Made by a program: the position numbers and the translations under genes | The notes under the pieces: generated by a model | The model's database searches: none | What the model was told of the DNA's origin: nothing | The model's input: the letters and a program-made list of their open reading frames with translations, nothing else | Shown: positions 1 through 64,000 of the stretch, piece by piece | How the letters are laid out: every line of letters begins with the position of its first letter | How positions within the stretch are numbered: the stretch's first letter is position 1 | Source of the DNA: Octopus vulgaris | Taxonomy: Eukaryota | NCBI GenBank assembly: GCA_951406725.2 | Contig: OX597814.1 | Location: 60,264,001-60,328,000, forward strand | DNA length: 64,000 nucleotides | Direction: 5' to 3'

Positions 1-2322
1 ATATGCACACGCACACATACATACAAAAAAAATGTACGCATATGTATTTATGTACGCGTATATGAAACATACACGTATGTGCGTGTTTATGTGTGAGAGA
101 GTGCCACTAACACATACATGCAAAAAAATACATACATGATAGCACACACCTTCACTCCCTCTCTCTCTCTCTCTCTCTCTCTTTCTCATGCACATACACA
201 CACACACACACACACAACACACACGCCCATTTCATATACACGTACATACGTCTTCCACTTTCTTCTCTCTTTCAATTTCTGCTGTCTTCAAAGCATGAAG
301 AAATATAAAACTTTTTACGGAAAGTAACGGACAATCATATGATCTCATGTGATTGACCATATGATAGAACTTTCCTGCTTCAAACGAAAGAATGCCATAG
401 AATAACTCCTTTGGTGCACGCGCGTGCATACACACACACACACACATACAGACACACACGGTAAAACGTCAGTATGAATTATTTCTTTCTATGTCCACGC
501 GCAAAATTACAGCTCAAATCCAATTGAAATCACCTTTTTCTTTTCTGTAATTCGTGTTTGTGATGAGTGTCTTTAAAAACCTGACCTTCGGTATAAATTT
601 AAGTGGAAGTTCTCCCGGAAATCCTGTCCTTTACCTTTTTTTTTTCTAGCATGTCCGAGGTGATATTGGCGCCTCCACCCCTGATATTTTTTCTAAATTT
701 CTCCCGATTTCTATGTTTTCAATGAAGGAGATTTAGAATTCGGCGAAAAAACACGTTCTCTATATTTTCATTTTCTCCCTCTCCATCCCAATTTCTTAGT
801 TTTTTTTTACTTTTTTCAAATTTTTCTTAATAGTCCACTAAGAAAAAGCAGAGAGTTCGAATCTTTAAGAATTTTCTTCTTTATTTTTTCTTAAAGAAGC
901 ACTAAAATCCCCTTCCCAAATATCTACATATAACCTCACCATTTTCAAAAAGCTACAAACTCCCAATGTTTCACTTTTAGCTCTTTGGAAAGTGGGGAAT
1001 TTCTTCAGATATAATGTCGTTTACCTGTTGTTTCTAGCATGTCGGGCTTTCTGGGGCTGCTCTAATACTTTTTACGTCTGCTATTTCAGTACAATTCTAC
1101 GCATTCTTCAAACATCAGACGAAAGTGAAAACATAAGGTGATTTTAGCGTTTTGAAAGTGGGTAGGTGATGGGTGGGCATGGTGGGGGAAGGGGCATTGA
1201 GTGTTTCTTTAAAAAAATTAAACCTTCAGAAAAATATATTTCCCAGATTCGTAATCTCTGTACTTTTCTACATGGATAAAAAAAATTCGTCAAAAAGTTA
1301 CTAATTAAGGAGTGTTGACGAGAGGAAACTAAAATTTTGAAAACGTGATTTATTGGCAAAATCGTGAAACCCCCTTTTATACGATGAAACAATACGTAGT
1401 TTGTGATCCTTCTTAAGAACAGAAAACGCTTTCGGGAAAACCCATGCATATTGTATCCTCCCCCATTCACTTTGAAACAAACAATAACTTCCATTATACC
1501 AGTAATCCAGTTCACTATATATCAGCTGCGTTGATCCTGCCCATAAGAAAGGAACACATAATACAATGGCAACGCCGGGATGCATATTGCTAGTGTGTCT
1601 GTGTGTTTGTGTGTGTGCATGTATACACACAAATTTACATACATAGACACATATACTCATGTTTCTAAAAACAAATTTTCCCTAGTAATCTACCCTGCGT
1701 TTGAGCACAAAATTTCTCAGGGCTTGCAATTGATATCATAATAAGTATTATACATGCGATCACAGTTGTTAGTGACCTGAAAATCATGGACGTTGTTATT
1801 CAATTTCGTGAGGTGTAAAGCTAAACATTTCTATTTCCATATGATCGATGTGATGGATGTCCTTTAGATACACCTTCATGTCAATGTTTCCAGGGGAAAA
1901 TATAACTAAGATGAATCTTCCCAGAGTTGTAGTTCTGCTAAGAAAGATTTGACAAAAATGCTTCACATGGAAGTTGGGAAGGCAGATTAAAATGAGAGGA
2001 GAAAGTATGGATGTGTGTAATTGGTTTAGGGATTTAGATAGAATAAATATTCATTTTGTTGTTGCAGAGCAACAGAAGTTAGTGTTTTGGCAATAGAAGT
2101 TACACAGGGAGGAAACAGTGCGCCCATAAATAAGCGGCTGTAGTTTGTTGATAGTTGGTCTTTGTAGATTTCTCTTTGTATATTTGTAGTCTTAGATGTG
2201 TATTTAAAAGCAGCATCTTGCCGCACACATCAGAAATATTCTGGTATGGCTCCTGGGTATTGTAAACATTTACAAGCAAATGGATATTTCTGAGCTATAT
2301 AAGACGGTGAGCAGGCAGATTC

Positions 2323-2517
2323 GTTAGCTCACCGGGCAGAATTCATTGCGACATTTTGTCCGTCTTTACGTTCTGAGTTCAAATTCTGCCGAGGTCGATT
2401 TTGCCTTTCATTCTTTCCGAATCGATAAAAACAAGTACCAGTTGAGCATTTGGATCGATGTAATCGACTAGCCACCGCCGCAAAATGGCTGGCCTTTTGC
2501 CAAAATTTGAAACTAAT
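2323..2517 (+). mobile_element. tRNA-derived SINE, family A
   Basis: GGCAGATTCGTTAGC head, GAGTTCAAATTC B-box and TCGATTTTGCCTTTCATTC central block; same sequence recurs more than ten times in the window. Confidence 0.8.
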
Positions 2518-3974
2518 ATTTCTGGGTTATAAAGCAGGACATTATCTTTTAGATACAGCTTTGTCAATATATGTAAGAGATTATTAGGAGGAATCATCAA
2601 GTACTGTAAAATTTTGCGCCCGTTTTTATATTGAAAATTTATTTGTATATTGTCCGTAAAAAAGAGAGGAGTATGTATAAGATTGATTCTTGGGTATGGG
2701 TGTTTGCTGCATTGTTTTGTGTTGTTATTTCTTCGTCATGAACGATGCATTAATAAAATTGTTAAAAATTCCTACAAATGGTGAATCTCACAGTCTCAGT
2801 TAACTTTCCAATAATGCACCACACATATGTAACACTGTTAAAACTGCATCATCATCATCATCATCCTCACCATCACGGCCGCCACCATCATTAACATTGC
2901 AAAGAATAGGACTTCTATTTTTAGTCTATACATAGTTAGCTTCTAATCATTTGTTAACCAGTCGCCAACACCTTTTAGGCTAAATCCCAAATATGATCAT
3001 TGTGTTATTGAAAAGTAATCAACCCCTATTAACAAACATCAACTAAAGCACAGACAAGACGACTCTTCTTTTTACCTCATCTATTTCTTGTACGGTCTCT
3101 GCCCCTCTAAGCAAGGTAACTACATACCGTCTTCTCCCAAGTACACTCCTACTGCTTCTGCTGTTCATCCACGCACTAAAAACTCCCAGCCCTTTATTCA
3201 CTTTATTCGAGTCTTTGGAATACTCCCATTCACTTCTGCTGTCATCCAGAGATGCTCTGCACAAATCATAGTTATGCTTTTCACTGTTTCTCTGACATAC
3301 CAAAAACAAAAATAATAGAACAACACCAGAAAATGAGATTTTATCAGAATCCGTTCACCAGTTAATCATACAACTTCTACAGTTTAGTTAGAGAGGAAAA
3401 TGCAGCCATCATAGCATTTATAGGTCTGTGGGAAGAGATTCGAAAACCGGACACCTGCTTTGAAATTTTGTAACAGAGTGAATTCTAGTAAGAATCAAAG
3501 TTGGGGTGGTGGTGCTAAATCTAGAATTCGATCTACTACACAAAAGCAAATACAGTCCACTTTTTACCCATACAATCCTTGTTGACCAAAATTCACTGTC
3601 AATATACCAGGGAGAGTAGTGCAATCCAACACCATATCATTACCAAGTAAATTTCTTAACTACATAGATATGACTGTGTTACTTAGCAAAAGCTAAATTT
3701 AATCCATTATACAAATTAAACAAACCTTTTTAGTCATATAAATTTAAGAAAAATTTAATCTACTCAATTTCATCATTACATCTAAAATTTCTCATTTCAA
3801 TTTTGTAACTTTCTAGAAATCATTCTAAAGAAAAAAAAAATAATTCAAATATTTAAAACTCTCAAACCACTCACTTTGATTGTTTAATTTCAATTCAGAA
3901 GACATATGTTCAGTTTTTAGTTCTACTTTAAATCAAGGCAGCCGTTATACAAAAAAATACAAATCCCCGGGCAG

Positions 3975-4110
3975 GCGTAGCGTTTTGGTTCAGAAGCAAG
4001 CTTCCCATCCATGTGGCCTTGATTTCAGTCTACTGTATACTGCGTCAGCAATTGTTTTCTACTATAGTCGCAACCTGCCAAAGCCTAGGGAGTGAATTTG
4101 GTTGACAGAA
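3975..4110 (+). mobile_element. SINE family B head, degenerate
   Basis: AAGCAAGCTTCCCA..TTCAGTC..ACTATAG..CCAAAGCC..GAGTGAATTTGG matches the reverse complement of 45553-45715. Confidence 0.6.
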
Positions 4111-4215
4111 ACTGGGGTCGATGTAATTGACTTAATCCGTTTGTCTGTCCTTGTTTGTCCACTCTATGTCTAGCCCCTTGTGGGAATAAAGAAATAGGAA
4201 ACTGGAAGAAGGCCA

Positions 4216-4266
<51 letters not shown>

Positions 4267-4529
4267 TTTCCTTTCAAAATATTACTTCGAAAAGTTTATT
4301 TTGTTTATGGGGATAGGTTATCCTAGCGGGCGCAGCAGTTATGCGCGACTATCGATTGATAATTCTGGTTATCGTTCGTGTGCTTATGTAATAATATTTG
4401 TGGTTGGTTCGTTTAACCATTCTCAGTAATTACCACTTCTGGAAATCCAGTTGTCCTTATAGATTAAAAACAGTGAATATTCTATGTGTATACTCTTTTT
4501 TCTTTAAACTATTAATTATATATGTATGT

Positions 4530-4760
4530 ATGTATGTGTGCCTATGGATCTTTGTGTTTGTTCTTTGTTTGTGCTGTACCACCGCTCGACAAATAATGTT
4601 GGTTTGTTTACATCCCAGGTTCGGCAAAAGAGACCGATAGAATAAATACCAGGTTTAAAAAATAAGCAATGGTGTAGATTTGTTCGACAAAACCAGCAAA
4701 GACAATGCTCCAGTATAGCCGCATTTCGATGACTGAAACAAGTGAAAAATAAAAGATAAA
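4530..4760 (+). mobile_element. SINE family B 3' part
   Basis: GGTTCGGCAAAAGAGACCGATAGAATAA..TGCTCCAG..ATGACTGAAACAAGT; reverse copies at 60018-60245 and 62380-62530, short pieces near 8000-8052 and 17595-17642. Confidence 0.7.
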
Positions 4761-5336
4761 ATGGTACACAAAACCCTGTTTACATTAAGATTACTGTAGG
4801 CTCATTTACTCTCTCAGAAGCACTCGAATAAATCATGAATATTTTGAGCTGAAGAGGGAGCTACTATAAAGTCGTTCTAGAAACAGAAATAGCCCCAAAT
4901 TTCATTATACCATTTATAAAAAGACATAATGGATATTATAACACGAAAAAGCAAATGGAATGGTCGTGGTTGAAATAGTTTCGATCATAGATTGATTCGA
5001 TCAATGCCAAGCTAGACATATATAACATAGCCATCATTATCATTAACAGCTGATTTTTTAGTTTAAAAATCCATAAATAATATGGTATATGTAATCTTTC
5101 AAAGCAAGATAAATATTATCATCTAAATATTCCCCGACAATTTCTTACTCCTTCCTGGATAAATTTCCGTTGATTGTCCTCTCAATTTCGATATCTACCG
5201 CGAGAATAAACTAATAAAACAAGTGATTATAGCTGCAAGGAAGGTTTTATACCCATTTAGATAGTTACACACACACAAACGCATTTATACGTATGTACAT
5301 ATATATTTGTGCGTGTATGTGTATATATATATATAG

Positions 5337-5960
5337 GGAGAATTCACAAAAACCAAAAGACGAAAACAGGTGGTGTAGACAACAAACAAATGTATTAGTT
5401 TAACGCCGGGAAGTGAAAAAGTCTTTAACGTTTCGAGCCTACGCACTTCCACAGAAAGGAACACAGAAAGAAACAAGGAGAGAAAATAATCCATCATGGC
5501 GAATTCCGGACAGAGGGGTTCCACAAGTAAACTAGGGAGAAGGGGAGATGATAAAGCAGTGATGCTCCCAAAACGAAGGTGCGCGTGCGCGTGTATAAGA
5601 GAGTATGTATGTGCGTGTAGAAGAGGGCTGGTGACCTTGTCGTGTGTGTGTATGTGTAGGTGTGTGGATGTGGGGCTGGGAAGTGGTCAGTGTTAGTGTG
5701 TGCGTAGTGGTGTGATGTGATGTGATGTGGTGTGGTGTGGTGTGATGGTGTTGGGAGGTTGGGGAGGCGAGAGTGGGGAAAGCAAGGGTGGGTTATGGGT
5801 TAGGCTGAGGGTGGGGGTAAAGGTGGGATTACGTGGGAGGGGTGACGAGAGAGGGGGAAGGGAGAAGGTGGGTAGGAGTGAAGAGAAGAGAGTCGGAGCA
5901 AGAGAGGAGAGGTGGGAGCGGAGAAACAAAAGAAGGGCACTCAACAAATTTATTGGGAGT
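5337..5960 (-). mobile_element. PLE 3' terminal (pLTR-type) remnant between (TA)n tracts
   Basis: Contains an HHR-like motif at 5423-5458; its terminal part resembles 24030-24150 and 52992-53199; TA runs on both sides. Confidence 0.55.
5423..5458 (-). ncRNA. Minimal type-I hammerhead motif, variant core
   Basis: Minus strand CTTT-CTGTGGA-A-GTGC-GTAG-GCTC-GAAA-CG-TT-AAAG; core CUGUGGA and one stem II mismatch. Confidence 0.5.
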
Positions 5961-6049
5961 TATATATATATGGGTGGAAGATGGCCTTCTTTTTACCTAG
6001 TGATGTTAGTTAAATAGAAATAGAAATAGAAATATAAACGCCTCGGATA

Positions 6050-6247
6050 CAGAATCATTAACTTGCTGGATAAAATGCGTAGCAGCATTTCCTCTAGCTC
6101 TACGTTCTGAGTTCAAATTCCACCGAGATTGACTTTGCCTTTCAGCTCTGAAGGGTCGATAAAGTAAGTACCAATCAAGTAGTAGTATCGATGTAATCGA
6201 TTCGCCCCTCCTCTGACTTTTCAGGCCTTCTGCCTATAATAAAAGGA
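6050..6247 (+). mobile_element. SINE family A copy
   Basis: TACGTTCTGAGTTCAAATTCCACCGAGATTGACTTTGCCTTTCA. Confidence 0.75.
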
Positions 6248-6329
6248 AAAAAATAATTAAAAATATGCAATCTATGGCACAGATTCGTTATTGGATGCGT
6301 TAAGGTGTAACTGCGCTCTCTAGATATAT

Positions 6330-6720
6330 TCTCACCATCATCATTAACTACCTCATTATCATAACAATCATTATCTAACGTAAAAGACTATTATCATCAT
6401 TGCTATCATTGTTACCATCATCATCATCATCATCATCATCATCGCAATCACCAGTATAGTTAAACCATCATCGTTGACGTAAACTTTTACAGTAGTCTCA
6501 TAACATTCGTAACCATCATCATCCTCATCATTATGCTCTTCCACCTCATCATCAATATGATAGCCTTCACCGTCAGTATCATTACTATTAATACCACCAG
6601 CACCAACACCATTACTCTGAACATCACTGTCATACATATTATCACCACCATCTTCGTTACCGTCGTAAGAGCAGTCATTAATTTCATCAACATGATTGCG
6701 AACCACCAAATGACTAGACT
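6330..6720. repeat. Degenerate (CAT)n/(CAC)n low-complexity tract
   Basis: Imperfect trinucleotide run producing poly-M/poly-D pseudo-ORFs. Confidence 0.8.
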
Positions 6721-8083
6721 CCTCAATTACATTACGACATTCCTATATTACGCCCCCATGAAACAGAAATAAAACCCCGTACATATTCAAATAATAAAGC
6801 TTGATTGATATCTTATAATGTGGCATTTATTGACGTTGTTATTGCTTAGCGAGATGATCTAGAAACATCAATGGTCGAAAACGGTCCAGCAACAACCGTT
6901 CCATCGTATAATCAAACAATATATCTAAGACTACTTTGAATAAATTAAAGAAAATACAGTCCGTACGTTTCGTGAGAGATTTAGTGTTATCCCTAACAGG
7001 TCGACTGTCGAGAAAATGCGTCTTCGTTGAATACGTGTATGTACGTGTGTATGTACTTGAAAGTAAAAGCAAGAGAGAGAGAGAGCGAGAGAGAAAGAGA
7101 GAGAGAGAAAGAGAGACCAAGGCCATTAATAAAATAAATATTGCAGATGCAATTATTTTCTGTCAATACAGTTTATAGATTTATATTTTCTCTCTTTAGA
7201 CATAAAATATTGAAACAATATTCTTTCAATGACAACTCAATATATTATATTTCGTACTTTTTTCTTGCATTTTTCTTATTTTTCTTATATTTCTTTCATC
7301 ATCCATTGTTACGCACTACACACGCTAAAAACAATTATAAACCAAAATATGAACACAACACAGTCATACGTTTTATATGTGTTTGTATGTGTGATTGTGT
7401 GTATATTTTTGGGAGCGTGTGTATTTTTTACGGTATGTATCTATATTTGAAGATGGATGAATATATGTGTATGTGTGTACATATATATGTGTGTGTGTGT
7501 ATGTATATATACATTTATTTATATGTATATATATATATGTGTATATACACATACATATATATATAAACATACACAAATTCATATGAAACATGATTATTTA
7601 GGAAAATATTTAGTCATAGTTATGACATTCTTCCAGAATATTTGATTAATAGAGACATAATGTCTTACTTGTGCGCAAGTCAATCACTCTTTGACCTCAG
7701 CTGCTTTCTTATCAGTTCGTATTGCTCGCTTCCTTGAGCAAGTTATCTTGACAGACTTCAGAGCTTTTCGCATTTATCTTACTATTAAGCCATCACTTAT
7801 GTTATATGCTTGCCTATGCAAACACGATATATATAAATAACCACATACGTACACACACGTTACACACACAAGCACCCATACACACATATATATGTATGTA
7901 CACATATACTCCTACATACAGAACTACATACATGAATACATTGTATGTGTGTGTCTGTATATGTATGTATATATATATATATACACATACACACATATGC
8001 TCTTTTACACTTTTACTTGTTTCAGTCATTCGACTGTGGCCATGCTGGAGCACACACACACACATACACATACACACACACAT

Positions 8084-8130
<47 letters not shown>

Positions 8131-8397
8131 CATATACATACATATAAGAGGGATGACCACTAAGTGGACATCCAATATGGTAGAAGTAGACCCCATATGG
8201 TCTACTCTTATATGTATGTAATATAATTTTTCTGAATCTTGAATATGCTAAGCCACTGGTTTAAATTGACGTTAATCAAGTTAATATGCATGCGAATACA
8301 TACATAAAACAAAACACACAAATGTTTGGCATGTTACTTTTCCCTCAGCCCGAATCTATCCAAAGATTTGTGGGTGATGTGTAATGCCCATCGGATT

Positions 8398-9520
8398 AAC
8401 CAGCACATGAAACTTAAAGATCCAGCCTTGCCGCACATTGAGTTTTGCTGATTGTGCTTGATTAGTACGTTAAGGGTACATGTGTCTGTGGAATGCTATT
8501 TCCGGTATAGTTTCAGATTTAGAGTTTTTATAAAGTATTCTTTGGATGTTCGTAGTTATTCGATTTTTTTGTTTAATTTGAAAAAAGAAAAAAGACATTT
8601 TGAATTTTCCATTTGTACAAAAGTTGAAATGTTCACTTCATAGAATATTTCTCAGAGTTGAATTTTTGATTTGTTGTTTATGTACTTTAACCTGATGTAT
8701 AAATTTTGATCGTGTCTGGCCGATATAATTCTCATTGCCTTGTGAATACGTGATGCAATTTATAAGTTTTGTGCGTTTTTTCTTTTATTTTGTTTTGCAA
8801 TTCATATTTTTGAATTTTTTGTTGTTAGCTCTTCAGTTATTTCACGCATCCCACCACGAATATTTTCGAAGTTTGTTACTGTTGTTTTTCTTCTTCTGTT
8901 GTGAATTTCACCCTCGTTAAGAATCTTTTAAGATTTGGTTGTTATCTTCGCTTGTTGATAATTTGTGATTCTATATTTTTCTGAGATTGAATGATTGATG
9001 TAGAATTGGGAGGTGTTGTGTGGCCAAATGTAAGATGTGGTTTATAAGAGTAAGGGAAAACTACAAATGGAATATATATATTTTATCTTTGCTTTTTCCC
9101 TCGTTGTGAGGTTCCACCATAAGAGAGTGATTTGGGATCTCTTTCGCTGTGGTTATGGCATAATTTACTAAGATTTTGGAGGGGAATATTTTTGTTTCTG
9201 AAGGAATATATTTAGGTCTACCAGTTATTTCTCCTATATATTTGTGTCCGAAACTATTAAACATATACGTTTTGCCTTCTCGAATAGGCTGTTACTATTA
9301 CTGTGGCATGGGTGGAAGTTATCCAAAATTTAAATATTCTTGTATGTAACTCTGTCTTTGCAGTAAACATCGTCTAATTTTCTTCACTTATGAACCAGCA
9401 CATGGAATTTTAAGATCCAGCCTTGCCGTACATTCTGTCATGCTCATAGTGCTTGATTAGTACGTTAAGAGTACACGTATCTGTGGAATACTATTTCGGG
9501 TAGAGTTACAGATTTAGAGT
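8398..9520 (-). mobile_element. Decayed PLE (RT C-terminus + GIY-YIG endonuclease) with direct terminal repeats
   Basis: Minus-strand remnants AKRICLIVSD, QPNLKRFLTRVKF, CITY..NENYIGQT..VKVHKQQIK..SEHFNFC; ~128 bp direct repeats at 8398-8525 and 9393-9520. Confidence 0.75.
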
Positions 9521-11184
9521 CCAAAAAAAAAAAGAAGAATTTCGTTTCGTTCATTTTCTTAGTAAACTGGATCGATTTGTTTATTAATTAAAGGAATATT
9601 CTTTTCTTTTTACTTCTTTTTACTTATTTCAACTACAATATATGAAGCAGTCACCTTGGAATCTTTCCCAGTTTCTTTTAAAATAGGATTGGAAATGCTG
9701 ATCAAAAGGAGACGATCATAGTTAATCTCTATAAAATATCAATCTTTTCAATGTAAGAGTTTATAAATATTACTTTACTGAGAAGTATTCCCTAATCATC
9801 CTTCTGTTTAATACTAATTTTCTTTTTATATATATCAATATATCACTTACATACATATGTGAACAGCTAGGCACAATATAACACCATGACAGAAAGATTT
9901 TATCGTCACTAATTGTGCCTTAGTGTGCCGAAGCACCTATATTGCAAGAAATAGAAGCTAAAAACCCTTAATGTTGCATGAAGCGCACAGGGGAGACATC
10001 CATCACATAAATTACTAGGATCACTGGATTAGTTTCGCCAATCAGTCGTAAGCCCCTCAGAGGTGACTGCTCAACAGCTCGCTGGTTTCGCCAACATACA
10101 TATATGAATAGATATATATATATAGACATACATATGTACAGACTCTTATATATATATATATGTTTCTTTTCCTATGATTAGTAGTGGAATAAATACAGAA
10201 GTCGTACAATTTAAGTTTATATTTTTACTTTATTTTCTATATAATATAATGACATTTAGTTTTAGAAGAACTTTTTATCAAACAGATATAAATGAATATT
10301 TAAGTGAAAACTGTGAAAATCATCTTGTGTAGTATTAAACACAAACAGTACTAAATTTAACCAGAGGAACAAAGTGTATTTTTGCATTAGAAGATTAGGC
10401 AAAAAATTCCGATAACCATCATAGGACCTGACAAAATAAATAAACCCAATAAATCGCATCATAATATTTAGGAAGAGACTCCATAGTACATTTTCGACTT
10501 AATTTTCTAATTTTCCCTTGCGAAAATTTGTTTCTTCAAATTATTTTCTAATAATCCTAAAAATATCTTAATGTTTTATGTAAAATATCGTAATGTTTTA
10601 TGTAAAAATAATTTAATTATTTCGGAGATGTACTTGTTTGGCGGGTGCAAAACCACTAACTTCTCTTCGTCATTTATAATTTAGTGTCAAAACGTTCGTC
10701 GTGCTAATAGATGCTTAAAAGAAGTTAAGATGTTTTTTGTGATTTTGAATGGTTAATATGCGTCTTCCAACCTGTAAGTGCTAATCATTAGATTACAATA
10801 TGTATAGATATGGAAACCGTACAATACATGTTTATTAAGCAGGTTTTAAATTTCAATGAAGATTTCGTAGATGTTCATTTATAATTACGTATATCAGATA
10901 TCAGACTTTAGAATTGAAATTAAAAGTTTAATTTTTACGTTCAGCACACGAAGATAAGAATTAGGATGAATGTAGAAGCCGCACAATATAATCTTTAGTG
11001 CTACAGACGCTAGGTTACAATGGTGATTTAGAAAATTTTCAAATCTACACACCCATTCATGTTTGCTTGATAAGGATTTTGCTTTGTTAAATCATACAGT
11101 TCTATATTTAAGAGATGAGGAATTATATGCATTATTTACATTATTTACATTTGACGGAAATTTGTCCTCATCTTGTTTGTTGTT

Positions 11185-11230
11185 AACACAACGTTTCGGC
11201 TGATATACCCTCCAACCTTCATCAGGTGTC
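11185..11230 (-). ncRNA. Minimal type-I hammerhead ribozyme, canonical core
   Basis: GACAC-CTGATGA-A-GGTTG-GAGGGTATAT-CAGCC-GAAA-CG-TT-GTGTT; stems I and II pair; stem III is the palindrome AACGTT. Confidence 0.8.
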
Positions 11231-11287
11231 TTGGGGGAAATTTCGAATTTTCGATGTTATTATTGTTGTTATTATTATTATTATTAA

Positions 11288-11344
<57 letters not shown>

Positions 11345-12058
11345 TATTATTATTATTATTATTCAGGTCACTGTCTGGAATCGAACTCAGAATCCTGGGG
11401 TTATTAGCCTGTTTTTGGTCATATTCTCTTCTACTGGTGGTTTTACTCGGAGATATTTGCGAAGTGCCATATTACTCTTGAATACTGTCCTGATATCATA
11501 TGGTCCGCATATCTTTTGTATCTTTTCGAAGAGGCCTTTCACATAGGGTAGACAGACATTGTACAGTTTATTGATTTCATCCTCTCTTTTCTTCATACTT
11601 GGAGTGGATAGTATGTTTTTCGGGTAGTTGTTGCTTAATAGATTGTTACTGAGCTTGATCATTTCTTCGTGGTGGGTATCACGATCGCTACATATATACT
11701 TTCCTCCAATCCCTCTCTTTACACTGTATGGATGGTGGGAAGTAAAGTTGAGGTATCGTCCAGTGAAGGTCGGCTTGCGGTATACGGATATCCTGAATCC
11801 AAACTTGGTGCGTGTTATTAATACGTCCAGGAATGCTAGCTGATTGACTTCTTCCTTTTCCATTGTGAACTATATGGATGACTTTATTGAGTTCACATGA
11901 TCTAATACAACTTGATTTATAGGCCCTAAAATTCACTCTATAATTGCCCACGAGAATACGGCGTAGTGGTTAAAGGTCGCGGGCTACTAACCCCAAGATT
12001 CCGAGTAATAATAATAATAATAATTAGGAATGAGAACCCGGGTTCGAAATTTTCCAAA

Positions 12059-12104
12059 GACACATGATGAAGACTAGGGGGTATATCAGCCGAAACATTG
12101 TGTT
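12059..12104 (+). ncRNA. Mutated copy of the same hammerhead
   Basis: GACAC-ATGATGA-AGACTAG..CAGCC-GAAA-CATT-GTGTT; C3 and stem III altered. Confidence 0.55.
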
Positions 12105-12592
12105 AACAACAAACAAGATGACAAAAATCCGTCAAATGTAAATAATGTAAAAAACTGTTAAATCATAGGTTGATATTTTATGCGAAAATATAAACTTGCC
12201 TTGTAAGGTTTCTACATAAAGCTCCCTTTATAATTTTTGCACGTAAAACATTTCTCACAACGTTATTAAATAAAACTACCTCTTACCAAGATTATGAGAA
12301 AATCATTTTAAAATGAAATTTTTGTAGATTAATTTTGAACATCATAGGAGACAAGAGAAGATTCGATAATCTACGTGAAAATAAAAAAAATTTTATCCTA
12401 TTAGAACAGACACATGTATGGAGAGATTGCCGTGACAATGTTTATATCACAGACGCTAAATTTCATAGAAAATTACGAAATATTCAATTCAAAATACATA
12501 TATATGAGGATGAGTTCTTCAACTTAAAATATCATAAAATGTTATCCATTATTTTATATAACAAAATTATATTTGTATTATACGCTTTCTCT

Positions 12593-12758
12593 GCGCGCGT
12601 ATGTGTGTGCGAGCGTGCGCATGCGTGTGCGTGCATGCGTGTGCGTGCATGCGTGTGCGTGCATGCGTGTGCGTGCATGCGTGTGCGTGCATGCGTGTGC
12701 GTGCATGCGTGTGCGTGCATGCGTGTGCGTGCATGCGTGTGCGTGCATACGCGTGCGT
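12593..12758. repeat. 14-bp tandem repeat (GCGTGTGCGTGCAT)n
   Basis: About nine near-perfect units; strict purine-pyrimidine alternation. Confidence 0.9.
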
Positions 12759-12913
12759 TAACGATAACCCATTTATTTTTCAAACGACTATTTTTGTCAT
12801 TCTTTATATTCTTCTGATGAAGTAATAAACACGTTAAAATTCTATCCCTTCTTTTTAAGTACTGATTTTTGTCCTTCCCGGGATGTCTTCTTTCTTTATG
12901 TACTTATCGCCAA

Positions 12914-12970
<57 letters not shown>

Positions 12971-13226
12971 CATACATATATATACACATATTTATAAATA
13001 AATATATATATTTCTGTACATATATGTGTGTGTGTGTGTGCATATATAAATGTATATGCCATAATTTGTTCATCCCTGATCACTTTAATTACCTATTACT
13101 GCTCGATAATCGACTGACGCTTTCATATATAAATGTATGTTAAGTTCTAACACGAGATATTTAGTATCGATATGCCTAAGGGAAATAATAATAATAATGA
13201 TAATAATAATAATAATGATAATAATA

Positions 13227-13289
<63 letters not shown>

Positions 13290-13292
<3 letters not shown>

Positions 13293-15407
13293 TCACAAAG
13301 GCTGAACAAGCACCTGGACGAAAACAAACTGTTCCCAGAAGAGCAGAAAGGATGCCGCAAAGGCTCATATGGCTGTAAAGATCAACTAATGATTAATAAA
13401 GCCATAACTGAAGACAGCCACAGAAAGAAGAAAGGCCTCAGTATGGCCTGGATTGACTACAAAAAGGCGTTTGATAGCATCCCCCACACATGGATCCTCG
13501 AAACAATAGCCATTAACAAAGTAGCACCAACAATCATAAAATTCATAGAGCACTCTATGAATAAATGGCAAACAGTCCTACACCTCCAAACAAAAGAGGG
13601 ACTCATGAAAAGCAAAGACATCCCCATTAGGAGAGGAATATTCCAGGGAGACACGCTCTCTCCACTCCTTTTCTGCTTGGCACTGTCACCTCTATCTGAT
13701 ATGCTAAATAGAACTGGATGCGGATATAAATGTTACGGCAAAATGATCAGCCACCTTTTATATATGGATGACCTAAAACTATACGCTGCAAATGACAAAC
13801 AGCTGGAAACACTATTAAAGACAGTTCATGGATTTACCAAAGAAATAGATATGAAATTTGGATTAGAAAAATGCGCCAAAGTAACCCTGAAAAGAGGAAA
13901 ACTAGTTAAGAGTACCAACATCACACTAGATAAAACCAATGAAATAAAAGAATTAGACCAAAGCCAAACTTACAAATACTTAGGAATCCATGAACTAGAT
14001 AAGGCACAACACACACAAATGAAAGAGAAAATAAAAAAAGAATATTATAGACGAGTTAGATCAATACTAAAAACAGAGCTCAATGCTAAAAACAAGATAA
14101 TAAGTATCAACACTTTAGCTGTCCCAGTTATAAGTTACAGCTACAATATCCTTAACTGGACACGAAATGAACTGACCAAAATAGATAGGAAAACAAGAAA
14201 AATAATGACAGGATCTAGGATGCATCACCCACAATCTGACATAGAAAGACTATATATACAACGTATAGAAGGTGGTAGAGGCCTTATACAGCTGGAAAAC
14301 TACTATAAAATAACCACCATAGGACTGCAAAAATATCTACTTCAGAAGGAAGGAAAACTGATCCAGATAGCGGCAAAACACGAGCAAAACAAAAAAACTG
14401 TTCTCAGTATTTAAGGAAGCTGACAAATACAAACAAGAAATCATACCACCAAATAAACATGAAGAAGAAGAAGATGATGAAGAAACAACAAAAGCTATAA
14501 AACAAATGAAATCCAAACTAAAAATAGAACCATGATAAAACGATGGCAAGAAAAGCCCCTTCATGGTAAATACTGGACTAAACTAAACGCAAAAGAAATA
14601 GACAAAGAAAAATCCCAGCAATGGTTGAGAAGCTCAGGACTCAAAGCAGAAACAGAGGGATTTTTAATTGCAGCACAAGACCAAAGCCTCCCCACCAGAA
14701 ATTACCAAAAACATGTAATGAAAAGAAATATTACAAGTAACTGCAGAATATGTGGAGATGGACAAGAAACAATAAATCATATTATCTCTAGCTGCCCAGT
14801 CCTGGCTAAGAAGGAATATATTCACAGACATGACAGAGTTGGAACCTACATACATTGGAAGCTATGCCAACATTATGGAATAACAACAGAAAAAAGATGG
14901 TATAGGCACACACCTGAAAAGGTCACAGAAAACGAGAAAGCAACCATACTCTGGGATATGCCGATACACACAGATAGAGAAATTAAGGCCAACAGACCAG
15001 ATATAGTTGTCAGAGATCATGAAGAAAAAAATGCTTTCTAATTGATGTATCAATACCGGCAGATGACAACGTTTCTCTAAAAGAAATGGAGAAACTCTCA
15101 AAATACAAAGACCTGGAAATAGAGGTAACTAGAATGTGGAATCTGAAAACAGAAACAATTCCTATCATAGTAGGTGCATTAGGCATGATAAAAAAATATT
15201 CAGACAAATACATAACAAAAACACCAGGACTTACAAACACATATAACATACAGAAAATTGCACTACTAGGCACTGCACACATCCTACGCAGAACACTTTC
15301 CATACAATAACCATCAGAGCATCACAACAAATCACAGCACATACCCAAGGCACACAGAGCTGCGCTCGGTAGTGAAGTGAAAGCACGCTATAAAAATAAA
15401 ACTACTG
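13290..15407 (+). mobile_element. R4/Dong-type non-LTR retrotransposon, 5'-truncated, within (TAA)n
   Basis: RT motifs EEQKGC, WIDYKKAFDS, GIFQGDTLSP, YMDDLKLY, YKYLG; CCHC CRIC..H....C; RHD; RLE NRPD..K..KY; stop at 15310; 3' UTR; (TAA)n at 13184-13290 and 15408-15445; frameshifts near 14395, 14530, 15030. Confidence 0.93.
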
Positions 15408-15411
15408 AATA

Positions 15412-15446
<35 letters not shown>

Positions 15447-15689
15447 GTTGATGATAATGATAATAGACAAGACGAAGAGAGCGGTTTTTATAATGGCGCA
15501 TAAAAGTATTTGAAAGTTTCCAATAATCCCAAATGTCTGTGCTAATACGTCTAATCCTTGAAAACTGACAAAAATAAATCAACACAAGGAATATATAAAT
15601 TTGTCCGCCGTCACAAGCTCCAAGAATATTTTTTGAAAGAATTGGTAACCGGATGTTAGAAAACACCATGTTTATTGAAAAAAATGATA

Positions 15690-16002
15690 ATGATGATCGA
15701 ATCTGGCATAACTGGATTTAACAGAATCAAAATTTTTATCTGGAATAAGTTTGGGAGAGACAAACACAAACACTGTTGGAATTTCTCGAATCTTGTCAGA
15801 CGGAAATTACGGAAAGCCTTAAAGCCTGTCAGAAAAAGAAGTGGAATACCCTTACGGATTCCCAGCGTCGCGCACCCCATCGCCTAGCAACAGTAGCGGA
15901 TAAAGGAAGCGTTATTGTAATTATAGACAAGGACGGGTACATTTCAGCTTGTGAAGAAGTCTTAAGTGACAAAACTTCTTATGAAAAACTACCTGGAGAT
16001 CA
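15690..16002 (+). pseudogene. PLE RT N-terminal fragment
   Basis: ORF 15776-16021: ADKGSVIVIIDKDGY..VLSDKTSYEKLPGD is the PLE DKG motif region. Confidence 0.8.
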
Positions 16003-16358
16003 TGTGGTACTCATTTGTTGAGCGTTTTTGATTTTCCGATCGCATGCAAATGGTTGCAGTCAGTTTTCTGGCTAACTTTAAGTTCTTTTGCCAGCTCTCG
16101 AGCCATTTTACGTGGACCTTTCTTAATGACGGTCTTTAATTGATCGTCTTTGATGAAAGATGGGCGTTCTCTACGTTCACGATCTTCAAGGCTCAGGTCT
16201 CCACTGCGAAATCGTTTCAGCCATTTTCAAGCTGACCACTCAGTGATCATTTCCTCACCAAACGCTTCGTTGATATTGCGAGCAGTTTCAGCTGCTTTTC
16301 GTCCTTTTATGAAGTTGAATAGCAAAATTGCTCGAGTATTGCATTTTTACAGTTCCAT
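16003..16358 (-). pseudogene. Mariner transposase N-terminal fragment
   Basis: RAILLFNFIKGRKAAETARNINEAFG..WLKRFRSGDLSLEDRER.ERPS..RELAKEL..HLHAIGK, with stops. Confidence 0.88.
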
Positions 16359-16958
16359 TTCAGATGATTGTAACAATTTCTTCATTTACCCACAAAGGGC
16401 TAAACACAGATGGACAAATACAAACATATAAGTGGGGACGAATAAAGACAAACGAAAGAGAACAATGAAAAAATGAATAATGAAATGGAATGAAGCCACT
16501 CGACCCCACATCCGAGTGACTTCATTTACACTTTTTTTTTTACTTTTTATTTACAAATTTATAATTTAGTTTAACTTCGGCGGCAACTTACTGACGTTTG
16601 CTGTCACGCTTGTGTCCAATGTTTCTGTCCCACAGTTTCCATTAAACCAAAATACTTTTCTGCTGGGTTGGGGTTGGGGAATTTGGGGCACTTGTCTGTG
16701 TTATTGTCTGTCTCAGAAGGGAGAGAGGGAGAGTTCGTGACAGCATGGGATCGGGTGGGAGTGGGGTAGAAGTAGGGTGGGGATTCACATTTTTTTCCTC
16801 AGACCTTTTTTTTTGTCTTCCTTCTTAAAGCTTGTGTCCATTCCTGCTCTTCTTCCTTTCCAGGCTCCACCTTGCTTGTAGACGACTTCGCCAGAGGCGG
16901 AGGTGAGACTTCTTCTTTTGCACTAGATGATCTCCACCATGCTTTCTAGATATATAGT

Positions 16959-16959
<1 letters not shown>

Positions 16960-17025
<66 letters not shown>
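16960..17025. repeat. (GATA)n microsatellite
   Basis: Direct read; others at 17757-17866 and 26972-27200. Confidence 0.95.
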
Positions 17026-17026
<1 letters not shown>

Positions 17027-17090
17027 CACATATATATGCATATATATATATACATACACACACAGACATGTAAATGTATGTGTGTGTATG

Positions 17091-17141
<51 letters not shown>

Positions 17142-17195
17142 AATATATACATTCACCCACTAGAAATAACACAAAAGCTTTAACAGACATGTAAA

Positions 17196-17398
17196 TGTAA
17201 TTTCTTAGACGATGCACCGTTTCATCTACCGTTTAATGTAAACAACCTGATTAAATTAAATCAAGCCAATCCACCATAGGCCCTTAGACTCATCAGTAAG
17301 AAATAGCCAAATCGGAACTGGATTGGCTTGATTTAATTTAATCAGGTTAGTTTACCATTAAACGGTAGATGAAACGGTGCATCGTCTAAGAAATTACA
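17196..17398. mobile_element. Fold-back element (~78 bp inverted arms) between (TA)n tracts, probably PLE-derived
   Basis: Arms 17196-17273 and 17319-17398 are near-perfect reverse complements; contains an HHR. Confidence 0.7.
17200..17304 (-). ncRNA. Type-I hammerhead ribozyme with extended stem II
   Basis: ATTTCTTA-CTGATGA-GTCTA-[long insert with hairpin]-TAGAT-GAAA-CGGTGCATCG-TC-TAAGAAAT; 8-bp stem I, canonical core, GUC triplet. Confidence 0.8.
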
Positions 17399-17524
17399 GG
17401 GTAAAAGTTTTTCAATTTTCTCCTGGTTTACGGTATTAATGTTATTTTGCGGTTAAAGCTTTTCCTACTAGGCCGCTGGTGGCAAAAGAATTCTACAAAA
17501 TTTTTTTTGCCACCCTATATTGAT

Positions 17525-17570
<46 letters not shown>

Positions 17571-17775
17571 TGTATATACATACATATACCTTATTTTTTC
17601 TTGTTTCAGTCATTTTGACTGCAGCCATGCTGGAGCAGCGCCTTATATATGTGTGTGTGTCTGTCTATCTTCTGTCTCTATGTGTGTGTGTGTGTGTGTG
17701 TGTGTACATATACGTGTATATATATATATACATGTTCTTATATATAATTATAGAGAGACAGACAGACAGACAGAC

Positions 17776-17867
<92 letters not shown>

Positions 17868-18665
17868 TTTAAAATTCAGTTCCGGAAAGCGAACATGTGA
17901 TCTTAGTATTACATTTACTGCCTCACTCTTACTTACAATTTTAAAAACGTAAATTGAAGTGTTTGTACATTCAAACATTTGTAAACTACACATTCGATCC
18001 TGAGAAACAGCTTTTGAATTGTTCATGTTTGTTTTGTTTTGCTTTGGGGTGTTACATTTTCTGACTGTTGTTTTTCTTTTTGTTTTGTTTTATTCTTTTA
18101 TTAGAAATAAATTGACATCTGTAAGGAGAACTCTCCATATGCAACCAGCTGCACTTATCTCTTACGACGTGATAATATCAATAGGTATGAAATGTATTGA
18201 CTATGTTCCTTTAGGTTACAAACTTTCACTTCTCTTTGCATTCAGAAACAGCTGCTAGCATTTTTGTCATGAATTTTGTAAACCCTACTTTCATTCATTG
18301 ATATTCTTTCTCTTTCTCCTTCGTTCCTTTTCTCTTCTCTCTCTCCCTCTCTCTCCCTCTGTCTCTCTCTTTCTCTTTCTCTCTCGCGTAAAGATACTGA
18401 AAATGTTCTCTAGGTAGTATGGCGCCATCGTAAAAACTTAGTGTTGCTCTGACTTTCTTACTTTGCTCGTCAACATTACATAATCATCATCATTATCATC
18501 ATCGTCGTCGTTGTTGTCTTTGTCACTGTCATCGTCACCATCATCAGCATCTGTCATCAGATGAAGCATCCGACGGCATTCAGTATCTTCATGACCATGA
18601 TCTTAGTGATCACGATCATGTTTATGAACGTTATCATCATCAGGGAATATTTGAATTTGTGTGTG

Positions 18666-18726
<61 letters not shown>

Positions 18727-18730
<4 letters not shown>

Positions 18731-19327
18731 GCAGCTAAGCCCGGTTTCACTCGGTTTGTTTGGATGATGTGACTGTGATCGTTTTCGGTTAGGCATAATT
18801 TAATTTATGGAAAAGATTATGTTAAATTTTTGAAAAACAAATATGTGAATGAAAATTAAGTTCAGGCCTCTACATGTTAGCTAGACCTGGTAGAAATAGC
18901 AGCCAAATCTCTCTCAAAACACCCTAGTGTCTTAATCCGACAATTCTGCATATTATGTAGTTTAAATGAGAAACTGTAAGTAAAAATTATTAATCCCACA
19001 AAGAGGTGAAAGACGAGAGAGAGCATAGCGAAAGTTTTGGCTGACTGTCATCCTGTACTCCCTTTGTTGCTAGCGAAATGGTATATGCCGGCTGTGTAAG
19101 CAACTGGTTGTTTTAACGGCGGAACAAAGAGGGGAATTCCATTAGAAAAGTTTTAATCGCTTTTCTTAGTTACTATGGGGGCTAGGAAAAGTACAAACCG
19201 CAACACAATCTACGCACCCGTTTCCACAAGTGTGCCATTTTCACGCGAATCCATCCAACCGTTTGGCTGTGAACCTCAAGACAAGAAATAATACAACGAT
19301 CGCCCATTTCCAGTTTATATAATAGAT
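18727..19327 (+). mobile_element. Non-autonomous Helitron-like (Lep1/HINE-like) element
   Basis: Starts ACTAG..CCCGG after (TA)n; ends TTTCACGCGAATCC..CCGTTTGGCTGTGA..TTTATATAATAGAT, a terminal layout resembling Lep1-type Helitrons. Confidence 0.55.
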
Positions 19328-20574
19328 ATATATTCCGACACTAATTTATATGCATGAGCATGTGTTTAAGCGTCCGTTACTTTTAATAAGCTATTACATC
19401 ATTCATCAACCCTTCTTTAAAAATGGGAAGGCGGGTTTCTGAGAAGCAGTATATTTCCAGTAAAAAATGACAAGCGAATGAAAGTTTGATACAAAGAAGC
19501 GGATGTAAAGAAAATAAGAGAAAATGGGAGGAGGTGGGAGAATTGTTAAGAGGGGAAGGTAGATACTGACGGTGAATGAAACGATAGGAAGAGATTTCTT
19601 GTTAGGCGTTCAGAAAAATTATAAAACATCAACAGTTTTATATTCGTGCTAGCTTTTTCCAACTAACTATAACTAATTGGACAGTGTAGCGTGATTGAAG
19701 TTATACTCAGTTGTTGTTGTTTGTTGTTTAACCCTGGCTCGGCCGTATTTCAAGCCGCAGACATCTTTTCCTTCTGTATGTTTTGTTCAAACATATAGTA
19801 TCAAAAATTACATTCCCATAGTGTTTAATCTGACAATTTTGGTTTGTAATTTCAATGTTACAAGTGGTAGGACTACGCCATATTAATGCATGATTAAAAT
19901 TTAAACCAGAAAATCTCACAAGTATCAAAATTTGCTAAGAGATAGAGTATCTAGAATTACATTATATAATGAATCACTTTGGCTCGTATTTAGCAAAATA
20001 AGCAATAGAACAGTGCCAGATTTGGATAAGTTGAGGCCTCAAGTTATATAATACTTGGTAGCTTTTTGTTAAATATCTACACCAGAAGATTTCACGAACA
20101 GTCGAAATGTGTTCAGATATGGAGTATCTAGGATTACACTCTTCAATGTCAATGTGTTATTTTGTGGCATAAACTGTAAGATCGACTCGGGTATAGAATA
20201 GAGGCGGTCTTACGCTTATAGGTCTAGTGTTAGATAAATACACCGGAAGTTCTCTCAGAAATCCAAAGCATATATGCCCTTCTTACTATTGATATTCTAA
20301 GCTATAGTTAGCTTCACTTATGCTGAAATCCGAATCTGCAATAGCAATATAACTATTATAATTGGTTTTATTATTTGATGCAAAAAGGCTTGAGAACTGG
20401 CACAATTGTAAATACTCGGGTCAAAATACTTAGCACCATTTCTTCCAGCTTTACATTTTGAGTTCAAATTCCACAGAATTTATAGCTACAGTTGTCAATA
20501 AATATGCCTTTTTCAAAACATAATATAGGATTTTTTTAGTAAATACATTCTACTTAATTACTTGTCTACCATCA

Positions 20575-20800
20575 TACTTTATTACATGTTAAGGCAAACG
20601 CACTGCCTTGCCAGAAATTTGGTTAAGCCGAATATTCTTTGTTTGAGAAACATGGCTTGATCACCCTTTTTTAAATCTCAACTGCAAACCTCTTTCTTGT
20701 ATTCTGGGGAACCTTACCAGTAAGTTCTGCCTGACAATTGGATTCATTTGGTTGTTTGTCCTCTTGCTACCATCCGTTCAGACTTATTTGAATACGTATA
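20575..20800 (-). pseudogene. Possible decayed LINE (RTE-like) C-terminal fragment
   Basis: Weak remnant AELTGKVPQNTRKRF resembling G.R.RGRPRKRW. Confidence 0.3.
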
Positions 20801-22944
20801 TAAACGTCCCATATCATAGCAACAAGTTCCTGAAGTATCTCATTTGAAAGCAGTAAAAATTTAAAGTAACAAACATTATCCTGTGAATATAAAAAGATCA
20901 GAGAGACCGTCAGAGAGTCCCATCATTTATTTTATGTTCAATATTGAATAATTATTTTCTTAGCTGTAGACGTCATTGAAAATGCAAACATTTATGTACA
21001 GTGAGGAATTTAAGTCATTTCCATAACATCTCAAAACGATAGGAGTGTAATGCAGCCCACAACTGTCTTGACAAGGAAATATAGAAAATGTGTAAAACAT
21101 GGAAAAAATACTATAGTAAACGATGACATGCATGTTTATTCTTAATACGTTTCCATAAATTCGAACGCAAATACACTAACTGTTGTTGTGTACGACACGG
21201 GAGAACAGCTACTTAATACAAAAATGTTCTTCATAAAACACACCACCCATTGGTGCACGGGATTTTGGGACACCGGTATTTCAACATGTATCTTGCCAGC
21301 CAGAGATACGCAGAATCTTGCGTCTAATGGCTTTGCCCATGGCTTTGCTTAAAATTTTAGAGAACAGCTATTTCGCTGATTAGTGCTGGCATCTGTCAAA
21401 ACTCTCTGTGTAAATTTATTTTTAATGCTATTGACAATCACTTTATTGTTTTAAAACTCCTAGGCAGTTGCAAATCGTTAAATAAATGTGTTGCGATATG
21501 ATAAAATAATCTATGTTGAATTTATATTTAATTATCTGGCAAGAGCGTGTTTTATTAACTTATTGGATGCAATTAGTGTTTGTGTTGTTGTTATTGTCGT
21601 TATTTCCATTTGTTTTGATGCTGAATTATTTGATGATGGATGATATATTTCCTCTTTCATAATATAAAATTATTCTGATTTGTTGTAAATAATTGTGTTG
21701 GACTATTGGTCAAAATAGTTCCTTAGTTACTTAAATTTATTATTACTCGAATAAAATTCTCTTTATTAGTTTAAAAATACTCCAGTTAAATCATTTGTAA
21801 TATTCATATCATTTTCTAATGGAATAATTTCTATTATTTTACCACACTGGTGTTTTGATGAAGACACTCGTGCTGCAAAACTCGCAACGAAATTTCCCCT
21901 ATAATTACTCAATACTAACTTAAACAGCAAAAAATAAACACAATTTCTAAAAATATCCTGAATGACATGATAAATCTTAAATAATAAAAGCACAATAGCA
22001 ATTCAACAACGAGAACGATTAAAAACATGAACAACAATATCAACAACACAAACTATCATTTTTAATTACACCCAAAAATAACGCCTGGCAAACAATGACA
22101 CGAACAACACAACACAAATGAATAACAACAGAAAAACAATTCATCATAATCAGTCTTAATTGCAACCTGTAAAATAAAATGAGAGCCTCTTTGAATATCG
22201 TACAGAAAACAGTATTTTTTACATTTGTTACTAAAAATTTGGACAATGTAAAGGATCTCTTAATACTAATTACTAGCCAGCAGAATTTTAATTATGCTAT
22301 TAATGGACCTATGCTGTATATTAGTGTCTAACATCATATGTAAATGTGAACCAGCTTGGTTCTCAACAATAGTTAGAATCACGCAAGGACGTGTTGTTAA
22401 AACATTCACAACGGAATCACGTGATTAAGTTATAAAAATGATATGGTGAGACCCATACTGAACGTTATTGGTGTAATTATGGTTTCTACATTTTAAAATA
22501 CTTTTCGTCCTATGCGTTTTTTACGGTAGTCTTCCTTATTGACATATTAAGGAGAGATTCGCAATTGTAAGTTACCATGTCCATGCCAAATGAAAGAAGC
22601 AAAGAACAGAGGGGAAAGAAAGTAAAGGGTACATCAGACACTACGTTTTTGGGTGTTGATTGGGCAGGGCTGAAGCTACATTTCTGTAAAAAATATATTA
22701 AAAGCGGATTTTTTAAGATTCTACAATTTATTTTAAACTGAAAAAAAGTTAACTAGAACAAGATTTATCAATACACTCACATACACACATATATATATAT
22801 GTATACATATATATACATATACATACGCACATATATGTAAATAATACATACACACACACACATATAAATATATATATATATGTGTGTACACACACATACA
22901 TTTCATATATAAATATTGTCATACACACATACATATAAATAGAT

Positions 22945-22980
<36 letters not shown>

Positions 22981-23029
22981 ATATATATATATATATATAA
23001 GAAGAAGAAGAAAATGGATATAATAACAA

Positions 23030-23399
23030 TGGGAAACTCATGGTTTACGCTGGCATGTCTTTAATTAAATAGGTAACAAAGGTGCAACTAAGAACCAAAT
23101 AATTTTCTGATATAATACGCATCTATCCAGCTTCAGAAATTGGAATCAGGCAAACTCAGCAGGACTTAGTGCATACATATGAGAACTTAAGGATAAAAAA
23201 CATAGATTTTAGCTTAAACTGGCGTATACTCACAAAAACAACTTCCCACAACTCCGAAAGTAGACGCTACGATCTCTGCCTATCAGAACGCCTAGCTATA
23301 CTTAAGGCTATACAAAATCTTCTCAACAAGAAATTTGAGAACAACATTTTTTTGTCCCCACATGTGCCAGTATGTATTTTCGAAATACTGGTAGAATAG
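23030..23399 (+). pseudogene. PLE GIY-YIG endonuclease C-terminal fragment
   Basis: YNTHLSSFRN..GLSAYI..LNWRIL..RYDLCLSERLAILKA..LLNKKFE..CPH. Confidence 0.75.
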
Positions 23400-23427
23400 C
23401 CTCTATTGTCTTCGTGTAGTGCTATAC

Positions 23428-23459
<32 letters not shown>

Positions 23460-23522
23460 ACACACACACACACATACATACATACATACATACATACATA
23501 CATACATACATACATACATACA

Positions 23523-23558
<36 letters not shown>

Positions 23559-24029
23559 TATATATTGAGCATACTCAATTTGATTCATACGAAATAAGTT
23601 ACGAACATGAATGGGCTATTACCTTTGGCTATATATAAGGATCCCTTTCAGGAGCGAATGAGTTATTTCCCTTGGATGTTTAAAAACAATATAATAGTTA
23701 TATGTAGTAGATATAAGTAGATATAAGAAAGAATAAAAAGAGTCAAAGGAGCTAGTTGGATGTGATAGCAACTTCCTCTGTCATTGTCAAGGTGACGATC
23801 ACACGCCACGCACCTTTCTTCCAAGCACTACTGTAAACAGTAGTAGTGAGCTAGAACGTTTAAACTTAGTGCACATCCATGCATGTACAACAGTGTTCAA
23901 GATCAATCTGTGCCAAGCGACTTTAGTCTGCGTGCTTTAGCTTCATTGCTATACCAACAGTCCTGATATTTATTGATCAGGCCATGTATATATGCATGTG
24001 TGTGTAAGTGTTTTAATATATATATATAA

Positions 24030-24150
24030 TCAATTTTAAAAAACAGAGAAATGAAAGAAAAAACAAACGTGTGGACGTGGCACAAGCAATGTATTAATAA
24101 CACGCACAGAGGAGGAAAGGAGTAGTAGTTTTACGTTTCGAGCATAACTC
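24030..24150 (-). mobile_element. Truncated PLE terminal fragment with the 3' half of an HHR
   Basis: Minus strand GAGTTATGCTC-GAAA-CG-TA-AAAC; adjoins (TA)n; resembles 5337-5460. Confidence 0.45.
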
Positions 24151-25669
24151 GCATAGTATCAGGTTAAGACAAACAACAAACCAGATGTTGTTCAATTACT
24201 GAAACCAATAAAAAAATCAAAAGAAAAACAAATGGTTTTAATATATGAATGACACGTGATTCTTACATCATTGGTACTGGATTTTAATTCATGATTTAAG
24301 CAACAGATTGGAAAGGATGCCTTTACGACATTGAGAAATGGAAAAACACAATTCAAACTTTTCAAGGTTTTTTTTTTTTTTTTTTTCAATTTCCTTCAAG
24401 TATTTAGAAATTAATGAAATGTATTTTGCCGAAACAGCTTTATTGTTCTTTCTTGATTTCTTCTCTTGTATTTCATAGCATGTCCTATTTTCAGCGACTC
24501 AAAAAGAAAAAAAATATGTAAATAGTTGAAAAACCATTCCCAATTCCCTATGAATGCTGTGTTAGTCGCAGGAATCTGCATTCTGTATATATACAACTAA
24601 AAATGGATTATCCAGCGTAAAGCTATTGTTTCTTTCTTTTCATGTTGTTTCAAGTCATTTCAATTACTTCTACTCTAACTCTTCTACTGCATTTTCTATG
24701 CACAAATACGTACATAAATGTGTGTCTATGTGTATGAGTGTGTGTGTGTGTGTATGTGTGTGTGTGTGTGTGCGTGTGTGTTATCTATTATGTTCTTGTA
24801 CCAAATCATTTTCTCTCATCTTCATTTCCGTTATGAACATATAACAAATAAATTATATTATAAAGAACATATATTGAGCATGACGTATGTACGCACTTAC
24901 ATACAGACGCATACACATGCACATGCTCACGCACAGAGACACACAGACTCACGTACACAAACATACATACGTCTTAAAGGCCTGTATCTGACGAAAAATA
25001 ATATCTTCAAACTATATAGTAAGCAAGTTTATCATATTAATTAAGAGGACACCACTAAAGATATTGTTTTCACTTGTAATAGTGGATTACACTGCAGTGT
25101 TCATTGTTTCTCTCTCTACGTGCCTAAGACAGTATCTGAGGGTTCGGCAGCCTAGATTAACAAGACGCAGATAATTGTAGTGTATTGGCGTAGTAAGAAC
25201 CGCAACAAAAACATTATGCATACGCTGAGATGAGAGGGCGTCACGAAGTGGCTTCAATTCTTATTAGAAGTTTCTTCCCGTTCAGTACTAATATCCGTAA
25301 GAAAATAGCACGAACGTCACCTGCTATATTCCCTATTCTTCCAGGATATTGATTAGAAAAAAAACGCTACGGCGGTATTTGACTTAAGCGCGCAGAGAAC
25401 CCAGAACAAATACTGGATGTTTTTTTGTTACAAGATCTAATGAATCAGTCATTTCAATTTTGGACCAGTTGAGAACTTAAATGGTTAATCTCACTTTGAT
25501 ATAGAGTGATGAGGGGAGTTATTTTGTTATAGATGTCAGAATTATAGAAACGTAAGTCAGTTCTAGTGAGGGTTTTGATTAGAAATGGAAGTGACATAAT
25601 TAGGCATCGCAAAGTATATAGCCGGTACACTATCGCGTTTACCTTTCCACGGCAGTAAATAATATTGAT

Positions 25670-25870
25670 TTCAAATTTTGTCACAAGGCCAGCAATTTCG
25701 GAGTAGGGAATAAGTCGATTACATCTAGCCCAGTGTTCAGCTGCTACATATACTGACTTCGGAAGGATAAAAGGCTAAGTCGACCTTAGCAGAATTTGAG
25801 CTTCAAACGTAAAGACGGACGAAATGCCGCTAATCATTTTGCCGTACGTGTTATCGATTCTGCCAGCTCG
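25670..25870 (-). mobile_element. SINE family A copy
   Basis: Reverse complement of the family A body (GGATAAAAGGCTAAGTCGACC..GAATTTGA). Confidence 0.75.
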
Positions 25871-26154
25871 TCATTCTAATCCCGCGAGACGGAACAGCAA
25901 TAAATAATATTACTTTCTCACATAAGTACAAGGTCACAAATTTTAGATACGGCACTGTTTAAGTCGACCCCAATTTTGACTATTACTTATTAAGTTAACC
26001 AAATAAATATAAAATGCAGGGGTCGACACAAATTTTAGCTAAGAATGCAGATACGTAACGAGATACGGTAAAGCAGTTAGTTTCAGTGCTTTACTAAATC
26101 CAGTGAGGTGAATGTGATAGCGAAGTAATGAGGCAACGAAGAATTCCGCTACAC

Positions 26155-26382
26155 CAGTGGTTCTCAACCACTGCATATGAACCTTAGGGATCCATGTTAA
26201 AATTTTATTGTTAAAATTTATGAGCAATAGTTTTAACAGCAGAAACATTTTTTTACGCAATTCTTAATATTTAATTATAAAAATATAATAGGACTTTTAG
26301 ACATCGAATGGCTATGTGGGTCCAACTAAGTAAAAGGGGAATCAAAGAGTAACCATATGTAAAAAATGGTTGAGAACCACTG
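26155..26382. mobile_element. hAT-type MITE
   Basis: TIR CAGTGGTTCTCAACCA / TGGTTGAGAACCACTG; 8-bp flanks CGCTACAC / CGTTGCGC (5/8 match) fit an aged TSD. Confidence 0.8.
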
Positions 26383-26982
26383 CGTTGCGCAGTCTCTCGA
26401 CTTTCTAGAAACAAAAATCCAAATCTTTTGAAATTGATTCAAACGTTTTAAAGTGACTGAAATATGCTCATAAGGGTTAGGCTTCTCTCACAGAAATAAA
26501 AGCTGCACTGGAATAAAATAAAATTGTTGGTACCAGGTATTGAATCCTAGTAACAAAGTCGAATCACTAAGAGCTTTCTACACTTTTCTATAGAATTTTC
26601 AGGAAGTTGTATAACGCAGAGGTATGCAAATTATTGCATTGAAAACTGGATTTTGTATTGAACGTTAAAGATTACATTAGCAGTGTGTTAAACACTTAAT
26701 ATGATATGCTTTGCATAAATATAATAAACATTACACTAACAATGTTTCTCATTATTGGTTAATCGAAAATGTATTGAATCAACATCAGTAAAGCATTTCA
26801 TTAAAGACAAACAGAAAATATACTGAACGTTGTTTTATGAAACAGTTTCTGATATAATATAGATTAAAATAAACATTTTTGTATCTGCCATCTTATTGAA
26901 CATACTCAAAACCACGTATGCAAACATGCAGGCATACACACGCATATCTGTATGTACAACAAATATAGGAGGATAGATAGAG

Positions 26983-27079
<97 letters not shown>

Positions 27080-27156
27080 GATAGATGGATGGATAGATAA
27101 ATAGATAGATAGATAGATAGATGATAGATAGGTAGGTAGGTGTGTAGGTAGGTAGG

Positions 27157-27200
<44 letters not shown>

Positions 27201-28069
27201 CTGCATTATACACTCACACACTCACACAAACATATATATATATATACACACACACATTCATATATAGCTATATATACCTATACATCAAGATAGATATATG
27301 CTTTTACATATACACGTATACACGTAACTTACTTGACAGATGTGTGTACACGTTTTGTGTGCGCGTGCAGTGGGTGTGAGTTGCTTCGATGTTTGTATGG
27401 TTGCGTATTTCCACGTATTTATGATTGTGATGTGTATTTATAGATGCATGTATGTTGGTGGAACTGTGCTTGATTTTAAATTTACATATGATAATATGTA
27501 ACTGTGGTTATGTGATAGATTATTCTTGTATGTAACATATGTCTCAACATACATTGTAGCAACGAATGCTAGCAATATTCTTTCGTACATATGGATGTAA
27601 ATGCGGTGCTGTTCAGAAAGTACATTTACAGCGAAACATGTGGTCTATACCACTGTACAGGTGCTTTGGTAAGCCTCGTCTCTCCCTGGGATTTACTAAT
27701 GCCTTCAACTTGAAATATGTATATATACAAGTCAAGGTAGAGAATGCTAAGATAATTTTATAAAAATCATTTCAGTACTGGTTTCAGTCATTTTCAACTG
27801 TAAGAAAACAATTAAATTTTGGAAAAATTTAAGAAAAGTTGTTTTTTTTAAGAATATTTGCATATTGTTCAAATACAAGTGGCATTTTCCTTGTTTCTGC
27901 CTGATATAAAATATATCTGTGTCTGCGTGTGTCGAAAAAAGGGTTATTATTTTGAAGTATATTTGAGAATACCTGCTGAGCTTGTACTGTTGGTTTAACT
28001 CTCTACTGACAGTAGAGTCAAATTTATGAAGTTCCAGTGGCAGAGACTTAATTAATCTCTGTGTGTGCG

Positions 28070-28099
<30 letters not shown>

Positions 28100-28107
<8 letters not shown>

Positions 28108-28380
28108 TGAACCCTGCTGTACTCCTTCACCACAACCTTCTCTCTCTCTTTCTTCTTGTTTCTGTTGTACCTGTATTTCAAAGGGGTCAGCCTTGTCACA
28201 CTCTGTGTCACGCTGAATCTCCCCGAGAACTACGTTAAGGGTAGACATGTCTGTGAAGTACTCAACCACTTGCATGTTAATAAATGAGCCGCGACGTCAC
28301 TGGTGCCAAGCTGTATCGGCCTTTGCTTTTCCCTCGGATAACATCAGTGGCGTGGAAAGGGGAGGCTGGTATGCGCCTAT
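28100..28380 (-). mobile_element. Interspersed SINE-like repeat, family unassigned
   Basis: GC-richer block ending in (CA)n; shares motifs with 8398-8525 and 9393-9520. Confidence 0.45.
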
Positions 28381-28449
28381 GTCTATGTATAAAAATGCAT
28401 ATATATATATTACGGAGTGATTTGATCTGAGATCGTGTGCTGGAACGAA

Positions 28450-28544
28450 AACAATTGCAGCGTGGAAGGTGTTTGTAAGCCATTTAAGAAACACAAAAGG
28501 TGTTTCTTAAATGGCTTACAAACACCTTCCACGCTGCAATTGTT
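28450..28544. repeat. Perfect 45-bp inverted repeat with 5-nt loop
   Basis: 28450-28494 is the exact reverse complement of 28500-28544; loop AAAAG. Confidence 0.95.
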
Positions 28545-28561
28545 ATATATATATATATACC

Positions 28562-29066
28562 ACTAATATAGGATAACATTTTTTCAGAAAAAAATTTCAT
28601 CAAAAGTGGCAGCATATTAAAATACCTATAAAGGTTAAAATTATAAACAACTTATAAACAAGGGCAAAAGAAAAATGGCTATGCCAATATGCTGAGAACA
28701 GACTTTAAATCGTCAATTTCCACATTTCATTATACATTCATTATAAATACACATCGTGCTGAAATCGAGGAAAGCTAGCCAACAGAATTTCTTTAAAATG
28801 TTCCTTATTCCTATATTGAATCAATTTCGGGATTAATCCCATGGATTCTTCCCTCTTCAGTAGAAAATACGATAAGAAATAAATGAAATACTTACACACA
28901 CCCATGGAAAAAAGCATAAGCAAGAGTCATGAGTACATATAAGTACCCAGTTATATCTAAAAGTAAAATCCTTTAGCCAATACTTACACACACCCTTTAT
29001 AGGTATTTTAATATGCTGCCACTTTTGATAAAAATTTTTTCTGAAAATATTTCATCCTATATTAGT
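28562..29066 (-). mobile_element. Inverted-arm element containing an HHR, probably a PLE pLTR derivative
   Basis: Arms 28562-28634 and 28994-29066; adjoins (TA)n. Confidence 0.7.
28808..28866 (-). ncRNA. Type-I hammerhead ribozyme
   Basis: TTTCTA-CTGAAGA-GGGA-AG-AATCC-ATG-GGATT-AA-TCCC-GAAA-TTG-ATT-CAA-TA-TAGGAA; canonical CUGANGA/GAAA core, AUA triplet. Confidence 0.78.
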
Positions 29067-31310
29067 AGTAGATTTATTACTATTCCCTTAGGGACTGGTA
29101 ACCACTATAAGTTGTGGTTCAGAATAGTTCACACGTATGTATCTTATGGGTGTGTATCGGTGTTAGAAGGTAAAAATGATAAATCAGTGCGTTGAAAATT
29201 CCTGGGAATATTAAGTTTCGTTTTTTCTATTATTTCCCATTACGCTCACTTCATCTCACCTTTGGCCGCCCTCCAATGTCTTTGACATAAGTAGGAGACA
29301 ATGTACTGAGTTTATGTGGTCGAATGAAAAAACTCTTGGTACCCTAGTATGGCTGTATCTAACATGTGAAAACAGTAAGAAAAAATAACATGATATGAAT
29401 TTGCTCTGCTTGTATTTCTCAAGTGTACATTTATCAGAATACTCTATAACTGTATCCGCACATACATGTATGTATGTGTCTGCTATTATATTCGATTCCG
29501 TGTGTGTGTGTGTTTGTATGCGTATGCGAGAGAGTGCATGTGAATATGTCGTATACTGTATATATCTATAACAAAATCTATATGTTTGTTATTGAATATA
29601 TTGACATCTAATGAAAACTGAAAAACTTAAGACCAATGCGTTATTATACTAAACATGATAATATTATTTTTCTTAACTTTGGCACCGTTACACAAGTCTT
29701 TAGTTCGTACGTTTGCGATCACAACATTGTAAAATGCCATACTGACTTCTGTGGTACCTGAGCGAATGCATTAAAATGCGTAATTGACTGACGAACTTCT
29801 GATATAATACAGACATTTTCGTTTCAATCACCCAACGACAAAGGTTAATGATATTGGTAATTCAGTCATGCCCCCGGATCAGTTGACGAACAAAATTATT
29901 TAGTCCAAAAGTATTCAATTTATGTAACTTTTCCAACCATCGTAGCTTTGCGCTTCCAATTTCGGTTTATATCGGCAATTCGTTTCTTTTTTTTTTTTTT
30001 TTTTGCACACTTTACAAAAGATATATTACAAAAAGCAGTGTTATGAGGGAAACTATGTTTCTATCAGGAGAAAGCGAAAGCAAACAACTCTAATCAAATG
30101 TACCAGAAATTTAAACTCAAGTAAACAATGAAATATCCAGCTTCTATATTTATAAGAAAACAAATAGATAAAACTCTGGGTTTGTTTGTGTTTACATGAA
30201 AAACTGGCAAATCACATTCTTCCAATTGTTTCGCTTAGTTTTTGTTTTTATATACTTTGCAATTGCATCATATTTATTTTACACAGAAAAGCACCTTTAC
30301 TTTGCAGTTTATGCTGAAATTTAAGTCATTGAAAGTCGACATGCAAAGATAACTTAGAGCCCAACCTGTGCAGGAATAATCAGAATACCATACATAACAA
30401 AGTTATAGCATTGTTTACTGTAAGTTAATTTATGTTCATGATCAATTTTAAAAGTATATATTTTGTGTTTGTAACCAATGAAGCTGAAGTTTCACTCTTT
30501 TCTCATTATTTTGCTGATGTTACAGAAGCACCGGCAATCGCTACAACGATCTGGCTTTGGTACTTGCTTGCTGTGTAGTAATGCATGATTTCATGTAAAG
30601 AAAATCGATTCGCAACATGGCAGTTTCAGTGACAAACTCACTTTCTTTACAATGGAATAAAAACGTTTCAGCAAAGTCGACAAATTATTCCACACTCTTA
30701 CTATGAAATATGAAATTGTTATTGGCTTAAGGAGAGTCAGTATTACGTAAAAATTAGACGAAATAGGACAGCTTTTACTGGTCTATTTCGTTAAAACCAT
30801 GTTAACCGACATCTTGGTCTTCGACTATTTAATTCGGTAAACACGATTAGTTAATTGCATTATCGGATCATAGAGAACGGGCTATTTATTAGCTTGAATA
30901 TATAACCTGAATATCCAACATCGTGATATTGGAAAGCAGAAACATAAGAAAATTTTCTTCTTTAGTGTGTTTGTTTGTGTGTGTTTGTTTGTGTGTGTTT
31001 GTTTGTGTGTGTATGTGTGTTTTTTTGCGGGGGCAGAGTCTTAACATGTCGTTCATATCAATATGAATTATCAGTTTTAAGATAAATTTAATTTTTCATG
31101 AAGTAAGCTATACCCATATTTGTTGCATGAAACAACAGCTTGAAATTGGATATATACCGACATATATACACACATACACACACACGTACATAAACACGCA
31201 CATTTATATATATATAACAGAGAATAAAAGAAAGAAACAAAGAAACAAAGAAACAAAGAAACAAAGAACAAAAAGGGAGGTGTGCATGTAAAAATATATT
31301 AGACCCAACT

Positions 31311-31527
31311 TACGATGGGTGCTGAAAAATTCCTGGCTTTGAGTAAAAGAAAAATACAGGAGGATCAATTAATTATGATTTTAATCAATGCATTCCCTTC
31401 TCAGATTCACTTACTTATTGCAGTGGTCTTTCATTTTTTCCTAAGCCCTGTAAAAGAACTCGGAAGTTTAGGCCTCTAACCAGGCCTTTCGCGATACCCT
31501 TAAAGCCAGGAACTTTTCAGCACCCCC
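31311..31527. mobile_element. Mariner-derived MITE
   Basis: TIR GGGTGCTGAAAAATTCCTGGCTTT / AAAGCCAGGAACTTTTCAGCACCC; starts TACG; related inverted copy at 42482-42669. Confidence 0.8.
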
Positions 31528-32315
31528 ATTCCTCGAACATCTATAGTTATTGAATTCTCACAAATACTTTGTATGATTCATATTGTCCACAGAAATACTT
31601 CGAAAATATGATACTATATTAAGAATGCCCTAATTTTTCTTTACATTGAACATTTTCTACATAACATTTACATTTTTTTTTAAATTTTTGTATCGATATT
31701 TTCTAATTTTTTTTAAAGGCTCCGTTTCAAAAACGTTTTTAAAATATCCACTATTAATTTTTTTAATCCTTAAAAATATAATAGGATGACGCTCAACTTC
31801 AAAGACTTTAGTTTCTAATCTTAGAATTCTCAACAGAAAAGCAAAGAACATGATTAATGTTATTCGTTATTTTCAAAAGTCATTTATTATTTTAATGCCC
31901 GTGTTAATTAAATGATGCTAAAAATTCTTTTTTTCCTTCACATGAGAGAGAGGAAGAGACAGGAAGAGACAGTGTGTATATGTGCGTTTGTGTGTGCATC
32001 TGTGTATGCAAGTCTGTGCTCGACTGCGTTTGTGTGCGCGTGTATTGAGTGAGATGATCGTTTTGAAAAAAATAAATAAATAAAGGGGAAAAATAGGACG
32101 GGCCATTCTGATGGCAAGCAGATGATGTAATGGTTATCAAAATAACTATTTAAAGAAGGAATCCTAAAGATCACTCGTGCTACATATAAAGAGATGCTTT
32201 AATCCTTTGCCAGAAACTAAATATGATGACACTTTGCCATACTCAAGGTTATTTCCTTACCAATACAAAATATTTTCAATTAACTTTTACCGGAAATGAA
32301 TAGCTTTGAACAAAA

Positions 32316-32317
<2 letters not shown>

Positions 32318-32412
<95 letters not shown>

Positions 32413-32480
32413 CACTATCTTCATCATCAGCAGCAGCATCATTATCATCATCATCATCAACATTGTTGTTGTTGTAGCTG
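32318..32480. repeat. (ATT)n/(CAT)n microsatellite
   Basis: Direct read. Confidence 0.95.
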
Positions 32481-32769
32481 TTGTTAAAAGGCTTGTATAT
32501 TATTACAATGAATACGTGTTTGCTGCCCTTGAGGCAAATAAAAGTAATGTTTATCAGCAATAATATCATCATCATTTTGTTGTTGTTGTCATCGTTGCCG
32601 TTGTAGTTGCTATTACTTCTGCTGCCGCTGCCGCTGCTGTTACATTGGATATTTTAGCTGCACAAACAACCACAAATCTGTTGCCGTTGGTACGTGCAAG
32701 TGTTTTCTGAATATTGTGTATGCATGCAAGTGTTGCTGTTATGATTATGTATCTGTCCATAACTTTTTG

Positions 32770-33750
32770 TTATCATTCTCGAGGTATCCATTATCAGGAG
32801 GATCGTTCCTGTTTTCCATTTCCACATTCGGGTTATCTCTATTTCTACATCTTAAACTTAAGTACCCCCACCATTTCTTTTAGAGATACATTAATGTCCC
32901 TTGGAAATGATATATCGATTAGAAGACATCTCTTTTCCTGTAAATCACTGGCAATAATATCTGAAAGGTTTCCTTTAATCTGTTTGTCTGTATGAAGTCC
33001 TTCATATCGTAGAGTTTAGTGACTTTTGTGAGATATGTTTGTACAAACATTATTTCTTTTTATGTAGGCATTTCCTGAATGTGTCATTGTTTCCAATGCA
33101 ATATATCTCCAAATTTATAATGCCACTCTATATATTGTGTTTTAGTCAAGACTGAGCAGCCAGAAGTTGTGGTAGTTTGTTTTACGATCCATACTTTGGT
33201 TAATTTTCATAATAGTTTTTTTTACCATCAATTAGAAATTGAAAAAACTTCGTAATAACTATATAAAAATTGAATTAATTTTATGTGAATTCCATACATC
33301 TCTTTCCTTGTAATTCCTTAACCTCAAATTCACATTTTTTAATCCCGTCTTATGTTGTGAAGGGACAATTATAACCCTTGTGTTAATTGCCATCACTAGA
33401 TGGAATTGCATATGTTTCATTTAAAGTTTGTTTTTGATAATTCCTGGAGGACTTGATTCAAAATTAAATACACTTCGGTCTTAGCTTTGATTCATTTGCT
33501 ACTCGGTTTTCTTTGTTTTTATTCAGTCTTGCAAGTTATTGACTCATCATGGTATTTACATGACAATTTTTACACCTATTTTTATTGACTCTTAATAATT
33601 TAAAAGTTCGTTCGGTCACTTTGTCCTTTCACAACAGTATGTTATTTTAGTTTCTCGTTTCAATTTTTGTTTATTTGTATGTTAGCTTAACTGATCACAG
33701 AAAACTGTCTTTTGTTTGCTTATGCTTCGTAGCTGCTTTTATTAATTTCT
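32770..33750 (-). pseudogene. Old R4/Dong-type RLE fragment
   Basis: LHTDKQIKGNLSDIIASDLQEKRCLLIDISFPRDINVSLK aligns by eye to HTDREIKANRPDIVVRD..LIDVSIP.D.NVSLK of the 13290 element. Confidence 0.65.
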
Positions 33751-35004
33751 AATTATTCTTTACTAAATATTCTAGTAGATTTGAAGTAGAGATTTATTTT
33801 ATAGTAGTTTTCTAAATGTAATCGAGGTAAGCTGGGTGGTGTTTCTAACACAGCTTGTACCTTCTTTTTTTCTTCCTTTTTATCTATTTTTGTTAATTCA
33901 TTTAGATTCTAGCTGAAAATATGTATACTACTTATTACTAGAACAGCTAGCGCATCGATACATAATTTTACTTATGGCCTATTTTAGCATTTATCACAAG
34001 TGCCAAATCTGTCTTTCGTCCAATGAAGACCGTACCTGCACCTTTCGGATCGTTAGACTGCACGCCACAAATTCATATACTATGCAATGCCAAAACCCGG
34101 AGACTTCGACATTTCAAATTAAATTACTGAGCGAGCTTCTGGCTGTACTGCGTTTTTTTTTATCTCAATAAGTAATGAAGTAATGTGCTTCACATCATAC
34201 TTATCTGGGGTAGTTCAGAATGTATCTAGAGCTACCATACTTGGTGTGTCCCTCTATATCTTTTACATTGTTCATACTACTAACCCGAAAATTCCCAACT
34301 TGATTCACTTGTATCTGAGGATTAGCAGAATAGAAAATAACACGGCGGTCTGTACCTGGAAAACTGAGCCACCCCTACAGTCTGTACGGCTTTAACATGA
34401 AAGACCACTATGAGTAGCACATGTCACAGTTGGAAGATAATTTTTTTCTATACATAGAGGACACTTAAGCGCTCAAGACAATTGAGCCATAGGAAAAATA
34501 GGAAACATAATGATGAGAAACAAAAGACTGGTTACCAATAAGCGTATAATAAAATATATTCCGTTATAAAAATTGTGTGCACAAAAAATACAATAAATAT
34601 ATATACATATATAAATACATTAAAAATGCATTAAAATATATAAATATATCAACACAAACACACTAAAAATTTATTAAGATTATACAAATATATAGTCTTA
34701 CCTACAATAAAAATGATATCACGAATATGCAAACAGAATGGGTGGAGTACAGCATTAGTGTAGAATGTGGAAGGTTATAGGTCCTTAAGGTCCGACGGCC
34801 GTTTCTGGAGGCATAGTGTTCCAAAGATACAATAGATTTTAAGGTCCATTAATTCATACCACTCCCTGCTTTTTCAGGGAAGTTTCCTACTGATAAATGT
34901 ACATTTGCTATGCTGATGTTATTGAATTCAAAGTTGACAGATTTTATAAAGCATTACACTTATTATTGTTGAGGTGAAAGTATTGGGTGTGATTTTTAGA
35001 GAGC

Positions 35005-35040
<36 letters not shown>

Positions 35041-35992
35041 AAATATTCCGGCGCTCCTCTTTGAGCTACAAGTTTTCGCCATAATTTAATCATTCTATGG
35101 TGCTAATCGATGTTTCATATTCTACAGTGCATAAGAACTTTCTTAGTTAATTCTTCGCACAATTGTGCAGATCCTGCAACGGTTATGAAACACCTAGTGT
35201 TTCATTACTTGTTTCTTTTCTCTTCACAGAATATATTTTACTTCACTTGATCTTCAATCATTTCTGTTATGCGTTTATCTAGAGCTCGATAAAAAAAATA
35301 TGTGGGGAGGGAGTTCAGCTGATTGCTTTGTTCAAGGAAATATTGTCACTTTTCATAATGACAAGCTTTTGTTTTTACTATGCTGGGTTTTTCTGTTGTT
35401 TTGTCCTACATTTTTCTATTTTTCATTTGCATTCTCTATCGCTGATTTTATTAAGGTTCGAGAAATATTTTTCTTTTATTTTCTATATACTTTTTAATGT
35501 TTTGCTCCATTTTATCTACTTGGATTTCAATGTTCCTATACTATCATAGTTGCTACATGATATTTAATTTATGCTGGTGATAATGATGTTGCATCAGTTT
35601 CCAGTAAGTCTACAATGGACAGTTTTCGCTTTTTCTTTGTTGTTTCCATTTTATCGTTCAGTTTTATCTTCGCAGGGTGCTTCTGTTGCTCTATAGAAAT
35701 ATATATCGATCTTAATTCTTTAACTGTTTCCATTTTTAGATGTTTTTCATAATAAAAATGTCTTCTCTTAAATCTTTCTCAAATGCTCACGTTTTCGTTG
35801 TAGCTGTTATTCTGTTTTAGATGGTGAGTATTAGGTAGGTGTGCTGATTTGATTCTGTGTTTTTCTATTTTTATTTTTATTATTTTTTTTTATTTGCTGT
35901 TCTAGGTCCATATTTATGACTTCTGTGGGGAAGAAAGAAAAATTATATTATACATCGCAGTAAACTGTTATTATTAATGATGTTGGTGGTTT

Positions 35993-36018
35993 CATCATCA
36001 TCATCATCATCGTCATCG

Positions 36019-36106
<88 letters not shown>

Positions 36107-36122
36107 CATCATCATTATCATT
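35993..36122. repeat. (CAT)n(TAT)n microsatellite
   Basis: Direct read. Confidence 0.95.
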
Positions 36123-36123
36123 A

Positions 36124-36317
36124 AGGCAATGAGCTGGCAGAATCGTTAGCACGCTGGACGAAATGCTTAGCGGTATTTCGCCCGTCGCTACGTCCTGGGT
36201 TCAAATTCTGCCGAGATCGATTTTGCCTTTCATCCTTTCGAGCTCGATAAATAAAGTAATCTAATCGACTGGCCCCACTCCCTCAAAATTTCAGGCCTTG
36301 TACCTATAGTAGAAATG

Positions 36318-36318
<1 letters not shown>
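36124..36318 (+). mobile_element. SINE family A copy with (ATT)n tail
   Basis: GAGCTGGCAGAATCGTTAGC..GGTTCAAATTC..TTTGCCTTTCATCCTTTCG. Confidence 0.85.
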
Positions 36319-36373
<55 letters not shown>

Positions 36374-36375
<2 letters not shown>

Positions 36376-37168
36376 GTTTGACTTTTGCCTTGTATTTGTA
36401 CAAGTTGACTGCAAGTCTCACCCAGAGACCTCAAAAGACAACAAGTTAGAAGTTCATGTTGGTGTTATGCCTGGGGTGGCATATATTTGGTTTTGCACAT
36501 AGCAAGTAATGTTGTATAGAATGTTTAACAAAACATAAGAAACTTTTGAAGAAAAGTTTGTTTTAAAATTTGAGATTACATTGACAGTATTTTACGTAGG
36601 ATATGGACAGTTCCCATGAACACTATCTTTTGAATTTCTGCTATTCTGGGGTTTCCTAGTATCTGAGCTAGGTAGGAATCAGCCCCTTTTACTATCATCC
36701 CTAAGGCACCTATGACAACAGGTATTGTTTTAGTCTTGAGGTTCCACATTTTGTTACTTTCTGTTTCAAGATTTATATACGTGCTCGTATTTTGGTAGGC
36801 CTTGACAGAAGCATTTATGTCCATTGGGAAAGTCATATCAATGAGGAGGCATGGTTTTTGTCTGAGGTTTTTCAATATAATGTCTAGCCTATTCGCATCT
36901 ATCTTTCTGTCAGTTTGACCGGTGAAGTTCCAAAGGAGTGCGATGTGATCATTTTCATGCACTGAAGGTTGTTTGTGTTCCCACCAGTTTTTATCATGGG
37001 GTAGTTCCAGTATTTTGCAAATTACTCAGTGAATATATTGTGCTGCTCTATCATGCCTGTTGAGATATTCTGTTGGCGCAAGAAGACTGCACGTGAAGAC
37101 AACATGATGAATGGTTTCATTTCCTTGTTTACATACACGACATGTTGGGCTACTGCCGTTCTTTAATA
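36374..37168 (-). mobile_element. R4/Dong-type LINE 3' fragment (CCHC + RLE + 3' UTR)
   Basis: TCRVCKQGNETIHHVVFTC..RHD; ORF 36576-36962 LLWNF..DRKIDANRLDI..LIDM..IPVVIGALG; ends in (TAA)n on its sense strand. Confidence 0.88.
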
Positions 37169-37280
37169 ATTTATTATTACTATCATTAGTATTTTTGTTG
37201 TTGTTATTCTTGTTCTTGTATAGCAGCTGCTGCTCCTACTGTTCTTGTTGCAGTCGTTGTTGTTGTTATTGCTCTTACGT

Positions 37281-37712
37281 CAGAATCGTTAGCACACTGG
37301 GAGTAGTGCTTAGCTGCATTTCGCCTATCTTTATGTTCTGAGTTCAAATTTCGCCGAGGTCGACTTCACCTTTTATTCTTTCGGGTTCGATAAATTAACT
37401 ACCAATGAAAATCTTGGGTCTATGTAATCGGATAGACCCCTCCCTATAAATTTCAGGCCTTTTGCTTATAGTAGGAAGGATTATTGTTGTTGTTGTTGTT
37501 ACGGAGGCGAGCTGGCAGAATGTTAGCACACCGGACGCAATACTTACTGAAATTTCGTCTGTCTTCACGTTCTTAATTCAAATTCCACCGAGGTTGACTT
37601 TGCCCTCCATTCCTTTGGGGACGATAATATAAGTACCAGCTGAGTACTGGGTTGTATATAATCCAGTGTCACTCTCACCAAACTTCAGGCTTTGTGCCTA
37701 TAGAAGAAAGGA
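37281..37712 (+). mobile_element. Two tandem SINE family A copies (37281-37481, 37504-37712)
   Basis: Each has a GGCAGAAT-type head, TTCAAATT B-box and the family body. Confidence 0.82.
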
Positions 37713-37721
37713 TTATCATCA

Positions 37722-37782
<61 letters not shown>

Positions 37783-37819
37783 CATTATTATTATTATTAT
37801 CATTGTTATTATTATTATT

Positions 37820-39680
37820 ATGGAGGAACTGAAGCAGCGCCTTGTTGCAAAGAAAGCAAAGATGGTAAGGTACGACCAAAGAATGAAGGGTTACCACCAA
37901 AATAGGCTATTCAGAGTAGATCAGAAGAAATTCTATAAAGAAATAAATGGAGAGTGTATAGAGGAAAAGTTGATACCAGATAACAATGAAAGTCAAAGAT
38001 TTTGACGTGACATCTGGAGCAAAGACAAGGAGCACAAGAAGGATGCTGAATGGTTGCAAGAACTGAAACAAACAGTAGTCTGTCTAAAACAGGCAGAACT
38101 AGTCATTTCAATTAGGGAAGTGAAGGAAATCAGCAAAATGATGAGCAACTAGAAGGCCACAAGACCAGATGGAATTCATGGCTACTAGATCAAAAAACTT
38201 GGTGAATGTCATGCACGAATAGCTTCAAAATTCAACATCTTGTTAAATGCCGACCGAGTAGTACCAGAGTGGTTGACAATGGGTAGGACATTGCTGTGAT
38301 CGAAAAACATTGTAAAAAACCTTACGGTAGACAATTACAGGCCGATATCCTGCTTAACACTTACGTAGAAATTATTGACTGGAAAGTCACAGAGTCAATG
38401 TACGGACATCTGGAAAAAATGGAGTCCTGCCACACGAGCAGAAGGGGTGCAGAGGTACCAAAATTCAACTCCTGGTAGACAAAACTGTACTTAGAGACCG
38501 CAGGAGGAGTAAAAATTAACTTAGCCATGTCATGGATCGATTATCGTAACGCATACGATATCATACCACATCCTTGGATCATGAAATGTATGAACCTATT
38601 TGGTATAGCATCGAATGTTGAGCGATTGCTTGGAAAAAGTATGGCGAAGTGGAGGACGGAACTGACAGTGTATGAAAGAAGCTTAGGGACAATAGAAACC
38701 ATCCTATCCTCACTCATCTTTGTACTGTGCATGATACCACTAACAATGATTCTGAGGAAAGCAAAAGCTGGGTATGTATTCAACAACCGCCAACAAAACG
38801 TCAACCATTTGTTTTACATCGATGATCTCAAACTTTATAGTAAAGATGAAGCCCAAGTCATTTCCCTCGTTGATACGGTGTATACTTTTAATGTTGATTT
38901 CAGAATGGAGTCCGGACTGAAAAAGTGTGGTGCGTTAGTCTTGAAGAGAGGCAAAAGTAAATGTATGGACTGGCTAACGATACCGTCGGGAGAGATTATG
39001 AAGCAAATAGAAGAGACGGGCTATAAATACTTGGGGATATTGAACATGGATAAATTGAGGGAGAAATAAATGACAGAAAAATTTAAGGTAGTGTACTTGC
39101 GCAGACTGAGATTGATCAATAAGTCGAACTTTAACGAACGGAATAAGATTGAAGCTATCAACACTTGGGCGGTTTCACTCCTTAGATATGGGGCAGGGAT
39201 AATCGCATGGACAGTAGACGAACTAAACATCTTAGACAGAAAGACAAGGAACTTGCTGACTAGATATGAGATACTCGATCCCAAAAGTGACAGACAGACT
39301 ATATGTAGCAAGAAAAAGAGGGGAAGGAGACTGATTGGATGCGAACACAGCATTAAATCAGGAGAAAACAACATAGCATAGTATGTAAAAAATACCACAG
39401 AACCGCTATTATTGGAAGTAAGAAGGTCAGGCTTGTGTAGGATGAAAGATTGCAAAGATAATGGACTGTACAGTACTTGAGAATGAATGAAACTGCAAAC
39501 AGATGGATAAAGAAAAGAAATCATGGACAATTTCATAGGGATGTTGAAGATAAGACTATCGCTAAAAATTTGAACAGACGGATATAGGAAATATGCATAA
39601 AACCCAGTTTAGTACAGATCCATAAAAAAGTATTATTAGGAGGGGTGTTGGCATCTAAGGTTACTTGTTGTAGCCCGATG
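37820..39680 (+). mobile_element. Distinct R4/Dong-type LINE lineage, decayed, with internal deletion
   Basis: EELKQRL..YHQNRLF..DQKKFY; MSWIDYRNAYDIIPH; HLFYIDDLKLY; YKYLGI; AINTWAVSLLRYGAG; jumps near 39560 to the C-terminal KKVLLG. Confidence 0.88.
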
Positions 39681-39682
39681 TA

Positions 39683-39975
39683 CAAGGCTGTGTAGGTTTT
39701 AGAACATTTATAAATAGAAGGTCTTACAGCTGTTTCTAGGATATTTATTATATCCCTTCAGCGGAGACGGTGTGAGAAGATGGTTACGCAATAGTTAATT
39801 TAGATAAGATACGAAGTAGAGAGTGAGGTGGAGGAATGAAAATAGATGTGATATGCAGGGATATTGTATTTGTAGATCCAGCTGTAAGACCATCTATTTA
39901 TTAATGTTTTATAAATGTTTATAAATGTTTTAAACTCTACACAGCCTTGGTTTCTTATCTCATTACGGAAAAAAA
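39683..39975 (-). mobile_element. Inverted-arm PLE-like terminal element
   Basis: Arms 39683-39732 and 39879-39949 are reverse complements; followed by (TA)n. Confidence 0.65.
39721..39768 (-). ncRNA. Hammerhead-like motif with variant core
   Basis: GTCT-CCGCTGA-AGGGATAT-AATAA-ATATCCT-A-GAAA-CAGCTG-TA-AGAC; palindromic stem III; core CCGCUGA. Confidence 0.55.
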
Positions 39976-40499
39976 GTATATATATATATATATATAGGTT
40001 TATGTGTAGACAAGATGTGTGGTCCCTCAATCAGAGCGGAACATATCGAAATGTGTACCATGTTCTTAAATTACAATGACGAGGCAGGAAAATGGACATA
40101 ATTGATATTCTACACGCCTGTCCATCAGAGTTATTGGTATTAACGTTGACCCAAGTCTGATTTTCGTTCTCTAGAGTAAATAATATGTTTTCAATTACCG
40201 AGGTCTACAGTATCGACTAAATCCCACTCCAAATATTATCATTATTATTATCATTACTACTACTACTACCACCACCACCACCACCACCACCACCACCATC
40301 ACCACCACCACCACCACCACCACCAACACCACCATCACCACCACTACTGCTACTACTTGGACTGTGGATTTGCAAAATTGCTAACGCATCGGGAAAATGC
40401 TTTGTGCTGTTGTCACACTCTCCCATAAATACCCTCACATCAGAACATTCAGAAAGAATAATCTTTGATGTCGCTAACGTTACACATTATTTTTCAAAC

Positions 40500-41890
40500 A
40501 TCATGGATTCAAAAAACTGTACAAAGCCACCATTCTACTTACAAACCTAATGCAGGTAATATATAATGACGTTAACAATAAATAACATCCTACACATACG
40601 ATTCCGCCTACCTTCGATGCCACCAACGCGTTGTTTTTTTTTTTTTTTGCTCCACTAATACAAAAATACGCAATGCCGTCTAAATAAACAGCATAAAATG
40701 CTGCTAAGCTATAGTTGCCACCAAGCCTATGTAGTGTGCAATGCAATACATCCAGAGTCTCCCGTCTCACGAAAGGAATACCACTGGGAACCGGCCCCTC
40801 GGTCATCTTTTTTTTACCTAGACTCACACAATTCCACCCTTTCATAAAGGATACAGTAAGACACATCTGCATATAACATCAATCTCACATCCTGTAATCA
40901 ATCTCCAGACACTCCTGAACTACTATTCCAGCCCTACTCAAATCACCTTCGAGACCTGGTTCTACGATAGTAAGCTTCACAAAATAGCGCCTACCACATC
41001 TACTGTGCCCCTCGTGACAGCAACACCAAAGAACATGAAATAAAACCTTCATTCAATTAACATCATAATTATACCACATACACTCAGACAAAATAAAAAT
41101 ACTGGGAGTTTTGTACAATTCTTTTACAATATTCAAAACACACCTAGGAGATATGGTAAAGAAATAAAAGCGAAGCGTCGCAGATATACATTTAAAGCGA
41201 TCAGAATTAGTAGAATTTAACCAGCAGAAATAACAATTACATACAATGCAATAGATCTATAGTAGACTATACCAGGTTCCCCAGTCTTTCCATTATAGAA
41301 CCACACTAAGCTACAAAAGAATGAACTGTGCATCATAACAGATTGCACAGTAATAATACTACACAACAATGCAGAAATACTGAAACTAAAAGAATAATAC
41401 TTGAACATACAAGTTGTACAATTTTTTAATGCAGCAAGCCTCAGAACCAACAGTCCATCTCCAAACACCCCAAAACATCTACAATACTCCATAGCACTAC
41501 TACAGCAATATCCAGAACCAAAATAAAGCTATTTCTCCCACTCAGCACAGAAAAGTCTAAGAAACGCATACGTGCATAAATAACTGCAGTATCAATGGTG
41601 TCAGTGGACCCAAACACTCTACTGGTAGAGGAACAGTAGATATGCACTCTGAGTGCATCTTGCCAGCTTTCGCTTTAAGCATTACTAGGAGCTACGGTCA
41701 TAATGAAGTAAAGATGCAATATTCCCAAACTGTCGCACGATTCATCGCAGCCAGTTGATATTTACATATTGATCCTCAGATACGTACATCTGTAGGTTGC
41801 AACTAACTGTTTCGCAGACGACCCATGTGTCGTAGAACTGCTAAATCAGAGTTCGTCTTACTTACACAATGATTACAACAAAACAAAAAG
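40500..41890 (+). pseudogene. Heavily decayed LINE RT (I/Jockey group)
   Basis: Collinear remnants KGIPLGT (GVPQGS), KILGVLY (KILGVTFD), LQKNELCIITDC..LHNNAEILKLKE, and an ACA-rich tail. Confidence 0.55.
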
Positions 41891-42396
41891 CAACGGCGGA
41901 GACAAGACTGGCAATAAAAGACTTTTTTTAAATAAACAATATATTAATGGAAACAATACTAATATCGAGAAATGTAGCTTATTTCTCGATAACTGACCGG
42001 AACGCTGGTTTCAGTTCAAAAGTAAACATAAACAGTTAGTTTTAAGAGTAGTACTAAAAGTAGTACAAGGTTTTGACTTATGAAAAACGTTTAATATATA
42101 TTTTTAGTACATTGTGGTTGCCTAGCGAGACACAGTATCTCTACAAGGCATTAATATTTACGTACCAGCTTTCAGGAATACGTTTAATATGTAACATTGG
42201 TATATCCAGTAACATTACACAGTTACATGTAGTGGTATTTAAGCAATCAGTTCGTGGGTGATTAAAGGGTTAGACACATAACCATTTTTATCATATTATT
42301 TGTATATATCTGGCGTCTCGGATACGAAATGTCGCACAAAAATCGGTGGTGGCTATAATTTCTATGAAAAATCTGTAGAGATATCCTTAACACATG

Positions 42397-42477
<81 letters not shown>

Positions 42478-42481
42478 TGTA

Positions 42482-42669
42482 TACGAGATGGTACTGAAAA
42501 GTTCCTGTCTTTAATGGTATGGATTGAAGATCTCAAATTTTCGAGCTCTTTTACATAAAATAGGAAAACTGAAGAACTGCTGCAATAAGTTTGTGAATCA
42601 ATAGGGGAATATGTTGAATAAATAATTAACTGATCGTCAAAGCCAGGGACATCACACTACCCCATTGTA
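42482..42669. mobile_element. Mariner-derived MITE, second copy
   Basis: TACGAGATGGTACTGAAAAGTTCCTG..AAAGCCAGG; interior is the reverse complement of 31311-31527. Confidence 0.7.
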
Positions 42670-42974
42670 TGCCTTCATCCTGCTTCAAAAGCTCAATCAG
42701 CTTTACTGAACGTGTTATGAATGAAAATGGCCTAATAACCAGTCTTTTGGAATCAAACGGTATTCATTTCTCGACCCCGAACGATTGACAGGCAGGATTT
42801 GAACGCACAGCACCGAAACAGATAACGCAAAGTACTCTATTCGAGACACCAATACATCGATACGCCGGCTCATATAGAGATATATTTTATCATATTGAAG
42901 ATAAATATTAGAAAGACAAAGGCAAAATATCAGACAATTAATCATTTATACACCCACCCACCCCACACACACGC

Positions 42975-43027
<53 letters not shown>

Positions 43028-43602
43028 TATATACACATATAAAAAGTAAAAAGTAAAAAGTAAAAGTGTCAAAAGGAAGAATAAGTACGGTTAACCGCTA
43101 CAAACGTTTCGATATACAGATATATATATATATATAAATGTAAATATATCTGTAAATGCATATATAAAAATGTATGTGTATATATATAAATATATATATA
43201 TATATATGTATATGTATATGTACATGTGTATGTGTTTGAGTGCGCGTGTGTGTGGGAGTGTGTATGTGTGTGTGTGCGTAAACTATTGTTTTTGGTTTTC
43301 ATATATTTCTTTTTCTTACTTCCTGCTCTTCCACATTCTCACTCACTATTTTCCTTTCTCTCTCCCCCCCCCCTCTCTCTCTCACTCTCTGCGGATTTGA
43401 TAAATTCCTTTTGACAATCCGACTTGATATCTGAATAGATGTGTAATATCACTTCTGAAAACAAACAGTTTTGTAGCTACTCATTCTTTTTTCTCCAATA
43501 ACATTTTTTGCACAGGTTTTTTTTTTCTTTTTTTCGAGGTTACAAGTAAACGCATTCTGTAAACTAGTCACCACGCATACGCTCCACACACAGACACATA
43601 TA

Positions 43603-43660
<58 letters not shown>

Positions 43661-43777
43661 AGCATATACACGCAAAAAAGGGCAAACATATACACGCCTG
43701 TGCATGCATATGTTTTTATATATGCATATACATACACAGATGCATACACACATCCGTACGCACAAACATACTCAGAT

Positions 43778-43817
<40 letters not shown>

Positions 43818-43847
43818 TATGAATACCTATGTACGTAAGTATTTCTA

Positions 43848-43883
<36 letters not shown>

Positions 43884-44247
43884 AATGCCTGTAATTGCAT
43901 ACTTTTAGACATCCATTTATATAAATTCATAGAATCACTTAAATGAAGTAGACTCTCAGACATGTTATACACCTGAGTGTTTAAATATATGCGTATATAT
44001 AAATAGATATATAGGTATGCGTATGCGAAACTTTTGTCACATAAGTATGGTGGTATATAAGCGTTTACTCCTGTTTACGTACATAACCATACATAAATAC
44101 ATAAATATATATAAATGTGCGTGTGTGTATGTCTATGTACGATTATTCATGCGCGCATACACTTACTAATACTCACACACCAATTCGCATTTGCATGCAT
44201 AAATATATGTACATATATATATATCTGTGTGGGTGTGGAAATATGTG

Positions 44248-44345
<98 letters not shown>

Positions 44346-44361
44346 AACATACATATATATG

Positions 44362-44408
<47 letters not shown>

Positions 44409-45335
44409 ATATATGATACAAAAGCCCGTTAATAAAGATAAATATATTATATATTTTTGTTTCAATTGGTTACTTTTTGATTTCTTTATTTGTTCAAGTT
44501 TATTCTTCTCACGTTTCAGTTCGAAGCGAAACGAAGATCTTTCAGTGTAGCATCTCCTACTGAGACATGGTGTTTCATCGCCTAATTCCGAGCTATGACA
44601 CTGTTGAAATATCTAGGTATTTGGAGTAACACTGTAGATATGATTAAGATAAACGTCAGCTGCAAGTATTGCATGATCATACATCATGTTGACGCATTAA
44701 GGATATATAATTGTACGTATGTATGTATGTATGTATGTATGTATGTATGTATGTATGTATGTATGTATGTATGTATGCATGCTTATATGCATATATGTAT
44801 GTATATATGTATGCATGTACATGTGTGTGTGTGCGTGTGTAAGCATGTATGTATGTGTAGATAGATATGTGTGTGTATGTGTGTATGTATACCTATATAT
44901 GTCTATCAGGCGCATATATACATTATATACATAAATATATTTTGGAGATATAGATACATATTCATTTATATTTTACAAATATAAGTAAAGGTATATATAT
45001 ATAAACATGATACATGAATCTGTATATGTATGGATTGTAACTTTGTTATAAATCATACATAAATATATGCGTACATATGTGTATACGTGTTTAATGTGTA
45101 GATGTGTATGTGTGAAAGGCGCGCGCGCGTGTGTGTGTATGTTGAAATATTACAGAAGAGTTTCCAATATTACAATGGATTTATGATTGATTCTAGTTTC
45201 AGCTCACGAGCTGCGGCCATGCTGGGGCACCGCCATTTGGTGTTGCTACATGGTTTTAGAAGAAAATGTTGCAAAACGTCTGCGTAGCACCTGCAGATTC
45301 TGCATAGGAAATGCATGTCCAAGCTTTATTTCACC

Positions 45336-45367
<32 letters not shown>

Positions 45368-45552
45368 TAGACAGATTGACAGATAGATAGATAGATACTG
45401 ACATGCATGTTAAATGTACTACATAAGTATGTTTTTTTTAATTTCTGTTTGTATTTGAATAAATTTGTAAATTTTTACACGATAAACCTATTTGTATCTT
45501 AGTAGTACTAACATTTTATAAATTCATATATATATATATATATATATATATA

Positions 45553-45715
45553 CGACGGGCTTCTTTTCAGTTTCTGTCTACCAAATCCACTCATAAGGCT
45601 TTGGTCGGCCCGAGACTATAATAGAAGCCACTTGCCCAAGATGCCACGCAGTGGGACTGAACCCGGAACCATGTTGTTGGGAAGTAAGCTTCTTCCCACA
45701 GAGCCACTCCTGCGA
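45553..45715 (-). mobile_element. SINE family B head (tRNA-like, CORE-like block)
   Basis: Minus strand GGAGTGGCTCTGTGG..GGTTCCGGGTTCAGTCCC..CTTGGGCAAGTG; copies at 62070-62200 and 62595-62758. Confidence 0.8.
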
Positions 45716-46059
45716 CTGTACCTTATATTCATAATTTAGGTTAGTTGAAATATGCTTGTCATATAGCTCAACTGCTAAAGGCAAATACACTGCAGTTACG
45801 GAGAAAACTCTCTCTCAGGACAAAAAGGTGTGAAAACACGCAGTTCGTTCAATGTCGCCATCTCACGGGAATCTCAGACATCAATGTTTCGGTGTTTATT
45901 GACTCTTGTCGAAGAGATGTACCTCAGAGAGTCAGCTCTGAATGAACTAAATAAAGCTTGTAGCTTTGTACATAATCCAGCCAACACGGTGACTGATTTG
46001 CGCCAGTAGATCGCCCGATCGAGAAAAATAACGAAGTAATGGCGCAAAGCAGTGTTTAC

Positions 46060-46112
<53 letters not shown>

Positions 46113-46120
<8 letters not shown>

Positions 46121-46866
46121 TCTTATCTTCTTCAAAGTTGGATCCTCTGACGTCAGTGCACTTCTTGTACCGCTCCAGCTACTATTTGAAGACCCTATGG
46201 ACGTCCGCAAAAGTAAAGGTGTGTAGGCCTCTTGGCACAACCTCCTTCAGCTTCTTCAGCTTCAGGAATAACCAAATGTCACAGGGAGCAAATTCTGGAC
46301 TGTAGAAAGGGAAAGAAACATGTGAGACAGATTTAATACCCATCTGTATCGAGTATTTGGTTGCTAGGATAGGATTATGGAATAGTGGAGGTACTCTGGC
46401 TTTTTGCAATGAAATCTCTGCTTGGACTCCCTCAAAATCTCCACAAAGTACTCTTGGTTGACCGTCAGGCCAGAGGAAACTCTGTGAATGTAAATGACGC
46501 TATTGTTGTCAAAAAAGGGGTTCATCATGAAATTTCCTGTGAACTTGCTTTGCTTGGCACCTTGTGTCAACGAAAAGCAGTCTTCAGTACTTCATATGTT
46601 TCTGTATCGTTTAACACAAAACTTTATTGCATTGCGAGCTTCCAAATTCTCTTTATGCTCGGGCTGAATTCTGTAAACTAGTCAGCTGTGACAACCAGTT
46701 TTTTGTAGGGTAGGCATCGAGTGCTGTTAATAGTCGTCTCCTTCAATCTGGAATAAAAAAAAGTTGGGCGGTCAGCTTATTGGATGTATAGTAATGACAT
46801 ACTAAAATTATAATAATCAGCGACAACTATAACTCTACTAAAATTGTCACAAAATACACCTCGTAC
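46113..46866 (-). pseudogene. Mariner transposase remnant with internal deletion
   Basis: FFDNNSVIY..TVNQEYFVEILR..KKPE and YSPEFAPCDIWLFLKLK (YSPDLAP.D); TIR-like end CACCTCGTA. Confidence 0.85.
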
Positions 46867-46949
46867 GTATATACGTTCTAATGCTTGTTTATATGCGTGT
46901 ATATGACTATATGCCCAAATGTGTTTACATGAACTTGTTACAGGCCTAA

Positions 46950-47560
46950 ACTTTTAGGTGATTTGTATATTTTCACAGATTTGTTAAAGTTTGTAATTGT
47001 ATTTTCTTAACTTCGTCGTTTCCTTTCTAGTTTTCTGAACTACAGATTGTTGAGATTATTTCTGAAGTAAACAACTACACATACAAGAACTCTAATAATT
47101 GCAGTAGTAACTACGAATTTCTCCCTTCTTTCGCATGGTTATTTCCTTGCTTATTAATATTTAATATCATATTAACATCTACTAGAAAACTGATATCCTT
47201 TACCGTGCCCAATTCTTTTACTCTATTTCAAATCATTGGATCCGTTCTGTCGAATGTACATTTTTACTGGGTCTTGATGAGAACTCTCCACCAGCAATCT
47301 TTCATATTATGAAAGGTCATGCGTTCCATATTACTGTAGCTTATGTATTTTTATTCTCACGATTTATATTGTGCAATGACTTGGTCATGACAACATTGTG
47401 TCTCATAGATACATGAAACCGAGATGACATTTTCGGGCAGTTACCTTATGATGTTGGTGTTATTCTTAGGATTAATTTCACAGAATGTTTTGGATTTGGT
47501 GTCATATCTATGTGGTTTACCTTCTCCCCCTACCAAATTGCGCATCAGATATTCTGTTGT
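46950..47560 (-). pseudogene. Further R4/Dong-type CCHC + RLE fragment, decayed
   Basis: NCPKMSSRFHVSMRHNVV..WWRVLIKT..DRTDPMI*NR..ISFLVDVNM; absent from the ORF track. Confidence 0.6.
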
Positions 47561-49025
47561 TATTTCTTTTCCTGTTGAACAAAACTAAATCAAAACAAAA
47601 TGCTATATTAAAATAAATAAAACTAATTTTTCACCTCAAGCATCTAGAAGTTTATAATTAAAATCAAAATTTGCGTCTGTTTATATTATATTACATATTA
47701 CTCTGTCAACAGCAAGTCGTTGATATATCGCTTGCTGATTATATCTTTTCTGTTCGTTTGTTCGTCAGTTATGCAGTTTAATCTATTATGCTATACATTA
47801 GAGCTTTGCCTTATTCTATGCAGTCTTTTTCCGTAATTTACTTTTATCACTTCCCATCTTTCTATATATGTACATATATGTATGTGTATGTGTGTGCGCT
47901 AGTGTGTGTGTGTGAATGTGTGTTTGTATGTGTGAGTGTTTGTTGTTATCGGTAAGTTAAATTATTACTCTAGATAATTTATCAAATTATGAAACAAAGC
48001 ATGCAAATTTGTAAGTAAACGGTTTCGATTACAACAAAAACCAATAAAAATTTATATTACAGAATTAATGCTCAGCGATTTTAAATAATTGTTTTAAATA
48101 TGAATTTACAAAATTAATGTTTTGATTATAATTTAAATTAATTAAGGATAAAATGCATATACTTCATTCAGATTTGTTGGCATTAGTTGGGGAAAACAAC
48201 ATATTTCTTAGGAAATGAAAACTAAATAAACCTGGACCAAGGGAAACAACTAAATCTTTTTACAACAAATGTTCCTTGGGAATATCATTCATTATACAAT
48301 GTAAATGCAATGTATATAATAATAGGGTTTATACATTTACTATAGGTCATTTAAACAAACAAACACTGGTTGTTAATGCAAAATTTATAAAATCATCTTT
48401 GGTATTAATTGTATTTTACAATCTGGACATATAATCGAAACAATAATACACTATAATTAGAATAAGGTTTCAAAGAGATTGGCGATTAAGAGTTATCAAT
48501 TATATTAAAACAAAAATGTCTACAGATAGGTTATTAATGTAGAGGTGAAGTAGGATAAGTTTCGCTGTGCAGTTTATTTTTAATGAAATTAAACTCAACA
48601 ATGGACGATTTATTTTTGAAACTATGTATGTATGTAAATTTTATGCCTAGAGGAAATTCTTCGATGGGGTTATTAATGAATCTAAAAGGTGAATGATTCT
48701 ACTGCAGGAAAAATTCACCTTTTGTAATAAATATAATGTTGTATGTAATGTAATTAATACTTGAACTTCAAAGAATTAACTATGAAATAGCAAATGTATT
48801 AAACGCGCTGATATTGAAAGTTTCAACGACTAGGTTTCATTAGAAAGTGAAAATAGCTTCACACTTTCAATTGCAACCAAAATTACAGTGTTCGATTACG
48901 AAACTGATGATGTGTGAATAATGAAAGTAGTGTTTCTCCGAAGTAGTCACATCTGTATCATAATAAAGGAAGTTTCTTAGGCGATCTTTCGTTTTGATTT
49001 GCAGAGCTGTCGTCTGCGTTCGATA

Positions 49026-49428
49026 AATTCCGTAATATTTTTTATTTATTTACTTTTGTTTAAAATCAAAGACAGGAGAAAATGAAAGATGTACGCGCAT
49101 ATGAAATAGACGTGTATGAGAGAGAGAAAGAGAGAGGAAGGGAGAAAGAGAGCGACTGAAAGAATGTGTTGTCATGTATACGTACATACTTCAATACATA
49201 TGCATACATCTCTTTTGTATGTACATGTGCGTGTGTGTGTGTGAGAGAGAGAGAGTGAGTGTACGTGTGTTCTCATGTGTCTATAAATGACACACACACA
49301 CACGCTCACACACTCACACACACGTACACACGCACATGTCCATTTCATATACGCGTTCATGCATTTTTCATTTTTCCTCTCTTTCTCTTTAAAACAAAAG
49401 TAAATAAATAAAAAATGTTACGGAAATT
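49026..49428. mobile_element. MITE-like element with ~90 bp imperfect inverted arms
   Basis: TTCCGTAATATTTTTTATTTATTTACTTTTGTTT versus AAACAAAAGTAAATAAATAAAAAATGTTACGGAA; microsatellite interior. Confidence 0.6.
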
Positions 49429-49659
49429 AACGAACAAAACAGCTGATCCAGATGACAGTTCATTGACAACTTTGTCAGTTATAATGAAACAGCCGCTGCT
49501 TATTAACTATCAACCAAATAAACTATGCTTTTCACTCAACAAATCCTTTTCACAACCAGAATAAACTCGGCATGTACACAGGTCGCACAGTTCAAAACTG
49601 TGATTAGTGAAATGCAGAATTAGGTCGGCTGATCGTGATAATCAAATGTTGATCGCTTC

Positions 49660-50182
49660 TGCTGGTGGTATGGGTTATTTCCCTTGGGTGGTTTAAATAA
49701 AATATTAGTAATATGAAGTAGATAGAAGTATCTGTTGGAAGGGCCCTATTATCGATTTTTTCAACAATCTAAGTATGTCACGAGATTTTCAGGCATGCAT
49801 TTTATTCACATGTCAACTATAAAAGTGATATTGTCTGCAAAAATTAGAAATAGGACACACAAAATATCAATATTCAAATTAATTGAACATAAACAATGAA
49901 ATGGGTTATTTCCCTTGAGTGTTTAAAAATATTGTATCGGTGCTATGGGTTATTTCCCTTGGGTGTTTAAAAAAAATAGTTATAGGAGGTAGATATAAAG
50001 GTCCCTTTCAGGGGCCGTATTATCGATATTTTTCAACAATCTAAGTACGTCACAAGGTATCCAGACATGAGTTCTACTCACGTGTCAAGTTTCATCAAAA
50101 TCAATAAAACGATGTAGGAGGAGTTAGCTAACAACGCCACAAACAAATACACACCGATTTTCCACACACGTGGTATATATAT
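49660..50182 (+). mobile_element. Helitron-like (Lep1-type) non-autonomous element
   Basis: Internal TGGGTTATTTCCCTTG three times; 3' TGTCAAGTTTCATCAAAATC..GGAGGAGTT; related piece at 23610-23720; duplicate at ~55090-55613. Confidence 0.5.
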
Positions 50183-50184
50183 AC

Positions 50185-50288
50185 CGCTCTTAACCACTAC
50201 GCCATAAGCCCGTGAGTGAGTATATGGTGTAATGGATAAGAGCGCGGGCTTCTAACCTCAAGATTCCGAGTTCGATTCCAGGCAGTGA

Positions 50289-50323
<35 letters not shown>

Positions 50324-50350
50324 GTAATAATAATAATAATGATAATAATG

Positions 50351-50387
<37 letters not shown>

Positions 50388-50640
50388 CCTTATCAGACGG
50401 GTAGTCATGATGGGTATACAGAGCTTCGTATATTTACCCCAGTGTCACTTTGATGGCATGCACTGCTCTCTCACTCAATAATAATAATAATATCGAAAAA
50501 TACCTTAGGTATGAGAATCCCTGTTCGAAATTTCCTCAAGATATCTGAGGAAGGCTGGAGTGTATATCAGCCGAAACGTTGTGTTATCAACAAATAAGAT
50601 GAGGACAAATATCCGTCGAATGTAAATAAAGTACATAATG
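50185..50640 (+). mobile_element. tRNA-like head + (TAA)n + hammerhead unit (same family as 11130-12150)
   Basis: A-box TGGTGTAATGG, B-box GAGTTCGATTC, (TAA)n, HHR at 50540-50585; duplicate at 55616-56067. Confidence 0.8.
50540..50585 (+). ncRNA. Minimal type-I hammerhead ribozyme
   Basis: GATAT-CTGAGGA-A-GGCTG-GAGTGTATAT-CAGCC-GAAA-CG-TT-GTGTT; duplicate at 55967-56012. Confidence 0.75.
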
Positions 50641-50935
50641 TCAATAAAACCTTTACAGCTTTATTGTACCGGTATAAATAGCCTTGTTAATCGATAACAG
50701 AGATTATTTTCCGAAGCACCTAATGGCTTTCTACGAGAAAATTCATAGAAATTTAGTTCCAGCGAATTTGTCTCATCTTAGAGACAAAACTTTCAGAATA
50801 TCAAATCATTTTAAAACAATTATATTCCAATTTGTTATAATTTATTCCTCACACATCCACTCTTGTCAATTATATTAGTATGTATCTTCTAACATATATA
50901 TCCTATTACTTTTCATTATTATTGTGATAGAAAAA

Positions 50936-51352
50936 TGGCGGCGTGCTGGCAGAAACGTTAACATGCCGGGCGAAATGCTTAGCAGTATTTCGTCTGTTTT
51001 CATATTCTGAGTTCAAATTCCGCCAAGGTCGACTTTGCCTTTCATCCTTTCGGGGTCGATAAATTAAGTACCAGTTGCGTACTGGGATCGATCTAATCGA
51101 CTGGCACCCTCCCCCAAAATTTCGGGCCTTGTGTCTTGAGTAGAAAGGATTATTAATCTGATAGAATGAGGCGGTAAGCATGCAGAACCGTTAGCTCGCT
51201 GGACAAAATGCTGAGCGATATTTCATCCGTCTTTACGGTCTGAGTTCAATTTCTTCCAGGAAGTTTTACTTTGCCTTTCATCTTCATAAAATGATTATCA
51301 GTCGAGAACTGAGCGATATAATCGATTTACCCACTCCCCCAAAATTTCTGAC
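50936..51352 (+). mobile_element. Two tandem SINE family A copies
   Basis: 50936-51152 is the best-preserved copy; 51168-51352 is degenerate; duplicated at 56363-56780. Confidence 0.85.
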
Positions 51353-51420
51353 CACTATTAATCTGATAGAATATGTATTAAACATAAAGATCGTTACCAT
51401 TAACCACAAAATTATATTCA

Positions 51421-51550
51421 TCCCCACTTAAATGTGGATGTTCTGTTAGAACAGACTATACAACAGGAGATACCTTGAGAGAAACTCTCAAGGCAATATG
51501 AGAGTTCCTCCCATGGTATCTACTACAGAACATCCACGTTTAAGTGGGGA
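51421..51550. mobile_element. 130-bp MITE-like hairpin element
   Basis: TIR TCCCCACTTAAATGTGGATGTTCTGT / ACAGAACATCCACGTTTAAGTGGGGA; internal hairpin CCTTGAGAG-AAA-CTCTCAAGG; duplicate at 56848-56977. Confidence 0.65.
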
Positions 51551-51559
51551 CAAATATTG

Positions 51560-52065
51560 GCTTAAAATTTTGGCGAGAGGCCAGCAATTGGGGAGGGTAT
51601 GTAAGTCGATTACATCGACTCCAGAGATCAACTAATACTTATTTTATTGAGCCTGATAGGATGAAATGCAAGGTCGACCTCGGTGGAATTTGATCTCAGA
51701 AAGTAAGGACGGGCAAAATGTGGCTAACGATTTTGCTAGCTCATCTACTTCTCAGTGTTAATCCTACCTTTGTCACTAATATATATTTTTAACAAAATTA
51801 TATTTCCACGAACACAGTTCATTTTTTCTGTCATTCAACTTTCCATTTTTGTAATAATTATTTTTAATTTAGGCACGAGGCTCACAGCTTGGAGAGGTGG
51901 AGGTGAGTTGATACCATCGAACACAGTATTTGAATGGAACTTTATTTTGTCCACCACGAAGGGATGGAATGCAAAGTTGACAACGGCAGAATTTAAAACC
52001 GAGAACAGAGCCGGAAAAACTACAGCGATGAATTTCTTCCAACTCTCTAACAATTCTGCCAACTC
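51560..52065 (-). mobile_element. Two reverse-oriented SINE family A copies (51560-51740, 51865-52065)
   Basis: GGATGAAATGCAAGGTCGACCTCGGTGGAATTTGA and a related degenerate copy. Confidence 0.7.
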
Positions 52066-52875
52066 ACAACCATTTTTGTAATAAAACATGGAGATTATAT
52101 AAAATACCAACAGATAAACCCAGATCTTCGATTTTATGCTTTTATATAATTATCTAAACTTAGATTCAATTATTGTCCACCATTCTTATTTTTATTTAAT
52201 TACTAAATTTATAACTTACAAATTCCTATGAAACCATCAATTTATTAAGCTTCATTAAATTCACGTTACTGTAGTAAATTCGATTACAACTTGTTTTTTT
52301 ACTGCCTGTAATTAAACTGATTACATGTTCTTACACCCTGCATTCGTTTCAAATTATACATCTTTTACACCTACACATTCAAACTCCTAATCTTTTATTT
52401 AAATTTCAACTTTCTTGTTTACTATCTCTATTTTAATCCACTTAAATATTACATTATACTTTTCTTGTCTAGATTACATTTAAATGTATTCACTTTCAAA
52501 CTTTCTTTTACTTTGATAACGTGTTTTGTTTATATTATTTTATTGTATAATGCCATTGTCTCAACATATACGAAAATTCTCTAAGTAACATGTAATTTAA
52601 ACGCAAACATTTTACTGATATAATCCAAATCTGTAAAATATATTCATATTTTAAAATATTTTTTTACATTAAAATATCAGCATTACATTAACGTACATCA
52701 AAGTGCTATATATATAATAACATGTAATTTATACACATGCATTATTCTTTATAACACAATTCTGTAAAAGATAATGATATTTTCTGATATGCATGTTTTA
52801 TATTCAACTTGTTGTACACTTCGGCAAATATACTGTAATCTGCATATGCCCTTATTCAAAGTTGTGACTTCCTTC

Positions 52876-53234
<359 letters not shown>

Positions 53235-54131
53235 TTTCACATTAATGTTGCCTTATAACCTTACAATTATTTATATTTTAGCTTCTATTCCGATATTTTC
53301 GGGGTTTTTTAATATTTTATGTCAATTTGATATCATATGCTCTCTGTACGGTTTTTCTTTTCTTTGGAGTTTTGATTAAACATTAAGTTCGTTTCAACGT
53401 GCACTAGAATGCTCTCGGTGACAACTTGCACTTTACATACATGCATACATACTATTGATTTGTCTCAAATTTGTAACAGCCAGTCTTATTTTATGTAGGT
53501 TTTGTGATATTTCTTTAATAAAAATATGACTCAAAATAAAACCAATTCGATTTTTACCTGTATAATATTCTAAACTTTTATGCCACTATATATAAAGATT
53601 TTCAAATTAAAATATTTCAAAATACCACCTTCTTATTATCAAACACTGATCACCAGAAAGACTTACTCTCGCCGTAATGCTTATATACATGTCCGTACAT
53701 TTTGGAAATCTGATGTCTACTGTTCATATCAATTTAATTTTACAAAATAAAATAATATTTCTTTCCATTTGGTAATAAATTCGACATGTTACTGGGAATT
53801 TTTCTTTTTTCTTTCAACAGAATTCACAACTAATCGTTAAACTGCCGAATACTTGCTCTAAATATAGTTTATTTGCTTTTCTTTATATATATATATCTTC
53901 ATTATATTATATAAATACTTCTCAATATAATTTTTATGAAAGCAACCAAATATTGTTTTCTTCAAGTGACCTGTGTTAAATGAATAAATTCCATAAAAAA
54001 TATAAAAGCATGTATGTATGTATGTATGTATGTATATAGATAGATATAGATATATATGCATATATATACATATATATATATATATTGTGTGTGCGTGTGT
54101 GTATATATATATGTATACATATATATATGTA

Positions 54132-54180
<49 letters not shown>

Positions 54181-54482
54181 ATATGAATTTAAAGTAGACA
54201 TCAGATTTCCAAAATACGGTTTCTGGTAAGAATGTATATAAACATTACGGCTGTAGGTAGTAAATCTTTCTGGTGATCAGATGTTTATTAATAGAAAGGT
54301 GGTCATTTTGAAATAGTCTATCTCGGTAATTTGAAAATCTTTATATATAGTTAATAAAGAATATTATACAGGTAAAAATCGTTGGTTTTATTTTGAGTCA
54401 TATTTTATTAAAAAATATCTACAAAACCTACATAAAATAAAACATGTAATTTAAATTTGAACAAATCAATAGTATGTATGCA

Positions 54483-54582
54483 NNNNNNNNNNNNNNNNNN
54501 NNNNNNNNNNNNNNNNNNNNNNNNNNNNNNNNNNNNNNNNNNNNNNNNNNNNNNNNNNNNNNNNNNNNNNNNNNNNNNNNNN
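54483..54582. other. Assembly gap (100 N)
   Basis: Direct read. Confidence 1.
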
Positions 54583-59638
<5,056 letters not shown>

Positions 59639-60017
59639 GATATACATTTGTTTTCAAAAAAGTTTGTTGAAATTTTGGTCTAGGCTTATTAACTTAATTC
59701 AAATTCATTTATATTAAATGTGAAATTATATTATTACTTTTTCATCGCTTTCAAAACAGGTTCTTTTTTAATTAATATTGTAAATTATTTTATAAAGTAA
59801 ATAAATCGTACCGTTAACTGATTTAAATTATAAGTTTAATTAAAACATTAATTTTGTTTCAATATAAAAAAAGTCTTTAAAAATCACAATAAAATAGATT
59901 AAACTACAAAAACCAACTTTTATTTAGTTTTTTGTTTGTGTATATCTCTTACAAACAAAAACCCATGTTTCAAATTGTGAAAACACGTTAGAATATTACC
60001 AATAAACACATATTTCA

Positions 60018-60245
60018 TTTATCTTTTACTTGTTTCAGGCATTAGACTGCGGCTATGGTGGGGCACTGCCTACAAGAATCTTAGTCGAACAAATCGCTCC
60101 CAATACTTATTCATATTTTTTAAACCTGGTACTTATTTTATCGTCTCTTTAGCCGAACCGCTATGTTACGGAGATATAAACACATCAACTCCGGTTGTGA
60201 AACGGTGGGGGGGGGAACAAACACAGATACAAAAATACAAACACA
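60018..60245 (-). mobile_element. SINE family B 3' part
   Basis: Reverse complement of 4530-4760. Confidence 0.75.
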
Positions 60246-60302
60246 TAAATACATAAATATATATATATACAAATATTTATGTGTGTGTATATATATATAC
60301 AC

Positions 60303-60371
<69 letters not shown>

Positions 60372-60390
60372 TACATACATACATACATGC

Positions 60391-60479
<89 letters not shown>

Positions 60480-60480
<1 letters not shown>

Positions 60481-61890
60481 AAATCAAAATAAGTTGCAGG
60501 ATATCAAGAAGTGATGCAGTACGACCGTTTCATGCGGTTCCATTTAATTACACAATGCAATCATTACATTAATTTAAATGCAAGGCACAAGTCAATAAAT
60601 AGAATTTTAATTAGTCGGACCCATTAATACAATTTTACTCAAATACCTTAACAGATCACGAAGATGGAAGAAGTCCACGTTGTCGCTATTGTAGCTAATA
60701 TATTACGCTTCCAAGAAATTCTATAAATTCTTATTAGTTTGTTTTCTTACTATGATATCCTTACCTATTAACCTCTTATCCCTATAAGTTGTTACTGTTC
60801 TTAAATAGAGATATACTTTCCAGTTACTTAAGTCTATGGGAGATGGTTATACTTTATCCATACAAACGTATGGATATAGTATAATTTGTGTATCTCTGCA
60901 TATGTGCAAATAGATAACTGTGTGTGTATCTGTACACAACATTATTTTTTCTGATTTTTTCTGATAGCATATTTGTCTTTCCAGTACACCATAAGTAAAT
61001 ACCCAGAGCAGTCTTTATAGAAACCACCTAATAATAAATAATTAAGTACATGAATGAATATTAAACTGATTCTATGTAATCTTTTCTTTTTAATGTTGAA
61101 AATTAATATATATACAGATTTTATCTATTTTAGTTATGATATCATTTTTGATAATCTTAAATTTTATCTGATTACAACATAATAATATTGTTTATAAACA
61201 ATCACCCATAGTACCCCATGATAAAATTTCCTCGGTACTAGCATCACAAGTATTATTAGCGTCTTACCCCTTTAACTGGTAATTAACATCATGATTTTGG
61301 GTCTTCCCCTACCCAGCCTCCTTTATAGACAGTTACTTTACACCCAGTTTACTACTCATAAAATCTTGACAATATTTATGGCAATACCTAGCCATGAACT
61401 GTCAACTCACTCTTGCCCTTCATTCTAAAGGGACACGTTCCTCAGATCTTAGATTTAGTAGTTGATAAATAGACTAATAAATTAAAAATGAACCACAATC
61501 CTTTACAAGCTATGACCCCAGTAAACTTCATGCATTTCTTGGAAGTGTAGTATATTCTTAGCTACAATAGCGACAACATAGATTTCGTCTATCTTCGTGC
61601 TCTGTTAAAATATTTGAGTAAAATTATATTAATGTGTCCGAATGATTAAATTTCTATATATTTATTTATTTATTTGTGCAGGTGATGATAGCCCTGCATT
61701 TAAATTGATGTACTGATTGCATTGTACAATTAAATGGGGCCGCTTGAAGACGGTCGTACTACATCACTTCTTGATATCCGGTTGCTTATTTTGATTTTGT
61801 TCACCTTACTTTGAGCTGTGCGGATAATACCGGCCTGACTTGGTACTTCAACTTAAGTACCTAATTCAAGTGAAACCCAATTAGTTCTTA
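60480..61890 (+). mobile_element. Decayed PLE with inverted terminal arms between (TA)n tracts
   Basis: Arms 60480-60586 and 61691-61798; weak RT remnant NNIVYKQ..ISSVLA near 61180-61245; HHR-like TGATGA..GAA(A)CGGTC-GTAC. Confidence 0.6.
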
Positions 61891-61930
61891 TATAATATAT
61901 ATATATATACATACATACATACGGCCACCC

Positions 61931-62037
<107 letters not shown>

Positions 62038-62069
62038 TGCGTGTGTGTATGTATGTATCCTTTATGAAA

Positions 62070-62758
62070 TTCACTTACAAGGCTATGGTCGGCCCGAGGC
62101 TATAGTAGAAGACACTTCCCCAAGGTGTCACGCTATGGGACTGAACCCGGAACCATGATTGGGAAACAATCATCTTACTACACATCCATACCTGCGCCTA
62201 TATCTAACTTCATTCGCCCAATTTTCATCCACACGAAACCAAAACTCTCACCTCAACACCAGCTATACACTGAAGAGAACTATCAATCTGATCGAACCTA
62301 GAGTTTTTATTAATGATTTTTGATGCTTACAATCAACTTCTCTTTGATTATTCACATCTTCGATGTTCGCTTGTTTATATATTCTTTTATTCTTTTACTT
62401 ATTTCAGTCATTTGTCTACGGCCATGCTGGAGCACCGTTTTTAATCGAACAAATCGACTCTAGGACTTATTTTTTGTAAGCCTAGAACTTATGCTATCGG
62501 TCTCTTTTACCGATCCGTTAACACAGACACACAAATACATACATGTGTGTGTGTGTGTGTTAGCGTGTGTATATTTATATACATATATATATATACGATG
62601 TGCTTCTTTCAGTTTCCGTCTACCAAATCCACTCGGAGGTCTTTGGTCGGCCCGAACCTATAGTAGAAGACACTTGCCCAAGGTGTCATGTAGTTGGACT
62701 GAACTCGGAATCATGTGGTTGGGAAGCAAGCTTCGTACTACATAGCCACTACTGCGCT
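62070..62758 (-). mobile_element. SINE family B copies (62070-62200 head; 62380-62758 near full length)
   Basis: GGTCGGCCCGA..TATAGTAGAAGACACTTGCCCAAGG..GACTGAAC. Confidence 0.8.
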
Positions 62759-62783
62759 TGTATGTCAAGACTTGTATGTCTAG

Positions 62784-63085
62784 ACTAGCAGAAATACCCG
62801 CCGTTGCCCGGATTAACGAAAATAATGAAATTTTAAAATACCTTTTAGATTTCTGACGAACATGAATCATAGACTACGCAGGTCTCACCTATTAGTAGCT
62901 GAGATACCAACTTTAAGCGTTAATAACCCGGCGTTTCCCAGGTTATTGAAAATAATGAAATTTAAGTATGCCTTTTAAATCTCTCACTAAAATAAAACAT
63001 GGATTATGCGGTTCTCAACAGCTATTAGCTGAGGTACCAAATGTATATGTCAATAACATGTTTTGTCCGATGTTTTCACGGTTAA
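62784..63085 (+). mobile_element. Helitron-like 5' end with ~130 bp tandem subrepeat
   Basis: ACTAGCAG..CCCG start as at 18727; GAAAATAATGAAATT..TAGCTGAG.TACCAA repeated twice. Confidence 0.5.
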
Positions 63086-64000
63086 AATTGTTTTTAAAAA
63101 GCTGGTAGTTCTTTGTCTTTGCAATCACTTTCAACTGTCAGTACTTATTTGAAACACGTTGAATCTGAAAACGCATAAATTTGAGAAGAACTACTCTCCT
63201 GGTGCTCCTCTCCTGTTAATAAATACATTTAACAAAAATTCTACCAGATGACGAGAGTATAAACAAACGTATTGAAACAAATCAGGAAATCAATCATAGT
63301 TTAATTATCTACAGCTTCTAAATATACAATATTTTAAGAGAGTCCTTTAATTGGTGTATACAGGAACATCCAACTCGTGAACATCCTACATATAATTGCC
63401 TATAAGAGAAACAAGGTGAAGTCCAACAACCTTGAGAGACTGGTCTTGAGATTTGTTTATTGACATAGTGAAACATAGTTTCACTGGGAACCGGAACCGT
63501 TTAAATTCAAAGGAGAGGTCAAATGGCATTAACGGGATCCATGAAGTGAATTGTTACCTCTAGGACATGGTGCTGGTATTGGTAGTAATGGTATTAGTAG
63601 TATTTGTAGTATTAGTATTTCAGTTGTTGTGGTGATAGTAGTAAAGTAGAAGTGGTAGTGATTAGCAGTGATTGTAGTCGTTGTGGTGGTAGTAATTATA
63701 TATCAAGCAGACCTGTTGACATTGGAAAATCTTTACAGAAATGAACCTGTAAGTACAAATACACAAATGGGAAGCTGGAGAATATAAAAAAATGAAATTA
63801 TTTTTTTATCGGAAACCATCACAACTGTAATGATGTATACATCCATGTGTGTGTGTAAATAGCTGGTTACTTAGTTACTACATCAGAACGCCAGACACCG
63901 GAAGCTGACACGTTGACAAAACGGTTTGAAGAAGTAAATCTTTATTATATGTATAAAGCAATGTTATTTATTTTTAATAAAAAAAAAACAAATCAAGTAT

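Follow-up and report, generated by a model that had tools for sequence, protein, structure and literature searches.

A tRNA-derived head as a candidate internal RNA polymerase III promoter in the pseudo-LTR of an octopus Penelope-like element

Introduction

Retrotransposons are usually split between coding elements transcribed by RNA polymerase II (Pol II) and non-coding SINEs, which RNA polymerase III (Pol III) transcribes, and to our knowledge the promoters of Penelope-like elements (PLEs) have been mapped in very few cases. In the anole PLE called PAc, the ORF starts inside a hammerhead ribozyme and reverse transcription is primed 111–118 nt into the ORF, the element's protein binding and priming in the tail, as set out in the available portion of PMC11167929. 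According to the accessible text of PMC8557442, a zinc finger in the linker separates Neptune/Nematis from Penelope/Poseidon PLEs. Non-LTR retrozymes have been proposed as non-autonomous derivatives of PLEs (bioRxiv 10.64898/2026.07.22.740005 and PMC7229834), and the available sections of those two papers make no mention of Pol III. SINEs themselves cannot encode protein (PMC5786205, in the section available).

The literature covered also includes the accessible parts of PMC4209133, PMC8967140, PMC13282606 and PMC2377424; in the published literature, mostly at the level of titles and the opening lines of abstracts, no PLE with a tRNA-type head was found, and the family described here may already have been deposited in Repbase or Dfam. 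A PLE that codes for its own enzyme and yet has a tRNA-derived Pol III promoter would, if true, be unusual. Here we describe a candidate of this kind, starting from one insertion in a 64,000-nt stretch of the Octopus vulgaris genome (contig OX597814.1, positions 60,264,001 to 60,328,000; hereafter the window), which the initial annotation had read as a possible PLE-dependent SINE.

Results

A decayed copy in the window

The locus is a single insertion of 1,059 bp (11097-12155) bounded by a 12-bp target duplication, with two inverted arms around a reverse transcriptase (RT) fragment. Its features, in window coordinates, are as follows.

11085-11096, no strand: left copy of the 12-bp target-site duplication, identical to 12156-12167; these are the only two occurrences in the window
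[quoted passage not shown]
11185-11230, minus: minimal type-I hammerhead with intact core and palindromic stem III (sequence); predicted cut after GUU at 11190
11231-11256, minus: shortened linker, in which a deletion took out the family start codon (arm alignment and family frame)
11257-11363, minus: expanded (TAA)n tract (sequence)
11364-11409, minus: 3' half of the tRNA-derived head, B box at 11388-11377, A box deleted (93.5% to the family unit)
11411-11914, minus: PLE ORF fragment, the C-terminal part of the RT plus linker, ending directly ahead of the GIY-YIG region (90.7% to the family unit)
11914-11951, plus: start of the inverted arm, with the ORF end, a short 3' UTR and, in front of the head, a small hairpin (family comparison)
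11952-12006, plus: 5' part of the tRNA-derived head, A-box-like motif at 11959-11969, B box deleted (sequence, arm alignment)
12007-12024, plus: (TAA)n tract (sequence)
12030-12032, plus: family start codon, sharing the frame of the 838-aa ORF of tandem elements
12059-12104, plus: hammerhead relic, mutated in core and stems and predicted inactive (sequence, family alignment)
12105-12155, plus: PLE tail, short form (family alignment)
12156-12167, no strand: right copy of the target-site duplication, identical to 11085-11096

Read on the minus strand, the left arm runs from the RT fragment through the 3' half of the head, (TAA)n and hammerhead to the tail; the right arm, on the plus strand, runs from the ORF end through UTR, 5' part of the head, (TAA)n and hammerhead to its own tail. 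The initial annotation was thus right, by sequence and by family alignment, in placing a PLE RT fragment between two inverted arms. It had also described tRNA-like sequence with Pol III boxes in both arms: boxes do lie at or near the places it gave, but each arm has one box only, and the first T of the A-box-like motif in the right arm (11959-11969, plus strand) is changed to C. Because the B box is lost in the right arm and the A box in the left, the window copy has no intact promoter. The (TAA)n tracts and hammerhead motifs reported for the two arms are likewise in place, except that only the left hammerhead is intact; in the right one, core position C3 is changed and pairing in stems II and III is broken. 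The GIY-YIG region, said to be lacking, is indeed absent from this copy, where an internal deletion of ~390 nt fuses the RT linker to the middle of the head, but the loss is confined to the window copy and the family carries an endonuclease region. Neither Rfam nor ARAGORN made a hammerhead or tRNA call on the window copy, and identification of both parts therefore rests on motifs, spacing and alignment. Genome-wide, the RT fragment drew 6,948 first-look candidate matches, 150 of which were scored. The window copy is ordinary debris, and the finding resides in the family.

Other repeats of the window deserve mention. Two near-identical short copies that start at the head (50218-50640 and 55639-56067), a duplication ~5.4 kb apart, retain A and B boxes and have another repeat inserted in their (TAA)n tracts. 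LINE-like open frames of up to 491 aa start directly behind (TAA)n tracts, from window position 13110 onward and at four other loci (L032, L127, L132 and L235); LINEs found behind such tracts, those of this PLE included, seem to target TAA repeats. A tandem array of a 14-nt unit occupies 12595-12758.

The family is an endonuclease-bearing PLE

The genome searched comprises 2.8 Gb in 227 contigs, and the family unit is a majority consensus of copies built by script. The consensus tandem unit is 2,655 nt long, with one 838-aa frame (RT plus a GIY-YIG-type region) and the order head, (TAA)n, start codon, hammerhead, tail, rest of the ORF, 23-nt UTR, next head. The ORF opens ~110 nt past the head start and upstream of the hammerhead; a relative that is 55% identical has the peptide encoded by the ribozyme as well. 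ORF starts were sampled at 30 loci out of 77 matches; head, (TAA)n, hammerhead, tail and ORF start follow one another in direct order in L364, L365, L372, L383 and L389, and L372 and L383 begin at the head and continue into the ORF. At the other end, RT is followed by the GIY-YIG-type region, a stop, a short UTR and the same head in 24 of 29 other RT-anchored loci, 25 of the 29 reaching the UTR. The family alignment bears out what the initial annotation had proposed, a PLE with a tRNA-derived head that lies upstream of (TAA)n and hammerhead. In the aligned copies this head is a fixed part of the autonomous element, lying between the stop codon and the next start codon.

An RVT_1 match (E 7.7e-9) falls in the neighbouring RT part of locus L047, and 1,573 homologs carry RVT_1, PF28514 and PF26215, with PF01541 in 3 of the 120 homologs listed. 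Profile search gave no direct PF01541 match in the family region; the endonuclease region aligns at 22–34% with PF01541-positive frames of the same genome. The family thus has an endonuclease region and does not resemble the endonuclease-deficient (Athena/Coprina) PLEs. No zinc finger is present between RT and endonuclease, as read from the translation, whereas a control family has a cysteine cluster there; by the linker distinction drawn in the available part of PMC8557442, this absence indicates the Penelope/Poseidon type. On domain content and linker, rather than on a tree, we class the family as an endonuclease-positive PLE of that type. Tandem and inverted pseudo-LTRs, a tail and a hammerhead within the pseudo-LTR are all present. 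Copies are ~5–6% diverged outside CpG and the longest open frame among those seen is 569 aa, with no intact ORF, so the family looks decayed and inactive.

Control PLE families of the same genome were found via PF01541; the matches to a distant PLE protein query were largely places already assigned to the present family. One control family, at L341-L344 (G000:C16, C17, C6) and many other places, is young, with intact 781-aa frames, a Neptune-like linker cysteine cluster and an upstream frame of 327–401 aa. Its UTR contains repeated CCAAT/CRE-like motifs. Instead of a head, a second PLE family of the genome has a long UTR in which, as judged by eye, motifs resembling CCAAT, CRE and TATA elements recur.

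The head and the hammerhead

The head is 74 nt long, and its A and B boxes, both of consensus sequence, stand 45 nt apart, which is the spacing of a tRNA. No more than 14 of the 21 stem pairs survive, and both boxes are intact in 37 of 90 copies. The closest host tRNA, among 35 distinct sequences from 30 loci (an incomplete set), is tRNA-Arg(TCG). A tRNA-related head such as defines SINE2 elements is thus present in the family consensus and not in the window copy. No such A/B boxes lie behind the ORF in any of 33 PLE relatives from other organisms. The initial annotation had a PLE capture a SINE head. A SINE as the source, rather than a tRNA gene, is not supported by the loci examined (~1.2 Mb), in which no parent SINE was seen: only 2 of 343 head matches fall below 80% identity, and both belong to this family.

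The consensus and the left arm of the window copy both have CUGANGA, GAAA, stems I and II, a palindromic stem III and an NUH cleavage triplet, and the consensus folds stems I and II; the core is intact in 31 of 132 copies. The hammerhead module lies downstream of the head in 78 of 90 head-anchored loci. At three loci (L071, L083 and L084) head and (TAA)n are present but the hammerhead module is missing from the surrounding 1.5 kb; these could be true head-only copies or interrupted ones. At L186, at least seven tRNA-Cys-like genes are clustered within 3 kb.

Short copies outnumber coding copies and share their source

Copy counts were taken from exact 20-mer patterns in the genome. Matches numbered 536 for the endonuclease region, 896 for the UTR, 5,148 for the head and 8,740 for the hammerhead; reversed controls of the head and hammerhead patterns gave 0 matches, so the motifs noticed at the start are not chance. 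Corrected for decay, these become ~1,600, ~2,050, ~22,700 and ~25,500 copies, a rise of 6- to 11-fold within 57 nt, or roughly 2,000 coding against 20,000+ short copies.

One could envision the short copies as an independent PLE-dependent SINE of head plus hammerhead, with master copies of its own and a 3' end freed by self-cleavage, which is essentially what the initial annotation proposed. When solo units were counted against ORF-linked ones, as it had suggested, the solo units came out far ahead, with 66 of the 90 loci anchored on the head lacking any stretch of the ORF within 1.5 kb; together with the downstream hammerhead module at most of these loci, and the precedent for a Pol III promoter joined to a hammerhead in Schistosoma (PMC6765202, as far as the available text goes), this would fit such a SINE. 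However, short copies (62 loci) and ORF-linked copies have the same majority base at every column compared and share four dimorphic sites at similar frequency. No diagnostic base separates the two, so the short copies come from the same source elements, and a separate self-cleaved SINE fails; no separate SINE lineage appeared in this comparison, and the separateness that marks a SINE2 is thus missing. Self-cleavage fares no better as the maker of the 3' end, because ends close to where the ribozyme would cut are seen in just 2 of 115 arms, whereas 108 of 115 end in two clusters 45–115 nt beyond it, and this two-cluster pattern is the PLE tail signature. With the head itself residing in the autonomous element, as the RT-anchored loci indicate, we consider an independent SINE quite improbable. 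The short copies look younger (divergence 4.8%, vs 6.2% for ORF-linked ones), but we put this down to ascertainment, as the copies had been anchored by exact matches. The copies are dispersed and do not form the head-to-tail arrays bounded by the ribozyme cut that characterize retrozymes and Sm-alpha repeats.

Less plausible still is an origin of the short copies at the DNA level, through pseudo-LTR recombination or duplication, rather than by retrotransposition of short RNAs. Some loci are indeed segmental duplicates (L083/L084, and the window copies at 50.2 and 55.6 kb), but recombination would leave a variable length of upstream ORF and not a sharp edge, and the short copies have PLE tails and inversions.

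5' ends gather at the start of the head

The initial annotation had proposed to check whether 5' ends pile up at the tRNA-like start, and in both of two sets they do. In the head-anchored set (90 of the first 100 head matches listed, all on contig 1), 61 of 90 ends fall in a 20-nt zone at the head start, 13 lie further inside and 16 upstream. A second, independent set took the hammerhead as its anchor and comprised 91 arms in 76 insertions, all within the first 22.7 Mb of contig 1. Of its 41 insertions at risk, 27 end in that zone; 14 more end in (TAA)n, where insertions break the chain. The rate of ends per nt is 0.033 in the zone, 0.0037 inside the head and ~0.002 upstream, where samples are small; this is ~9-fold over the local rate (P 4e-11).

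The main rival to a promoter at this position is a passive head, a piece of tRNA or SINE sitting in the pseudo-LTR of an element transcribed by Pol II, with the copies stopped by fold-back of the cDNA on a hairpin. A small hairpin (-2.8 kcal/mol) does lie at the left edge of the zone, 55 of 76 hammerhead-anchored insertions are inverted, many inversion junctions are centred on the hairpin, and inverted, 5'-truncated arms are normal for PLEs (PMC8557442, in the portion available). The hairpin sits exactly where the ends gather, and its left edge is the apparent starting point of the inversions centred on it, so the peak is partly built in or inflated. However, the hairpin is weak, and upstream hairpins of equal or greater stability collect no ends (0/9, 0/8 and 0/6); moreover, among non-inverted copies only, 12 of 16 (one a duplicate) also end at the head start. 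Nor would a passive head account for boxes that have stayed intact though the stems decayed. We therefore judge hairpin-driven truncation at a passive head to be fairly unlikely, and return below to a promoter in the head as the preferred reading.

Absence of oligo-T runs

Pol III terminates at runs of four or more T. The sense strand of the 2,655-nt consensus unit has zero such runs, and at no position is one present in 12% or more of copies (coverage 24–87). Synonymous shuffles gave a mean expectation of 3.05 runs (P 0.025), and all seven codons able to create a T run use C. Base composition is the same in two further PLE families of the genome, and these have 8–9 runs per ORF. Relatives from metagenomes (80 loci clustered into families, matched ones having 19–25% T and at least 900 nt) offer a further comparison, in which all 22 composition-matched PLE relatives have runs, at 2.7 per kb, and the 8 intact ones predict 7.3; this test sets a consensus against single copies, and natural copies of the family have 0.7 runs per kb.

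RTE-like LINE frames in the genome have only about 1 run per kb, and two box-less PLE-related metagenome frames (L414:147-1562 and L420:288-1646) have 1 run each in ~1,400 nt at 27–29% T. Phe is somewhat scarce in the family ORF (2.6% vs 3.2%), which lowers the number of runs to be expected. As a Pol III signal, the absence of oligo-T is suggestive and not decisive; a passive head leaves it unexplained.

RNA data

Three raw RNA-seq runs of one study were analysed (~6% of each read), their species label differing from that of most runs with the family. Both directions are covered to the same depth, which tracks copy number in stepping up at head and hammerhead, and 82–84% of reads continue into the flanks. 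No pile of read starts was seen at the head in these three runs, of a library type poor for Pol III products. This pattern fits passive transcription of old copies, and the passive look of the reads counts in favor of a passive head. Contigs from three runs with three further species labels cover the endonuclease region, head and hammerhead, and in two of those three runs single contigs bridge UTR and head.

Discussion

From the sequence of the copies, we think that the head probably is an internal Pol III promoter within the pseudo-LTR. Each head, the downstream one of any insertion included, would start an RNA a few bases upstream of its A box; the element's protein would bind and prime in the tail and copy back to the RNA start, and the cDNA end would often fold back on the small hairpin to give head-to-head arms. 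Short RNAs from any head would include the tail region needed by the protein and would be copied in the manner of SINEs. Short, SINE-like copies would thereby reach their 10-fold excess with no SINE lineage of their own.

That the same promoter also transcribes the whole ORF, and so makes the mRNA, is a more tentative proposal that we hold to be possible but somewhat doubtful. Oligo-T terminators would then be absent because Pol III would read the entire ORF. The need to translate an uncapped RNA with a short upstream AUG counts against it.

If these proposals are true, a PLE with A and B boxes blurs the division between Pol II and Pol III elements, one promoter giving rise to both the mRNA and SINE-like passengers, and would exemplify in nature the translation of a long ORF in an RNA made by Pol III. 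There would also be a direct route from a PLE to promoter-plus-hammerhead repeats resembling Sm-alpha. In annotation, these 20,000+ short copies could end up classed as tRNA-SINEs, although what they represent is the ends of a PLE.

The octopus family resembles Penelope of Drosophila virilis and PAc of Anolis in its single ORF with RT plus a GIY-YIG-type region at the C terminus and no linker zinc finger. It also has, as those elements do in the available portion of PMC11167929, tandem pseudo-LTRs, inverted truncated arms, a hammerhead overlapping the ORF start and a two-cluster tail. Unlike them, it has a tRNA-type A/B-box head and no oligo-T in the unit. With the SINE-like Sm-alpha and Sj-alpha repeats of Schistosoma it shares a Pol III-type promoter followed by a hammerhead (PMC6765202, accessible text); those repeats, however, are non-coding tandem repeats with monomers cut by the ribozyme, whereas the octopus module resides in a coding element and ends off the cut site. 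Non-LTR retrozymes, as presented in the available sections of bioRxiv 10.64898/2026.07.22.740005 and PMC7229834, are similar in being short, ORF-less units with type-I hammerheads akin to pseudo-LTRs, but they form tandem arrays with a hammerhead per unit, and the octopus copies are dispersed as single or inverted insertions. Finally, SINE2 elements and the AviRTE-dependent ManaSINE1 likewise join a tRNA-derived A/B-box head to the recognition end of a retrotransposon (PMC5786205 and PMC4844689, each as available in part); in those systems the head is found on the non-autonomous partner only, whereas in the octopus the autonomous element itself carries it.
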